A stretch of 64,000 bases of DNA, from the NCBI GenBank assembly GCA_023255965.1, contig JAGDWE010000055.1, positions 155 through 64,154 on the forward strand, in the 5' to 3' direction. The DNA comes from Desulfurococcales archaeon (GTDB lineage Archaea > Thermoproteota > Thermoprotei_A > Sulfolobales > NBVN01). This document shows positions 1-64,000 of this stretch, piece by piece. The first letter of the stretch is position 1; each line of letters starts with the position of its first letter. The notes under the pieces were generated by a model. That model had not been told where the DNA came from and ran no database searches. It worked only from the letters and a program-made list of their open reading frames with translations. The position numbers were made by a program, and so were the translations under genes.

Positions 1-1327
<1,327 letters not shown>

Positions 1328-1350
<23 letters not shown>

Positions 1351-3061
1351 ATAATATGACCTCCTTCAAGCTACCTCCTGGTGGGAGGGTTGGTAATGCT
1401 AATTCCCCCCTATATGTAGGTACTCTTATTACTGAGGTGATGGCGTCATTAATCGACCTCCTAACCGCTGTCTTTAGGTCCTCATAACTACCTACATCGT
1501 AGCCTATAGCACCAAAGCTCTCCGCCAGTTTCACGTAATCAGGCGAGGATCCGAAATCCACTCCTACAACTCTTCCCCTAAAGAACATTCTCTGAACCTG
1601 CCTTACTAGGCCTAAGGACCTATTATCAAATATTACTACTAATATTGGTAAATTCTCCTCTATGGTTACCGCTAAGTTATTCATGGTCATTAAGAATGAC
1701 CCATCCCCATCTAAATCAACTACGACTTTATCAGGTCTCGCTACCTTAGCACCGATGGCAGCAGGAAGCCCGAAGCCCATAGTACCCATACCTCCTGATG
1801 TTAGTAACGTCCTCGGCTGGAGAACATCCCAGAAATTAGCTATCCACATCTGGTGCTGACCTACACCGGTAGTTACTATCGCATCCGGTGGTAAAACCTC
1901 TCTGATGGTCTTTAAAACCTTCCACGGCTTTAATCCGAATTCATCGTCTTCTACATAGTAGTACTTAGCATAGAATTCCTTTAATTCCTTGATTCGGGAG
2001 ATCCAATTATACCTACTAGAGTTGTGGCTGATGTTTAGGATTCGATTTAATAACGCCCTTAAAGCTACCTTAACGTCGCCGCAGATCTTTACATCTACAT
2101 CTATAGGGAGTTTCTTAATATCGGTTGGATCGATGTTTATGATTATGATCCTCCTACCACCTTCCTGTAAGTCCTTAAACGTAGGTATAGTCCTATCACT
2201 TAACCTAGCTCCAACGACTAATATCGCATCTGATTCTAAAAGAGCCATATTCGCCTCAGCCCTTCCGTAATAGCCAACTACACCTAAGTAGAGTGGATAG
2301 TCGTGAGGAACTGCTGCCTTGCCGAGCAATGTTGATACTATTGGACATAAGAGTAACTCCGATAACTTAATGAGTTCCTCTGACGCTCCAGACCACATAA
2401 CTCCTGATCCTGCAAGGATTAATGGTCTTTCAGCATTTACTAATATATCAATGGCCTTATCTATATCCTCATCCCTTATATTATCCTTAAATGGTTTATA
2501 GCCATCAATTAATGGTTCATCAGCCCATACGATGTCATCGACTTCGGCCATTAGTAAGTCCCTTGGAATATCAACCACCACCGGCCCTGGCTTGCCGGTT
2601 GATGCTATGTAGAACGCATTCTTAATCCATAAAGGTATCTCCTTAGCGTCCTTCAATTGCACAACGTATTTAGCTATATGTTGCATGACTCCAAGTACGT
2701 CGGCCTCCTGGAATGCCTTCCTTCCGATTACAGCTCTGGGCACCTGACCAGTTATTGCTACCACTGGACTGTTGTCCCAATACGCTGTTATGAGCCCTGT
2801 AACCAAGTTCATGGTCCCTGGGCCAGATGTCGCAGTACATACTCCAGGCCTTCCAGTAATTCTTGCGTATCCGTCTGCGGCATGTGCTGCACCTTGCTCA
2901 TGTCTCATAAGTATATGTCTTATCTCCTCATTAGATATATAATCATATAATTCATCATATATAGCCATATTGGAGAGTCCTGGTATGCCAAATATCACCT
3001 TTACCCCTTCCCTTTTAAGCGCTTCTACAACTAGCTTAGCTCCTGTAACCATATATAACAC
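1328..3061 (-). CDS. ilvB: Acetolactate synthase large subunit (ThDP-dependent)
   Basis: 577 aa with the ThDP motif DLDGDGSFLMTMNNL, an AHAS-type N-terminal pyrimidine-binding domain and a middle domain. Confidence 0.93.
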
Positions 3062-3170
3062 CTGCAGGTAGCGTCATAAGGCTTATTAACAAGCCATAAT
3101 TTGATTTACGGGGAACTATTTTTACCTTAATTAATGAATTTGGGGTACTTCCACCTACATCACCAGCTCA

Positions 3171-4295
3171 TTAATTATTAGGGATTTTTAAGTCTTTATG
3201 GTCTTTGATTCCTTCCTTAATTGAGGTCCTATATCTATTAACTAATTCTATAATATCGCTATAATCTAACCTTAAACCCTTATCCCCTAACTCCTTGATA
3301 GCCTTTAATAATTCATTAACTAACTCCTCATCCGGCTCCACACCCATCTGCTTTAACATGTACATTACTGCATGTCTCCCGCTATGCTTGCCAAGAACTA
3401 TCCTTCTACTCATCCCAACTACCTCAGGACTTATTGCTTCATAGGTTAATGGATTGGAGAGCACCCCATGTACGTGAATGCCTGACTCATGGGAGAATGC
3501 ATTAATACCTACTATAGGCTTATTAACCGGTATCGTGAACCCGAAGGACTCAGCAACAAGTAATGCCGTAGATGCTATTAACTCAAACCTAATACCTACA
3601 TCTAAACCTAAGAGGAACTTCAACGCAGTAGCTACCTCCTCTAAGGCTGCGTTCCCAGCTCTTTCGCCAACCCCTAATACAGTTACATGAACTTGGTCAG
3701 CTCCTGCCTCAACAGCAGCTATGCTATTAGCTACAGCCATGCCGAAGTCGTTATGACAGTGGACGCTTAATACGTAATTACCCCTAACATTGGTTTTAAC
3801 GTAGTTCACTAAGTGGGACATACGTGAAGGCCATATAACTCCAACCGTATCAGCTATGTCTATCCTATTAGCACCTGCGTTTATTACTTCCTGAAACACC
3901 TTTACTAGGAATTCAGGTCGCGATCTAGTCGCATCCTCAGCACTAAATTCAACTATAAGCCCATGAGATCTTGCATACTCAACCGCTGTAACGGCTCTTT
4001 CAATGACTTCCTCTGGACTTAAGCGTAGCTTATAATTCATGTGAATATCTGAGGTGGCTATGAATAAGTGTACTGCGTTAGCCCCTGAATCCACTACCAT
4101 ATCAATATCCTCCCTGGTAGACCTAGCTAACGCTATTACCTCAGATTTACTTACCTCCTTGGAGATCATTTTAATAGCGTTGAACTCCCCCTTACTTACT
4201 ATTGGGAAGCCAGCTTCTATAGAATCTACACCTAATTCCTCAAGTGCGAGGGCTATTCTTAACTTGCTTTCAGGTGTTAAAGCAATACCAGGCAT
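3171..4295 (-). CDS. 2-isopropylmalate / citramalate / homocitrate synthase family enzyme (short form)
   Basis: 374 aa with DRE-TIM aldolase motifs HCHNDFGMAVANS and SHESGIHVHG. There is no LeuA C-terminal regulatory domain, so the exact substrate is open. It sits upstream of ilvBNC. Confidence 0.85.
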   Translation of the reverse strand: MPGIALTPESKLRIALALEELGVDSIEAGFPIVSKGEFNAIKMISKEVSKSEVIALARSTREDIDMVVDSGANAVHLFIATSDIHMNYKLRLSPEEVIERAVTAVEYARSHGLIVEFSAEDATRSRPEFLVKVFQEVINAGANRIDIADTVGVIWPSRMSHLVNYVKTNVRGNYVLSVHCHNDFGMAVANSIAAVEAGADQVHVTVLGVGERAGNAALEEVATALKFLLGLDVGIRFELIASTALLVAESFGFTIPVNKPIVGINAFSHESGIHVHGVLSNPLTYEAISPEVVGMSRRIVLGKHSGRHAVMYMLKQMGVEPDEELVNELLKAIKELGDKGLRLDYSDIIELVNRYRTSIKEGIKDHKDLKIPNN

Positions 4296-4506
4296 TTGTT
4301 CCCCGTCCCTTAGTGTTGTATCTAATAATCTAACATATCTATTGGTTTTACAGGGTTTGAAATTACCTAATACGGAACTAGCAATACGGATCCCTCGCCT
4401 TGTAGATACTTAATTGAGGTATAAAAAGTTATCGTTGTCTGCTACAGCGAATTTATTTTAAAGCATGTTAATGTGGTGTTAGAAATTATAAAGCGTATGC
4501 ATATTT

Positions 4507-5796
4507 ATGTTTATTAATAAGTTTATAAGGCTTACTTACAATAGTTTAGGGGCGTGTTTAATGGGTGCGCCAACCTTAGGATTTAAGAGCATTATAGATG
4601 AGTTAGGCGGTGAGGCTGCATTCGCTTACTTAGCCAGAGCTAAGGAGTTAGCGAGTAAAGGTATTAACGTAATTAACTTCGGGATCGGCCAACCTGATAT
4701 CCCTACCTTCGATCACATAATTAAAGCAGCTAAGGATGCCTTAGATGCTAGATTTACTGGATACACAGAGACTGTGGGTATTAGGGAGCTGAGGGAAGCG
4801 ATAAGTGAGTACATAAACCGTAGGTATAATTCCGACGTTAAGCCTTCAGAAATAATACTAACACCAGGGGCTAAATGCGCGTTATTTCTAGCTATAGCCG
4901 CCTATCTTAGGGAGGGAGACGAAATCATAGTCCCTGAGCCAACATTTCCAGCATATCCTGAGGTAGCTAAGTTCTTCGGCGCTAAGCCGGTCTACGTACC
5001 CCTTAAATGGCTAGGGGGTGATGGTGGTTTCACCCTTGATCTAGACGCCATCGAAAGAGCTATGACGAGTAGGACTAAAATGATAGTCATAAATAACCCG
5101 CATAATCCTACCGGCAAGCTATTTACTAAGGAGGAGATAGAGGAGCTCATGGCCCTAGCTAAGAAGAGGGGGATTATAGTCTTAGCTGATGAGATATATG
5201 ATCACTTCGTTTATGATGAGGCTAACTTTAAGTCACTCCTCTCCTTACCAGAGTGGCGTGACTATGTGGTATATGTTAATGGATTTTCAAAGACTTACTC
5301 AATGACTGGATGGAGATTAGGATACTTAATAGCAAGGGAGGATGTTACATCAAAATTAAGCAAGCTCGCCGTTAACGTGTATAGCTGTCCAAATAGCTTC
5401 GTCCAGAAGGCTGCTATAGAGGCAATTAAGGGATCCGGGGAGAGCATTAAGAGGATGATTAATTTATTTAGAGAGAGAAGGGACTTCATATACGCTAGGT
5501 TGAGGGAGGTGTATGGGTTTGATGTATGGCCTAGTAAGGGCGCATTCTACATATTCCCAAACATTAGTAGAGTACTTAATGAAGCAAGGCTCAGTGTAGA
5601 GGAATTCGTAAGTCATCTATTAATGAATTACGGGGTAGTAGTACTCCCAGGTACAGCATTTCCTGAGAACGCAGGTAAGGAATTCATAAGAATTAGTTTT
5701 GCAGTAGATTTAAAGGACATAGATGAGGGCGTCAAGAGAATTAAGGAGTGCGTTTCAGATTTAATCAACAAAAAGCGATTAGCTCGGCCTATTTAA
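4507..5796 (+). CDS. Class I/II pyridoxal-phosphate aminotransferase (aspartate aminotransferase-like)
   Basis: PLP-lysine motif NGFSKTYSMTGWRLGY and NNPHNPTG are present. The true start is more likely the ATG at 4561 (MGAPTLGF...). Confidence 0.88.
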   Translation: MFINKFIRLTYNSLGACLMGAPTLGFKSIIDELGGEAAFAYLARAKELASKGINVINFGIGQPDIPTFDHIIKAAKDALDARFTGYTETVGIRELREAISEYINRRYNSDVKPSEIILTPGAKCALFLAIAAYLREGDEIIVPEPTFPAYPEVAKFFGAKPVYVPLKWLGGDGGFTLDLDAIERAMTSRTKMIVINNPHNPTGKLFTKEEIEELMALAKKRGIIVLADEIYDHFVYDEANFKSLLSLPEWRDYVVYVNGFSKTYSMTGWRLGYLIAREDVTSKLSKLAVNVYSCPNSFVQKAAIEAIKGSGESIKRMINLFRERRDFIYARLREVYGFDVWPSKGAFYIFPNISRVLNEARLSVEEFVSHLLMNYGVVVLPGTAFPENAGKEFIRISFAVDLKDIDEGVKRIKECVSDLINKKRLARPI

Positions 5797-5962
5797 CGAC
5801 TAGCTTCTTAACCTTAAGTTCCCCATGGGGTTGAGCGCTTGTATCTATTAGCTTTATTAGGGCCAGCCTAATGACTTCGGATCTACTCATGCCATGCCTT
5901 ATAGCATACCTATCTACCGCCTCCAAGACATCCTCAGTTAACTTAAACGTAATTACTCTCAC
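5789..5962 (-). CDS. Ribbon-helix-helix (CopG/Arc-like) DNA-binding protein, 57 aa
   Basis: Below the ORF-track size cutoff. GTG start at 5962 preceded by GGTG. Translation VRVITFKLTEDVLEAVDRYAIRHGMSRSEVIRLALIKLI... shows a beta-strand followed by two helices, typical of RHH. Confidence 0.55.
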   Translation of the reverse strand: MRVITFKLTEDVLEAVDRYAIRHGMSRSEVIRLALIKLIDTSAQPHGELKVKKLVVK

Positions 5963-6028
5963 TAATTACACCGTACTTGGTGGTAATTTATCTAGTATTT
6001 ATTTAATTATGTAATATGGGTACATAGA

Positions 6029-6613
6029 GTGTTATGTGAAAGTAATTCTCATTTAACTATATTAGCTAAGGAAGCGTCTGTAGAGAATGTGAAGGGAGAG
6101 CATACTATAAGGGTATTGGACGAGGATGGTAATCTAACGATTGATCTAACCGCTTTCTACATATTACTTAAATACGGATTAGCAAGGCTCTACGGCCCTA
6201 ATATGATCATTGATGGTTCTGATCTGATCAGAGCATATAATTGCCTAAAGCGTACTACTATGCCTAGATTGCCTACAATTGATTATTGCCCGTCAGATGA
6301 GCCGATTAAAATTCACGACTTAAGTGACGAACTAAGTAATTTATGTACCGAGGTTTATAGGTTCTTAAACGATAAATGCGCAGCATGCGTTATTAAGGTG
6401 TATTCGCTAGCGGCTAATGAGTGGTTGATCGATAGTAAGGAATTGGTGAAGCTGCTTGACTTGAGTATAGAATATAACCTTTCAGTTGAGTTTAGGCGCG
6501 GGTGTATAATTCTGAGTTCATGCCCTAGCAGTTACGAGGAAGTAAATAATAGTTACTCCTACGTCGACGGATTAAAGGTCCTTAAGAGGGCTCTAACTCA
6601 TCTGAATAAGTGA
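6029..6613 (+). CDS. Hypothetical protein (194 aa)
   Basis: Long ORF with ordinary composition and no motif I recognise. It is divergent from the RHH gene. Confidence 0.5.
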   Translation: MLCESNSHLTILAKEASVENVKGEHTIRVLDEDGNLTIDLTAFYILLKYGLARLYGPNMIIDGSDLIRAYNCLKRTTMPRLPTIDYCPSDEPIKIHDLSDELSNLCTEVYRFLNDKCAACVIKVYSLAANEWLIDSKELVKLLDLSIEYNLSVEFRRGCIILSSCPSSYEEVNNSYSYVDGLKVLKRALTHLNK

Positions 6614-6778
6614 TAATTTAGCATCCCCCACATTTATCCGGGTTTAAATGCTCCATTTGGGGGTAGTTAAGAAGTAAAGCCCCTGCGTCGGCTCCTTGGG
6701 ATTGACATCAAATCACGTACCATCAGCACCCACCACTAGAGGGGTAGGGCTTATAAGCCAGAGCTTACGAGCCTCCAT

Positions 6779-6811
6779 CTCCGCCCTTTAATGCGGGAGT
6801 TCTCAGCTGTA
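6779..6811 (+). repeat. GC hairpin repeat, looser relative
   Basis: CTCCGCCCTTTAATGCGGGAGTTCTCAGCTGTA has the same layout. Its tail TTCTCAGCTGTA parallels CTTCCAGCTGTA of the 53851 copy. Confidence 0.5.
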
Positions 6812-6825
6812 GGTCCTAGTTCGAA

Positions 6826-7617
6826 TCACCCTCTAGGAGCTGGCGGAAGGTAGTAATAAACTATCTTACCCTCTAAGTAATCCCTTATGATCGCCTTAGC
6901 TGCCTCAGTAATTAATGCTTCACCACTACCCTTTGCCGTCCAACCCCTCTTTAATGCCACTGCCCTTAAAATTGCCTCAGGATCTAGAACGTCGATTCCG
7001 TAGGCTTCCTTAAAAGCATTACGATTATATTGAATTACTTTATTTATTAACCTCACAGCAACGGCTATGACGTTATTGATTTCATCTATGGGCTTAGCCC
7101 TAATGACTAAGTCGACGTCATCACCTTCTGGGGGGATCAATCCTGGGGTGTCGATTAGATACATATTACCGCCAACCCTATAGAGTTGAGCTTTAGTTGT
7201 ATAGCCTGGACTACCTGGTAGCGGTGACGTACTAGCTGAATGCCTACCTTTAAGGGTGTTTATTAGGGTTGATTTACCTACCTTAGGTAGTCCGGTGATG
7301 AGGACCACTACAGGGGTCTTAATCGCAATACGTTTAATTTCGTTTCTTAATACCCTACTACCAAGCCTCTCTCTAGCTGAGATGTATACTGAGTTCATGC
7401 CCTGCGTAGTGAAGTACTTCCTCCATGCCTCTGCAACGCTTCTTGGGACTAAATCAGCTTTATTGAGGACTATAATTAGCTGCTTGCTTGAACTGCGGAC
7501 TAACGACTCTAGCTTAGGACTTCTAGTAACTAACGGATCCCTAATATCAACTAGCTCTAAGACCACATCTGACATCTCTATCAACTCCTTAATTACTCCC
7601 CAACCAGCTAACTTCAT
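6826..7617 (-). CDS. Circularly permuted GTPase (YlqF/RbgA/Nog2-like ribosome biogenesis GTPase)
   Basis: The G motifs are in permuted order: NKADL (G4) precedes GLPKVGKST (G1) and DTPG (G3). Confidence 0.85.
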   Translation of the reverse strand: MKLAGWGVIKELIEMSDVVLELVDIRDPLVTRSPKLESLVRSSSKQLIIVLNKADLVPRSVAEAWRKYFTTQGMNSVYISARERLGSRVLRNEIKRIAIKTPVVVLITGLPKVGKSTLINTLKGRHSASTSPLPGSPGYTTKAQLYRVGGNMYLIDTPGLIPPEGDDVDLVIRAKPIDEINNVIAVAVRLINKVIQYNRNAFKEAYGIDVLDPEAILRAVALKRGWTAKGSGEALITEAAKAIIRDYLEGKIVYYYLPPAPRG

Positions 7618-7691
7618 GATCCTAAGTCCTTAACCTACTATCATTATTCCTTAGCCTTATAATGTTTAAATCCTAAAATATACAGGGTTAG

Positions 7692-8024
7692 ATGATGTCT
7701 TCCTTAGAAAGCTTAGATATAACGGTTAAGAAGGTTAAGTCCATTAAAACAGCTGATAACAAATACGATGCCATAATCGATATAGCAATCAGCGATAGGG
7801 AATTAAAGATAATAATACCATGCTTAACTAAAACCCCAGCTGACGTTAGGGTGTATCAGGAATTAAATAACATTAAATTAGAGCTGGTGGATCCATCTAA
7901 TACAGGCTTCGCAACGTGCTTCATTAGCCCTAAGATAGTGGAGTCTAAATGTAAGGAATTAATATGTAGGGGTCAGGCATGGATTATAAGTGAAGAACAT
8001 CTAAGAGAGCATTGCATAAGTTGA
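7692..8024 (+). CDS. Hypothetical protein (110 aa)
   Basis: ORF only, with no recognisable motif. Confidence 0.4.
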   Translation: MMSSLESLDITVKKVKSIKTADNKYDAIIDIAISDRELKIIIPCLTKTPADVRVYQELNNIKLELVDPSNTGFATCFISPKIVESKCKELICRGQAWIISEEHLREHCIS

Positions 8025-8134
8025 GAATTAAATCCTATCGCATGGTAAAATCATTTTCATGCGATTATCAGTAAATTTAAAAGACAAGTTAAGTTTAAAT
8101 TTCATGTATTCAACTAAATAATAGGTATAACCAA

Positions 8135-8510
8135 ATGAGGAATTTAAGTGATCTAATTTATACATCAGAGAAATTAAGTCCTGAAATAAAACCTAAAGGA
8201 GAATATCATTTACCCAAAATCGAGGTCCCTGACAGCGCTAAATCAGGTGAGCCAATTAAGGTGAGAGTTATTGTAGGCCCTCATCCAAACACCCCGGAAC
8301 ATTATATAAGAGGAATTGAAATTTACTTCAGTGAAGATGGAAGATCGTTCAACCCGATTTTAATAGCATCTGCCGACTTAACACCTCAGTATCCAGGGCC
8401 CGACATAACATTTACCATTAAATTAAGTAAGAGCGGCGTACTATATAATTACAGGGTACTGCACCTTACATGGTATTTGGGAAGTAAGAAAGGAAATTAA
8501 AGCATCTTAA
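8135..8510 (+). CDS. sor: Superoxide reductase (neelaredoxin-type), apparently frameshifted near 8445-8450
   Basis: The frame from 8135 gives KGEYHLPKIE...GPHPNTPEHYIRGIEIYF (SOR His ligand motifs) but ends without the Cys. The +1 frame from 8448 reads ITGYCTLHGIWEVRKEIKAS with a stop at 8508-8510, which is the conserved C-x2-H ligand motif. Confidence 0.75.
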
Positions 8511-8533
8511 GCACTATTAATCAGTTAGATACT

Positions 8534-8971
8534 ATGAGCGATTTAAAGTTGGTGGATGAGAAGGATCTAAAGATACTTGAGATGTTACTTGCCAATGCTC
8601 GAACCCCGTTTACTGATATAGCGAGGGAAGTAGGCATTAGTGATGTTGCCGTTGCTAAGAGGATTAAGAGGTTGGAGAATTTAGGCATCATAAAGAAGTA
8701 CACAATACTACTTAATTATAGCAGACTTAATTATGTAGCATCATTAACTGGCATAGATGTTGAACCTGAGCACCTATATACAATTACTGATGAGTTGAAG
8801 AAGAAGGGGTACATTAAGTATCTAGCTTTAACTACGGGGGATCACTCGCTTATAGCATTTATAACAGCAAGAAATAGCGCTGAGATGTCCGAAATACATA
8901 AAGAGTTGCTTGCTACAAGGGGAATTAAGAGGGTTTGTCCAGCGATAATAATTGATATGATTAAGTATTAG
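8534..8971 (+). CDS. Lrp/AsnC family transcriptional regulator
   Basis: N-terminal wHTH (LDEKDLKILEMLLANARTPFTDIAREVGISDVAVAKRIKRLE) followed by a C-terminal RAM domain. Confidence 0.9.
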   Translation: MSDLKLVDEKDLKILEMLLANARTPFTDIAREVGISDVAVAKRIKRLENLGIIKKYTILLNYSRLNYVASLTGIDVEPEHLYTITDELKKKGYIKYLALTTGDHSLIAFITARNSAEMSEIHKELLATRGIKRVCPAIIIDMIKY

Positions 8972-9819
8972 GGAGGGCTTACTCCATAGTGTCTTACAAT
9001 GTTATCTATGTTTAACTTGGCTATGTACTCCTCGTTAACTACGTCATCATTAACTAATGCCTTCTGATTGCTAATTATATCCCAAGGATATGAGGAGACC
9101 CCAGGTCTTCTAGGATCATCTACGAAGTCGCTTTCAATCACGTAAACTGGTTTTAACCTCTTAAACGCTTCCCTCAATATTTGTAGTTTACCTGGTACTG
9201 AGTAAAAAAGCCCTAATCTCTCAGCTTCTACAGCAGCCCTTATATCTAGGTGGTGGAGCATCACCAATGACCTACTTACTGAGTTGTATCCAAGTAACTC
9301 ATCTATGTCTAGGGCTGTAATGTAACCACCTTGCTCTAAATGGAGGTGTATGTTTACATTAAGATCTCTCGCTAGGGTTAGACTGTGTCTAAGTATCAGA
9401 TTATTAAGGACGAAGGCTTCAGGTACTGTCTTATAGTGCGGCCTACCTACCTCTCCTATACCATCTATGGCCCCCTCCTTAATTAATGTACTTATATGGT
9501 TAAGCACCTTTAAAGCTAAGTAATAAGCTTCATCACATTTAAGAATTCCCTTAGCAATCAATCTCTCCAAATCTGCTGGATGAATACCCGCTAAGCACTT
9601 TACAACTAAGCCCTCACTTCTAGCTGTTTTACATTCATTAATTAATACCTCAATGCTCTTTACATAATCATTAAACGTAGCACCGAGTCCATAATGATGT
9701 GGTGGTAATGATACTATTGCCATAAACCATCCGCCTAACCCCTTAAATTTACGTGCAACTGCTTTAGCCCCTAATCCCTTAATCGGGTTTGTATGGAGGT
9801 GGGCGTCAGCAAATAACAT
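8968..9819 (-). CDS. TatD-family metal-dependent hydrolase
   Basis: N-terminal DAHLH metal motif and TIM-barrel amidohydrolase pattern; 283 aa. Confidence 0.72.
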   Translation of the reverse strand: MLFADAHLHTNPIKGLGAKAVARKFKGLGGWFMAIVSLPPHHYGLGATFNDYVKSIEVLINECKTARSEGLVVKCLAGIHPADLERLIAKGILKCDEAYYLALKVLNHISTLIKEGAIDGIGEVGRPHYKTVPEAFVLNNLILRHSLTLARDLNVNIHLHLEQGGYITALDIDELLGYNSVSRSLVMLHHLDIRAAVEAERLGLFYSVPGKLQILREAFKRLKPVYVIESDFVDDPRRPGVSSYPWDIISNQKALVNDDVVNEEYIAKLNIDNIVRHYGVSPP

Positions 9820-9847
9820 TAAAATGGCCCCTGCCTTAGATTCGTGA

Positions 9848-11125
9848 CTAAGTCTCTATTATTTGAATTATTTCCTTCTGAGAAAGCTTGATTGCCCTCA
9901 AGTACTTGCTACTTATGTCCCTTAAGTCCCTATTTTCACCCATAATCATCACCGTGATTAATCTGATTCCTAGGGACTTAAGCTTCTTCCTAATGAGGTG
10001 TTCTGAGATTCTATCCTCTCCATCAGTGATTAGTATTACGTCGGTAACGCCTTTAGATACCCCATACTTAATATCCTCACATGCAGTCATTAATGCCTTA
10101 GTTATGTCCGTACCACCCCCGCTCTTAACCCTAGCTAGGTAGTCCATGAATTTTATCACATCGTCCCCCCTCATTCTCTTGGATATCCTTATGAGCTGGT
10201 GAGGGGACCCATTAAAGAACCTTATGAAGTACTCCCTCCTCTCCCTCCTAGACTTAATGAAGAGGGCTATAGCTGTTGCCTTAGCCCATTTGATCTTCTC
10301 GCCTTCCATACTACCCGACTTATCTAATAATACATATAAAGGCCCTAGATTCTCTGGTAATTCCTTATCGTAGAGCAATAGCTTACCATCCGATATCTTT
10401 ATATAGAAGTAGATCTCCGGGTAAATCAACTCCGTGGGAACCAGTCTCTCGATATCGCTTCCGAGCTCATATCCATGTAACTCGCCCTTAGATGACTTAA
10501 TGCTCTTCCTTTTGATCCTATGTGATACGTTAGGAATTAATGAGGAGACTTCTAATAGCTTTCTAACATCAGTCGACCTAGCCAATCTTAAGACGTCCTC
10601 AGCGCTCTCCTCTAAGTCTAGTAGAGAACCAATGCCAGCTTCATTACCCTCGCTTAGGATCCGTTCAATGTTTTTTAATACCTCACCCTCCTCTTTAACG
10701 TATTTTAGTGCGTTATTGACTGCCCTCCTTAAAGTGCCTTCATCCACATACTCATCAAATTTACCTGGTTCATTACCTTCTCTAGGACTAAAAGAGAGCT
10801 CGTCATGTAGATGTTGTAGGAAGCTCGCTGAAAGTAATGTGCTGAGTACGGAGTTAATTAATGTATAACTCTTAAGTTCCCTTAGAACATCACTATCTAT
10901 TAGCTCCCTAATTACGGTGTAGTTTTTCTCCTTACCATAGGGTACTTCGTTTGGATGTATTAGTACTGGGAGAGGTAAGTACATGCTGTAGTATGTGTCT
11001 ATAGCTAAGTCTAACTCGACCTTAGCTGTTCCTTTACTTAACTTCTTAACCGTGTCAATGACTTTCTCTCCTCTGTAGATTACTAATGGATCTTCGTACT
11101 TTATACCTCTCAAAACTCCCGGCAT
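9848..11125 (-). CDS. von Willebrand factor A (VWA) domain protein, MoxR partner
   Basis: C-terminal VWA domain with MIDAS-like LLDKSGSM...GGGTD...TDGED. Its start abuts the stop of the upstream MoxR ATPase. Confidence 0.8.
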   Translation of the reverse strand: MPGVLRGIKYEDPLVIYRGEKVIDTVKKLSKGTAKVELDLAIDTYYSMYLPLPVLIHPNEVPYGKEKNYTVIRELIDSDVLRELKSYTLINSVLSTLLSASFLQHLHDELSFSPREGNEPGKFDEYVDEGTLRRAVNNALKYVKEEGEVLKNIERILSEGNEAGIGSLLDLEESAEDVLRLARSTDVRKLLEVSSLIPNVSHRIKRKSIKSSKGELHGYELGSDIERLVPTELIYPEIYFYIKISDGKLLLYDKELPENLGPLYVLLDKSGSMEGEKIKWAKATAIALFIKSRRERREYFIRFFNGSPHQLIRISKRMRGDDVIKFMDYLARVKSGGGTDITKALMTACEDIKYGVSKGVTDVILITDGEDRISEHLIRKKLKSLGIRLITVMIMGENRDLRDISSKYLRAIKLSQKEIIQIIET

Positions 11126-12294
11126 TATGTGATTCTACCTCTTATTACCTCAATAACTGAGTCTATCAGGTTGATTACCTCATTACCTAATTTCTCCACA
11201 TCCTTATTACCACTCTCTAATATTAATCCAATAACCCTCTCCTTAGTTACTTCTAAATCCCTGTAAATTTCCCTAAACCTCATCTCGACAAACCGTGACT
11301 CAACATTACGTAGTGAGGCGACGTAATTAAGTATCTCCTTGATATTTGCCTTAATTTCATTAAGTTCTCGTATATACTTATATGGGGTTTTAAGTTCTTC
11401 AGAAAGTATGGTATTCGCCTTATCTAGCTCTTCCTGATCCCTAGCCACGACATACTTAATCACCATCAAGTCCTCCTCAAATGCCGTACTCCTCCCGTTA
11501 AGTACCGAATTAGCTGCTATTACCTTTAATACCTTACCCTTCCTTCTATCAGTAATGTGGATACCCCTGCTCTCAAAGACGGCTAATAACTTAACTAACT
11601 TGCTCTTAATTCCATCTAAATCAACGCTCAACACCATTTTATGCAATCCCTCCAACTCCTTCATGCTTAATACCTTATCCTCAGCCCTAGGTATATAGCC
11701 GGATTTCTCGATAGTCCATACCTTATCAAGTAATTCCCTCCATAAGTCCTCACTAATAGGTCTAACGAAATGCCTTATAGTAAATCTATCGTAGAACGCC
11801 TCTAACTCAGGCTCGTCTGGGACCTCATTACTAGCCCCGAATAGACTCCAAAGAGGTACCTTAACCTCATTATATCCATCATATAATATCCTTTCTTGAA
11901 GCAAAGTATTTAAAGCGTTTAATATAGCTGAATTAGCCTTAAATATTTCGTCGAGGAATGCTATATCAGCCTCAGGCAGCTTCCCACTACTTATCCTTAC
12001 ATACTTACCCTCCTGTAATGCCTTAACATCTAAAGGACCAAAAAGCTCGGCTGGCTCTGTAAAACGTGTTAGCAAGTACTTAAAAAACCTAGCATTAAGT
12101 AATTCAGCCGCCCTACGGACTAAAGCTGATTTGGCGGTTCCCGGCTCACCAATGAATACGCAATGCTCTCTAGAAAGTAAGGTCAGTACAACAACCTTAA
12201 CCTCCTCATCACGGCCTACAAAGGGCTCCTTAAGCCTATCAACAAATAACATCAGCGAATTAACTAAATTACTTGACATTCTACCTCCAAACAC
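11125..12294 (-). CDS. MoxR-like AAA+ ATPase
   Basis: Walker A GEPGTAKS, Walker B FLDEIF, and MoxR/RavA-like length and layout. Confidence 0.88.
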   Translation of the reverse strand: MFGGRMSSNLVNSLMLFVDRLKEPFVGRDEEVKVVVLTLLSREHCVFIGEPGTAKSALVRRAAELLNARFFKYLLTRFTEPAELFGPLDVKALQEGKYVRISSGKLPEADIAFLDEIFKANSAILNALNTLLQERILYDGYNEVKVPLWSLFGASNEVPDEPELEAFYDRFTIRHFVRPISEDLWRELLDKVWTIEKSGYIPRAEDKVLSMKELEGLHKMVLSVDLDGIKSKLVKLLAVFESRGIHITDRRKGKVLKVIAANSVLNGRSTAFEEDLMVIKYVVARDQEELDKANTILSEELKTPYKYIRELNEIKANIKEILNYVASLRNVESRFVEMRFREIYRDLEVTKERVIGLILESGNKDVEKLGNEVINLIDSVIEVIRGRIT

Positions 12295-12373
12295 CTATTA
12301 TCATTACTTTAGCGAACCTTAAAAACTTAGTATGATTTTAAAAATTAAAAATACCTCTGCATATCAGTAAGTG

Positions 12374-12450
12374 GGGGCCGTAGTTTAGCTTGGTAGAATG
12401 CGGGGCTTGGGCCCCCGTGGTCCGGGGTTCAAATCCCCGCGGCCCCACCA
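12374..12450 (+). tRNA. tRNA-Pro (anticodon TGG), CCA encoded, no intron
   Basis: Full cloverleaf drawn by hand: acceptor GGGGCCG/CGGCCCC, anticodon arm CGGGG-CTTGGGC-CCCCG, T arm CGGGG-TTCAAAT-CCCCG, discriminator A plus CCA; 77 nt. Confidence 0.95.
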
Positions 12451-13015
12451 CTTAAAATCCCCTGAAGCTACTAACCCAGGTAGTGTTTATCTCTAATTGA
12501 TATTATTCTGGTCACATCCCTAAGCACTATTTCTGCTCATGGATATAGTGTTATGATGCATATTCATGATATTATGGAGCCATCCACTTGGGGCTCCATT
12601 CCACCTAAATCGGCTGTGTTCAAAAGACCTAAAGTCATAGAATTGTGCCTAAGTTTTGAAGGCTTATAAGTATTTAGGTGATCTTTGAAGGAATATGATG
12701 AGATAGCGCTAAGAAGTACTTAGAATACTTCACATTTATTACCTTCCCCATTCTTGGTGATGAGTCCAATGTTAGTGAGCCTCATGGCTTGTCTCAAGCA
12801 ATGCTATGTAAGCACGTACAACTATACTATAGCCTAGCCCATGGTCCCGAGCCCTTAAGGGTAGGGGGTAACGTGCCTAAGACCAGATGCAGGCTAGACC
12901 TTAACGAGGAGACAAAAGGATGAGGTCTTACACGTATGTGGCATTAGAAACCTTCATGTCTGGAGCTGTTGCACGTCCTTAATTTATTAATTCTTTAATT
13001 TAATTCATTTTAGGG

Positions 13016-13753
13016 TTGGCACTAATGGTTAAGGAGTATCTAAGGGAGGCTATAGCTAAGAGGATTGCTGGTGATATTGTATGGAGCGATAATTACGGTA
13101 GTGCGTTAAGGAAGTGGAGGAATGTCTTCAATGCTTCGCAGGCTGAGGTTGCTAGAGTTATGGGTATATCCGCAAGTGTTATTAGTGATTATGAGAAGGG
13201 TCGTAGGACGCCTGGAGCTAATTTTATTAAAAAGTTTGTTGATGCCCTCATTGTTATCGATGGTGAAAGGGGGTGGTCTGTTGTTAAGGAGTTAGCTAAG
13301 AGTTTGAATATCTATAGTAATGCTTTGGTCGATGTTAAGGAATTAAGTAGCCCTATGAGGCTTGACGAGTTAGTTAGTGTTGTTGAGGGTGTTATAGTTA
13401 ATTCTTATGCCTCATGCGACTTCATATATGGATATACGGTCATCGATAGCCTGGAGGCTATTGAGGACTTGAGCGGTAATGAGTTCTGGCAGATAATGGG
13501 AGTAAATACTAGGAGGGCATTAATATTTAGTAGGGTGACTACAGGTAGGTCACCGTTAATTGCTATTAGGGTTGCACCAGTGAAGCCGGCTGTTGTAGTT
13601 CTGCATGGACCGACAAATGTAGATCCACTTGCAATTAGGTTGGCTGATAGGGAGGGACTTCCGTTAATACTCTCACTGGCTCAAGACCTGAAGACCTTGG
13701 TCAGCAAGCTAAGGGCGTGGGAGTCATTTCGGCTTTCTGCTTTCAATGATTAA
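13016..13753 (+). CDS. XRE-type HTH domain transcriptional regulator (conserved archaeal)
   Basis: N-terminal HTH_3 pattern LRKWRNVFNASQAEVARVMGISASVISDYEKGRRTP, followed by a C-terminal domain of unknown function. Confidence 0.75.
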   Translation: MALMVKEYLREAIAKRIAGDIVWSDNYGSALRKWRNVFNASQAEVARVMGISASVISDYEKGRRTPGANFIKKFVDALIVIDGERGWSVVKELAKSLNIYSNALVDVKELSSPMRLDELVSVVEGVIVNSYASCDFIYGYTVIDSLEAIEDLSGNEFWQIMGVNTRRALIFSRVTTGRSPLIAIRVAPVKPAVVVLHGPTNVDPLAIRLADREGLPLILSLAQDLKTLVSKLRAWESFRLSAFND

Positions 13754-14089
13754 CAGCGCCTTAGCTATATCGCCACCTGCCTCCCTCAACGCGTTAATAG
13801 CCTCCAACCTATCTACACCCCCCTGCTCCATAACGAACCTAATATCATCCTCATTAAATGCCTCAGAACCCGTAGTACTCGCCTCCTTACTGACCACCTT
13901 CTCGTTGCTGCCAATTACCTGATATACTTTCTGACCCCCTGATACAAATACAACCACCTGAGGGTCCTCAATCGTTATCCTTGAATCCTTAGTTTCTATG
14001 ACGACTGATACAACATCCCCTAACTCCTTAACATCTATGCCTAACTTCTTAAGCGTTCTCCTAATTTCCCTAGGATTTAATGGAATCAT
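13724..14089 (-). CDS. nac: Nascent polypeptide-associated complex protein (NAC alpha homologue)
   Basis: NAC domain (GDVVSVVIETKD...VYQVIG) and C-terminal UBA domain (DIRFVMEQGGVDRLEAINALREAGGDIAKALL). Confidence 0.88.
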   Translation of the reverse strand: MIPLNPREIRRTLKKLGIDVKELGDVVSVVIETKDSRITIEDPQVVVFVSGGQKVYQVIGSNEKVVSKEASTTGSEAFNEDDIRFVMEQGGVDRLEAINALREAGGDIAKALLIIESRKPK

Positions 14090-14149
14090 TTAAACACCGT
14101 ATACTTATAAGTGAAGAAAGATATAAGTTGTAAAGAAGGTATCACTTAG

Positions 14150-15424
14150 ATGGCTAACATCGAGCTGAGGGTATTAGGCGGCGGCCACGAGGTCGGTAGG
14201 TCAGCTATCGCGTTAGGAGTTAGTGGTAGGTATTTACTCCTTGATTACGGAGTTAACTTTAATGAAGAAGACATCCCACAATTTCCACTACATATAAGAC
14301 CGTCATTAATTGATGGAGTGGTATTGACTCATGCTCATTTAGACCATATAGGTGCTGCGCCGTTGATATATTCATCTATGAAGGTCCCCACAATCACAAG
14401 CAAATTAACTAAGACATTAATTAGAATTATGATCGAGGATTTCCTAAGGATTTCAGGTTATTACATTCCATATGAAGTTAACGAACTGGACTTACTCCTA
14501 GAGAACACTATCGACCTAGACCTAGGGAATAGCATTGATTTAGGTAACTACAGGATTACGTTGCTTAACGCTGGACATATTCCAGGTAGTTCTATGGCAT
14601 TGGTAGAAACTGATGCATGTAGCATTCTATATACTGGCGATATAAATAGTATTGAAACAAAGTTGGTTAAACCGGTTGATAAGAACGTGAGGGCTGACGT
14701 AGTTATCATTGAGGCTACGTACGGGAATACTCTCCATCCGCCTAGAGATTACGTTGAGAGGGAATTCATCAACTCCATAAAGGAGGTCATTGAGTCCGGG
14801 GGTAACGTATTAATACCGGTATTCAGCTTGGGTAGGGCACAGGAAGTATTGAGCGTAATCTACCAATACATGCCATATTCTAACGTATACTACGACGGCA
14901 TGGTTAGACAAATAAGCGGGATCCTAGTTAGTTACCCAGAATACATAAATATGTATGGATTGCTGGTTAAGGCTGTTAACACATTTAACATGGTTAGATC
15001 TTCGGGTGAAAGGCGAAGAATATTAAAAGAACGTGGAGTAATAATAGTTGCATCAGCTGGAATGCTGAAAGGCGGCCCAGCGCAATACTACGCTAAGCAC
15101 TTATCGAGTGATTCGAGAAATGGTATATTCCTAGTAAGTTATCAGGCTAAAGGAACCCCAGGTAGGAGGCTACTCGAATACGGTGTATTAAATGACGACA
15201 ACAAGCATGTTAAGGCTAAGGTTTTATGGTTTGATTTCTCAAGCCATGCAGACTACAAAGGCTTGATAGATTTAATAACGAACATTAATAATTTACATGA
15301 TATCGTTGTAGTCCATACTAATGAAGACGTAGGTAGTGAATTCGTAGGTAGGTTAAGGGAATTAAATGGTGGATGGAGAGTTCATTACCCCGGTAACGGT
15401 GAATCCATCAACATAACTATATAG
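14150..15424 (+). CDS. beta-CASP family metallo-beta-lactamase RNase (aCPSF2-like, no KH domains)
   Basis: MBL motif THAHLDHIG, followed by a beta-CASP region and a C-terminal His motif (FSSHAD); 424 aa. Confidence 0.8.
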   Translation: MANIELRVLGGGHEVGRSAIALGVSGRYLLLDYGVNFNEEDIPQFPLHIRPSLIDGVVLTHAHLDHIGAAPLIYSSMKVPTITSKLTKTLIRIMIEDFLRISGYYIPYEVNELDLLLENTIDLDLGNSIDLGNYRITLLNAGHIPGSSMALVETDACSILYTGDINSIETKLVKPVDKNVRADVVIIEATYGNTLHPPRDYVEREFINSIKEVIESGGNVLIPVFSLGRAQEVLSVIYQYMPYSNVYYDGMVRQISGILVSYPEYINMYGLLVKAVNTFNMVRSSGERRRILKERGVIIVASAGMLKGGPAQYYAKHLSSDSRNGIFLVSYQAKGTPGRRLLEYGVLNDDNKHVKAKVLWFDFSSHADYKGLIDLITNINNLHDIVVVHTNEDVGSEFVGRLRELNGGWRVHYPGNGESINITI

Positions 15425-16061
15425 CTTTAACGCGTCTTAAGTACCTATTATTAATCAATTCATGTTCGAGAGTTGTTGAGGGTCCGTGGCCTGGATATAT
15501 AACGTAATCCCTGTCTAACTCCAGTACTAACCTCCTTAAGCTACGCTTTAGCTCATCCCATGAGCCTCCAGGGAGATCGGTTCTCCCCACACTCTCCTTG
15601 AATATCGTATCCCCAGTAAATGCTACCTTAAGCGATGGAATAAATAGGGTTACTGATCCTGGGGTATGCCCAGGAGTGTGCATTACCCTAAGTAAGGTAT
15701 CTCCAAGCACTAACTCACGAATACCATTAAGGTCCCCATCAGGCATTACCTCCTTTAAATCAACATTAATATTCCACATCAATGCCCACTCTAAGCTTTC
15801 ATTAAGCACTTCATGGTCAGCTCCGTGCAGCAAGAACGGGGCTTTAATTACCTTCCTTAACTTCCTAACGCCGATAACGTGGTCTACATGTCCGTGGGTG
15901 GCTATTATATATTTCAGCTTCAAATCCTTAGCAACGTTGTTAATGTAATCTATGGCCTCATCACCGCCAGGATCTATAATTAAGGCTTCTAAGGAAGCCT
16001 CATCATAGATAACGTACATGTTAGTATTTAAAGGTCCTACAACGTACGTAAGTACTTTCAT
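15417..16061 (-). CDS. MBL-fold hydrolase (glyoxalase II-like)
   Basis: THGHVDH motif and downstream HTPGHTPG; 214 aa. Confidence 0.8.
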   Translation of the reverse strand: MKVLTYVVGPLNTNMYVIYDEASLEALIIDPGGDEAIDYINNVAKDLKLKYIIATHGHVDHVIGVRKLRKVIKAPFLLHGADHEVLNESLEWALMWNINVDLKEVMPDGDLNGIRELVLGDTLLRVMHTPGHTPGSVTLFIPSLKVAFTGDTIFKESVGRTDLPGGSWDELKRSLRRLVLELDRDYVIYPGHGPSTTLEHELINNRYLRRVKAI

Positions 16062-16114
16062 ACCTCATCAACTTTGAATTAGCTTACGGGTTATATAAGT
16101 TATTAAAACTTATA

Positions 16115-17356
16115 ATGACCCCTTACCTTAAGGTCTTAGAGCTGATGATTATGAGTAGGGGATTGGTGATACTGATATGCGCTGTAGCTAATATGATGAT
16201 CATAAGTGTATACCAGTACTCATGGTCTCTTTACGCCTACGCATTAATTAGGGAACTAGGTTGGAGCCCTATTGAGACATCGCTAGCTTTCACAATATAC
16301 GTATATCTCTCAACATTCATTCAACCACTTTCAGGCTACCTAGCAGATACTTACGGACCCAGAAGGTTATCCACGATCTCATCAATAATAGTCGGCCTAG
16401 GTTTCATGCTTTCATCTATAGCAAGAAGTCCCACAGAGCTCTACCTGACATTTGGCTTAGGCTCATTAGGTGTCGGCATATTATACGGTATATCTACGGC
16501 ATCGGCCGTTAAATGGTTCCCCAACCGTAGAGGTTTAGCAACAGGTGTAGTTACATTCGGCTTTGGTGCTGGTGCTTCGGTATTTAATCTACCAATTCAA
16601 TACATCATCAATGAATTCGGACTTAAGCCGGCATTTACTTATGTTGGAGCATTTATGATGTTGGCCTTAGTACCTACATCGTACCTCATAACGTATCCTA
16701 AGCAACCGCTGAGTGGGGGTAGCGGTAGTAAAAGCAATAATGTTGGGGGTGCATATCAATTTAAACCTATTGAGATGTTGAGGACGTGGCAATGGTATGT
16801 GATTTACGTAACATTCATAGCGACGCCAACAACCGCCTTAATGTTTGGTGCTCAATTAAAGCTTATGGCCACAGAATTCAACATACCGGCGAGCTACCTA
16901 AATTTAATGCTGGTTTTATTCCCATTAGCTAATGGACTAAGTAGGGTTATTGCCGGCTTTGTATCAGATAGGATTGGCAGGGAGAGAACCATGGTGCTCT
17001 TCTATTCATCCCTCGGATCAATACTACTAGGTCTTGCGTATCTATGTAGCGTACCGGAGGCCTTTACGTTATTAGCGATTATGGCGTCGTTACTTAGTGG
17101 AGCTCCATATACTTTCTACCCATCAATCATCGGCGACTACTACGGTACTAAGTATGCTACGGCCAATTACGGTATAACATATACCGCTAAAGCATGGTCT
17201 GGGCTAATCGCTGGGTGGATTACTGGGTACATAGTTGCTACCTATGGTACGTATAAGGTAGCACTTATAGTAACAGCTATTATCACATTAATTGCAGCGC
17301 TTCTCTCATCACCACTAATTCTAAGACCTCCTAGGAGAATTAATATTAAAGAATGA
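16115..17356 (+). CDS. Major facilitator superfamily transporter (oxalate/formate antiporter-like)
   Basis: About 12 predicted hydrophobic helices and MFS loop motifs (GYLADTYGPRR, SDRIGRER). Confidence 0.8.
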   Translation: MTPYLKVLELMIMSRGLVILICAVANMMIISVYQYSWSLYAYALIRELGWSPIETSLAFTIYVYLSTFIQPLSGYLADTYGPRRLSTISSIIVGLGFMLSSIARSPTELYLTFGLGSLGVGILYGISTASAVKWFPNRRGLATGVVTFGFGAGASVFNLPIQYIINEFGLKPAFTYVGAFMMLALVPTSYLITYPKQPLSGGSGSKSNNVGGAYQFKPIEMLRTWQWYVIYVTFIATPTTALMFGAQLKLMATEFNIPASYLNLMLVLFPLANGLSRVIAGFVSDRIGRERTMVLFYSSLGSILLGLAYLCSVPEAFTLLAIMASLLSGAPYTFYPSIIGDYYGTKYATANYGITYTAKAWSGLIAGWITGYIVATYGTYKVALIVTAIITLIAALLSSPLILRPPRRINIKE

Positions 17357-17426
17357 CGGATATATTGCTCCCTGCTTTAGTTAAACCTTAAATTAATTAA
17401 ATTTATTTAATTAAATAGGTGTTTAT

Positions 17427-18476
17427 ATGGGCAAGCCCTTAATTAATGTTTTAATAAATGGCTACGGAGTTATTGGAAAGAGGGTTGCAGACGCCATCGT
17501 AAGGCAACCCGATATGAGGTTAGTCGGCATTTCGGACGTCGTGGCTGATTGGAGAATTAAGATGGCGTTAATGAAGGGGTATAAAGTCTACGCATCTGTG
17601 GTTGACAAAGTTGATGAAATGAAGAAGAGCGGAGTGGAGGTGGAGGGTACGCTAGATGACTTACTAAGGAGCGGAGGAGTAGATGTAGTGGTTGACTGCA
17701 CTCCAGCTAAGGTCGGTGCTAAGAATAAGGGGGTATATGAGAAGTACGGAGTTAAGGCGGTGTTTCAGGGGGGTGAAAGACACGAAGTAGCTGGTACATC
17801 ATTCGTTGCTCAAAGGAACTATGAGGAGGCCCTAGGTAAGCAGTTCGTTAGGGTTGTTAGCTGTAATACCACAGCCATATGTAGGGTCCTCGGCGGCATT
17901 CATGAGAGATTAGGTATTAAGAAAGCTAGGGTATGCATTATTAGGAGGGCTGTTGATGTGTGGGAATCAGGCCATACAGGTATAATAAATACCGTCGTCC
18001 CCGAACTGCACGTTCCATCACATCACGGACCTGACGCCCAGACAGTCATCCACGACTTAAACATAGTGACTATGGCTGCCAAGGGTAGCCATAACCTATA
18101 CCATCTACATATGGCTATGGCTGAGTTAAGGACGAAGGCCAGTAAGGATGACGTGATTAAGGTACTTGAAGAGGAACCTAGGGTGATATTCATAAATGGC
18201 TCAGACGGGGTTGAAGGCCTTAATTCGGTGTTCGAGATTGCTAGGGATTTAGGCAGGCCTAGAGGTGATCTATATGAGGTCCCTATATGGATTGATAGTA
18301 TATCAGTATCTAACGATGGTTATGAGATCTACTTAATGTGGGCTACGCCCAACGAATCAAACGTAATCCCTGAAAACATAGATGCTATTAGAGCTATTAC
18401 TGAAACGGAAACAATTCGTAGCGCGTCCATCGAGAAAACCGATAGAAGCTTAGGGGTAATTAAGAAACTATATTAA
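17427..18476 (+). CDS. gap: Glyceraldehyde-3-phosphate dehydrogenase, archaeal type II
   Basis: N-terminal NGYGVIGKRVADA Rossmann motif and catalytic SCNTT motif; 349 aa. Confidence 0.92.
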   Translation: MGKPLINVLINGYGVIGKRVADAIVRQPDMRLVGISDVVADWRIKMALMKGYKVYASVVDKVDEMKKSGVEVEGTLDDLLRSGGVDVVVDCTPAKVGAKNKGVYEKYGVKAVFQGGERHEVAGTSFVAQRNYEEALGKQFVRVVSCNTTAICRVLGGIHERLGIKKARVCIIRRAVDVWESGHTGIINTVVPELHVPSHHGPDAQTVIHDLNIVTMAAKGSHNLYHLHMAMAELRTKASKDDVIKVLEEEPRVIFINGSDGVEGLNSVFEIARDLGRPRGDLYEVPIWIDSISVSNDGYEIYLMWATPNESNVIPENIDAIRAITETETIRSASIEKTDRSLGVIKKLY

Positions 18477-19712
18477 ATCTTTAGGAATGATGGATGAAGC
18501 GTAGGGAAGAACTAAAACATCGCCTCCTCTAACCACCTGATTAACGTATTTCATGGCATCCCCTAAGTTTTTGAATACCTTAAATATCTTGGACTCCCTA
18601 ATATTATGAGATACCACTACCACCTCCGCATTAACAGCAATCCTAGAAATAGCGTACACTTTATGGTACCCTAAGTCGAAATTCCCCTTCACGAAATTAA
18701 TTATTTCTTCGGGCCCCATCCCTGAATACAGCAACTCCTCGGTCTTAGAATCACCAACACCTTCATCGCATTCAGCAACTAAGACTATCACGCCGCCCTT
18801 ATTAACACACCTATAAGCTACCTCTAAGGCCTTATGGGCTTGATATAGGTTGATGTCCTTAGGATAACCGCCTGGAGAGGCTATAACAACATCATACTTC
18901 CTGCCCACTTCCACTCCGTAGATCTTATTAAATATTCTAACGCCTTCCCTATGTGCCTTAATGAAGTGCCCGGCAACGGAGCCTACTATCTCCTTCCTCT
19001 CATTTAAAACTACATTGACTATATATTCGAGGCCTAAGATGCTCGCTGCCTCCTCTATATCCTCCCTTACTGGATTACCATCTAACTTAGCTAGCTCGGC
19101 ACCAGGTAACAACATCATTCTATGATTTTCCTTGATGCTGTCATATGCAGCCACCCCTGGTAAGACGCTCTTACCTCCACCACTGTATCCCGCAAAGTAA
19201 TGCGGATCGATATTAGCTACGCCTATCCTTAAGTCAGCATTAACTACAGTCGAATTGATCAGTACTGGGGTACCTCTTGAGGTCTTACCTAAGTATTCAA
19301 CAAAATTACTCCAGCAGTTGTGATCAAATACCTTAAACCCCTTAACTATATCTACACCTAGGAGCTTAATCCATTCATCACGTGTGTGTGGTCTGTGAAT
19401 GCCTGTAGCGAAGACTATGGATATATTATCGTTTTTAACGCCGGATTTAACTAATTCATTGATTATTAATGGAACCACCTTATATGAGGGCAGCGGCCTA
19501 GTTATATCACTAACTAATAGACAGACTCTATGGTGCGGATCAACTAGCTCACGCAATTTAGGTGCTCCTATCGGATTCTCTAAAGAGTTCTTTATAATAC
19601 CTAATTCGTCCTTAGGGATCACCTCACGCCTAGGAAGTATGACTGTAGCATTACTTAACTCCAAAGACAGGTAATTAGATCCGTAGGGAATTAAGACGTT
19701 AATTCCTAACAC
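18468..19712 (-). CDS. LarA-like (DUF2088) nickel-pincer-dependent 2-hydroxyacid racemase/epimerase family protein
   Basis: 414 aa. ATGIHRPH, HYFAGYSGGGKS and a later His-containing block resemble the lactate racemase family. Family call is from memory of the motifs. Confidence 0.68.
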   Translation of the reverse strand: MLGINVLIPYGSNYLSLELSNATVILPRREVIPKDELGIIKNSLENPIGAPKLRELVDPHHRVCLLVSDITRPLPSYKVVPLIINELVKSGVKNDNISIVFATGIHRPHTRDEWIKLLGVDIVKGFKVFDHNCWSNFVEYLGKTSRGTPVLINSTVVNADLRIGVANIDPHYFAGYSGGGKSVLPGVAAYDSIKENHRMMLLPGAELAKLDGNPVREDIEEAASILGLEYIVNVVLNERKEIVGSVAGHFIKAHREGVRIFNKIYGVEVGRKYDVVIASPGGYPKDINLYQAHKALEVAYRCVNKGGVIVLVAECDEGVGDSKTEELLYSGMGPEEIINFVKGNFDLGYHKVYAISRIAVNAEVVVVSHNIRESKIFKVFKNLGDAMKYVNQVVRGGDVLVLPYASSIIPKDLI

Positions 19713-19768
19713 CAGAATATTAAACTTAAATCTAGTTTATTAAAAGTAAATTAAAAATAAAATTAAGT

Positions 19769-20950
19769 TTAAGGCATATATCCCTTATCCTTATAGTACT
19801 TAGCTGCTCCTGGATGAAGCTCCCACAGGCCTCCTAACTGCCACGCTTTACTTGGGTCGAATTCCTCGAAGTACTTAGCTGCCGCCGCTATGTACGACTT
19901 GTTCTCATCCAACAACCTAGCAACCTGATATATGAAGTCCTCAGGCAGCCCAGCCCTGCATAGGAATACTGGGTAGTCGACTAATGATGGGTAGTCCTCC
20001 TTAACCCACCTATATGAGCCCTTAGGAATGTAGGCTAATTTAAATCCATATTTACTCGTCATATAGTCTATATCCTCCTTAGTTAGGTAGAATGGCTCTA
20101 AATTCATGGTTGTATCCGCCTCCACCATAGCGCTATACCCTATACCTCCAAACGCTATATACACATCTATCTTACCCTCCCTCATCATTTGAACTATGTC
20201 AGTATGCGATCCTAGGAATACTGTACCGCCTGCCTTCCTTATGTCGTCGTATGTTACTCCATACCTAGCTAATAGAACTCTGGTTGTGTATTCCTCTGCA
20301 GTGCCCCTTATGTTCGTGCCTATAGCTACCCTCATACCCCGCTTAACCATGTCAGCTAATTCATTAAAGTTGCTTGCTGGGAATCCAGGCCTCTTAACCG
20401 CGTGGAAGTACTGTGAGTACAGCCCCCCTGCAAGTAGCTTAACGTTACTGAAGTTAATTACCTCCCCCCAATAGTCCTTAGCAGCCGTAGGATCCTTAGC
20501 AACAGCTGACTGCCAAGCATAAGCCATAACTATGTCTGCCTCATCCTTAGATGTAGCCAATATGTTAGGCCCTGAACCGCCGGGCTGGACCGTGGCCCGA
20601 ACCTTCAACTGCTTACTAATTAGATCGCCTAAGCCAGCACCAATAGGATACCACGCACCGCCAATACCACCAACCTTAATAACGATCTCCTTAGGCCAGT
20701 ATGGTGGTGGCGTTGATGGTGGCGGCGTTATAGTACGTGTTGGAGTGGGTGTTAGGATGGCAGTTGGGGTCACAGTGATAGTAGTAGTTGTAGTTAATGT
20801 AACTGTAGTAGTTATCACTGAAGGAGCTACAGTAACGGTAGATGTAACCACCTTAGGCGGCGCGACAGCACTACCTGCGAAATAACCAACAACGCCGGCA
20901 ACTATGATTAAGACAACTAACACACCTAATAATGCGTTCTGTGTCACCAT
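19769..20950 (-). CDS. TAXI-family TRAP transporter solute-binding protein, membrane anchored
   Basis: N-terminal TM helix, Thr/Pro-rich linker (TTTTTITVTPTAILTPTPTRTITPPPSTPPP), then a TAXI-type core (GGIGGAWYPIGAGLGDLI). Confidence 0.8.
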   Translation of the reverse strand: MVTQNALLGVLVVLIIVAGVVGYFAGSAVAPPKVVTSTVTVAPSVITTTVTLTTTTTITVTPTAILTPTPTRTITPPPSTPPPYWPKEIVIKVGGIGGAWYPIGAGLGDLISKQLKVRATVQPGGSGPNILATSKDEADIVMAYAWQSAVAKDPTAAKDYWGEVINFSNVKLLAGGLYSQYFHAVKRPGFPASNFNELADMVKRGMRVAIGTNIRGTAEEYTTRVLLARYGVTYDDIRKAGGTVFLGSHTDIVQMMREGKIDVYIAFGGIGYSAMVEADTTMNLEPFYLTKEDIDYMTSKYGFKLAYIPKGSYRWVKEDYPSLVDYPVFLCRAGLPEDFIYQVARLLDENKSYIAAAAKYFEEFDPSKAWQLGGLWELHPGAAKYYKDKGYMP

Positions 20951-21127
20951 AAACTACACTGAAAAATCCTACTTACATCATTTTTAAATTTTTATGTCTG
21001 AAAAGTCCCTCATCATTGAGTTATGATTGGTGTTATAGTACATGACTTGATAGCGATCGACTTCATGGAATTAATGCTGGAGCAATATCCTGAATTAAAA
21101 TGTAGGTGAGGGTGTTTAAGCCCTTAA

Positions 21128-21189
21128 CTGACCTCCAAATGAATGGTGTAAAAACCAAATGGATGTGAGGCTTTACCATTCGGTGTTGG
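21128..21189. repeat. Inverted pair of degenerate hairpin-family copies
   Basis: CTGACCTCCAAATGAATGGTG (21128-21148) faces the reverse complement of GTGAGGCTTTACCATTCGGTGTTGG (21165-21189). Both carry the (A/C)(T/C)GAATGG core. Confidence 0.4.
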
Positions 21190-21229
21190 AATAGGGTCAT
21201 CGACCTCCTCCCGTCCTCTTGGTCATCAT
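21180..21229 (-). ncRNA. Weak C/D-box sRNA-like candidate
   Basis: The minus strand reads ATGATGA-N12-GAGG-N3-TCGATGA-N13-CCGA, 50 nt in all. Spacing fits archaeal C/D sRNAs and the C box is perfect, but both D-type boxes deviate from CUGA. Confidence 0.2.
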
Positions 21230-21487
21230 GGCCCTGGCGGCTACGGGAGCCCTCCCCCCGAGCACCTAGGGCGCATCGAGGCTACGTACGAAGACGCGGC
21301 TTATAAACCTTTCCCCTCACGGGCCTAGGATGAGCCAAGCTCATGGCACTAAAAAGGGGGTCGCCAAGCGAAAGAAGTAAGTCCAGTAATCATGAACTTG
21401 GTTGCGGCCCATCAAAGTATCTAGTCTTGATAGGGTTTAGAGTGTTTCGGTAATCTTAAATCCCTGAAAACTACTTTAATACTGAGT

Positions 21488-22732
21488 GTGATGAGGTTAA
21501 ACAACTTACCTACTAGGCTATGTGTTAGATGTAGGGGCAGGAACTTATGTGGATTGGCCTATTGTCCCGTACTTGTTATGGATGCTGTAGCTAACTTAGG
21601 TAAGGTCGTCAAAGGCAATAACGTTTCAGGTTCAACACCTCCATCAGTTTTTATTGGAAGGTACGGCTACCCGTACGTGCGTGCAGGCCCTGCCTTACCA
21701 CCAGTATTGGGAGATACGTCAATATACGATTTACCTGAGGCTTGGATTAACATGACATTAAATGAGGTTCTCACATACAGGTATTCGTTGGTTAGGGGAA
21801 TTATTACTACACCGGTAGATAACTTAAATAATAGATTTATTGGTATGATGCAGGAGTTAATGCTGAGTTTAAGGCCTGTGGATGTTGAGGTACGCCTTGA
21901 AAAACCACCAAAGCCTAGGTTATACTTTGACGAGTACTTACCTCCTCAAGGGCCTTCAGCACCTATGAGGGAGTTTAGACTTAGTTCTAACCCGATTAGT
22001 GATCGGAGGATTGAGAGGGTATTCTATGACACCGATTTAAAGGCCATTGAAGGCGTCATCAGGCTTTATAGGGAGGGCATTCCAGTATCAGCAATCCATA
22101 AACTACTAAGCGTAGGCGGCTTAGGCATCAGTAAGTTCAGGAAGTTAGTCCCTACCAGGTGGTCTATAACCGCTATTGATTCAGCTATTTCTCAGCACCT
22201 AATAAGTCAGGTGAGGAAATTGCCGTTAATTAATAAATACTTACTGTATATTAGGGAATTTATGGACAACCTATTTATCGGTATATTAGCTCCTAGACCA
22301 TGGAGCTATGAGTGGATGGAGGCATGGTTCCCTGGTAGCACATGGAATAAGTTTGGATTGAATGTTGAAATTGAAGGTGATTACGAGGGGTTTAAGGGTA
22401 GGACGGAATATCCGGAAATAGGTGGGTGTTACTTCGCAGCTAGGCTGGCTAGTGCTGAGGCATTATTGAATATAATTCGTAGGCAGGCTACAGTAATCTT
22501 ATGGAGAGAGATATATGAGGGGTTCGACCTACCTATCGGTGTGTGGTTCGTGAGGGAGAACCTAAGGGCTATGTTTAAATGTAGGCCATTAACGTTCAAT
22601 ACCGTAGAGGAGTTAATTAAGTACCTAAGAGATTCGAGGATCACTAGAGTAACTATAGATACATGGATAAGGAGATCGTTCCTAATGCGCTTACTGATTA
22701 CTCAGGAATCGCTAGACAGGTACATGCGGTGA
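21488..22732 (+). CDS. Putative Nre-family archaeal DNA repair protein
   Basis: 414 aa with an N-terminal Cys cluster CVRCRGRNLCGLAYCP. Length and layout are as I recall for archaeal NreA; not verifiable here. Confidence 0.5.
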   Translation: MMRLNNLPTRLCVRCRGRNLCGLAYCPVLVMDAVANLGKVVKGNNVSGSTPPSVFIGRYGYPYVRAGPALPPVLGDTSIYDLPEAWINMTLNEVLTYRYSLVRGIITTPVDNLNNRFIGMMQELMLSLRPVDVEVRLEKPPKPRLYFDEYLPPQGPSAPMREFRLSSNPISDRRIERVFYDTDLKAIEGVIRLYREGIPVSAIHKLLSVGGLGISKFRKLVPTRWSITAIDSAISQHLISQVRKLPLINKYLLYIREFMDNLFIGILAPRPWSYEWMEAWFPGSTWNKFGLNVEIEGDYEGFKGRTEYPEIGGCYFAARLASAEALLNIIRRQATVILWREIYEGFDLPIGVWFVRENLRAMFKCRPLTFNTVEELIKYLRDSRITRVTIDTWIRRSFLMRLLITQESLDRYMR

Positions 22733-23562
22733 ATAGCATAGGTAGCATCATGTATAACTATATCAGGGTTAAGTCGGTGCTATCTAAATCTAAATTACCT
22801 GACCTCGACTACGCCTTAAACCCATACATAGGGTGCGAACACGGCTGCATATACTGCTATGGTCCAGACATGTGTAGGAGGTACTTGGAGGTTGCTTTAA
22901 ATTGGGGCTCCACGGTATTGATAAAGAGTAATTTAATTAGTGTACTTAGAAAGGACTTGAAGCATGCTAAAAGAGGTACTGTGGGGATATCTACAGCCAC
23001 CGATCCATATCAACCCGTTGAAGGGAGGCTAGGTATAACGAGGGAGGCAATCAATATCCTATTAAACCACGGTTTTAAGGTCTCAATTCAGAGTAAGTCA
23101 AATACCGTGACAAGGGACTTAGACTTAATGAGTGAGGGGAATATAGATGTAGGGCTAACTATAACAACACTGAATGATGCTTTGGCTAGCATTATAGAAC
23201 CTAAGGCCCCTAGACCGTACTTAAGGGCCAAGGCAGCCTATGAGATCTCCGCAAACGGCATTGAATTATGGATATTCCTAGGCCCCATAATACCGTTAGT
23301 TAATGATGATGAAAATAACATTAATGAGGTAGTCGAGCTCGCTGCCTCAGTAAATGCCTACGTTATCTACGATAAATTAAATGTGAAGCCCTTAATGCTT
23401 TACAACCTCAGGAGGAAGTGGACGCTTAAGGCTGACCTAGACGAGGTAATTAGATTAAGTAGCGACAGAAACTACGTTAGAAACTTAAGCATCACCATCA
23501 GTAACATATGTAGGAAGCATAGGGTCAAATGCGTACCAGCTTTTAGATCATTAGTCACTTAA
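22663..23562 (+). CDS. Radical SAM protein (SplB / DNA-photolyase-like COG1533 type)
   Basis: CEHGCIYC (CxxxCxxC) cluster motif. The real start is probably GTG at 22729 (GTGA overlap with the upstream stop) or ATG at 22750. Confidence 0.8.
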   Translation: MDKEIVPNALTDYSGIARQVHAVNSIGSIMYNYIRVKSVLSKSKLPDLDYALNPYIGCEHGCIYCYGPDMCRRYLEVALNWGSTVLIKSNLISVLRKDLKHAKRGTVGISTATDPYQPVEGRLGITREAINILLNHGFKVSIQSKSNTVTRDLDLMSEGNIDVGLTITTLNDALASIIEPKAPRPYLRAKAAYEISANGIELWIFLGPIIPLVNDDENNINEVVELAASVNAYVIYDKLNVKPLMLYNLRRKWTLKADLDEVIRLSSDRNYVRNLSITISNICRKHRVKCVPAFRSLVT

Positions 23563-23736
23563 AGACGTCGACGACCTCGTAATCGCCTAGGAAGTTGAGC
23601 AGATCTTGACTATGAAGTCTGTCGGCATCCCAGTAAGGGCGGATGCCTTAGCTACGGATTCTACAGTATCATCAAAGCGCAGGACGTCGGCATCTAATTT
23701 AAATTTCCTTAAATTATTCATAACCTCATCGCTCAT
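23555..23736 (-). pseudogene. Remnant of a YbaK/ProX-type aminoacyl-tRNA editing domain gene (N-terminal third, frameshifted)
   Basis: ATG at 23736 gives MSDEVMNNLRKFKLDADVLRFDDTVESVAKASALTGMPTDFIVK, then a stop. A shifted frame continues DLLNFLGDYEVVDVFK and ends inside the 3' end of the convergent radical SAM gene. Confidence 0.35.
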
Positions 23737-23810
23737 ATGACATCCACCAAGGAATTTTAGGTGTTAAAAATAAACTATTAGGGACTCGTATAAAGTGTAG
23801 CAACCCATAG

Positions 23811-26513
23811 CTAGTAAGTCGATATCTTAATCCTAAGCAACTTCCTAACCTCATCAACTACCAGCATGGTTAAAGGCGCTATAATTATAAGTAAGTACAC
23901 ATCAAGAGGTAGAGGAACGGCTGAGAACGCTACATTAATCGGCGTGTAAAGCACTATCAACTGCAGGATCAGCGAAACAATTAAGGCCGGCGGTAACCAC
24001 TTATTTCCAGGTAGCTTCCATACATTAACATTCTCACTCCTTGAAACTATGGATCGCCCGAACTCTGAAAGGACCAGCGTTGTAAAGGCTACGGTCTGGG
24101 CATATCTAATTCCGTAGGGCAGTGATTGAATGAAGAGCAAAATAGTTATAGCGCCAAGTATAGCGCCCATAACTATGTAGTAGACCATCTTTCTGTTGGT
24201 TATAAATCTCTCCTTGGGCGATCTGGGAGGCCTTTCAAGTATGCCGGGCTCAGGCGGCTCGAAGCCTAATGCTATTGCCGGCAACGCATCAGTAGTCACA
24301 TTAATCCACAGCAGATGTATGGGTCTTAATATCGGCGGCAAACCGATTATCTCAGCACCAAATACTGATGCTACTTCACCTAAGTTACATGTCAGTAAGT
24401 AGTTAATCGGTTTCTTCAAGTTCTCGAATATTACTCTACCCTCCTTAATTGCCTCAACAATAGTTACAAAATTATCATCAAGCAGCACCAATTGAGATGC
24501 TTCCTTAGCAACCTCAGTTCCCTTAATACCCATAGCAACACCTATATCAGCCATCTTAAGTGCTGGCGCATCATTAACGCCATCCCCGGTCATAGCAACC
24601 CTGAAGCCCTTGCTCTTCAACGCCTTAACTATCCTGGCCTTATGCTCCGGGGTGACTCTAGCATACACATTAATCTTATCTACTATCTTAATGAACTCTT
24701 CATCACTCATAGCCTCTAACTCTTTTCCTTCCAGTACTGTATCATCCCTAACCTCAAGACCGATCATCCTAGCTACAGCCATGGCTGTTAGCTTATGATC
24801 CCCTGTTACCATCACTACTTTAACGCCAGCCCTTTTAGCTACCTCAACAGCCTCCTTAACGCCCTCCCTAGGCGGGTCAATAATACCCAACACAGCGAAG
24901 AACGTTAAATTCCTTTCAGCTTCCTCCATATCCTCAACTAATTGATCCATAACCCTATAGGCTATACCGAAGGTCCTGAATCCATTAGATGCCAGGTCAG
25001 TAATGTATTCGGTGATCACCTTCTTAACCGATGCCGTCAACTCCTCATCAAGCCCATTAACTCTAACATTAGATGATATATCAAGTAATATCTCAGGTGC
25101 TCCCGATGAAACTAACAAGTACTTCCCACCATACTCATGTATAGTTGACTTCCTCTTCCTAAATCTATCGAAGGGGAAGACCTTAGCTACCTTTAATTTC
25201 TCAGCAGCTGCCTTAACTCCTCCCTCACCTAACCCCTTATAACTTAACACTAACGCAGCTCCCTCAGTTGGAGACCCTCGAATCCTCCACTGACCCTCCT
25301 CGTAAACTAACTTAACGTCTGGTAAGGTATGCGCTGCAATTATTTCGAGGAGGAACTTGATATCCTCTTCATTATTAACGCCATCCACCAATTTAATCTC
25401 GCCCTTAGGCTCGAAGCCGCTACCGGTGACCTCATAAGATGCCTTAAGCATTCTAATTACCTTTACCGTCATCTCGGCCTTAGTTATGGTCCCAGTCTTA
25501 TCGCTACATATCACATTAACAGCCCCTAAGCCCTCAACGGCAGCTAACTTCCTAACCAACGCGTTCTTAGCAGCCATCCTTCTGGCCCCTACCGCTAGTA
25601 TAGCAGTAGCTATTGCTGGCAGGCCTTCCGGAACCGCGGCAACACCTAATGCTACCGCTAACATTAAGGCATCTAATACGTCTGTATGCTCCAGGAATAA
25701 TGTCAATGCAAATACCACAGCACATATACCTAGTATTATCGTACCTATCCTCTTACCAAACTCATCTAATTCCACCTCAAGCGGCGTTTTCTCCTCCTCA
25801 GCCTCAACCACCATCTTAGTGATCTTGCCAAACTCCGTGTTCATTCCAGTAGCTACTACAACCGCCTTACCCTTACCTCTAACAACATATGTGCCCATAA
25901 ATACCATGTTCTTTCTATCGCCTACAATGGTATCTGGTGGAAGGGTGATATTAGCTAGCTTAGCTACTGGCGTTGACTCTCCGGTTAATGATGCCTCATC
26001 CGTCTCTAACTCAACAGATTCGATAACCCTAGCGTCCGCCGCTATCCTATCCCCCTCGGATAACAGAAGTATATCACCAGGAACTACCTCAGCTGCAGGG
26101 ATCACCTTCTCCTCACCATCCCTTAAAACCTTACATGTAGGTGCTGCAAGCTTCTTAAGGGCTTCTAAAGTCCTCTCAGCCCTGTATTCCTGGACGAAGC
26201 CCATTATAGCCATAATTAAGACTATGATAAGTATAGCTGTTGCATCTATAACTTCACCTAAGATGAATGAGATAGCAGTAGCTATTAGCAGAATGCCGAT
26301 TAAGAAGTTGGCAAACTGCTTTACAAACATCTCTAGCGGGCTCTTCTTCTTAGCTATTAACTCATTACGTCCATATTGCTTTAATCGCTCTTCAGCCTCC
26401 TTAGACGAAAGTCCAGCTACCCTACTATTTAGTTTCTGTAGGACCTCCTCAACAGTTAAAGAGTGCCATGGAATGCTCAGAGGCCATCCCCAAGAACTAT
26501 GCAAGCTCAGCAT
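23811..26513 (-). CDS. P-type cation-transporting ATPase (type II, Ca2+/cation pump-like)
   Basis: Phosphorylation motif CSDKTGTIT, plus TGES, MVTGD and GDGVNDAPALK, with 8-10 TM helices; 900 aa. Confidence 0.93.
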   Translation of the reverse strand: MLSLHSSWGWPLSIPWHSLTVEEVLQKLNSRVAGLSSKEAEERLKQYGRNELIAKKKSPLEMFVKQFANFLIGILLIATAISFILGEVIDATAILIIVLIMAIMGFVQEYRAERTLEALKKLAAPTCKVLRDGEEKVIPAAEVVPGDILLLSEGDRIAADARVIESVELETDEASLTGESTPVAKLANITLPPDTIVGDRKNMVFMGTYVVRGKGKAVVVATGMNTEFGKITKMVVEAEEEKTPLEVELDEFGKRIGTIILGICAVVFALTLFLEHTDVLDALMLAVALGVAAVPEGLPAIATAILAVGARRMAAKNALVRKLAAVEGLGAVNVICSDKTGTITKAEMTVKVIRMLKASYEVTGSGFEPKGEIKLVDGVNNEEDIKFLLEIIAAHTLPDVKLVYEEGQWRIRGSPTEGAALVLSYKGLGEGGVKAAAEKLKVAKVFPFDRFRKRKSTIHEYGGKYLLVSSGAPEILLDISSNVRVNGLDEELTASVKKVITEYITDLASNGFRTFGIAYRVMDQLVEDMEEAERNLTFFAVLGIIDPPREGVKEAVEVAKRAGVKVVMVTGDHKLTAMAVARMIGLEVRDDTVLEGKELEAMSDEEFIKIVDKINVYARVTPEHKARIVKALKSKGFRVAMTGDGVNDAPALKMADIGVAMGIKGTEVAKEASQLVLLDDNFVTIVEAIKEGRVIFENLKKPINYLLTCNLGEVASVFGAEIIGLPPILRPIHLLWINVTTDALPAIALGFEPPEPGILERPPRSPKERFITNRKMVYYIVMGAILGAITILLFIQSLPYGIRYAQTVAFTTLVLSEFGRSIVSRSENVNVWKLPGNKWLPPALIVSLILQLIVLYTPINVAFSAVPLPLDVYLLIIIAPLTMLVVDEVRKLLRIKISTY

Positions 26514-26602
26514 TATAAACTATTCGATAATTAACTCACTTAAATTAATGTTGGAATCGTTAGAAAACGCTTTATAGGGAATTAAATTCCTTAAGAGCGC
26601 GC

Positions 26603-29600
26603 TCACCAGTACTCTGAAAGATCTCTTAAGTCCATTAGCCCCTTATTTAAGTACCAGTAAATGCTTCTTGAGACCTCATACGCCAGATTAGCATCAAGTA
26701 TTAGCGGTACATTTAAATCCACTGTAGAACGTCTTAACTCATAATCTAATTCTGGGTAATAACCGGAGGTCATCACCAACCCTATGTCGCCTCTCCTTAA
26801 GTAATCCATTGCCTCACCATATTTAATTGAATCAACGCCATTTACGGGCATTTCATTAACTGTTATTACCTCATACCCTGCCCTACGTAGAAAGCCTGAA
26901 GCCTCTCCGAGCAGGGCTTTATCTTTCTCCACTGCTGTGTACACTAGCACTAACTCGTTATTGCCTGGAACTCTATTTGGAGTTGCAGATAACCAGCTCT
27001 TGATTAACGCATCCTCGAATTCGAAGCCTAGACTAGCTACCTCACCAGTGCTCCTCATTTCAGGTCCTAGGAATGGATATGCGCCCCTTACTTGAGCCCA
27101 TGAGAATTGCGCTGTCTTCACCGCCCAAGCCTTAGCAGGCAACTCGAAGTAGCTATCACGCATACCTATACTCAATTCACCGTCGATAACCGCCTGAGCT
27201 GAAAGCTCCATGAAGTTAACTCCTCTCGATTTACTTGAAAACGGCATCGACCTGCTAGCCCTTAAGTTAAGCTCTAGAATGTATGGCTCTAGATCCTTAA
27301 CTACAAACTGAACGTTAAACGGCCCCCTAATATTTAATTCTAGAGCCAATTTAAGAACTGCTTCATGAATGTCCCTAAGAATCGCTTCATTTAACCTTCT
27401 AATCGGGGTCACCATCGTGGCATCTCCACTATGTACGCCTGCAGGCTCTATATGTTCTATGGTAACACCAACAACCCTACTGCCATCAGACACCGCATCA
27501 ACCTCTACTTCAAGGGAATTATCTAAGAATTTAGATATTACTACCGGATACTCCTTAGATATCTTAGTAGCTCTCCTTAAGTACTCCATTAACTCATCAA
27601 GGCTGTAGGCTATCTTCATCGCTGTACCGCTTAACACATAGCTCGGCCTTACAATTACTGGAAACCCCATGTCGTCTATGGCTTTTAGCACTTCATCTAT
27701 ATCCGTTGCCTCAACCCACTTAGGCTGCTTAAGGCCTAGATATTCAACAAGCTTAGAGAATTTGACTCTGTCCTCCGCCCTATCAACGCTCTTACCTCCG
27801 GTGCCAAGCAACCTTATGCCAGCGTCCTCAAGCTTCTTCGCTAAATTATTAGCTATCTGACCTCCTACAAACGCTACAACACCTACAGGTTTCTCTAAAT
27901 CCACTATATCCCTTACCCTTTCTAACGTTATTTCATCGAAGTATAGCTTCTCATTAACATCCCAATCCGTTGACACGGTCTCCGGATTGTAATTAAGTAC
28001 TATGACTTCGTACCCCCTCCTACGTATGGCGTTGGCCAGATTTACAGTGGCCCAATCGAATTCGACTGAAACACCTATCCTGAAGACCCCTGCACCAAGG
28101 ATGAGCACCTTCTCCTTTCCTTTAACGTTGAAATCTACATCGTCCTCAAATGCTGCATAGGTAGTATAGAGGTAGTTAGTTCTAGCAGGCCACTCAGCTG
28201 CCAAAGTATCTATCTGCTTAACATATGCCCTAATATTATTATCGGCCCTTAACTTCCTTACGTATTCAACATCGATATTTAATAGCTTAGCAAGCTGTTG
28301 ATCGCTAAATCCATATTCCTTAGCCATAGCTATCAAGTTAACAAGCTTCGATGCATAATTCAAAGAGCTTTTACCGACCCTACGTATTTCCTCAGTTAGT
28401 TCAACGATATCCTTAATTACGTTTATGAAGTACCTATCAATACCTGTAATTAGGCTTAGTTCATCAACTGATGCACCCAACCTCAAGGACTTAGCAACAT
28501 GTAATATCCAGTAAGGCTCCCTTCTTTTAAGCCTCTCAATAACATTTTCTAATGGTTCATCCTCCTCATAGTACTGACCGCAAGTAACCCCGGGTTCATC
28601 TATGTCGAGCATCCTAATAGCTTTCTGAAACGCCTCATGTAAATTCCTGCCGATCGCCATAACCTCACCTATGCTCTTCATCTCAGTCCCAATGCCCCTC
28701 TCCGAACCAACGAACTTATCTAGGTCCCATCTAGGTACCTTAACTACTACGTAGTCAAGGCTTGGTTCGAAACAAGCACAGGTGACTCCAGTAACTTTAT
28801 TTAAGATCTCATCCAATGTATACCCTAAAGCTAACTTAGCTGCTATGTAGGCTAATGGGTAGCCAGTAGCCTTACTAGCTAAGGCACTACTCCTAGACAT
28901 CCTCGGATTGGTCTCAATTATGTAAAACTCCTCTGAGAACGGATTTAATGCTAGCTGGACATTGCATTCACCTATAAGGCCTATAGCCTCAGCGACCTTA
29001 ATGCTTGCATCCCTAAGTAGTTGGTATTCCCTATTATTTAATGTCTGACAAGGAGCTACAACAACAGACTCTCCTGTATGGACCCCCATAGGGTCAGCGT
29101 TCTCTAGACATGCCACAGCTACCGAGTTACCCCTCCTATCCCTCATGACTTCATACTCTATTTCCTTCCAATTATGTAGATACTTCTCAATCAGCACTAA
29201 CCTAATTTCGCTATGTGCTAACGCTCTTAGCATGTTGTTCCTTAAATCATCATCGCTCCAAGCAACGAAAGAACCCCTACCACCTAAATTAAAGCTAACC
29301 CTACCGATAACTGGATACCCTATCTTATTAGCTATCTCCAACGCCTCATACAAACCCTTGGCAGCACCGCTGGGCGGTATCGGCAGGGACCAAGCCCTCA
29401 TGGTCTCCTTGAATAACTCCCTATTTAACGCCTTTTCAATCCCATCAACAGGAGTACCTAGCACCTTAACGCCATACTTATGTAGAATGCCCTTCTTCCA
29501 AAGGCTAACACCTATGGATAGGGCAGACTGACCTCCGAACCCTAGGAGTACGCCGTCAGGCCTTTCACGCTCGATGACCTTTTCAACGAATTCAGGCCTT

Positions 29601-29797
29601 ATTGGCACCAGGTATACTCTATCAGCTAGTTCATATGTTGTCTGGATCGTAGCTATGTTGGGATTTAGTAAAACTACTTTGATTCCCTCCTCCTTTAGTG
29701 CCTTAATAGCTTGACTGCCACTATAGTCGAACTCCGCTGCCTCAGCTATCTTGATGGCCCCTGAACCTATTATTAATACCTTAGTTGGCAACTCCAT
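26603..29797 (-). CDS. carB: Carbamoyl-phosphate synthase large subunit
   Basis: Duplicated ATP-grasp halves and an MGS-like C-terminus. The ORF extends to 29845, but MELPTKVLIIGSG at 29797 matches the conserved N-terminus. Confidence 0.95.
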   Translation of the reverse strand: MELPTKVLIIGSGAIKIAEAAEFDYSGSQAIKALKEEGIKVVLLNPNIATIQTTYELADRVYLVPIRPEFVEKVIERERPDGVLLGFGGQSALSIGVSLWKKGILHKYGVKVLGTPVDGIEKALNRELFKETMRAWSLPIPPSGAAKGLYEALEIANKIGYPVIGRVSFNLGGRGSFVAWSDDDLRNNMLRALAHSEIRLVLIEKYLHNWKEIEYEVMRDRRGNSVAVACLENADPMGVHTGESVVVAPCQTLNNREYQLLRDASIKVAEAIGLIGECNVQLALNPFSEEFYIIETNPRMSRSSALASKATGYPLAYIAAKLALGYTLDEILNKVTGVTCACFEPSLDYVVVKVPRWDLDKFVGSERGIGTEMKSIGEVMAIGRNLHEAFQKAIRMLDIDEPGVTCGQYYEEDEPLENVIERLKRREPYWILHVAKSLRLGASVDELSLITGIDRYFINVIKDIVELTEEIRRVGKSSLNYASKLVNLIAMAKEYGFSDQQLAKLLNIDVEYVRKLRADNNIRAYVKQIDTLAAEWPARTNYLYTTYAAFEDDVDFNVKGKEKVLILGAGVFRIGVSVEFDWATVNLANAIRRRGYEVIVLNYNPETVSTDWDVNEKLYFDEITLERVRDIVDLEKPVGVVAFVGGQIANNLAKKLEDAGIRLLGTGGKSVDRAEDRVKFSKLVEYLGLKQPKWVEATDIDEVLKAIDDMGFPVIVRPSYVLSGTAMKIAYSLDELMEYLRRATKISKEYPVVISKFLDNSLEVEVDAVSDGSRVVGVTIEHIEPAGVHSGDATMVTPIRRLNEAILRDIHEAVLKLALELNIRGPFNVQFVVKDLEPYILELNLRASRSMPFSSKSRGVNFMELSAQAVIDGELSIGMRDSYFELPAKAWAVKTAQFSWAQVRGAYPFLGPEMRSTGEVASLGFEFEDALIKSWLSATPNRVPGNNELVLVYTAVEKDKALLGEASGFLRRAGYEVITVNEMPVNGVDSIKYGEAMDYLRRGDIGLVMTSGYYPELDYELRRSTVDLNVPLILDANLAYEVSRSIYWYLNKGLMDLRDLSEYW

Positions 29798-30959
29798 ACT
29801 TCTCAACCAACCTTCTAAATAGATTAAATATCCACTCACTATCATGAGGACCTGGAGATGCCTCGGGATGGAATTGGACCGTAATTACGGGCTTACTATT
29901 ATGTTTTAAGCCTTCAACTGTCTTATCATCTATGTTTATGAACCATAATTTAAAGCCAGTATCAGCGATACTTGAATTATCGACAGCATATCCGTGATTT
30001 TGACTAGTTACGAAGCATTTGCCTCTCTCCAAATCCATACAGGGCTTGTTCTGCCCCCTATGACCGTACTTAAGCTTATATATCTCAGCCCCTGAAGCAA
30101 TAGCTAATATTTGATGTCCTAAACATATGCCCAGCGTCGGTATTCCGTATTCAAGAACGCCCCTTGCATATTCTATGGTGTCCTTAAGTAGTAGCGGATT
30201 CCCTGGACCATTACTGTAGACAATGCCCGACGCCCCGAATTCATCAACATACTTTAGTGGGTCCTCTATACATGGAATTCTGATTACCCTAAACCCCCTC
30301 TTAAGTAATGCCCTAATTATACCGTACTTAACCCCGCAATCTACTAACACTACCGTTGAGGCCTTACTAACGACATCCGGGGGTTCGTGAAATATGGTAT
30401 TCTTAGGCATTACCTCGGCAACCAAGTTAATGTAATCATATCTTAAGCTACTTCTTAGCTTATCCATCAGCTCGTCTATATCCACGTCACCCTCATACGT
30501 GTATACTAATGCATTCATCACTCCTTTCTCACGCAACATCTTAACGATCATCCTAGTATCGACCATTGTAATCCCGGGTATCCCCTCATTCATTAACCAT
30601 CCCTCTAAATCAATGATACTTGTCCAATGGCTTGGTGAAGTTGTGTATGCTGTTACAACGGCTCTAACCTGAGGTTTATCGGATTCGAAGTATTTAGGAA
30701 CTCCATATTCGATTATATCCTTACTTGGCACCCCATAATTACCGATCAAGGGGTGGGTGAAGACTAGTATCTGACCCCTGAATGATGGGTCTGTGATGGC
30801 TTCGGGATAGCCGACCATACCTGTAGTGAAGACTAACTCCCCAATACTCAGCCCTAGAGACCCCAAGCCGCATCCCTCAAATACCGTTCCATCCTCAAGT
30901 ATTAATACGGCGCTGGGTCCCTTGCATTTAAACCGCCGTTTATATACCTTATAGCTCAT
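29781..30959 (-). CDS. carA: Carbamoyl-phosphate synthase small (glutaminase) subunit
   Basis: Class I amidotransferase GICLGHQ and a catalytic His near the C-terminus (QFHPE). Overlaps the carB start. Confidence 0.95.
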   Translation of the reverse strand: MSYKVYKRRFKCKGPSAVLILEDGTVFEGCGLGSLGLSIGELVFTTGMVGYPEAITDPSFRGQILVFTHPLIGNYGVPSKDIIEYGVPKYFESDKPQVRAVVTAYTTSPSHWTSIIDLEGWLMNEGIPGITMVDTRMIVKMLREKGVMNALVYTYEGDVDIDELMDKLRSSLRYDYINLVAEVMPKNTIFHEPPDVVSKASTVVLVDCGVKYGIIRALLKRGFRVIRIPCIEDPLKYVDEFGASGIVYSNGPGNPLLLKDTIEYARGVLEYGIPTLGICLGHQILAIASGAEIYKLKYGHRGQNKPCMDLERGKCFVTSQNHGYAVDNSSIADTGFKLWFINIDDKTVEGLKHNSKPVITVQFHPEASPGPHDSEWIFNLFRRLVEKYGVAN

Positions 30960-32382
30960 TACCTACACCCGAACTACTACGTAGATTCATGTACTTCTCA
31001 CGATCCTTAAGTAGAATATCCTCAACCTCACGTAAATGCTTGCTCATAACCTCAGGATTGGGCGATCCAACAACCTTCTTAAGCCTTAACGCATTCTCAA
31101 AGTCTATGACCTCATTTAGATCGCTAACATCGACACCTAACCTCCTACTTAATTCCTCACATATCTTCCTTAAATCATTACCGCCTACCTCCTTGATAAC
31201 CGATGCAACCATCCTATGCGCCTCCCTATAAGGCACTCCTAATTTAAGCGATAGGAATTCAGCTAACTCCGTAGTCGTTAAGGGGTACTTCATAATGTCA
31301 TCGCGTATTTTCTCAACATTAAATTCTACGCCATCCATGAAGTCCCTAAATACCGTAACGGCCTCTAAGGTGTTTAGTAAGAGCCTTAATAAGTGTTTAT
31401 TAATTTCCTGGAGGTCTAAGTTGTAGCCTGATGGAACGCCCTTGCTGATCGATAAGATGGCTGTCAGATGCCCTATCGCCTCCCCACCTAATGCGCGGAT
31501 GACCTCCATCGTTACTAGATTTCTCTTATGTGGCATAATACTGCTAGTCGATAGGTGTGTTGATGGTGGTATTATGTAGTCGTATTGAGGGGTGCACCAT
31601 ATTATGAAGTCCTCAGCTATCCTTGATAGAGCTACTAGCAATGAAGTTACTATTGAGGCGGTTATTGATATAAAGTCCCTAGAACTGGTCGCAAATAACG
31701 TATTAACTAATACGTCGCTGAACCCTAGTAAGCGTGCTAACTCATGTCTATCTATGGGTACGATGGTTCCCGTTGAGGCACCTGAACCAAGTGGTGATTT
31801 ATCGATGACCTCCGTGAGGATGTAGTTAAGTATGTTTGTATATACCCTTAATGATTCCTCGATATAGGTTAAATAATGTGCGACCGTTGATATCTGGGCC
31901 GGTTGTAGATGTGTGAATGTAGGGAGTGGTACGTCGACATATTTACGAGCCTTATTAATTACCGTAGAACGTAAATTAATTAACTCACCTATCAATGCTA
32001 TAATTGTCTTCTTCGTCTTAAGTCTAAGCGCTGCCGCCACGTGATCATTTCTACTTCTACCTAACGCCAGCCACCCAGCATCATCCCCCACAACATTCCT
32101 AAGATACAACTCTATGGCCTCATGAACGTCCTCAACATTCATAGTAAATAAGATACTGCTGTCTTTAAGCAACTTACTTAATTCATTTAATATCTTAACA
32201 GCGGCATCTTGAGGTATTAAACCCTTATCCCTTAAGTGGGAAGTATGAGCTATTAGGACCTCTATTACTTCCTTAACTATTAATTTATCCTCCTCAAGTG
32301 AGGAGGTGAAAGCAGTTATACGTTCATCTGATTTCCCTAGTAGTGCCTCTCTATATAGTGACATGAAGCCTTTACCTATCAT
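30949..32382 (-). CDS. argH: Argininosuccinate lyase
   Basis: Fumarase/lyase family signature SSIMPHKRN; 477 aa. Lies between argG and carA. Confidence 0.92.
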   Translation of the reverse strand: MIGKGFMSLYREALLGKSDERITAFTSSLEEDKLIVKEVIEVLIAHTSHLRDKGLIPQDAAVKILNELSKLLKDSSILFTMNVEDVHEAIELYLRNVVGDDAGWLALGRSRNDHVAAALRLKTKKTIIALIGELINLRSTVINKARKYVDVPLPTFTHLQPAQISTVAHYLTYIEESLRVYTNILNYILTEVIDKSPLGSGASTGTIVPIDRHELARLLGFSDVLVNTLFATSSRDFISITASIVTSLLVALSRIAEDFIIWCTPQYDYIIPPSTHLSTSSIMPHKRNLVTMEVIRALGGEAIGHLTAILSISKGVPSGYNLDLQEINKHLLRLLLNTLEAVTVFRDFMDGVEFNVEKIRDDIMKYPLTTTELAEFLSLKLGVPYREAHRMVASVIKEVGGNDLRKICEELSRRLGVDVSDLNEVIDFENALRLKKVVGSPNPEVMSKHLREVEDILLKDREKYMNLRSSSGVGNEL

Positions 32383-32384
32383 TA

Positions 32385-33566
32385 CTAGTTGCTTAATGCC
32401 TTCCTATATGCTACCACGCTCTGTAGCCCCCACATCTCAATAAATCCTTTAGCATGCTCCTGTGATAGGGTGGTATACGATTCATATGTAGTTAGCTTGG
32501 GGTCGTATATGGAGTTAGGTGATTCCCTGCCTACGACCACCGCGCTGCCCTTAAATAGCTTGACCTTTACAGATCCATTTACTTTCTCTTCTACGGAATT
32601 TATAAAGACGTCTAATTCCTTACGTAGGGGTTCAACCCACAGTCCACTATACACTAAATTAGTCCAAGTATTATCGACCATTTCCTTAAACATCAACTCC
32701 CACCTGGTCAGTACTAGCTTCTCTAGGTCTTTATGGGCCTTTATTAACGTTATTGCTGCCGGACATTCATATACTTCCCTGCTCTTTAACCCGATCACCC
32801 TATCCTCAATATGATCTATCCTACCAACTCCATGCCTCCCAGCAATGAAGTTTAAGGTTGTTATAAGCTTTACTGGGTTGAGCTTCTCTCCATTAATACT
32901 TACTGGTACTCCTTCACTGAACTCTATGGTTATGTACTCAGGGTTATTAGGTGCTTTTTCAGGTGATTGAGTCCACTTAAATACGTCCTCAGGAGGTTCG
33001 ACAAAAGGATTGTCCAAGACCCCTCCTTCTATGCTCCTACCCCATAGATTATCATCTATACTATAGATCTTCACCTTGAAGGTGAGCCCTTTAGACCTGG
33101 CATATTCGTATTCCCAGTCCCTATTCAAACCCCAATCCCTAACTGGGGCTATGACCTTGAGCGATGGATCTAATGCCTTTGTAGTTACGTCAAAGCGTAT
33201 CTGATCATTGCCCTTGCCGCTACATCCGTGAGCTACTGCATCAGCTCCTTCTTTTTTAGCCACTTCGACCAGCTTACTAGCGATTAGCGGCCTTGATAGT
33301 GCACTAGACAGCGGGTATTCCCCCTGGTATAGCGCATTAGCCTTTAGCGCCGGGAATACATAGTTATAGACGAATTCCTCCTTAGCATCGATAAAATAAT
33401 GTTTAACCGCACCTAACTTCTCGGCCCTCCTAGCTATCTCATCAAAGTCATCGTCTTGGCCAACATCAACAGTGACTGTTATCACTTCGGCATTCAGCTT
33501 CTCCTTAAGTAGGAGGAGTATTACTGAAGTATCTAAACCACCCGAATAAGCTAGCACAACTTTCAT
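32385..33566 (-). CDS. argG: Argininosuccinate synthase
   Basis: PP-loop AYSGGLDTS and the conserved [12 protein letters not shown] motif. Confidence 0.95.
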
Positions 33567-33647
33567 CTAATTAACCTCTAAACAAGGAGGTAATTCGACT
33601 CCTTATATACTTAACGTAACTTTAGTTACATCTGATACTTTAGCTTG

Positions 33648-34355
33648 TTATATATGTAACAATTGCTTATAAGACCTTGACCTAAGGATTAAATCCTCAA
33701 TAATATTATATGCTTTAAGGACGTCACGACGACTTAATATCAATATGGTGTCAACGTTACATGATATGATTTGAGTTATGTTTACACCGTTCCATGAAAG
33801 AAGTGACGTGATATATGCTATCACTCCCGGCACATTTATTATCTCCCTAGGACTTACTAATATTATCGCTGATTGATCGTCAATCGCATCCTCGATTACC
33901 TCGCGGCCAACGATGTCAATGACCTCCTTCTCGGCCTCCTTAGATATAGCCAATGTAAAGGTTCTAGTACCCTGAGTTAGTTGGAAGAACCTGGCGTGAG
34001 ATAGTTTAGCTATTAACTCACTTAACTTACTGGCTGGTATCTCCTTACGTAAGGTCAGTACCTTTAAGTCCGTTTGTAACTCTATAGTGGATCTAGCTAT
34101 GAGTTTTATCACGTGGCTCTCTAAGGTGGATTTATTACCTAACTTATCTGAAAACCTTATAAGGCCTATCTTAATGGCGTTTATGCTTACATCCTTGAAC
34201 CCACCAACCTTCACTACTTCATCGCGTATTAGCTTAGCTAATGAGCTGTAATTTATTACTCTCATTCGCATGCAGTCAAGGACTGATGGATGAGTAAGTA
34301 CGACCCTTCTAACAGCTTCGGATATGCTTAGCCTGTTCTTCAGAGTTCCCACCAA
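33648..34355 (-). CDS. Putative ACT-domain regulatory protein
   Basis: 235 aa. The C-terminal block GVIAYITSLLSWNGVNITQIISCNVDTILILSRRD resembles aspartokinase-type ACT domains. Immediately upstream of argG. Confidence 0.4.
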   Translation of the reverse strand: MVGTLKNRLSISEAVRRVVLTHPSVLDCMRMRVINYSSLAKLIRDEVVKVGGFKDVSINAIKIGLIRFSDKLGNKSTLESHVIKLIARSTIELQTDLKVLTLRKEIPASKLSELIAKLSHARFFQLTQGTRTFTLAISKEAEKEVIDIVGREVIEDAIDDQSAIILVSPREIINVPGVIAYITSLLSWNGVNITQIISCNVDTILILSRRDVLKAYNIIEDLILRSRSYKQLLHI

Positions 34356-34381
34356 ATAGCATTTAACTTTAAAATTCTGTT

Positions 34382-35131
34382 TTATATGTACTTTATTATG
34401 GAATCTATAGGGTCTATCACGCCATCTGGTAGCAAACCCTTAGCGAGCAATTCCTCTACATCATCTATGAATGGCATAACCACATAGGCTGGCCTCCGAT
34501 TAATGATGCTCGCTATTTCGTTCATATAATTACTAATTAATTCATAGTTGACTTTGATGTTTAACAGGTTATTAATGACTATAGCTGGTATTATGCACCT
34601 TAGATTATCAAGTAATTTAACGTACTTAACCAGTACGTCCATAGATGTCCTGGTAGGTATTGTTATCAAGATATGCTTCCCCTTAACATACTTAGTAAGC
34701 GTTAGTAATTCATCGCTCATTCCAGGTGGTAGGTCAATTAGTAAGTAATTAAGGTCACCCCAAATAGTTAGTGAAAGTAGGTACTTAATTACCTCGCTCT
34801 TCCTATCGCCCCTTAAGGGCGCTGGCTTATCTCCCACAAATAACCTTAATGACATCACCTTAATTCCATGTACTTCGATAGGTTTAAAACCTCCCTTAAC
34901 GACCTCCACCTTACCCTCAGACCTACCTAAAATAAAAGGTATCGAACTCCCGTGCAGATCCATATCTAGCACTCCAACATCCTTTCCCAGCTCCCGTAAC
35001 CTTAGGGCGATAATCGATGTTAATGTGCTTTTACCTACACCTCCTTTTCCTGAGCCCACTATAACGATGTTTGCGATACTTCTTAGCCTATTAATCAACA
35101 TATGTTCCTTAAAGTCGCTCATCCCTCTCAC
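34382..35131 (-). CDS. Mrp/MinD-family P-loop ATPase (possible ATPase-type HypB / Fe-S carrier)
   Basis: Deviant Walker A GSGKGGVGKST. Its start overlaps the hypA stop by 23 nt. Confidence 0.8.
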   Translation of the reverse strand: MRGMSDFKEHMLINRLRSIANIVIVGSGKGGVGKSTLTSIIALRLRELGKDVGVLDMDLHGSSIPFILGRSEGKVEVVKGGFKPIEVHGIKVMSLRLFVGDKPAPLRGDRKSEVIKYLLSLTIWGDLNYLLIDLPPGMSDELLTLTKYVKGKHILITIPTRTSMDVLVKYVKLLDNLRCIIPAIVINNLLNIKVNYELISNYMNEIASIINRRPAYVVMPFIDDVEELLAKGLLPDGVIDPIDSIIKYI

Positions 35132-35549
35132 CCTTAATACTTATCAACTTAACATCATATCCAGTAAGTATCTTAAAGTCCTGGGAACTGCATTTAGGAC
35201 ATTTAACAAATACGTTAACTAGGTCTGGGATTAGATGTATGGGATTATCGCAGTCCTCAATATCGCCGCATAATTCCTTAATGACGTTCATCCTAACCTC
35301 ACTCCACGGCCATACATATCCACAGTAATTGCATTGAAAGATGCTTTCCTCCTCCTTAATTACGTAATTAACTCCCTCTAAGCCGTATTCAGGACCCAAG
35401 ATCCTAAGCGTCTCTAGTAAGACCTCTCTATCTACTTGAGCCAAACTACCAACATATATTAATGCCTCCACTACTTTCGTTAAACCCTCTTTATCCTTTA
35501 AAGCCTTAATAGTAAGTACTAGGCCCTCAGCTATCGAATATTCATGCAT
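35109..35549 (-). CDS. hypA: Hydrogenase nickel-insertion protein HypA
   Basis: N-terminal MHEYSIA nickel-binding motif and a zinc site CNYCG...CPKCSS. Confidence 0.85.
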   Translation of the reverse strand: MHEYSIAEGLVLTIKALKDKEGLTKVVEALIYVGSLAQVDREVLLETLRILGPEYGLEGVNYVIKEEESIFQCNYCGYVWPWSEVRMNVIKELCGDIEDCDNPIHLIPDLVNVFVKCPKCSSQDFKILTGYDVKLISIKGERDERL

Positions 35550-35625
35550 AGATGCTCCCCCTACCTTACATTCATGGAATTCATCTTTATATATTTAGAT
35601 AGCCACTGATCATCACCTAATATAA

Positions 35626-36600
35626 TTATTTAGTAGGAGCATTACCTATGCTAAACATCATTTTTAGGAGATCATCAATGGATGCTCCCTCGACATTAAG
35701 CAATCTATCAATATATTGGTAAACTCCCAAGACAGCTCTATAGCTAGCGCCCTTAACTAATTTATGAACCTCCCTAAACTTAAACATATAGCTTAGCTCT
35801 TGATCCGATTGAAGTAGCTCATCGTATATGTCTCTAGGATCCTTAATTCCTTCCTTAATAAAGCTGGCTATAGCTATGGACCATGAGATTATCTTATCCT
35901 TAAATCTCTGTATAAAGATGTCACAATCGTTCTCAACATACCCGAAATGGGCAACTGAGACGTATCTGTAGCTACCTCGAGACAGCCTATTTAAGCTCCT
36001 TAAATAATCTACGAGATTAAACGGCGGTACTGTAACTGGGTAGATCCTCCTATTAAACATATTTCCCAGCGCATCACCTGCGATTAAAACGTTATCCGGC
36101 TCCACTAAGTACGCGATATGATGAGGTGCATGTCCAGGAGTGTGGATCGCTTTAATGACTGTTCCGCCTAAGTCTACGACTGAGCCGTCATCTAATCCGA
36201 TAATAATCCCTTGGTCAACGGGTTCAGGACGGCCTAAAGTTAGAGCTAAATCACCTAGAACCTCCTTAGAAGCCTCCCATAGCCGCTCTGGATTACTTAA
36301 ATGTCTAACACCCCTGGGATGCACGTACACATTAACACTACCTAGCTTCTTAATAAGTAAGCCGGTGCCTCCTCCATGATCTAAATGAATATGAGTTAAA
36401 GCAATGCCTTTAATGTCTTCTACATTAAAGTACTTAATTAAAGTGTTCACTAGACTATCTACACATAGATTAGGTCCCGGGTCAATTACCAATAAGCCGT
36501 TGCTACCAATAATAACATGAGTTGCTAACCATTCGCTCAATCCTAGAACATTGACGTTAACTATGTATACATTATCACTAATTTTAATTAGTTCGTTCAT
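35626..36600 (-). CDS. MBL-fold metallo-hydrolase
   Basis: THIHLDHGGG motif and downstream HTPGHAPHH; 324 aa. Confidence 0.75.
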   Translation of the reverse strand: MNELIKISDNVYIVNVNVLGLSEWLATHVIIGSNGLLVIDPGPNLCVDSLVNTLIKYFNVEDIKGIALTHIHLDHGGGTGLLIKKLGSVNVYVHPRGVRHLSNPERLWEASKEVLGDLALTLGRPEPVDQGIIIGLDDGSVVDLGGTVIKAIHTPGHAPHHIAYLVEPDNVLIAGDALGNMFNRRIYPVTVPPFNLVDYLRSLNRLSRGSYRYVSVAHFGYVENDCDIFIQRFKDKIISWSIAIASFIKEGIKDPRDIYDELLQSDQELSYMFKFREVHKLVKGASYRAVLGVYQYIDRLLNVEGASIDDLLKMMFSIGNAPTK

Positions 36601-36637
36601 ACAGCTATACCAAGCTAGTTAGTATAAGTGCCCGACG

Positions 36638-38059
36638 TTATAACTCTATGACCCATTTAGTGCTGTCTTTATAATCCATTAACCTAATGCCTAACCTCAT
36701 TAGCTCAGACCTAATCCAGTCTGAAGTGCTGTAGTCCTTGATATCCCTGAATCTTTGCCTTATAGTTACTATTAATTCGATCAACTTACTGATTATCTCC
36801 TCATTAATACCTCCATATAGCTGTTTATCGAGTATCCCTAGAACCTCATTGAATTCGAGCAGCATCTGATATGCCCTTAAAGCCAATACTTGATCGGGTT
36901 TGGACTCTAGATCGCGGAATACGAACCTCGTTAATTCGTAGATATAGGAAAGCGCTTTAGGAGTGTTTAAGTCGTCATCCATCGATTCGTAAAATCCTTC
37001 CCTAATGCCATTAAGTTTGGAGAGAAGCTTAACTTCATCGTCATTTAAGTAGTATGTTGGCTTAGCTTCCACTATTAATTTCTTTAAAGTACTTACGGCA
37101 TTTATTAGCCTACCGTAGAGGTTCTTTGCATTTTCCAGCCCTTCATCGCTGAACTCTAATGGAGTTCTATAATGAGCTGAGAATATCCATAGCCTTAGTA
37201 CCTCAGGTTTGACATTATTTAATATATCCTTCACGAATATCACATTACCTAGAGATTTGCTCATCTTCTCCTTCTTAATGGTTAAATACCCTACATGGAA
37301 CCAGTACCTCACCCAAGGCCTTGTAGCGAACCTGGACTCACTTTGAGCTCTTTCATTTTCATGGTGAGGGAATATAAGATCCTGACCTCCTCCATGTATA
37401 TCGAATTGCGTTCCTAAGTACTTAGAACTCATTACCGAGCACTCTATGTGCCATCCAGGCCTACCCCTACCCCAAGGGGCTTCCCAGTAAGGCTCCCCAG
37501 GCTTCGCTGCCTTCCATAGGGCGAAGTCGTAAGGTTTTTTCTTTTCAGATAAGTATTCCTCCTCCTGACGCCATTCCTCCCTATTCAATCTACCTGATAA
37601 CGCTCCATAATCTTCATATTTATCTACTTCGAAGTAAACGCTCCCAGATGGCGCTATGTACGCATACCCCCTTGAAATCAGGTCCGATATAAATTCTATT
37701 ATATCACTTATGTGGTAAGTTACCCTCGGGTGTATATGCACCTTAATATTCAGCTTATTAAGCATGTCAAAGTAGTCACTAATATATTCCTCAGTAATTG
37801 CTTCCCAGCTAATACCCAACTCATTAGCCTTCTTAATGATCTTATCATCTATATCAGTTATGTTCTGAACGTGAATTACGTCATAACCCCTAAGCCTTAG
37901 ATACCTCTTCAGGATGTCTGCACATACATAAGCCCTAGCGTGCCCTATATGCATGTAGTCATAGACCGTAGGACCACAGAAGTACATTTTAACCTGAGGA
38001 GGGTTTAATGGTTGAAACTCTTCATAGCGCTTGCTTAACGTATTATACAACCTTAACAC
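36638..38059 (-). CDS. cysS: Cysteinyl-tRNA synthetase
   Basis: Class I motifs HIGHAR and KMSKS, with conserved CysRS zinc ligands (CGPT..., HIEC). Confidence 0.95.
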   Translation of the reverse strand: MLRLYNTLSKRYEEFQPLNPPQVKMYFCGPTVYDYMHIGHARAYVCADILKRYLRLRGYDVIHVQNITDIDDKIIKKANELGISWEAITEEYISDYFDMLNKLNIKVHIHPRVTYHISDIIEFISDLISRGYAYIAPSGSVYFEVDKYEDYGALSGRLNREEWRQEEEYLSEKKKPYDFALWKAAKPGEPYWEAPWGRGRPGWHIECSVMSSKYLGTQFDIHGGGQDLIFPHHENERAQSESRFATRPWVRYWFHVGYLTIKKEKMSKSLGNVIFVKDILNNVKPEVLRLWIFSAHYRTPLEFSDEGLENAKNLYGRLINAVSTLKKLIVEAKPTYYLNDDEVKLLSKLNGIREGFYESMDDDLNTPKALSYIYELTRFVFRDLESKPDQVLALRAYQMLLEFNEVLGILDKQLYGGINEEIISKLIELIVTIRQRFRDIKDYSTSDWIRSELMRLGIRLMDYKDSTKWVIEL

Positions 38060-38104
38060 AAATGAGGACCACCTAATCAGCTTACCTAGCTAAAGATTTT
38101 AAAT

Positions 38105-38626
38105 TTAACCTCTCCCTAATTCATTACATACGCTCTCCACTAATTCATCTACGCCTGTAACATATAATATCCTAGAGGACTTCCTATCATCTATGAACGG
38201 CGCTAGAAACCTAATCCTATCTGTTGGCAATCCTGTATCACCTAATACAATAACTGGCTTCCCTTCATCATACGCGGTTACTATTTCCTGAAAAGTACCT
38301 CCAGCCCCTCCTAACGCGACTACGACATCACTGGTTCTTACAAGTATAACGCTCCTCAACCTATATGAGGTGCCACTCCTAATCACTATTGCTTTACTAG
38401 GGTATGTAATACCCTCTAACTCTATAGGAGGGATAATAACTACCTTAATACCTAGCCTTAACGCCTCATCAACTACAACCCTCATTAGGCCCCAATATCC
38501 GCCAGCAACTAATACTATGTCATTTAAATCTAAGCACTTACTCAACTTATTAATAAAGTCCTTAACGTTATTAATTAGCTTAGGAGGTGGATCACCGCTG
38601 TAAGCTGCTATGCCTATGTACTTCAT
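38105..38626 (-). CDS. LOG/TIGR00725-like Rossmann-fold nucleotide-binding protein
   Basis: 173 aa with GGYWGLM and GGAGGTFQE motifs typical of the lysine-decarboxylase-like/LOG fold. Confidence 0.6.
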   Translation of the reverse strand: MKYIGIAAYSGDPPPKLINNVKDFINKLSKCLDLNDIVLVAGGYWGLMRVVVDEALRLGIKVVIIPPIELEGITYPSKAIVIRSGTSYRLRSVILVRTSDVVVALGGAGGTFQEIVTAYDEGKPVIVLGDTGLPTDRIRFLAPFIDDRKSSRILYVTGVDELVESVCNELGRG

Positions 38627-38766
38627 ATGGTATACCTAGATAATGTATCTGTGGTGACTTAATAAATCCCTCAGCTGAGGATAACTTAATCATTGATCAT
38701 TTATCGGCCCTTCCTCATCATCTAAACCACTATACACTTATATAGTTAAAATAAATTAATTATGGA

Positions 38767-39855
38767 TTGGTGCTCAATATGGCTAACAGCGATGTAGTGG
38801 ATATGATATGTAGGAAGGCTGTTGAGGTAGTGACCGTTGATGAGTTAAGGGATAGGATTCTTCATGGCGGTAAGCTAAGAGGGTACCTAGGATTCGAGCC
38901 AAGCGGACTATTCCATATAGGTTGGTTGATATGGGCATTTAAGTATAGGGATTTGGTCAATGCTGGTATTGATATGTATTTACTTGCTGCTACCTGGCAT
39001 GCATGGATAAATGATAAACTTGGAGGTAACTTAGATCTAATTAGGGCCGCAGCCAACCACGTAGTATCTGTCCTTAAGCACGTCAATATTGACATCAGTA
39101 AAGTTAAGGTGGTTTATGCCGAGGAACTAGTTGATGATCGTGAGTATTGGGGGATACTAATTAAGGTTGCTAAGAGGGTATCTTTAGCTAGGGTTAGGAG
39201 GGCATTAACTATCATGGGAAGGAAATCTGAGGAAGCCGAAACGGACTTCTCCAAGTTAATCTATCCATTAATGCAGGTCACAGATATCTTCTACCTCGAC
39301 CTAGATGTAGCATTAGGTGGAATAGATCAAAGAAAAGCACATATGCTCGCCCGGGACGTAGCCGACAAACTAGGGTTTAAGAAGCCAATAGCTATCCACA
39401 CACCCCTACTTACCTCACTACAGGGAGTTGGTAGGATGGATATTAAGGGCGAAGTAGATGATGTACTCTCGGAGGTTAAGATGAGTAAATCAAGGCCTGA
39501 ATCAGCGATCTTCATTACAGATTCCGATGACGAAATAAGGAAGAAAATAATGAATGCTTATTGTCCCCCCAAGCAAGTCGATTTAAATCCAGTAATGGAA
39601 TTAGCGAAGTATATCATATTCTACGATGAGCCGAAGAAAGTAGTAATAGAAAGGCCTCAGAGATTTGGCGGACCCCTAGAAATATACACTTATAGAGAAT
39701 TAGAAGACCTATACATTAGCGGTAAGTTGCATCCACTTGATCTCAAGGCTACGGTGGCTGACCACATAGTAGATATCGTAAGACCTATACGTGAGGGAGT
39801 TATTAAAGAATCCGGGGAGCTGCTTGCTGGGTTAATGTCTCACGTAAGTAGGTGA
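38767..39855 (+). CDS. tyrS: Tyrosyl-tRNA synthetase (archaeal type)
   Basis: GFEPSGLFHIGW (HIGH-like), KMSKS and MQVTDIFYLDLDVALGGIDQRKAHMLARD closely track archaeal TyrRS. Confidence 0.93.
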   Translation: MVLNMANSDVVDMICRKAVEVVTVDELRDRILHGGKLRGYLGFEPSGLFHIGWLIWAFKYRDLVNAGIDMYLLAATWHAWINDKLGGNLDLIRAAANHVVSVLKHVNIDISKVKVVYAEELVDDREYWGILIKVAKRVSLARVRRALTIMGRKSEEAETDFSKLIYPLMQVTDIFYLDLDVALGGIDQRKAHMLARDVADKLGFKKPIAIHTPLLTSLQGVGRMDIKGEVDDVLSEVKMSKSRPESAIFITDSDDEIRKKIMNAYCPPKQVDLNPVMELAKYIIFYDEPKKVVIERPQRFGGPLEIYTYRELEDLYISGKLHPLDLKATVADHIVDIVRPIREGVIKESGELLAGLMSHVSR

Positions 39856-39857
39856 TG

Positions 39858-40433
39858 TTATATATTTATTTCATGTACATCCGAAATACCTTTTATGTAG
39901 AGATATAAAGTGGCATCTCTATATCCTAAGGAGACCTTAACTACATGTACTGGCCTCCATCCTGGAATTTCAAAGTCGAGTGATATTATTCTCGTCCCCA
40001 ACTTAACCTCCTTGCTTAATTTAGGCTTCAACATACGATTAACGGAAGTTAATAGATACATGTAAATTACCGAGGCGTCGCTTAAGGGTACGTTGAAGAA
40101 GTCGTCGTTAATAAACGTAATTCTATCTATGATCCCTAACTTTCTTGCCTTCTCCTCCGCCTTAGAGATTAATTCCTTATTTATCTCAACGCAAACACCT
40201 CTAGCCCCCCTTAAAACAGCCTCAATGACGACTCTACCATCACCACAACCTAAATCGTATATCACATCATTTGGCCCGATCTTAGCTAAACTCACTATAT
40301 ACGGTAGTATCTCATCCCTTGTAGGAACCCAAGGAGCGAGCACACTCCCGCCATTTAAAGTCATTATGAATAACCCCAAGGCCTCCAAGTTATCAAACTC
40401 GTCCTCAAAGACCATCTTCAGCGATCCCTCCAA
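39858..40433 (-). CDS. Class I SAM-dependent methyltransferase
   Basis: Motif I VIYDLGCGDGRVV; 191 aa. TATA-like CTTTATAAG about 25-30 nt upstream of the ATG. Confidence 0.75.
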   Translation of the reverse strand: MEGSLKMVFEDEFDNLEALGLFIMTLNGGSVLAPWVPTRDEILPYIVSLAKIGPNDVIYDLGCGDGRVVIEAVLRGARGVCVEINKELISKAEEKARKLGIIDRITFINDDFFNVPLSDASVIYMYLLTSVNRMLKPKLSKEVKLGTRIISLDFEIPGWRPVHVVKVSLGYRDATLYLYIKGISDVHEINI

Positions 40434-40600
40434 GACTACATTAGTTTTAACGTAAACTTATAAAGGTTTAAAGCTTATCCCGATGAAGAGACCTGCATTC
40501 ACGACTTAAAGCTAATACTTCATCGATGCTTATTTGTCTTAAATTCATTGATTTCGTTGACACCTAGCGTAGTTCATAATACGGGCTACATCATGCTTAC

Positions 40601-40631
40601 AACTGAAAGCCCCGCCCTTTAGGGCGGGGAG
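40601..40631 (-). repeat. GC hairpin repeat, perfect copy 1
   Basis: AACTGAAAGCCCCGCCCTTTAGGGCGGGGAG is identical to 62776-62806. Stem CCCCGCCC/GGGCGGGG with loop TTTA. Begins 18 nt after the thiI stop. Confidence 0.9.
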
Positions 40632-40648
40632 AAGATCAGCTAATTCAT

Positions 40649-42127
40649 CTAATCCCTTAAACAGGTTTTCCCTGTACTTAACCCACCTTTAAGGCTGAAC
40701 GCTTTGAACCCCTTAGACCTTAAAGCCGAGGCCCAGACGCTACTTAATTGCCCGCTATCACAGTAAATGAGGATAGGTTTATCCTTAGGTAGGTCGCCTA
40801 GGTTTATATCGTAGATGCTTAGCGCACCACTATAGTGCCACTTCTCAAAGTCCTTCTTATCCCTAGCATCTATTACAACGACATCCTCCGGTATGAAGTC
40901 TAGCTCTAGCGTTAAATCATTAAGTACATCGTAAACATCTACATTAACTAATTCATAAACTTTAACCGAATTACTTATATTCCGTATGAAGTCGTCACCT
41001 ACTTTCTTAGACTCACTTATGAGTATGTTTAAATCTGCCCTCGTAGTCACAGGACCTGAGGTTATAGCGCATAATTCAATAACCTTAGACGAATCTTCGT
41101 AAGTCCCTAAGGACCTCGCTATCTTAATTATCTCATCCTTATCCATAGATATTAAAGGCCTTAATATAGGCAGTCTGTAGTCGGCCGGCAAGCTCTCCTC
41201 AATGACCCTTAAGTTTTTCAGCGTCTGAGATGATGCCTGACCCAACGATTCACCAGTCCCTATCGCATCGTATCCATTATTTTTAGCTATGTGTAAGGCT
41301 ATTAAATACATGAACCTGCGTAGAACTACCTGCAGGTAGTCCCTACGGACGTTAGTTAGGATATATGTGATTAATGGCGATAGATCAATTAAATAAAGCT
41401 TCGGACTATATCCATAAAGCCTCCTACCGACCTCCTTGATAACCCTCAATGCATTAACTAAGTTTTTATAATCACCCATCACATAATGGATGAAATCTAC
41501 CTCAGCACCTCTTTTAGCGATTAGCCATGAAGCGACTGCTGAGTCGTAACCTCCTGATATCAGCATTAATACCCTCCCCTCAACGCCTATGGGTAGGCCG
41601 TTAACCCCTTCTAAACAATCAGAGTAGAAGTAGAGATCTTTACCTCTGATCTCTATGAGTATCTCTACATCTGGGTTCTCCAAATCAACCCCAGCACTAT
41701 ATCCCTTTAATACGTCGCCAACAACTCTAGCTACATCCATCGAAGTAAACTCGTGTTCGCCAACTCTTTTGACCCTCACTGCAAACTTCTTACCTTTAAC
41801 GACCTCCTTAAAAAATTCCTCAGCATATCTGCATATATCATTTAATCTATCAAACCTATACTTAACCGCCCTACAAACCTTATGGACCCCAAAAACATCC
41901 TTAATGATATTCTCAACCCCCTCGTCACAATCAGCATATATTATGCCCTCCGATACGCGAACCTCGCTGCATTTAAACTTAAATCTACTTACGGCATCAA
42001 CTATGTTACTCACTAATCTACGTTCAAACCTAGGCCTAGTCCTACTGGACTTGAGCGGAATCTCTCCACTCAATTTAATCACGTACAGCATCTTACCACC
42101 ATCTGAACTCCTTCCCCTGTCCTTCAT
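40649..42127 (-). CDS. thiI: tRNA 4-thiouridine synthase ThiI with C-terminal rhodanese domain
   Basis: THUMP region, PP-loop SGGYDSAVA, and a C-terminal rhodanese domain with active-site CDSGQLS. The likely true start is MLYVIKLSGE at 42091. Confidence 0.88.
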   Translation of the reverse strand: MKDRGRSSDGGKMLYVIKLSGEIPLKSSRTRPRFERRLVSNIVDAVSRFKFKCSEVRVSEGIIYADCDEGVENIIKDVFGVHKVCRAVKYRFDRLNDICRYAEEFFKEVVKGKKFAVRVKRVGEHEFTSMDVARVVGDVLKGYSAGVDLENPDVEILIEIRGKDLYFYSDCLEGVNGLPIGVEGRVLMLISGGYDSAVASWLIAKRGAEVDFIHYVMGDYKNLVNALRVIKEVGRRLYGYSPKLYLIDLSPLITYILTNVRRDYLQVVLRRFMYLIALHIAKNNGYDAIGTGESLGQASSQTLKNLRVIEESLPADYRLPILRPLISMDKDEIIKIARSLGTYEDSSKVIELCAITSGPVTTRADLNILISESKKVGDDFIRNISNSVKVYELVNVDVYDVLNDLTLELDFIPEDVVVIDARDKKDFEKWHYSGALSIYDINLGDLPKDKPILIYCDSGQLSSVWASALRSKGFKAFSLKGGLSTGKTCLRD

Positions 42128-42161
42128 GGCGGGGCTCTCAACACCTATTCGTGCCTACATT

Positions 42162-42198
42162 CTGACCTCCTTCCCGCCCTAAGGGGCGAGGGTTCTCC
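42162..42198 (+). repeat. GC hairpin repeat, looser relative
   Basis: CTGACCTCCTTCCCGCCCTAAGGGGCGAGGGTTCTCC aligns with the reverse complement of the perfect copy (CTCCCCGCCCTAAAGGGCGGGGCTTTC). Confidence 0.55.
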
Positions 42199-42418
42199 TT
42201 AGAGCAGGGAGGTTTGGAGTTACATTCCCTCTGAGAGGGTTTAGCCCCGGGCCTGTCTCCGGCCCATTACCCCTATCCCGCTTAGTGCAGGACTCGGGTA
42301 ACTGTACCGCTGGAGATGGCCCTGGATTTCATGATATGTCGACGTTTCCATAGCAGGTGCCATTAAATAAGCTTCAACATTAAAATATATTATTAATTTC
42401 TAATCATTCCTCCATAAT

Positions 42419-44497
42419 TCAATGTACTATTGTTATTAGGAGGTTATATTGGGTTATGTATGTTACGAATACTAGCGAAACGACGCTCATCAATTTAATT
42501 AATATGTTAATTGAGGGACCGGAAGCGTCTTTAAGCGGATCGCCGACGGTATCACCTATTACGGCTGCTTTATGCGCGTCACTGCCCTTACCCCCGAACT
42601 TACCCTCCTCAATATGCTTCTTGGCATTATCCCAAGTATTACCTACGTTCCCTTGAAATAACCCCAGTAGGAGTCCTGTAACTATTGATGCAAATAACAT
42701 ACCGCCTAACGCGTAAGGCCCTAGCGTAAATCCAATGAGGAGGGGTGCTACTATAGCTACCATACCAGGTAGAACCAACTTCTTAATAGCTGATGTAGTA
42801 ACTATTGATACTACTTTTCCATAATCTGGTTTCTCCTTAAACTCTAGTATTCCTGGCTTTTCCCTAAATTGCCGCCTGATCTCATCTATCAACACGAAGG
42901 CAGTATCACTTACAGCCATGACTACTAATGAGGTAAATAGGGCAGGCAACACCCCACCTATGAAGGCCCCAGATAGTACCATTGGGTCGATGATCGATAG
43001 CTTGATCTTAATCATCTCCACGGCTAGCCCTAATTTACTTGAATACGCTGCCAGGAAAGCCAGCGCGGTAAGTGCTGCCGAACCTATGGCAAAGCCCTTA
43101 GATATAGACTTCATGGTGTTACCAGCAGAATCGAGCATATCAGTTATCATCCTAACCTCCCTACCTAGACCAGCCTGCTCTGCTATACCGGCAGCATTAT
43201 CTGTTATCGGACCATAGGCATCTGCGGAAACAACTATCCCTGTAAGCGCTAACATGCCTACAGCGGCTAGCGCCACTCCATATATGCCGTACCAGAACCC
43301 ACCATAAGCGTATAATATGTAGAACGATATTAACTCAGCTATAGCTATACCTGCGGACGGTACGACGACGCTTAGGAACCCATATGAGAACCCACTTAAT
43401 ATAGTTAATGCTGGACCCATCTGAGACATCATTGCTACCTTCCTTACCGGCGGCTTATCCTTATTAGTAAAGTAATCAGATGTAAACCCTATTAACACCC
43501 CAGCAATAAGACCTGAGATAATTACTACCCAGACCCTTATACCCAGTTCGAAACCTAATAAGCTCGTAGATAGCGGGTAAGTTATAACTGCAATTATAGT
43601 AGCGCCTAGGACGCTGGCTAATGTTAAAGGCTTAGATGGGTTACCGCCTTCCTTAACTCTAACCGTAAATGTAACCAGTACCGAGGCAATAATACCTGCA
43701 GCCGCTACAAGTAGAGGATATAAAGTAAGCCCTAGGGTAATCCTACTACCTACTAGGGACGTAGCCGCTATAATCATAGTTGAAATTATAGCCCCTACGT
43801 AGGATTCAAATAAATCAGCTCCCATACCCGCTACATCACCTACGTTATCGCCTACGTTATCTGCTATCACTCCAGGATTTCTCGGATCATCTTCAGGTAT
43901 TCCCTTCTCGACCTTACCCACTAAATCGGCACCTATATCCGCTGCCTTAGTATAAATTCCTCCACCAGCCCTCGCAAATAATGCAACAGTGCTTGCACCA
44001 AAACTATACCCTATGATGTCATTTACCACCTCTGCTGTACCGCCATATGCTAAATACTGCAACGTTATAAGTAAAGTGCCTAGGCCAACGACTAATAACC
44101 CCATCACAGAGCCGCCATGGAATGCAAGCGTTAGCGCCTTACTTAATCCATATTCTTTGGCAGCATTTGCTGTCCTTACATTGGCGTTAACAGCAACGTA
44201 CATGCCTATAAAACCAGCTGCAGTGGACGATAGAGCTCCTAATATATATGATATTGCAACCCTATAGGACACTAATGCAGCTAATATTACTGCCAGCGCG
44301 GTAGCTATTAGTAGGATGATTGAGTACTGCTTCCTGAGATATGCTACCGCACCCTCCTTAATGAACTCCGATATCTCAACCATCCTACCGCTACCGGCGG
44401 GGAACTTAAGTATCCTATACGCGAGGAGGAATGCGTAAGCTATAGCTACTAGGCTTACGGCTATCACCATCTCCATCAACATAGTATTCAACACCAC
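42419..44497 (-). CDS. hppA: Membrane-bound proton-translocating inorganic pyrophosphatase
   Basis: 692 aa, polytopic, with GGGIYTKAADIGADLVGKVE and DNVGDNVGD signatures. Confidence 0.95.
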   Translation of the reverse strand: MVLNTMLMEMVIAVSLVAIAYAFLLAYRILKFPAGSGRMVEISEFIKEGAVAYLRKQYSIILLIATALAVILAALVSYRVAISYILGALSSTAAGFIGMYVAVNANVRTANAAKEYGLSKALTLAFHGGSVMGLLVVGLGTLLITLQYLAYGGTAEVVNDIIGYSFGASTVALFARAGGGIYTKAADIGADLVGKVEKGIPEDDPRNPGVIADNVGDNVGDVAGMGADLFESYVGAIISTMIIAATSLVGSRITLGLTLYPLLVAAAGIIASVLVTFTVRVKEGGNPSKPLTLASVLGATIIAVITYPLSTSLLGFELGIRVWVVIISGLIAGVLIGFTSDYFTNKDKPPVRKVAMMSQMGPALTILSGFSYGFLSVVVPSAGIAIAELISFYILYAYGGFWYGIYGVALAAVGMLALTGIVVSADAYGPITDNAAGIAEQAGLGREVRMITDMLDSAGNTMKSISKGFAIGSAALTALAFLAAYSSKLGLAVEMIKIKLSIIDPMVLSGAFIGGVLPALFTSLVVMAVSDTAFVLIDEIRRQFREKPGILEFKEKPDYGKVVSIVTTSAIKKLVLPGMVAIVAPLLIGFTLGPYALGGMLFASIVTGLLLGLFQGNVGNTWDNAKKHIEEGKFGGKGSDAHKAAVIGDTVGDPLKDASGPSINILIKLMSVVSLVFVTYITQYNLLITIVH

Positions 44498-44595
44498 CTA
44501 ATTCCTTTAAGGCAGGCCTTATAAATTTAACAATATGAAACATTATTCCCTTGGACGTGATACATGTGCAATTCATTATAATTTATAACAATAAA

Positions 44596-45570
44596 TTATT
44601 TGGAACCTAATGAAATTACCTCCCTAACCGCCGACTCGATAGCCTCCCTCGAATTCATAGTAGGTCTCCAACCAATTCCCCTTAATTTCCTTATATCTAG
44701 TAACATAAATTTGACATCCCCTATCCAACCTCTACCATCATTTGTCGTCTTAACATAATGGAATTCCACATCATCTAGATTTAAGGCCTTTGAAACTATC
44801 CTAGCAATTTCATTAACATCTATCCAATCCTCATTACCTACATTAAAGATCTCATAAGGGTTATGCGAATTCATGGAGTAATCGACAGCCACCTCCACGG
44901 CATTTATAAAATCGCTAACATGTAGGTAGCTCTTTCTTTGAGTTCCATCACCAAGTATCTCAAGCCTAGACGGATCTTTACGTAGCTTCCTTATGAAGTC
45001 AATTATAACTCCATGTGTTTGTCTGGGTCCGACTATATTGGCCAACCTCAATATGATGCCCTTTATTCCATATAGTTTGCTGTACGTTATAATTAAATTT
45101 TCAGATGCGAGCTTACTAGCGCCGTATACTGATATAGGTTCTAATGGAGCGTAGTCCTCAGGTGTTGGGATTACCCGAGCATCGCCGTAGACTGTGCTAC
45201 TGCTCGTAAATGCTATGGCCTTAACTTTATTAATCCTACATGCCTCTAGAACGTTAAATGTTGCTAGTACGTTCTCATTAAAGTGAGTCCTAGGATCAGT
45301 AACAGATACTCGTACCTCCGGATTAGCGGCTAAGTGGTAGACCACATCTACATCCTTAAATGCTAGCACTAAGTCGTCATTAAACTCCTTAAGATCCAAC
45401 TTAAGATACTTTATGTATTCTCCCTCAACAAGTTTCTTAATGTATTGATAATTACCTGAGCTTAAATTGTCAATCACGGTTACCCTATACCCCCTACTAA
45501 CTAAACGATCAACTAGGTGGGAGCCGATAAACCCAGCTCCTCCTGTTACCAATACGTTCAACTGAATCAC
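44596..45570 (-). CDS. NAD-dependent sugar-nucleotide epimerase/dehydratase (GalE-like SDR)
   Basis: GGAGFIGSH Rossmann motif and catalytic YGASK. Confidence 0.88.
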   Translation of the reverse strand: MIQLNVLVTGGAGFIGSHLVDRLVSRGYRVTVIDNLSSGNYQYIKKLVEGEYIKYLKLDLKEFNDDLVLAFKDVDVVYHLAANPEVRVSVTDPRTHFNENVLATFNVLEACRINKVKAIAFTSSSTVYGDARVIPTPEDYAPLEPISVYGASKLASENLIITYSKLYGIKGIILRLANIVGPRQTHGVIIDFIRKLRKDPSRLEILGDGTQRKSYLHVSDFINAVEVAVDYSMNSHNPYEIFNVGNEDWIDVNEIARIVSKALNLDDVEFHYVKTTNDGRGWIGDVKFMLLDIRKLRGIGWRPTMNSREAIESAVREVISLGSK

Positions 45571-45585
45571 CTCGTTAACTTCGGT

Positions 45586-46599
45586 TCAGGTAATTCTAAA
45601 CCCCCTGTTAAAATTACCTAAATTCAATAACCTTAAGTACTCTATATCGACCGCCTTATTAATCGGCCACATATTTGACGGCCTTCTAAGGTCGTTAACC
45701 TTCATTATTAAATCAACTAACTTACTAATTTTCTCATCCCTGCTTAAAGTGCTTTGGATTACGTCCTTAACTGGCACCCTGATATTAAGGCTTAAACACG
45801 GCATTAAAGCACCATCTGGTGCAATCCTAATTCTACTACACCCAGCGCAAAATATCGGATTTAATACCGGCCTCACAACCTCAACCGTTGTACCAGTAGG
45901 TAACACATATATCGGTCTATTATGTAGTTCCCCCCTTACTATGATCCTGGATGACGCCTTACTCAGCTCACTTAGGAAATTATCAAGAGATACAAAGTAA
46001 TCACTAAATACTTCCTTACCTCTCCCAATAGGATGTAATTCAATAAGTTGAACATGTATCCCTAAATTCTCTGCAAATCTAATGATCGCCCATAATTCAT
46101 CCTCATTAACTCCACCCAAAACAACAGTATTCAACTTAACCTTATTAAGTCCATAATTAACTGCTTCCTTAATGCCCTCAATCACGTTATAAAGACCGTC
46201 AACGCCAGTGATCTCCTTAAATTTATATGGGCTTAAAGTATGTAGGCTGATATTTACCCTCATTAATCCAGCATCAACTAACTTGCTGATGTACTTACTT
46301 AGATAATATCCATTAGTTGTCAGTGATATATCATCCCCCCTACCATACTCTCTAAGAACTCTAACTATTTCGACAACATCACTCCTAACGAGGGGTTCCC
46401 CACCTGTTACCTTATACCTCTTAATACCGACCCTACTAAGCGCCTCAGCAATAATACCTATTTCCTCATAATTTAATTCCTCAGAAACTAAGTACGTACC
46501 CTCCCTATGGCAGAAGAAACAACTAAAATTACATGCTAGTGTAACAACTAATCTGGCATTTAATAACGGCCGTCCATACTTGTCATGCAGGGTCGTTAA
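45586..46599 (-). CDS. moaA: GTP 3',8-cyclase MoaA (radical SAM); start codon unresolved
   Basis: The ORF track begins at ATG 46263, but the same frame is open up to the stop at 46611..46609. That upstream stretch encodes LHDKYGRPLLNARLVVTLACNFSCFFCHREG (CxxxCxxC) and GGEPL. The C-terminal cluster CAGCSRIR lies in the tracked part. Confidence 0.85.
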   Translation of the reverse strand, partial: LTTLHDKYGRPLLNARLVVTLACNFSCFFCHREGTYLVSEELNYEEIGIIAEALSRVGIKRYKVTGGEPLVRSDVVEIVRVLREYGRGDDISLTTNGYYLSKYISKLVDAGLMRVNISLHTLSPYKFKEITGVDGLYNVIEGIKEAVNYGLNKVKLNTVVLGGVNEDELWAIIRFAENLGIHVQLIELHPIGRGKEVFSDYFVSLDNFLSELSKASSRIIVRGELHNRPIYVLPTGTTVEVVRPVLNPIFCAGCSRIRIAPDGALMPCLSLNIRVPVKDVIQSTLSRDEKISKLVDLIMKVNDLRRPSNMWPINKAVDIEYLRLLNLGNFNRGFRIT

Positions 46600-47105
46600 A
46601 TAGCACCTCTAATTATTAATCTGAATGAACTAAATATATTCTAAACGAACTATAGAGGTTAAGCTTTCATTGTTATTAACAATGCTGTCGCTCGCTATCA
46701 CTCCCTTATGCGCTCCTACCTTCCAATCAGAAACATGCTGGCATCATTTAATTCATTAAGCTCATCATGCGGGTCCTCGAACGGGAAACATTATGAGCAA
46801 AGGCCTTGTTATTTATAGCTGAATGAGGGCTCTTAAATCTTGCATCCTACGTCATCTAGCGATGATCCAGGATGGGGACCTCTGGCCGCTCAACTGCCCA
46901 GCAAATGAGGGATGTAATCGAATAGATGTTGGAGTGCCTCTCCGCTCTAAGAGGGCCTATGCATATATTTTGGTTTAACCCCCCTTATTTTGAGGGCGAT
47001 TAAGGGCTTAAGCTCCCTTACCAGCATTTAATCTGATTATCGATTCCGCACCTTCATTTTGGAAACACATCATCAAGTGCATCGTAGGACATGAGTTCAT
47101 GTATA

Positions 47106-47132
47106 CCCACCATAAATGGCGGGCTTTCGGTT
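47106..47132 (+). repeat. GC hairpin repeat, diverged copy
   Basis: CCCACCATAAATGGCGGGCTTTCGGTT aligns with the reverse complement of the perfect copies (CCCCGCCCTAAAGGGCGGGGCTTTCAGTT). Confidence 0.6.
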
Positions 47133-47237
47133 ACAAGATAAAGATTGATTAAAAACATTAAGCTTATTATTAATATTATATTACAGATATTGAATCAGTA
47201 AACAGCGACCTCTAAGGGATAGGGGGTAGATGGTAAT

Positions 47238-47444
47238 ATGAAAACGTCTGGGAGGCTAAATGACGGAGTATGTAGTAGGTGTGGTGGGAGAACATTTATA
47301 CTTATTGAAGTTGAAACCTATGGGAACGGGCTAAAACATGTAAGGTATTTAAATAAGTGTAGGGTATGTGGTAATTTAAGTACTATAGAGGAATTAATGA
47401 TCCGTAGAAATGATAGTGGATTAGCCATATACGTTAAAAAATAA
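47238..47444 (+). CDS. Small zinc-ribbon protein (hypothetical, 68 aa)
   Basis: Two CxxC pairs (CSRCGG...CRVCGN). No other homology recognised. Confidence 0.45.
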   Translation: MKTSGRLNDGVCSRCGGRTFILIEVETYGNGLKHVRYLNKCRVCGNLSTIEELMIRRNDSGLAIYVKK

Positions 47445-47469
47445 ATCAAATCAAAAATCATTTTTAGGT

Positions 47470-48216
47470 TCATAAAATGATTGAAACTATGTCAGATACG
47501 GCCTTGAGGTAATGTAGGGGCATTAGCAGGCCTATGCTTAAATTCTTAGGCGATGTAATTGACTTAACCCAAATGCTCTGTCCGCCAGCATCTAAGTAGC
47601 TTTCAAGGAATTTCCTAGTAAATGCTTTAAATCCATTTAAATCTATGACGTACCTATAGCTAGCGAATAATAGGGTTAACATTAAGTCCCATCCAAATAG
47701 CTCCGGCGACCCTTTCCTTACGGCTTGTTCAGCATCTATTATATATACGTCCTCACCTTTAATGATAAAGTTTGAGGGCTTAACATCACCTAGCGCGAAC
47801 CCCTTTAAGTGTACATCAGCTAAAGCTCTAGCTATTAATGCACATGTGTCCAAGTTATACACCAGCGGCTTTCCATCAATGAATTCCCTAATTATGATTA
47901 AATCCGACTCAACAACCTCATAAATCCTTGGTACCCTGTATCTAGCCCCGTCCCCAGCGCTGAAGAAGAATACCTCCCTATTAAACCTTTCCTGAGGCGA
48001 TATCACGAACGGATATGATGCCTTATACAGCATGGATGGCGGTAGCCACTTAAGTAAGCCTATTTGCTTTTGGAAGCTCTTCCTAACGGCCTTTAAGCCG
48101 TTCCATTCAATTACTTCTATCTGTCCAAGTAGGTTATCGATGCTTAATAGGTGCGTCTCAAAAATGTTCTTCAGATAATCAATGATTTCATTGATTATGT
48201 TTCTATATTCACCCAT
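47470..48216 (-). CDS. Atypical protein kinase-like protein (Bud32/RIO-like fold)
   Basis: Catalytic-loop-like LGDVKPSNFII and IIDAEQA (DFG-equivalent); 248 aa. Confidence 0.5.
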   Translation of the reverse strand: MGEYRNIINEIIDYLKNIFETHLLSIDNLLGQIEVIEWNGLKAVRKSFQKQIGLLKWLPPSMLYKASYPFVISPQERFNREVFFFSAGDGARYRVPRIYEVVESDLIIIREFIDGKPLVYNLDTCALIARALADVHLKGFALGDVKPSNFIIKGEDVYIIDAEQAVRKGSPELFGWDLMLTLLFASYRYVIDLNGFKAFTRKFLESYLDAGGQSIWVKSITSPKNLSIGLLMPLHYLKAVSDIVSIIL

Positions 48217-48224
48217 TATTCCAT

Positions 48225-48764
48225 CTATACACCGATGTTAAGCCCTAATCTAAATGCCTTCTTATTTAGCTCGCTCCACTCCTCGCCTACCACCTCATCA
48301 ATAGCCATTTCAACTGCCTCTGGATTAATTAGTTTAGTTGTCCCTATTAAATGCCCTAACGCAACCATATTGGCTACGCGTATATTGCCTATCTCCCTCT
48401 CAGCTAATTTGGTATATGATGCCCTAAGTACCCTCCAGCCAACATTACTCGGTAATTCACTTACATATGTTTCATCAACATATACTGTGCCATTGCTCTT
48501 TACCAATGATGAGAACTTAACTAGCTGTGCTTGATGCATAAATATCGCTATATCAGCCTTCCTAACTTTTATGAAGTCTAATTCCTCCTCATTATTGGAT
48601 ATTATAAGATCCGCCCTTGAGTCCCCACCTCTGGTCTCAGCTACGTAGGACTCGCTGCATGTTACATATAGATTACTGTATTTAGATGCAGCAACCCCTA
48701 ATACCCTACCAATTAGCAGTATTCCTTGACCCCCTCTACCAGCTATCAATAGTTCATATCGCAT
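48225..48764 (-). CDS. 2-oxoacid:ferredoxin oxidoreductase, gamma subunit
   Basis: LLIAGRGGQGILLIGRVLG motif. Last gene of the delta-alpha-beta-gamma operon. Confidence 0.85.
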   Translation of the reverse strand: MRYELLIAGRGGQGILLIGRVLGVAASKYSNLYVTCSESYVAETRGGDSRADLIISNNEEELDFIKVRKADIAIFMHQAQLVKFSSLVKSNGTVYVDETYVSELPSNVGWRVLRASYTKLAEREIGNIRVANMVALGHLIGTTKLINPEAVEMAIDEVVGEEWSELNKKAFRLGLNIGV

Positions 48765-48766
48765 AA

Positions 48767-49582
48767 TTAGCTCCCATACAACAATTTAATGAATCCGCTC
48801 TTATATTCATTTACGTATTCCCCGAGGACTATTTCCTTACCCCATACTATATCTGATTCATCTATCGATGGCTTTGCTTTAAACTTAATCATCGACTTCA
48901 ACTTATTAAAGAGTTCGACGGGATTTCTAAACCCTATATGCCTGCCAAATACCTCTGGGCATATGGATATTACCTCAATAAACGAGAACCCATCCCTACT
49001 TAATGCGTTGTATATATATCTCTCAATTAGGTGTGGGTGAGTGACCGAAGCCCTAGCCACGTAATTAGTGTTTAATGACGAAACCAACTTGATGAGGTTA
49101 AGTGGGTATTCTAGGTTTCCGTACGGTGTGGTCGTCGTGTAGACCTTCATGGGCGTCGTCGGAGCTACCTGACCGCCGGTCATACCGTATACCATGTTAT
49201 TAACCATTATAACGGTAATGTCCATATTCCTACGAGCTGAATGCAGTAGATGATTACCCCCTATTGCCGCTATATCCCCATCTCCACCAATCACTATGAC
49301 CTTTAGGTTAGGTTTGATAACTTTTAGACCTATCGCAAATGGTATAGCCCTTCCATGAATTACGTGGGCTGAATCGAAGTTCAGGTAGAGGGTCGCTCTA
49401 GCCGTACACCCTATACCTGATACGGTTGCAACATCGTCCTGAGTAAAGTGTCCTTCACTAATATGTCTATCTATGGCTCTGAGCATTGCTGAAATAACTA
49501 TTCCTATCCCGCACCCAGGACACCATATGTGAGGTAGCCTATCAGTTCTTAAGTACCTATCTAATGGGTGAATTATATCCAT
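48767..49582 (-). CDS. 2-oxoacid:ferredoxin oxidoreductase, beta (ThDP-binding) subunit
   Basis: WCPGCG cluster ligands and the ThDP motif GGDGD...NN. Confidence 0.9.
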   Translation of the reverse strand: MDIIHPLDRYLRTDRLPHIWCPGCGIGIVISAMLRAIDRHISEGHFTQDDVATVSGIGCTARATLYLNFDSAHVIHGRAIPFAIGLKVIKPNLKVIVIGGDGDIAAIGGNHLLHSARRNMDITVIMVNNMVYGMTGGQVAPTTPMKVYTTTTPYGNLEYPLNLIKLVSSLNTNYVARASVTHPHLIERYIYNALSRDGFSFIEVISICPEVFGRHIGFRNPVELFNKLKSMIKFKAKPSIDESDIVWGKEIVLGEYVNEYKSGFIKLLYGS

Positions 49583-50697
49583 TCCTTCATTACCTCAAAA
49601 ATTTCATCTGGGGTAGGGACCTCTATATCTATTATAGGTATAGATATGACCTCCTTATTCCTTAGGACTCTACTTATCTCACGTACATAGACCCCTACGT
49701 TATTCTCAACGACAAATACTTTCTTAGCCTTAATCGTCGAATTAATTAACATCTCCTCATCTAAGGGCCATAGCAGCTTAGGTCTATATAACCCTACCTT
49801 AATACCCTTACTCCTTAACTCCCGTATTAATGCATACGCCGACCTAGCAGTACTACCGTATGCGATTAATACATAATCGGCATCATCAACTAGATAAGTT
49901 GCTGAGTCGCTTATTAGGTGTTTATTCTTAAGCACCTTATTAACCAATCTCCAAACAAGCCTTCTCTGCACCTCATTAGTTGCCTTATAGTAGCCCCTTT
50001 CATCATGAGTCAGCGATTCAACCAATACCCTATACCCTTCGCCGAAACATGCCATCGGAGGTACTAAATCTTCCTCTGGTTCATATGGCTTATACTTATC
50101 TCTAGGGACTTTAGGCTTCTTCCTATTAACTATGGATACTTCCGGTGGTTCCCTGATAACCACCCTTTCCCATATATGGGCTAAAGTAGCGTCGCTGAGT
50201 AATATGACTGGGACCCTAAGCATTTCTGATACGTTAAATGCCTTAATAGTTAAGTCGAGGCACTCTTGGACCGACCAAGGAGCATATACAACCAATTCGT
50301 AGTTACCGTGGGCAGCCCATCGCACCTGCATCACATCGTACTGACCTGCCTTAGTCGCTATACCGGTTGAAGGGCCTGCCCTCATTACGTAAGCTAAGAC
50401 TAATGGCGTCTCCGTCATTATGGCCAGGCTTAGTGCCTCAACCATTAAGCTAAACCCTGGACCGCTTGTCGCAGTCATCGCTTTAGCACCTGCCCATGAT
50501 GCCCCAATTACGGCGTTTATTGATGCTATTTCATCCTCAAACTGTAGAACTACACCGCCTTTAGTAGGCAACTTACTAGCTAAATACTCAAAAATTTCCG
50601 TTGACGGAGTTATAGGGTAGCCAGCGTAGAACTTAAGTCCAGCTATTATGGCTGCCTCAGCTATGGCGTGATTCCCGGTTAAATATTCGAGCCTCAT
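49573..50697 (-). CDS. 2-oxoacid:ferredoxin oxidoreductase, alpha subunit
   Basis: N-terminal GNHAIAEAAIIAGLKFYAGYPITPSTEI, typical of POR/KOR alpha subunits. Confidence 0.9.
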   Translation of the reverse strand: MRLEYLTGNHAIAEAAIIAGLKFYAGYPITPSTEIFEYLASKLPTKGGVVLQFEDEIASINAVIGASWAGAKAMTATSGPGFSLMVEALSLAIMTETPLVLAYVMRAGPSTGIATKAGQYDVMQVRWAAHGNYELVVYAPWSVQECLDLTIKAFNVSEMLRVPVILLSDATLAHIWERVVIREPPEVSIVNRKKPKVPRDKYKPYEPEEDLVPPMACFGEGYRVLVESLTHDERGYYKATNEVQRRLVWRLVNKVLKNKHLISDSATYLVDDADYVLIAYGSTARSAYALIRELRSKGIKVGLYRPKLLWPLDEEMLINSTIKAKKVFVVENNVGVYVREISRVLRNKEVISIPIIDIEVPTPDEIFEVMKEWI

Positions 50698-50891
50698 AGT
50701 CCATCGACCTCAACATATATAGCGAAATCAGGGCATATGTACTCACATAATCTACATCCAACGCATTTTTCGATGTACTTAGGGCTTACGTACCTATATC
50801 CATAAATGTTAAATTCGTTGCCGCGTTCTAGGACTTTTTGGGGGCATACGTTAATACATAATCCACACTCCTTACACCTATCGACGATCAC
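50694..50891 (-). CDS. 2-oxoacid:ferredoxin oxidoreductase, delta subunit (2x[4Fe-4S] ferredoxin)
   Basis: Two CxxCxxCxxxCP motifs; GTG start preceded by an SD-like GGTTAGG. Confidence 0.85.
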   Translation of the reverse strand: MIVDRCKECGLCINVCPQKVLERGNEFNIYGYRYVSPKYIEKCVGCRLCEYICPDFAIYVEVDGL

Positions 50892-50997
50892 CCTAACCCT
50901 ATACCTTCCCCTACCCTCAAATGCCCTCGTAGCTGCAGAAAGCTGTGGAATGCGTATCCCTTACGTGTCTTACTCTAAATCATTTAAAGGTTATCGA

Positions 50998-51017
50998 TTT
51001 TATAATGTTTATAAAAT
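50998..51017 (+). promoter_or_regulatory. Tandem TATA-like boxes upstream of repeat arm A
   Basis: TTTTATAAT (50998-51006) and TTTATAAAAT (51008-51017). The second box is centred about 27 nt before 51039, the usual archaeal TATA-to-TSS spacing. Confidence 0.35.
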
Positions 51018-51038
51018 ACTTAAACGCCTACTGCTCAC

Positions 51039-51110
51039 CTAAGATCGTTCGTTCTTTGATGGTCATTGATCACGTCCTCAGATCCTCCGGCCTCCGCAGT
51101 CCCTACCGCC
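51039..51110 (+). repeat. Inverted repeat arm A flanking aEF-2 (72 nt)
   Basis: CTAAGATCGTTCGTTCTTTGATGGTCATTGATCACGTCCTCAGATCCTCCGGCCTCCGCAGTCCCTaCCGCC. Its reverse complement occurs at 53692-53763 with one mismatch. Confidence 0.95.
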
Positions 51111-51327
51111 CTTTAGTGTGGAGAGCCGTCGACAGCTCGCAGGCTCTAAGGTATCTACGAATTTCCTGGCTTAATCGCCTCATTTGGATGCTGAACTCTA
51201 GGGATGGAGTCTAAAGGTGATGTTAGGCACTTAAAAATACCCAGGAGGAGTTAAATAACATCAACCAGGCAACAATCCTTTAGACTTTTAACCCCTTAGA
51301 TAAGTAAATTGTCGTAGGAAGGTAATA

Positions 51328-53541
51328 ATGGTCCGGTATAAGTCGGTAGAGTATATTCAGAAAATAATGTCGAATCTAGAGCAGGTTAGAAATATCGGCA
51401 TAATAGCGCATGTAGATCACGGAAAGACGACTACATCGGATTCCCTACTTGCTGCTGCTGGTATAATATCGAGTAAGGTTGCTGGTGAGGCGTTAGCTAT
51501 GGATTATCTAGATATCGAACAGAAAAGGCAGATGACGGTTAAGGCAGCCAATATAAGCCTGTACCACGAGTATGGGGGCAAGCCCTACGTTATTAACTTA
51601 ATAGACACACCTGGACACGTGGACTTCACCGGCAAGGTTACTAGGTCACTAAGGGTTTTAGATGGTGCAATAGTGGTGGTCGATGCTGTCGAGGGCGTTA
51701 TGACTCAGACGGAGACCGTGTTAAGGCAGGCACTTGAGGAAAGGGTTAGACCGCTACTATTCATTAATAAGGTCGATAGGTTAATTAAGGAATTAAGGTT
51801 GCAGCCTCAGGAAATTCAACAAAGGTTCGTTGATATAATAAAGGAAGTTAATAGCTTAATTCAAGAGTATGCAGAGCCCGAGTTTAGGGATAAATGGTTA
51901 TTGGATCCAGCCAAGGGAATGGTGGCTTTCGGTTCAGCTAAGGATAAGATAGGCTTAACTGTACCTGCATCGCAGAAGAAAGGCGTTAAGATATTAGAGA
52001 TGATGGACGCCTATAGAAAGGGTAGGGAGGCTGTTGAGGAACTACAAAAAGTTATACCGCTTCATGAAGCATTGCTAGATATGGTAGTTAGATTCATCCC
52101 AAATCCCAAAGAGGCTCAAAGGTATAGGATTCCGAAGATATGGCGTGGTGATACGAATTCCGAAGTAGGCAAGGCAATGCTGGAAGCTGATCCTAATGGC
52201 CCTATAGTGTACCTAATTAACGATATGAGGGTGGACCCACATGCAGGATTGGTAGCGACCGGTAGAGTATTCTCGGGTACGTTAAAGTCTGGTGAGGAAT
52301 TATGGCTGATAGGAGCGAGGACGTCTCAAAGGGTTCTTCAGGTGAGCTTGTATATGGGGCCATATAGGGAGGTAGTTGACTTAATAAGCGCCGGCAACAT
52401 AGCAGCTGTGTTAGGGCTAGATAAAGCAAGGGCTGGCGAGACGGCTGTTTCCATGAATATAAAGGATGTAGCACCACCGTTTGAGAGATTACACTACATA
52501 TCAGAGCCCGTCGTCACTATGGCCATAGAGCCTAAGAAGACTACCGACCTAATCAAACTCATTGATGCTTTGAGGAAGATGAGCATTGAGGATCCAAACT
52601 TAGTCGTTAAAATAAATGAGGAAACCGGTGAATACCTGATATCAGGTATGGGTCACCTCCATTTAGAGGTGGTCCTCACCTTACTTAAGGAGAACTACGG
52701 ATTAGAAGTAGATACATCGCCACCTATAGTTGTCTATAGGGAGACCATAAGGGCATCCTCTCAAGTGATCGAGGGCAAGTCGCCAAATAAGCACAATAGG
52801 CTTTACGTAAGTGTAGCACCATTAAATGAAGAAAGTATCAAGCTTATTCAGCAAGGTGTGGTTACTGAGGATATGGATGCTAGGGAAAGAGCTAGGATAC
52901 TGAGGGATCAGGCTGGATGGGACTATGATGAAGCTAGAAGGATTTGGGCAATAGATGAAAACGTCAACGTATTAGTTGATATGACTTCTGGTGTGCAGTA
53001 TCTAAGGGAGGTCAAGGACACAATAATTCAAGGATTTAGATTAGCTATGAAGGAAGGTCCTTTAGCCATGGAACCAGTAAGGGGTGTTAAGGTCATATTA
53101 CATGATGCACTAATTCATGAGGATCCAGCTCATAGAGGTCCAGCGCAGATATATCCAGCGATCAGGAATCCCATATACGCAGGCATATTACTAGCTAAAC
53201 CAACTTTGCTAGAACCGCTCCAGAGGATAGATATTAGGACACCGGTAGACTTCATGAGCAATATTATAACAGTATTAAGTAGGAGAAGAGGTAAGGTGCT
53301 AAACGTTATCCAATTAAGTAGCAGCGTGGTTAGAATCGTGGGTGAGGTACCCGTAGGTGAATCAGCTGACTTAGCTAATGAATTAAGGGGTGTAACAGCT
53401 GGTAAGGCGTTCTGGGGTACCGAGTTCAGTAGATGGGCATCGCTACCAGATTCGCTATTAATGGATGTTGTTAGGGAGATTAGAAAGAGGAAAGGACTTA
53501 AGCCAGAGCCCCCAAGGCCTGAAGACTTCATGCCTTTATAG
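51328..53541 (+). CDS. Translation elongation factor 2 (aEF-2)
   Basis: [10 protein letters not shown]1 motif, [13 protein letters not shown], and the diphthamide-loop HEDPAHRG; 737 aa. Confidence 0.97.
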
Positions 53542-53691
53542 CAACATATAAACCCAATAACACTTGGAACTGTAAACAGCTTCTTGTCTGGTTTATTGAT
53601 GGCCAAGCCCTTATGTCGGGTTGCTTCATCGCCGGCATTGAAAGGAAGCACGATCATAGTATAGCTCAATATGAGAGGATTGCTCCTGAAT

Positions 53692-53763
53692 GGCGGCAGG
53701 GACTGCGGAGGCCGGAGGATCTGAGGACGTGATCAATGACCATCAAAGAACGAACGATCTTAG
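53692..53763 (-). repeat. Inverted repeat arm B flanking aEF-2 (72 nt)
   Basis: 53698-53763 is the exact reverse complement of 51039-51104. 53692-53696 pairs with 51106-51110. The only mismatch is 53697 against 51105. Confidence 0.95.
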
Positions 53764-53850
53764 ATGAATGATGTATCCATGTCCATGGAATCCCAGAGTG
53801 CTGGGAGATTAAGAAAACTAAAGTAGCGTGTTTAGGTGGCCACTGAAACT

Positions 53851-53889
53851 TTACAGCTGGAAGCCTCGCCATTCATGGCTGGGAGGAGG
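53851..53889 (-). repeat. GC hairpin repeat, TGAATGGCGAGG subfamily
   Basis: The reverse complement CCTCCTCCCAGCCATGAATGGCGAGGCTTCCAGCTGTAA matches 55661-55698 at 28 of 33 aligned positions. Confidence 0.75.
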
Positions 53890-53985
53890 TTGGGGTTACC
53901 GGTGATAGTTATATTCTCATTGTGGTTGTTTAGGTAAAGTTTAAATTAAATGATTTATTAGGAGTCTTAGTAGCTTTGGTGCAGA

Positions 53986-54987
53986 GTGATGAATTCGACG
54001 ACGATATATGTTAATAGAAATATTGACAGCATATTTGCGGCTGCGGCTTTGGCAGTTGCATTAGGCAGGAAAGGATATAGGGTATTTATTGAGTTCCCAC
54101 AGGAGAGTAGCCTAAAGAAACTTAACATACATAACTCGTATGCTGTAGACATACTCCATACTTCTGGCGCATCTCTAAGGAACTCTATCGCCCTATCTCA
54201 TCTTTCCCAAAGGAAACTGGGATTGATATATAAGTATGATACTGAAGGCAAATACAATATATACATGAAACTAAGTAACGTAAGTTCCACCTTAGAAATT
54301 GCTTTAGAGTACATAAAGACCTTAAATGAGAGCGTGAGCGTACCTGGCAACCTACTAAATGATCTAGCGTTTATAAAATCTAATAATGTTAAGAGGTTGA
54401 CTCGTATTGGTAGGGTTCTATATTATGCTTATAGATGGGGCTTGAATAACGACGACTTGCTCCATACAATATATAACTATGCATATGGGGTCGTGACTAC
54501 GAAGACGTTAAAATTGAGCGAGAGCCTGGAGAAAGCTGCTAGAAACTTTGAATACTCATTAAACATTAAGGATGAGATAATTAACGAGCAGAGATATATG
54601 CAGAAAGATAATGTTGCACTAGCCATTATCTCAAGTGCTTCAGAGGACGAATTCGTAAGGAGCAATCTCATTTATATTAAAAGCATCATTAACGAATTAC
54701 TTAGCGATCTATGTAGGAAGCACGCGCTTGCTGTATTAGTATACGAATCAAATCAAGTTCATGAAGCAAAGTTCTGCATTAATAGAGATGTACCGATAGA
54801 TCTCTCAAAAATGTTTGCCAGCCTGCCTGGCGATATACTTAGCTATGTAAATTACACATATAAGGGCGCTCAGGCGACCATGACCTTTAAGAACCCAAAT
54901 AACGCAACCTTAGATAACGCCATAAGGATCTGTAACGCGGTAATATCTGAGTTTATTCAGGCAATTAAAGGAGTTAGAAATAATTAA
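53986..54987 (+). CDS. Hypothetical protein with degenerate DHH-like N-terminus
   Basis: 333 aa. TIYVNRNIDSIFAAAALAVALG aligns by eye with DHH motif I of the bona fide DHH protein at 60186-61214 (CIVTHRNADLDAIASALVLSEV), but the Asp pair and the DHH triad are missing. Confidence 0.5.
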   Translation: MMNSTTIYVNRNIDSIFAAAALAVALGRKGYRVFIEFPQESSLKKLNIHNSYAVDILHTSGASLRNSIALSHLSQRKLGLIYKYDTEGKYNIYMKLSNVSSTLEIALEYIKTLNESVSVPGNLLNDLAFIKSNNVKRLTRIGRVLYYAYRWGLNNDDLLHTIYNYAYGVVTTKTLKLSESLEKAARNFEYSLNIKDEIINEQRYMQKDNVALAIISSASEDEFVRSNLIYIKSIINELLSDLCRKHALAVLVYESNQVHEAKFCINRDVPIDLSKMFASLPGDILSYVNYTYKGAQATMTFKNPNNATLDNAIRICNAVISEFIQAIKGVRNN

Positions 54988-55044
54988 TCAGACAAAAACG
55001 TACGAAAAGGTAGTGAAGTTAAATAATGTACTCCTACACATACC

Positions 55045-55479
55045 TTAGGCGTATTTACTCTTACTTATAACCCTTACGTAACTTATCTCTGTCGTAGGGT
55101 ATTGTCCATGCTCATCTTTCTCATATTTTTTAACCATATCCCATATATTTAACAAGGAAATTGTGACAGCCGTTAACGCCTCCATTTCCACGCCCGTCTG
55201 TGCCTGTGCTCTAACAACAGCTCTTACCTTAATGCCCTCATCTAACACTTCAACCTCTATATCTACGTAACTTACTGGTATCGGATGACAGAGCGGGAGA
55301 ATTTCGGGGGTTTTCTTAGCAGCAATTAAGCCAGATATTTTCGCTACAGTCAACACATCACCTTTCTCCACCTTGCCGCATTTAATGAGTTCTATAGTCC
55401 CCTTCCTTAATTTAATAAAACCCTCCGCAATAGCTTCCCTTAGAATTACCTCCTTACCACTTACATCAATCATTCGCAC
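55045..55479 (-). CDS. moaC: Cyclic pyranopterin monophosphate synthase MoaC
   Basis: LIAAKKTPEILPLCHPIPV and GVEMEALTAVTISLLNIWDM motifs; GTG start (ATG two codons later). Confidence 0.92.
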   Translation of the reverse strand: MRMIDVSGKEVILREAIAEGFIKLRKGTIELIKCGKVEKGDVLTVAKISGLIAAKKTPEILPLCHPIPVSYVDIEVEVLDEGIKVRAVVRAQAQTGVEMEALTAVTISLLNIWDMVKKYEKDEHGQYPTTEISYVRVISKSKYA

Positions 55480-55538
55480 AGCAATAATTCCACCATGAAA
55501 AGCTGGAGACCTAAGTTATAAAACTTAACTTTAGAATT

Positions 55539-55618
55539 GGGCCGGGGGCGGCCCTCCCCACTTCATACACCCCCGGGACTCGGGGGAATCCAGGGGCCTC
55601 AATTATCTTATATCTTTT
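55539..55618 (+). ncRNA. Candidate small GC-rich structured RNA (class unknown; strand uncertain)
   Basis: A 62-nt core rich in G and C within AT-rich flanks. Hairpins GGGCCG-GGGG-CGGCCC (55539-55554) and CCCCCG-GGACT-CGGGGG (55570-55586). A TATA-like GTTATAAAA lies at 55515-55523, though it could equally serve moaC on the other strand. CTTTT at 55614-55618. Confidence 0.3.
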
Positions 55619-55660
55619 AAAGGTATTTAACTATTTCCTACTTACGATCCTTACTTTTAA

Positions 55661-55698
55661 CTGAGCTCCTCCCCGCACTGAATGGCGAGGATTCCTGC
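55661..55698 (+). repeat. GC hairpin repeat, TGAATGGCGAGG subfamily
   Basis: CTGAGCTCCTCCCCGCACTGAATGGCGAGGATTCCTGC, partner of 53851-53889. Confidence 0.75.
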
Positions 55699-55784
55699 AT
55701 ATATTTGAGTTTACATTAATTTTATTTGGAGGGCAATATATCATCGCAGATATGTGTCACAGAACGTGAGCCCATAAGCATTCG

Positions 55785-55814
55785 TACCAACCAAAATGGC
55801 AGGGCTTTCAATCG
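55785..55814 (+). repeat. GC hairpin repeat, diverged copy
   Basis: TACCAACCAAAATGGCAGGGCTTTCAATCG closely resembles 47103-47132 (TACCCACCATAAATGGCGGGCTTTCGGTT). Confidence 0.55.
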
Positions 55815-55965
55815 TAAACAACTATCAGATCAGGTTCCTTTCGTCATCTATGGTGGGAATAAATATTGCTTCATAACTATATTGTTCGCTCACATCCAGC
55901 TATATACGATACTAAGATATTAATATCCAATATGTTTTTATTTAGTTAGTAATTAATCATAGGTT

Positions 55966-56316
55966 CTAACCCTTTCTACGCGTTGAAACGACTTCGGGGA
56001 CTATGTCAGGGCTCTCTAACTCCTCCACCCTACTCTCAAGTTCCGTCAACTTAATGATCACATTCTCAAGAACTTTCATTATTTGATTTAGCCTACCCTC
56101 GATGTATACTAACCTAGAGCTTAAATCGCCTAGATCTCCATCACTTAATCTCGCATTATTACCGCTAATCATTAGTTCGTTCTTGAGCCCGAGCATTATG
56201 TACACCTTTATTAGATCAGTTATCTGAATACCTAATTCTTCAGCCCTGCTTTTTAATTCCCTGTAGAGGCTCTCTGGGACTGAGAGATGCACTGTCGGTA
56301 TGTATATCACTCTCAA
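55966..56316 (-). CDS. Ribbon-helix-helix domain protein with C-terminal coiled coil
   Basis: N-terminal VHLSVPESLYRELKSRAEELGIQITDLIKVYIMLGL (strand plus two helices), then heptad-like LNQIMKVLENVIIKLTELESRVEELE. Confidence 0.55.
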   Translation of the reverse strand: MRVIYIPTVHLSVPESLYRELKSRAEELGIQITDLIKVYIMLGLKNELMISGNNARLSDGDLGDLSSRLVYIEGRLNQIMKVLENVIIKLTELESRVEELESPDIVPEVVSTRRKG

Positions 56317-56444
56317 GAAAACTCTTACAAGAAGAGTATATAAGTCTATTGATAATATGTATTCCTACTTCAACAAGTATCTATTTACGTAAACACTCGT
56401 CAATAATATCTACCAGTATTACCCTAATTATCTAGGGTGATACT

Positions 56445-56630
56445 CTGCGAGTAATTACTTTTAAAGTTGATGATGTATTAGTTATAGAGATAGATAAGCT
56501 AGCTAATTCGCTAGGCATTAGTAGATCTGAAGTAATAAGGAAGGCTTTAATAGAGTACCTAAGGGCTAAGGGAAAGTCATTGATATCAAGCACCAAAGAG
56601 TTAAATATAAGAAAAATCACTTTAACTTAA
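56445..56630 (+). CDS. Ribbon-helix-helix (CopG-like) protein, putative CTG start
   Basis: Not in the ORF track. The frame opens after TAG 56433-56435. Translation (L/M)RVITFKVDDVLVIEIDKLANSLGISRSEVIRKALIEYLRAKGK is paralogous to the RHH at 5789-5962. AGGGTGAT (SD-like) lies 3 nt upstream of the CTG. The minus-strand ORF 56432-56620 looks like its shadow. Confidence 0.45.
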   Translation: MRVITFKVDDVLVIEIDKLANSLGISRSEVIRKALIEYLRAKGKSLISSTKELNIRKITLT

Positions 56631-57270
56631 AGACGACTACAGCCCTACTAGGCAAGCTGTCCTTAGAAACCGTCCACGAATTGCTCCCTAGATTTATGAC
56701 TTCACGATCTACTATCAGTTTAAGGAAGTCTGAGAGAGGTGCTAGCGGCAAATTTATCCCCTCAACCCAGTAATGCATTGGAATAACTACCCTCACATCT
56801 AAAGCTCTAGATAATTGATGGGCCTCATTAGCATCTATGGTAAAAGTCCCTCCCACTGGTAACATGGCTACATCTACCGGCTTTAAAGCATTTAATTCTT
56901 CATCAGCTAGTAGGTGCCCTAGATCACCTACATGAAGTATGTTGATGCCTTCAATGCCGATCCTATACATTACTACCTCGCCCCTCCTCCTGCCTTTCGC
57001 TTTATCATGAAATGCTTTAATACCTAGTACATCGTGCTCGAAGACGTTAAACTTGCCTACCTTCATGCTATAAACTAATCCATCCTTCTTCAGCACAACA
57101 TTGTATGCGTTATGATCGAAATGCTCATGAGTAATTAATACTGCATCAGCCTTGATATTGGGTGGTTTGATCCCTATGCTTCTACCATCATGTGGATCTA
57201 TAACTATGGACCTGCCCTTACTATCTATTAATTCAAAGCATGCGTGGCCATGCCACCTAATTGTAGGCAA
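56617..57270 (-). CDS. MBL-fold metal-dependent hydrolase (UlaG/COG2220-like)
   Basis: WHGHACF N-terminus and ITHEHFDHN motif; 217 aa. Confidence 0.75.
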   Translation of the reverse strand: MPTIRWHGHACFELIDSKGRSIVIDPHDGRSIGIKPPNIKADAVLITHEHFDHNAYNVVLKKDGLVYSMKVGKFNVFEHDVLGIKAFHDKAKGRRRGEVVMYRIGIEGINILHVGDLGHLLADEELNALKPVDVAMLPVGGTFTIDANEAHQLSRALDVRVVIPMHYWVEGINLPLAPLSDFLKLIVDREVINLGSNSWTVSKDSLPSRAVVVFKLK

Positions 57271-57342
57271 TACTCACCCCTCGTAAATAATATTAAGTTT
57301 AATTAATAAGTGTGTTTGCATTAGTATGGGGGTGATCTCGAG

Positions 57343-57594
57343 TTGAGTGGAAGAAATAGTTTAGAACCTGGCATAATAGCCTACGTACTTGCGAGAATAA
57401 ACTTAGGCATGGAGTATGAGGTTCTAGATCAAGTTACAAAACTACCTAACGTTGAGGAGGCACGCGTAGTCTATGGGGAGTACGATATGGTGATAAAGGT
57501 TAAAGTAAGTAATATGAGGGAACTAGATAAATTAGTAACTTACATAAGGAAATTAAATGGAGTAATAACGACAACCACATTAATTAGTAGCTAA
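57343..57594 (+). CDS. Stand-alone Lrp/AsnC ligand-binding (RAM) domain protein
   Basis: 83 aa with a beta-alpha-beta-beta-alpha-beta pattern (AYVLARINLG...EARVVYGEYDMVIKVKV...) and no HTH. Confidence 0.7.
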   Translation: MSGRNSLEPGIIAYVLARINLGMEYEVLDQVTKLPNVEEARVVYGEYDMVIKVKVSNMRELDKLVTYIRKLNGVITTTTLISS

Positions 57595-57622
57595 TGAGTT
57601 AAACCAAGCATTTTCGATAAAT

Positions 57623-58420
57623 TTGGTAGAAATTATGATACATAATAGTAGGAAATTTCTATTCAATGTAATTATATTAGGCCCAGCAGGTAGCGGGAAA
57701 ACCACTCTAGCTAGCGGTCTAGGATCATGGATCTCCAAGAATACTGACTTGCGTGTTGGTTATGTAAATCTGGATCCCGCAGCCGACCTATTACCTTATA
57801 AACCCGACGTAGACGTACGTAAATATGTAGATGCATTTAAATTGATGCGTGAGGAGGGGTTAGGGCCTAATGCAGCGATAGTTAAGTCGATTGATATGAT
57901 TTCGTTTAAGGTTAATTCGTTACTTAGTGAACTAGCTAGGATGGATGCCGATGTATTATTGATTGATACGCCCGGCCAGAGCGAGGTCTTCGTATTTAGG
58001 GACTCAGGGCCATCCATAGTCGATTCCCTTAGGAGCTTGGGAAGGACCATAGGTGTTTACGTCTACGACGCATCGCTAAGATTAGGTCCTCTTGAAAGCG
58101 TCATCACATACTTAATGAGCTTAGTAATTCAACTAAGGTTAGGGATAATTACACTCCCAATAATGAATAAGGTAGATTTACTCCCTATAAACAGCTACAT
58201 GTACGACGGAGTACTTCATATGGAGTTAGAGCGGATTAAAGATCGGTTAACTTCGGTTACTGGGGTAATGGAGGATATAACGTCATCATTACTTAATGAC
58301 GTATTAGAGTACCTACCATCCCTCAGGATATTAAAGGTCTCCGCTAAAACAGGAGAGGGGTTAGATGCGTTATTTAAGTATATTCATGAGACAGCGTGTA
58401 CTTGCGGTGATTTAACTTAG
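57623..58420 (+). CDS. GPN-loop GTPase
   Basis: P-loop GPAGSGKTT, GPN motif (GLGPNAA), and DTPGQSEVF. Confidence 0.88.
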   Translation: MVEIMIHNSRKFLFNVIILGPAGSGKTTLASGLGSWISKNTDLRVGYVNLDPAADLLPYKPDVDVRKYVDAFKLMREEGLGPNAAIVKSIDMISFKVNSLLSELARMDADVLLIDTPGQSEVFVFRDSGPSIVDSLRSLGRTIGVYVYDASLRLGPLESVITYLMSLVIQLRLGIITLPIMNKVDLLPINSYMYDGVLHMELERIKDRLTSVTGVMEDITSSLLNDVLEYLPSLRILKVSAKTGEGLDALFKYIHETACTCGDLT

Positions 58421-59461
58421 CTTCCAATACCTCTTAATAACCTCCTTAACTCTACCTATTACTGCTTGAGGTCTATAACTACTTAGAGTCTCCGATTCTG
58501 TTATATATGGCTCCTCATTATTTAAAGCCGCTATTGAATTAAGTATCCCCTTGGAGAGACCTTCGCCGTACCCTCCTTCCAAAATAGCTACCAACCTACC
58601 ACTGCAGAGCGTCCCCGCCAGCTCATTCAGCTTTCTAAAGTAGTAGTAATACGTCATAGCTGTAGCTCTTAAATCAGTAAGCGGATCTGAGTAGTGAGCA
58701 TCATAACCAGCCGATATAAGTATGTACTCAGGTTCCACCTCGTTAATTAGAGGCTCTATGACTTCATTGAACACCTCTTTATAGATGTCATCCCCGCTTC
58801 CGGCCGGTAAAGGTATATTTATTTTACTTCCCTCCCCATCACCAATCCCTACCTCATATAGCTCCCCAGTACCCGGGTATATGCCTTGTTGATGTATATC
58901 AATATGTATAACCTTAGGCTCACTTATAAATATCTCCTGAGTTCCATTACCATGGTGCGCATCAATATCGATTATCACAATGTTTTTAAATCCCTCCTTA
59001 AGTAACCGTTTTGCCAACACAGCTATATTATTAAATATACAGAAGCCCAATGTAGGTGCACCTAAAGCCCTTCCCCTAATGCCAGCGTGATGCCCTGGAG
59101 GTCTCGCAATTACGTAGGACGGCCTACCAGTGGATATACATAATTTATGGGCCAAGATAGATGCTGAAAGTGCTAGTATAGCTACTTCAAAAGTATGGCT
59201 ATTGACGTATGTATCGCTGTCGACGTAGTTAAATCCCTTAGCCGATAATGTTCTAATTAATTCCACATAATCCTTATCATGTACCTCGTACGGTAGCTCA
59301 TAATTTAATTCCTCAACCCTATTAACTACGGCAACCTTATCCAGAGCACCATAGGACTTCAACGCGTTTAAAGCCATAGTTAACCTAGAAGGCGACTCCG
59401 GATGGGAATATAGCTCACTATAATGCTTTAGGAACCTCTCATCATATATTAGGTTAACCAT
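58412..59461 (-). CDS. Histone deacetylase-family protein (AcuC/acetylpolyamine amidohydrolase-like)
   Basis: RPPGHHA, DIDAHHGNGTQEIF and GGYG-type C-terminal motif (EGGYGE). Confidence 0.88.
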   Translation of the reverse strand: MVNLIYDERFLKHYSELYSHPESPSRLTMALNALKSYGALDKVAVVNRVEELNYELPYEVHDKDYVELIRTLSAKGFNYVDSDTYVNSHTFEVAILALSASILAHKLCISTGRPSYVIARPPGHHAGIRGRALGAPTLGFCIFNNIAVLAKRLLKEGFKNIVIIDIDAHHGNGTQEIFISEPKVIHIDIHQQGIYPGTGELYEVGIGDGEGSKINIPLPAGSGDDIYKEVFNEVIEPLINEVEPEYILISAGYDAHYSDPLTDLRATAMTYYYYFRKLNELAGTLCSGRLVAILEGGYGEGLSKGILNSIAALNNEEPYITESETLSSYRPQAVIGRVKEVIKRYWKLS

Positions 59462-59475
59462 GATATGCCCTTATA

Positions 59476-60186
59476 TTACTTAAGTAATTGATCTTTATTA
59501 ACGTATTTAGTGAGGTCTTCAGACCCTTTAACGCCTTTACCATATGATGAGGTAATTATCTTTATGATCTTATTAGCTTTATCCTCGCTAATTCCCTCAA
59601 CTCTAATTAATTCGCTATATGATGCATTAAATACCCCTCTAACGCTACCGAACTTACTAAGTAGTTTGTGAGCTAATTTAGGGCCTATACCAGGTAATGA
59701 CTGGACTATAAATAACTGCCATTCCCGTGTATCATCGCGTTTCGGCTTAGCAACCTTATTATAACTGATCCCCCTACCTAAGTCCTCAGTACTTAATTTT
59801 TCAGCAATATACTTTATAACCTCAGCTGTATGCCTATAGTCATTAGTGTAGTAAGTCGCTAAATCATATCTGATGATAGCGGTCAGCAATGCTGCTTCAA
59901 TCGCTTTCCATTTACTGGTTAATAATCTGACATCGTTTAAATTTCCTTCAACTATTAGAACCGGCTTCTCGGCGTATTCGATTAGCCGTGAAACCTGATC
60001 GAAGAACCTACCATCAAATACCGAATGAACGAGATCGTCGAGCCTCTTACGCTCAATCACCACGAACTCATTAACTATGTAGTCGCCTACGTCGAGCATC
60101 TTGTAAATAACGGTCAAACCTAATCCGGATAAGATATCAGGTATTCCTGAGGCCTTCTCCCTTTCATCAACATATACTTTAACCAT
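59476..60186 (-). CDS. xpf: XPF/ERCC4-type structure-specific endonuclease (short crenarchaeal form)
   Basis: ERCC4 motif VGDYIV...VIERKRLDDL and C-terminal (HhH)2 LPGIGPKLAHKLL. Confidence 0.88.
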   Translation of the reverse strand: MVKVYVDEREKASGIPDILSGLGLTVIYKMLDVGDYIVNEFVVIERKRLDDLVHSVFDGRFFDQVSRLIEYAEKPVLIVEGNLNDVRLLTSKWKAIEAALLTAIIRYDLATYYTNDYRHTAEVIKYIAEKLSTEDLGRGISYNKVAKPKRDDTREWQLFIVQSLPGIGPKLAHKLLSKFGSVRGVFNASYSELIRVEGISEDKANKIIKIITSSYGKGVKGSEDLTKYVNKDQLLK

Positions 60187-61214
60187 TATGATCTACACTC
60201 CAGCATCCATCTACCATTATCTACTACAGTAAAATCTCCTACTAAATTATTAATGTACTCCATTATTGCTTTAAATACTTCATTAATTGATTTACAGTAA
60301 ACATATGCGCCGCCAGCTAGTGAATGTCCCCCGCCAGAACCACCTAACTTGCTGGCAAGATACTGGGCTAACTCGCCGCCTACGGGTCTACATAAATTCC
60401 TGGTCAATAATTCGCTAGCCCTTATCGTGACTCTGAATCCATCATCCCTACATGCAATAGCTATACCTAAATCAGCTCCATTCTCTATTAAAACCCTTAG
60501 TAAGTTACCTTCAAAAGCGCCGATACATGTTATTGCTACTACGTATTCACCGGCCTTGTAAATCCCTAGCCGCGACATACCCTTTAAACGTGCAATTTTC
60601 TCTGAGTATGTCATGGAATTCCTTTTACTTAGTAGATTCCTAGCCGCTAGGTAATCCCCCCTCAACCTAATTAGCTTAGACATTATATCAAAGGTTACTT
60701 CATCAGCTAACATTAAAAACCTGCTATCATATAGTATACCTCCAATCAATAAGGTTATGTATTTACTGCTAATATTTACATTAAGATCTAATAATATCTG
60801 AGCTACAATTTCAGACGTCGCCTTCCTCGTAGGGTCATAAATGGATGCTAATGCGTAATTAACTAAAGAATTAACCTCATGATGATCCACCAATATGTAT
60901 CGATTAATTGAGTTGCTGTATCCCCCTAGTTGCTCTTTAGATGCAATATCAACTAATATATAGTGATCGCATTTAACATCATCGCTGCACCGATTAAAGG
61001 TAACGTCGATGTTTAAAGACTCTAAAAAGTGCTTAGACGTACTATCCATCCCCTCCGGTAATAAGATGCATGACTTAGAATTACTTATTCTGCGAATTAC
61101 CTCGCTAAGAACCAAGGCCGAGGCAATAGCATCTAAGTCAGCATTCCTATGGGTCACTATACAATATATGTTATTATTTGTAACTAATCTAAGAAAGTCG
61201 CTTAGGTTATACAT
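60186..61214 (-). CDS. DHH-family phosphoesterase (NrnA/RecJ-like)
   Basis: Motif I HRNADLDAIAS, motif III VDHH, and a DHHA1-like GGGH near the C-terminus. Confidence 0.8.
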   Translation of the reverse strand: MYNLSDFLRLVTNNNIYCIVTHRNADLDAIASALVLSEVIRRISNSKSCILLPEGMDSTSKHFLESLNIDVTFNRCSDDVKCDHYILVDIASKEQLGGYSNSINRYILVDHHEVNSLVNYALASIYDPTRKATSEIVAQILLDLNVNISSKYITLLIGGILYDSRFLMLADEVTFDIMSKLIRLRGDYLAARNLLSKRNSMTYSEKIARLKGMSRLGIYKAGEYVVAITCIGAFEGNLLRVLIENGADLGIAIACRDDGFRVTIRASELLTRNLCRPVGGELAQYLASKLGGSGGGHSLAGGAYVYCKSINEVFKAIMEYINNLVGDFTVVDNGRWMLECRS

Positions 61215-61539
61215 GGTTAGAGCCGACTTTAACCAATGAACGCTCTATAAAGTTGAACACCTCATCAATTACGCCATCTATAATGCCTTTATACCCGGAG
61301 TTTAAAGGCGTTGATGACCTTAACTCCACCATGACCTTGAACTTTAGCGTATTCGACGATTTTTCAAAATATACTGCAGTATTGAAGTCGATGGCCCTTC
61401 TGGTTGGTAATCTTTCTCTAAGCATAGCTTCCATTAAGTTGGAGGCCTTAATCGCGATATCCTCTACCACCGAATAATTAAGCTCGTTAAGGTTTAACCC
61501 GAGATGGATGACGTGCTCGCGGCGATGCTTCCTCATCAT
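61207..61539 (-). CDS. Hypothetical protein (110 aa), co-oriented and overlapping with prefoldin beta and DHH genes
   Basis: ORF with 4-8 nt overlaps on both sides, suggesting operon membership. No motif recognised. Confidence 0.45.
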   Translation of the reverse strand: MMRKHRREHVIHLGLNLNELNYSVVEDIAIKASNLMEAMLRERLPTRRAIDFNTAVYFEKSSNTLKFKVMVELRSSTPLNSGYKGIIDGVIDEVFNFIERSLVKVGSNHV

Positions 61540-61919
61540 GCCTTAGCCTGCTTACCGTAAATCCTAGATAGGTACTCATTAACCTTATTCTGAACCTCAC
61601 TTAATTGGCCCCTAAGTAGCTGCTCCTGCTTTTCTATGCTCTTAAGCCTTAATTCGAGGATCTCCTTCCTGTCATTTAATTCCTTAATGGCATCATCCCT
61701 CTTTACCTTAACCATTACATGACCTACGTTCTTAAATACCACGCCATCAGGCTCTATGCTATTGAGTGCCTCTAAAGCCCTGTTGATTTCAGATAGCTCT
61801 GAAATTATTAAGTTCTTTTCAGTAATTACCTGACCTAGCTGATTCTGAAGCTGTTGATACCTCACTAATGCTTGCTGGATTTCCGGAGGCAACTTCTCAG
61901 TGACCGACATACATATCAC
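61536..61919 (-). CDS. pfdB: Prefoldin beta subunit
   Basis: Coiled coil, beta hairpin, coiled coil layout (LPPEIQQALVRYQQLQNQL...VFKNVGHVMVKV...); about 125 aa. Confidence 0.85.
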   Translation of the reverse strand: MICMSVTEKLPPEIQQALVRYQQLQNQLGQVITEKNLIISELSEINRALEALNSIEPDGVVFKNVGHVMVKVKRDDAIKELNDRKEILELRLKSIEKQEQLLRGQLSEVQNKVNEYLSRIYGKQAKA

Positions 61920-62020
61920 CTATTATACATTTTACTCATCAAATAGAGCTTATATAAACTTAAGGTTCTTAAATGCCATACGTGTTTGATAAGATTTAAA
62001 TTCCTAACCTCATACCTTAA

Positions 62021-62740
62021 TTGGGTTGGTTAATGTCCTTAACTCCAAGAAGCATAATTGAGGGCGTATTAAAGGAAGGTAGGAATAGATTATATGACCA
62101 CGAAGCATTTAAGCTACTAGAGATATGTGGCTTCCCAACGCCTAAGACAGCCGTTGCTAAGAGTGTTGAGGACGCTATTTCAATAGCTGACTCAATAGGT
62201 TATCCAGTCGTATTAAAGGTATTGAGCCCCCAAGTTATACATAAATCTGACGTTGGAGGTGTATTGCTGAACATAAGGTCCCCCGAAGAGGTGCGTGAGG
62301 GATTTAATAAAATATTAAATAGCGTTAAGAACCACATACCTACAGCTGAGATTTACGGCATACTAGTGCAGGAAATGCTACCTAGTGGTTTAGAAACTAT
62401 CATAGGATCTACTAGGGACCCCATTTTCGGCCCAGTTATGGTTTTCGGTCTAGGAGGGGTGTTTGTCGAAGTATTAAGAGATGTTAGCTTCAGGATAGCT
62501 CCAGTCGAGTATGAGGAAGCCTTAGAGATGATTAAGGAAGTTAGGAGCAGTAAGATATTAGCAGGTTTCAGAGGTAGCCCAGCGAGAGATGTAAAAGCCT
62601 TAGCAGATATCATTGTTAAGCTATCTAAAATAATGGTCGAAATCCCTGAGATTAAGGAAGTCGACTTAAACCCGGTAATAGTGTATGAAGAGGGAAAAGG
62701 CGCTAAGATAGCTGACGCGAGATTCATCATCTCAAAGTAG
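62021..62740 (+). CDS. ADP-forming acetyl-CoA synthetase beta subunit (ATP-grasp domain)
   Basis: EAFKLLEICGFPTPK...GYPVVLKVLSPQVIHKSDVGGV, typical of the ACD beta/ATP-grasp_5 family; 239 aa. Confidence 0.8.
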   Translation: MGWLMSLTPRSIIEGVLKEGRNRLYDHEAFKLLEICGFPTPKTAVAKSVEDAISIADSIGYPVVLKVLSPQVIHKSDVGGVLLNIRSPEEVREGFNKILNSVKNHIPTAEIYGILVQEMLPSGLETIIGSTRDPIFGPVMVFGLGGVFVEVLRDVSFRIAPVEYEEALEMIKEVRSSKILAGFRGSPARDVKALADIIVKLSKIMVEIPEIKEVDLNPVIVYEEGKGAKIADARFIISK

Positions 62741-62775
62741 AAGTTATAAGATGAAATAAAACATAATATTTTTAT

Positions 62776-62806
62776 AACTGAAAGCCCCGCCCTTTAGGGC
62801 GGGGAG
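62776..62806 (-). repeat. GC hairpin repeat, perfect copy 2
   Basis: A 31-mer identical to 40601-40631, lying between the convergent acdB-like and Pcc1-like genes. Confidence 0.9.
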
Positions 62807-63048
62807 GGGGTTAGAAAATTAATTGCGTCATTAACTAGCTTCATCATTCTTAAAGTTGAATTAACCACGGCCCTTACTGAGTTTAGGTCTTTAGCATCAA
62901 TGGATATGATTAGTGAATTACTTGATTTAATAACCTTCATCCTAATCGACTTAGCCTTTAGCTCCTCTTCAGGCTTTAGCGATCTATATATAGTCTCTAA
63001 TGTTAAGCCACTAACGTCGTATACCTTAATTAAGGTCCTACACCTCAT
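62794..63048 (-). CDS. Putative KEOPS subunit Pcc1
   Basis: 84 aa, with a pattern like the Pcc1/CTAG family (ISIDAKDLNSVRAVVNSTLRMMKL). Position after the Brix gene is as in other archaea. The last codons lie in the GC hairpin repeat. Confidence 0.55.
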   Translation of the reverse strand: MRCRTLIKVYDVSGLTLETIYRSLKPEEELKAKSIRMKVIKSSNSLIISIDAKDLNSVRAVVNSTLRMMKLVNDAINFLTPSPP

Positions 63049-63586
63049 ATTTGATGACCTTCTCGATAGTTAATTGAGGACCGCATATCCTATTGCTACC
63101 CAGGCATATAAACCTTACATTAATACATTGCCCGTCCACGTCTGGATTAACTTCTACTTTAATACACTCCAACGAGTTTGATAATCCGCTGCTTCCGTAG
63201 CACGTTGCATCGAACATCTCAGTAAACGCCTCCAGCAGCTCAGTTAATGCCGTGTTACAGTCTATAATTAAACATGAAACATTAATCGGTCTTTGCGAGC
63301 CAGTAACTTCCCGCCGTAACCTTAGTGATCTGAGCTTAACTAGGAATCTTCTCTTGAGCTCGTTTCCTTTATCCACGTAGTAAAGAAGCGCTGATGGATT
63401 CCCCTTCCTCTCATATACTATTATTATGCCATTTAATCTGTAACTCAGCATTAATGCCCTTAAATCTTCTAAAGTTGCCTTACCTCTATTAACCTTAATT
63501 GATTTAGGTATCACTAAAGCTAAATCCTTAACTAAGCTCCTAGTCCTCCTTGACGGGTCCCTAGAAGTGGTTATTATTACAGGCAT
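63038..63586 (-). CDS. Brix-domain (Imp4-like) ribosome biogenesis protein
   Basis: N-terminal IITTSRDPSRRTRSLVKDL and Brix-like size. Conserved position after rpl37ae. Confidence 0.8.
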   Translation of the reverse strand: MPVIITTSRDPSRRTRSLVKDLALVIPKSIKVNRGKATLEDLRALMLSYRLNGIIIVYERKGNPSALLYYVDKGNELKRRFLVKLRSLRLRREVTGSQRPINVSCLIIDCNTALTELLEAFTEMFDATCYGSSGLSNSLECIKVEVNPDVDGQCINVRFICLGSNRICGPQLTIEKVIKYEV

Positions 63587-63612
63587 TACTCTCTCTAAAC
63601 ATCATATAAACT

Positions 63613-63846
63613 TTATGTAGTTAACGGCTGGTAAGCCCCTCCAGCATAAATTCTACTACACTTAGGACAACGCCATATTCCCGTTGAAATCCTCTCCATA
63701 CGTACCTTAAAACCGCAAAGCGGGCATTCATATGCCTGATATCTTCTAACTACTACATCCTTCCATTTAGCCCTTAACGATGATCCATAACGTGGACCAA
63801 ACCTACCGGCAATCCCTACAACCTTAGTCCTTCCCGTAAACATCAC
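63613..63846 (-). CDS. rpl37ae: Ribosomal protein L37Ae (eL43)
   Basis: GRFGPRYGSSLR motif and zinc ribbon CPLCG...CPKC. Confidence 0.93.
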   Translation of the reverse strand: MMFTGRTKVVGIAGRFGPRYGSSLRAKWKDVVVRRYQAYECPLCGFKVRMERISTGIWRCPKCSRIYAGGAYQPLTT

Positions 63847-63921
63847 CTAACCAACATAGTAGTAATGGGTTTATAAATATTTGTTAATCCATGAACTAGC
63901 TTCATATTAAGGCAACCGTCA

Positions 63922-64000
63922 TTAGGTACTGTCAGCACTTATCATCAAACAGAAATAGGTAGCAGAGCTCACAAGCGTTTCTCCTCTCACGGTACTTCTA
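63922..64000 (-). CDS. Possible 3' end of an upstream gene (partial, unknown product)
   Basis: One minus-strand frame is open from the window edge to TAA at 63924..63922 (…RSTVRGETLVSSATYFCLMISADST*). It is too short to identify. Confidence 0.2.
   Translation of the reverse strand, partial: RSTVRGETLVSSATYFCLMISADST

Follow-up and report, generated by a model that had tools for sequence, protein, structure and literature searches.

Whether an inverted repeat that brackets a protein-coding gene acts on its transcript, allows the gene to be flipped, or records a rearrangement that has already taken place is the question raised by the aEF-2 locus described here. The locus lies in a 64,000-nt stretch of DNA from an uncultured archaeon of hot springs, the whole of which is called the window below. 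In hyperthermophilic archaea, gene order is heavily scrambled by small inversions, and the molecular cause of such inversions is mostly unknown, barring those due to IS elements or integrases. Our comparison with related loci suggests that the arms of the repeat most likely mark a small chromosomal inversion and are not an RNA signal.

Results

Geometry and assembly support of the inverted repeat

A 72-bp inverted repeat with 66 perfect bp around the EF-2 ORF had been reported in a preliminary description of this DNA, and a repeat search over the 64-kb window recovered it in the same place, with the ORF between the arms. The search extended each arm to 82 nt (95% complementary, 2569 nt apart; Table 1), and no other inverted pair of such kind exists in the window. 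The 66-mer that forms the core of arm A recurs exactly once, reverse-complemented, in arm B, and none of 100 shuffled sequences gave a match. All four mismatches between the arms are located at the arm ends, whereas the core is perfect. Reading of the sequence likewise confirmed the mismatch of A at 51105 with C at 53697 (+ strand), followed by five paired bases. The similarity exceeds the 72 bp by 4 nt outwards (TCA[C/T]) and by 6 nt inwards, two further mismatches included, and the flanking sequence is unrelated, as claimed, from the limits of the 82 nt outwards. The inner end of arm A, CCCTACCGCCCTTTAG, resembles the left half plus the loop of a family of GC hairpins; arm B ends inwards with CCCTGCCGCCATTCAG, which is followed by unrelated sequence.

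The window, a JGI contig and two contigs from ENA SPAdes assemblies have the same structure and orientation, with identical arms. An assembler might have created the repeat, or turned the segment bounded by it, as a de Bruijn graph with k < 66 leaves the orientation of such a segment ambiguous. Logan contigs assembled with k=31 do break at the arms: L002 and L087 end exactly 30 nt inside the perfect core, L002 at both ends. Ends at this position are, however, expected of a genuine repeat, and these contigs originate from two further sequencing runs. Moreover, the arms are identical to the base and the orientation is the same in the window and the three independent assemblies, which carry strain SNPs elsewhere, the inner ends differ between the two arms, and the arms are probably shorter than a typical read. 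An assembly artefact is extremely improbable in our judgement.

Table 1. Features of the EF-2 locus, in window coordinates
Feature	Position	Strand	Basis or remark
Ferredoxin ORF, POR operon	starts 50891	-	Pfam
Tandem TATA-like boxes ttttataatgtttataaaat	50996..51018	+	read from sequence; putative promoter
Arm A	51035..51116	+	perfect core 51039-51104; repeat search, sequence reading
Spacer, arm A to conserved EF-2 promoter	51117..51276	+	160 nt; without counterpart in L083 and all other loci
Proximal EF-2 promoter and leader CTTTTAACCCCTTAGATAAGTAAAT...GGAAGGTAATAATG	51277..51327	+	inside the flipped piece; conserved in relatives
aEF-2 gene, 737 aa	51328..53541	+	Pfam GTP_EFTU, EFG_III, EFG_IV, EFG_C
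EF-2 3' flank up to arm B	53542..53685	+	no T-rich terminator
Arm B, reverse complement of arm A	53686..53767	-	perfect core 53698-53763
Spacer, arm B to GC-hairpin element	53768..53845	+	absent from L083
Copy of the GC-hairpin family	53846..53899	+	HgcC-like, below Rfam threshold; directly outside arm B
hyp332, promoter and ORF	53930..54987	+	332-aa hypothetical protein; heads the block hyp332, MoaC, hyp116

Promoters and intergenic DNA

The TATA-like boxes are located in the divergent intergenic region between the POR operon and EF-2, about 25 nt before arm A. Their position ahead of this arm had been pointed out before, as had the lack of a comparable TATA box upstream of arm B on its own strand, and we read the sequence in the same way. 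EF-2 has its own, proximal promoter inside the arms, about 50 nt before its ATG. This promoter and the leader match the closest relative, contig L083, at 90% over 52 nt, and the outgroup contigs L004 and L005 match in part. Downstream of EF-2, the first 18 nt of the 3' flank align with L083 by BLAST, and a weaker match can be followed by eye to about position 53590, the end of that contig. A relic of a lost neighbouring gene was rejected as the source of the intergenic DNA, in which tblastx against about 165 related loci detected no remains of a coding homologue.

The 160-nt spacer between arm A and the proximal promoter folds no better than shuffled sequence, and neither do the single strands of the arms and of all other spacers, on either strand (z = +1.2 and -1.0 for the arms). 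Rfam searches of the window and of the locus, at gathering as well as E-value thresholds, gave nothing that overlaps the arms, even at E<=10. Readings of the arms as C/D-box or H/ACA RNAs were discarded, as inspection by eye found no box C/D pair at workable spacing.

Distribution of the arm sequence

Among 149 EF-2 loci with both flanks present, a flanking inverted repeat occurs only in the four assemblies of this genome. It is absent from the 145 others, L083 included, where the best flanking match of 13-16 nt corresponds to chance level; the repeat is lineage-specific. The 64-kb window contains no third copy, and searches of related loci (about 1.5 Mb), metagenome and viral contigs, plasmids and phages gave none either; a 23-mer from the arm had 0 matches among metagenome contigs, a collection that does not contain the source contig itself. 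A virus or plasmid origin of the arms was rejected, given that the viral, plasmid and phage collections yielded no match. The + frame is open through both arms (ORFs of 89 and 68 aa), and on the opposite strand a 25-codon frame ends at the same stop codon in both. A coding role was also rejected: the arms have no Pfam match, the ORFs are alike only within the arm, and nothing similar in any frame was present among 5.8 billion protein clusters.

That the arms resemble the GC-hairpin family at their inner ends, as noted earlier, holds at the level of motifs. The left-half motif CCGCCNTTNAG, with 6 occurrences versus 0.24 expected, is shared, but a covariance model of the family (R1, built from the five window copies with an 8-bp GC stem, a 4-nt loop and conserved flanks) reported neither arm at E<=10 with filters off, while it scored the members at 54-69 bits. 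The family is HgcC-like, below the threshold of Rfam RF00062, and has 5 copies in the 64 kb compared to 1 marginal match in 424 kb of relatives. This expansion indicates that the lineage does gain short intergenic repeats. Arm A runs at its inner end into degenerate sequence like that of the hairpin family, and arm B matches a different variant, CGCCATTCAG, which may point to a small family of repeats, with the arms as two of its members instead of a single fresh copy. The proposal that the arms are insertions of a MITE or sRNA module found no support, since they lack terminal inverted repeats (the ends CTAAG...CTTTAG allow 5-6 nt at most), a significant fold, an Rfam match and any further copy in the collections searched.

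Orientation of EF-2 in relatives

The closest known relative, represented by Logan contig L083, has an EF-2 with 97% identity at the amino acid and 88.7% at the nucleotide level. On this one 5-kb contig from one sample, EF-2 lies on the strand opposite to hyp332 (+), with MoaC (-) and hyp116 (-) as the other genes. In the window, EF-2 is on the + strand, and the same hyp332, MoaC and hyp116 have the same orientations as in L083. Positions 34-2315 of L083 correspond to window positions 53559-51277 in reverse, positions 2377-4088 to 53930-55638 forward, and the arms bracket exactly the flipped gene, lying outside its alignable piece. Thereby, the earlier suggestion that the repeat is a recombination substrate able to flip EF-2 gains direct comparative support.

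In L083, the start codons of EF-2 and hyp332 are head to head, 170 nt apart, and this junction, the one visible in L083, contains no arm. If two inverted copies had existed before the lineages split, an arm would be expected there. The contig ends 46 nt past the EF-2 stop codon, before its second junction, and contig L088 from the same sample, which we reached via the PORa homologue P0010, stops within the ferredoxin gene. In the window, the alignable piece is separated from the arms by about 160 nt (51117-51276) and about 95-126 nt (53560/53591-53685) that have no counterpart in L083; 83 nt beyond arm B (53768-53850) are missing from L083 as well. These unalignable stretches indicate that the window is not a clean two-break flip of the L083 arrangement; judged from the alignments, a flip from that arrangement would require at least one additional insertion or deletion of about 240 nt.

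The outgroups (L003-L009, L090) have the gene order POR, hyp332, MoaC, X, EF-2, Y, hyp116. Sorting by inversions weakly suggests that the L083 order is an intermediate and that the window order is one further EF-2 flip away. We infer the ancestral orientation on this basis, and since the window would be one flip beyond L083, the repeat would sit in the derived lineage, with the same weak polarity. Small inversions are frequent in the clade; the orientation of hyp332, for instance, differs between L004/L006 and L003/L008/L009. A scan of metagenome contigs for EF-2 gave no relative closer than 90%. A cluster look-up placed the EF-2 of the window on 2 contigs and that of L083 on one, and revealed no other close lineage in the collection.

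No recombinase (integrase, resolvase or transposase) was among the Pfam families listed within about 10 kb to either side of the locus, and an ERCC4/XPF-type nuclease was the sole DNA-repair protein.

Discussion

The reading that we favor, with the balance for and against it about even, is that the arms mark both ends of a single-gene inversion of recent date, 2.65 kb in size, with an inverted duplication at its junctions. The piece, which comprises EF-2 and its own proximal promoter, would have been turned round with respect to the closest relative, and about 66-82 bp of non-coding DNA, otherwise unique, would be present at both junctions as inverted duplicates, the arms. Most likely, one event produced both the inversion and the second copy. 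A replication template switch, or else staggered breaks that were filled in and then end-joined, may have copied a stretch by the POR/EF-2 intergenic promoter and pasted it in inverted orientation at the other junction, and the ragged similarity at both arm ends could be junction microhomology. Afterwards, 66 bp of perfect inverted homology would be open to gene conversion, and homologous recombination between the arms could flip the segment again. Expression of EF-2 would not need the arms.

Duplication during the inversion is the most likely origin of the arms and ranks above the less likely case of inverted copies that were already present. In the latter case, a short element, sRNA- or MITE-like and consisting of the 66-nt core and half a GC hairpin, would have flanked EF-2 in inverted orientation, and recombination between the copies, homologous or aided by a recombinase, would have flipped the gene and may still do so. 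The perfect core with mismatches at its edges also fits older repeats of this kind, homogenized by gene conversion while they recombine. The resemblance of the inner ends to two different hairpin variants and the specific expansion of the hairpin family in this genome point in the same direction, and inversions between short identical inverted segments are known from archaea (pTN3 integrase; PMC5495485). However, the armless EF-2/hyp332 junction of L083 argues against copies that predate the inversion, as does the occurrence of only two copies in 64 kb and of none in the other collections or as a called ORF. The arms have neither terminal inverted repeats nor a significant fold, they are missed by the hairpin covariance model, and no integrase or transposase is among the Pfam families listed within about 10 kb. 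We therefore consider pre-existing copies possible but rather unlikely. It is improbable that two copies of an ordinary dispersed repeat flank EF-2 by coincidence, unrelated to the inversion seen in L083: other families of short intergenic repeats are indeed present in this genome, but this repeat brackets precisely one gene, the one that differs in orientation from the nearest relative, and has no third copy in the 64 kb or the searched collections. A working flip-flop, in which the 66-bp cores repeatedly invert the EF-2 cassette, appears highly unlikely. If it existed, the strong external TATA promoter before arm A would read EF-2 either in sense or, from its 3' end, in antisense, resulting in heritable, reversible expression heterogeneity of a core translation factor, and the accompanying gene conversion would maintain the perfect core.

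At the RNA level, a transcript from the upstream TATA boxes that contains both arms could fold into an 82-bp helix and turn the EF-2 mRNA into a panhandle, with consequences for its processing, circularization or stabilization. The start of arm A coincides with the transcription start predicted for a strong TATA promoter, and the predicted duplex energy is -157.5 kcal/mol. The absence of a T5+ tract between the EF-2 stop codon and arm B, noted in the preliminary description, extends to the entire + strand from 51035 to 54000, which thus contains no terminator-like run of this kind, so that a primary transcript with both arms is conceivable. However, the predicted duplex is a continuous helix with three 1x1 mismatches and zero bulges, so that it lacks a bulge-helix-bulge motif, defined as two 3-nt bulges separated by 4 bp within the helix of flanking repeats. 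Together with the absence of the repeat from the 145 other EF-2 loci, even from that of a relative at 97% identity, and with the conserved EF-2 promoter within 50 nt of the ATG, inside the arms, this speaks against the proposed analogy of a pre-rRNA-like stem around an mRNA. With no Rfam match in addition, an RNA function of the arms is highly improbable.

A striking inverted repeat around an essential gene therefore need not be an RNA signal. The EF-2 locus would be a clean and recent example of a single-gene inversion, with an orphan inverted duplication of 82 bp at its junctions and the opposite orientation in a sister lineage. Such a locus could help to tell break and fill-in or template switching from recombination between short repeats.

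Site-specific invertible DNA switches such as fimS, hin/gin and the shufflons likewise consist of a segment bounded by inverted repeats and known in both orientations, which in the case of EF-2 occur in two lineages. Unlike these switches, the EF-2 locus has no adjacent recombinase gene, its arms are much longer than typical recombinase sites, its promoter travels with the gene, and the assemblies of this population contain one orientation only. With archaeal pre-rRNA processing stems, the locus shares inverted repeats on both sides of an entire gene, which on one transcript could pair into a long helix; in contrast to these stems, EF-2 is protein-coding and has its own promoter inside the arms, and the repeat is not conserved in the relatives and lacks a bulge-helix-bulge.

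In Thermococcales, the pTN3 integrase causes inversions at inverted identical segments, for which a length of 104 bp can suffice (Cossu et al. 2017, PMC5495485). Both cases concern archaeal chromosomes with inversions bounded by around 100 bp of inverted identical DNA in clades with scrambled gene order. However, the pTN3 inversions are large and catalyzed by a plasmid-borne tyrosine recombinase, whereas no integrase is among the families listed within about 10 kb of EF-2, and the lineage studied here belongs to a Desulfurococcaceae/Sulfolobales MAG group.

Closest to our favored reading are inversion breakpoints of Drosophila chromosomes at which unique sequence of 46 bp to 1.9 kb was found in inverted duplicate, a finding explained by staggered breaks (Ranz et al. 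2007, PMC1885836). The inversions described there are megabase-scale, the duplicates are on average about 88% similar, and in 12 cases the duplication came from only one breakpoint. The EF-2 locus differs in belonging to an archaeon, in the size of the inverted segment, a single gene of 2.65 kb, in the 100% identity of the arm core, and in the extra unalignable DNA between the arms and the homologous piece. A single-copy ancestral state is presumed for the arm sequence, which is absent from the one junction visible in L083. As in Drosophila, sequence that is not repetitive otherwise is duplicated in inverted orientation on both sides of a segment inverted with respect to the sister lineage, the arms fall into the size range of 46 bp to 1.9 kb, and the duplication appears to stem from one breakpoint only.

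The inverted repeat around EF-2

The repeat search confirmed an inverted repeat around the EF-2 gene where the preliminary description had placed it, but the proposed 72 bp proved too short, since the similarity spans 82 nt per arm with 95% complementarity and 2569 nt between the arms. The core is perfect, the four mismatches being confined to the arm ends. The 66-mer of arm A has a single other occurrence in the window, reverse-complemented in arm B, and a second occurrence was obtained in none of 100 shuffles. Sensitive BLAST with both extended arms as query detected no third copy in the window, and the flanks beyond the 82 nt failed to align, in agreement with the description of unrelated sequence outside the arms. 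The same description was also correct on the tandem TATA-like boxes about 25 nt upstream of arm A, on the lack of a comparable box upstream of arm B on its own strand, and on the lack of T5+ runs (+ strand, 51035-54000 scanned).

Features of the window and their counterparts in L083, the contig of the closest relative
Feature	Window position (strand)	Remarks
TATA-like boxes	50998-51017
Arm A	51035-51116	66-mer at 51039-51104
Arm B	53686-53767	66-mer, reverse-complemented, at 53698-53763
EF-2 ORF	51328-53541	737 aa, between the two arms
Flipped segment	53559-51277	L083 34-2315, reversed
Collinear segment	53930-55638	L083 2377-4088, forward
Without L083 counterpart	51117-51276; 53560-53685; 53768-53850	first and last are spacers
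GC-hairpin copies	40592-40645(+), 62767-62820(+), 42156-42209(-), 53846-53899(+), 55655-55707(-)
Inverted hairpin pair	53856-53888 / 55666-55698	33 nt, 85%
Possible longer small-RNA gene	42149-42305(-)	GC-rich (59%)
Candidate small RNA	55537-55600	L083 3988-4050, between MoaC and hyp116
68-nt motif	21098-21165; 46962-47029	inverted, 74% identity
Ferredoxin ORF	50694-50891(-)	65 aa, 4Fe-4S, POR delta subunit

The locus is also contained in JGI metagenome 3300019821 (contig Ga0199148_1000066), in the ENA SPAdes assemblies ERZ1669248 and ERZ1669249 and in Logan assemblies of SRR6311222 and SRR6311223. The long contigs carry the same arms in the same orientation as the window, and their few strain SNPs lie outside the arms, one of them at 53771, just beyond arm B. 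Two Logan k=31 contigs (L002 and L087) stop exactly 30 nt into the perfect core, L002 at both ends, which is the break that a genuine inverted repeat causes in a de Bruijn graph. Altogether, it is very unlikely that the repeat arose by misassembly.

Occurrence and orientation in relatives

The source organism belongs to an uncultured Desulfurococcaceae/Sulfolobales group, and the EF-2 of its nearest species representative is 90% identical (aa). The arm sequence was present in 0 of 80 genome loci and was not found in later BLAST/tblastx rounds covering part of 80 metagenome loci. A flanking inverted repeat is present in the four assemblies of this genome and in no other of the 149 EF-2 loci whose flanks both extend for at least 300 nt; the best flank-to-flank match in the remainder is 13-16 nt.

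The closest relative was reached via the fast-evolving downstream gene hyp332 as a Logan contig of 5006 nt (L083, DRR082460); the collection yielded no other close lineage. Identity to the window is 97% (aa) or 88.7% (nt) for EF-2, 81% for hyp332, 86% for MoaC and 87% for hyp116. Relative to these three downstream genes, EF-2 lies on the opposite strand: the order is EF-2(-), hyp332(+), MoaC(-), hyp116(-) in L083 and X(-), POR(-), EF-2(+), hyp332(+), MoaC(-), hyp116(-) in the window. The earlier suggestion of a flip-recombination substrate is thereby supported in modified form. In L083, which reaches 46 nt past the EF-2 stop, the start codons of EF-2 and hyp332 face each other just 170 nt apart, with no arm between them. 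About 50 nt 5' of the EF-2 ATG belong to the flipped piece; they are 90% identical in L083 and partly kept at equal distance to the ATG in outgroups L004 and L005, so this stretch is, on its conservation, the putative promoter and leader of EF-2 itself, located inside the arms.

The outgroups (L003-L009, L090) have the order Fd-POR(+), hyp332(+/-), MoaC(+), X(-), EF-2(+), Y(-), hyp116(-), lact217(-), AsnC(+). In L088, which stems from the same sample as L083 and terminates within the ferredoxin gene, X and POR are ordered as in the window. Sorted by inversions, the gene order arrives at that of L083 before that of the window, which takes one further flip of EF-2 alone. This weakly suggests that the window arrangement is derived, in which case the repeat would sit in the lineage where the flip took place. 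Other single genes have flipped in the clade, e.g. hyp332 (L004/L006 versus L003/L008/L009).

Compared with window positions 47000-57000, gene order near EF-2 is heavily scrambled within the clade, and the POR block, hyp332, MoaC and EF-2 each shift orientation or position among close relatives. Outgroup gene X251 is relocated and Y288 is missing at the window locus. The ferredoxin ORF, which JGI did not call on this contig, overlaps the 5' end of the POR alpha gene.

Intergenic elements of the window

The GC-hairpin element consists of CCCCGCCC-TTTA-GGGCGGGG, then AGGAGGTCAG. Its five copies match Rfam HgcC below threshold (20-32 bits), and they reach 54-69 bits with a covariance model derived from the five. 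The likeness of the arms to this family, noticed earlier, is real but partial: the window has 6 occurrences of the motif CCGCCNTTNAG of the inner arm ends where 0.24 are expected, yet the model reports neither arm at E<=10, and by this comparison the arms appear to lie outside the family. The model gave one marginal match in related loci totalling 424 kb, L083 and L088 among them, so the family seems to have expanded specifically in this lineage. Recent gains of short intergenic repeats are evident in this genome and keep alive the explanation of the arms as repeated elements.

Two hairpin copies form an inverted pair around hyp332 and MoaC, a further block with an internal orientation unlike that in the outgroups. 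The element at 42149-42305 has overlapping weak Rfam matches (sot0042, 29 bits; HgcC, 25 bits) and a hairpin copy at its end, and may be a longer small-RNA gene. The candidate small RNA next to MoaC is GC-rich, about 97% identical to L083 between flanking genes of 82-87% identity, and folds as two hairpins; no Rfam match was found. The 68-nt motif has the core GGTGAGGG.G.TTAAGCCCTTAA..CCTC.AAAT, and its second copy marks the left edge of a block rearranged relative to the outgroups.

Origin of the arms

The arms have no Rfam match, even at E<=10, and arms and spacers fold no better than shuffled sequence. Paired on one RNA, the two arms would give a helix with a predicted energy of -157.5 kcal/mol, continuous save three 1x1 mismatches and hence without a bulge-helix-bulge motif. 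The proposed RNA stem is not supported. ORFs through the arms have only the arm in common and lack Pfam matches, and translation in any frame yielded nothing similar in 5.8 billion protein clusters. The arm was not found in plasmid and phage collections, viral contigs or a metagenome contig collection, and tblastx against related loci detected no relic of a neighbouring gene in the intergenic DNA.

Because the arms bracket exactly the gene that is flipped relative to the nearest relative, and because they are lineage-restricted, otherwise unique non-coding DNA, they are, as far as sequence comparison can tell, the signature of an inversion with inverted duplication at its junctions. We favour, at about an even chance, that the duplication arose during the inversion, which would have involved staggered breaks with fill-in or, alternatively, a replication template switch. 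This origin explains why the L083 junction has no arm and why further copies are lacking. That pre-existing inverted copies recombined and thereby flipped EF-2 seems rather unlikely to us, although it better accounts for a perfect core with all mismatches at the arm ends and for the resemblance of the two inner ends to different GC-hairpin variants. Neither origin is clean, since each requires at least one extra indel of about 240 nt. With either, the arms now share 66 bp of inverted sequence without a mismatch, through which gene conversion and re-inversion could occur.

Recombination between pre-existing copies would be comparable to known archaeal inversions between short identical segments (PMC5495485). 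For the favoured duplication during inversion, staggered breaks have been proposed in Drosophila, where breakpoint duplications range from 46 bp to 1.9 kb and often stem from one breakpoint only (PMC1885836). The repeat around EF-2 is a fresh example of an already known footprint of genome rearrangement, and a moderately interesting one for the question of how gene order becomes scrambled in archaea.
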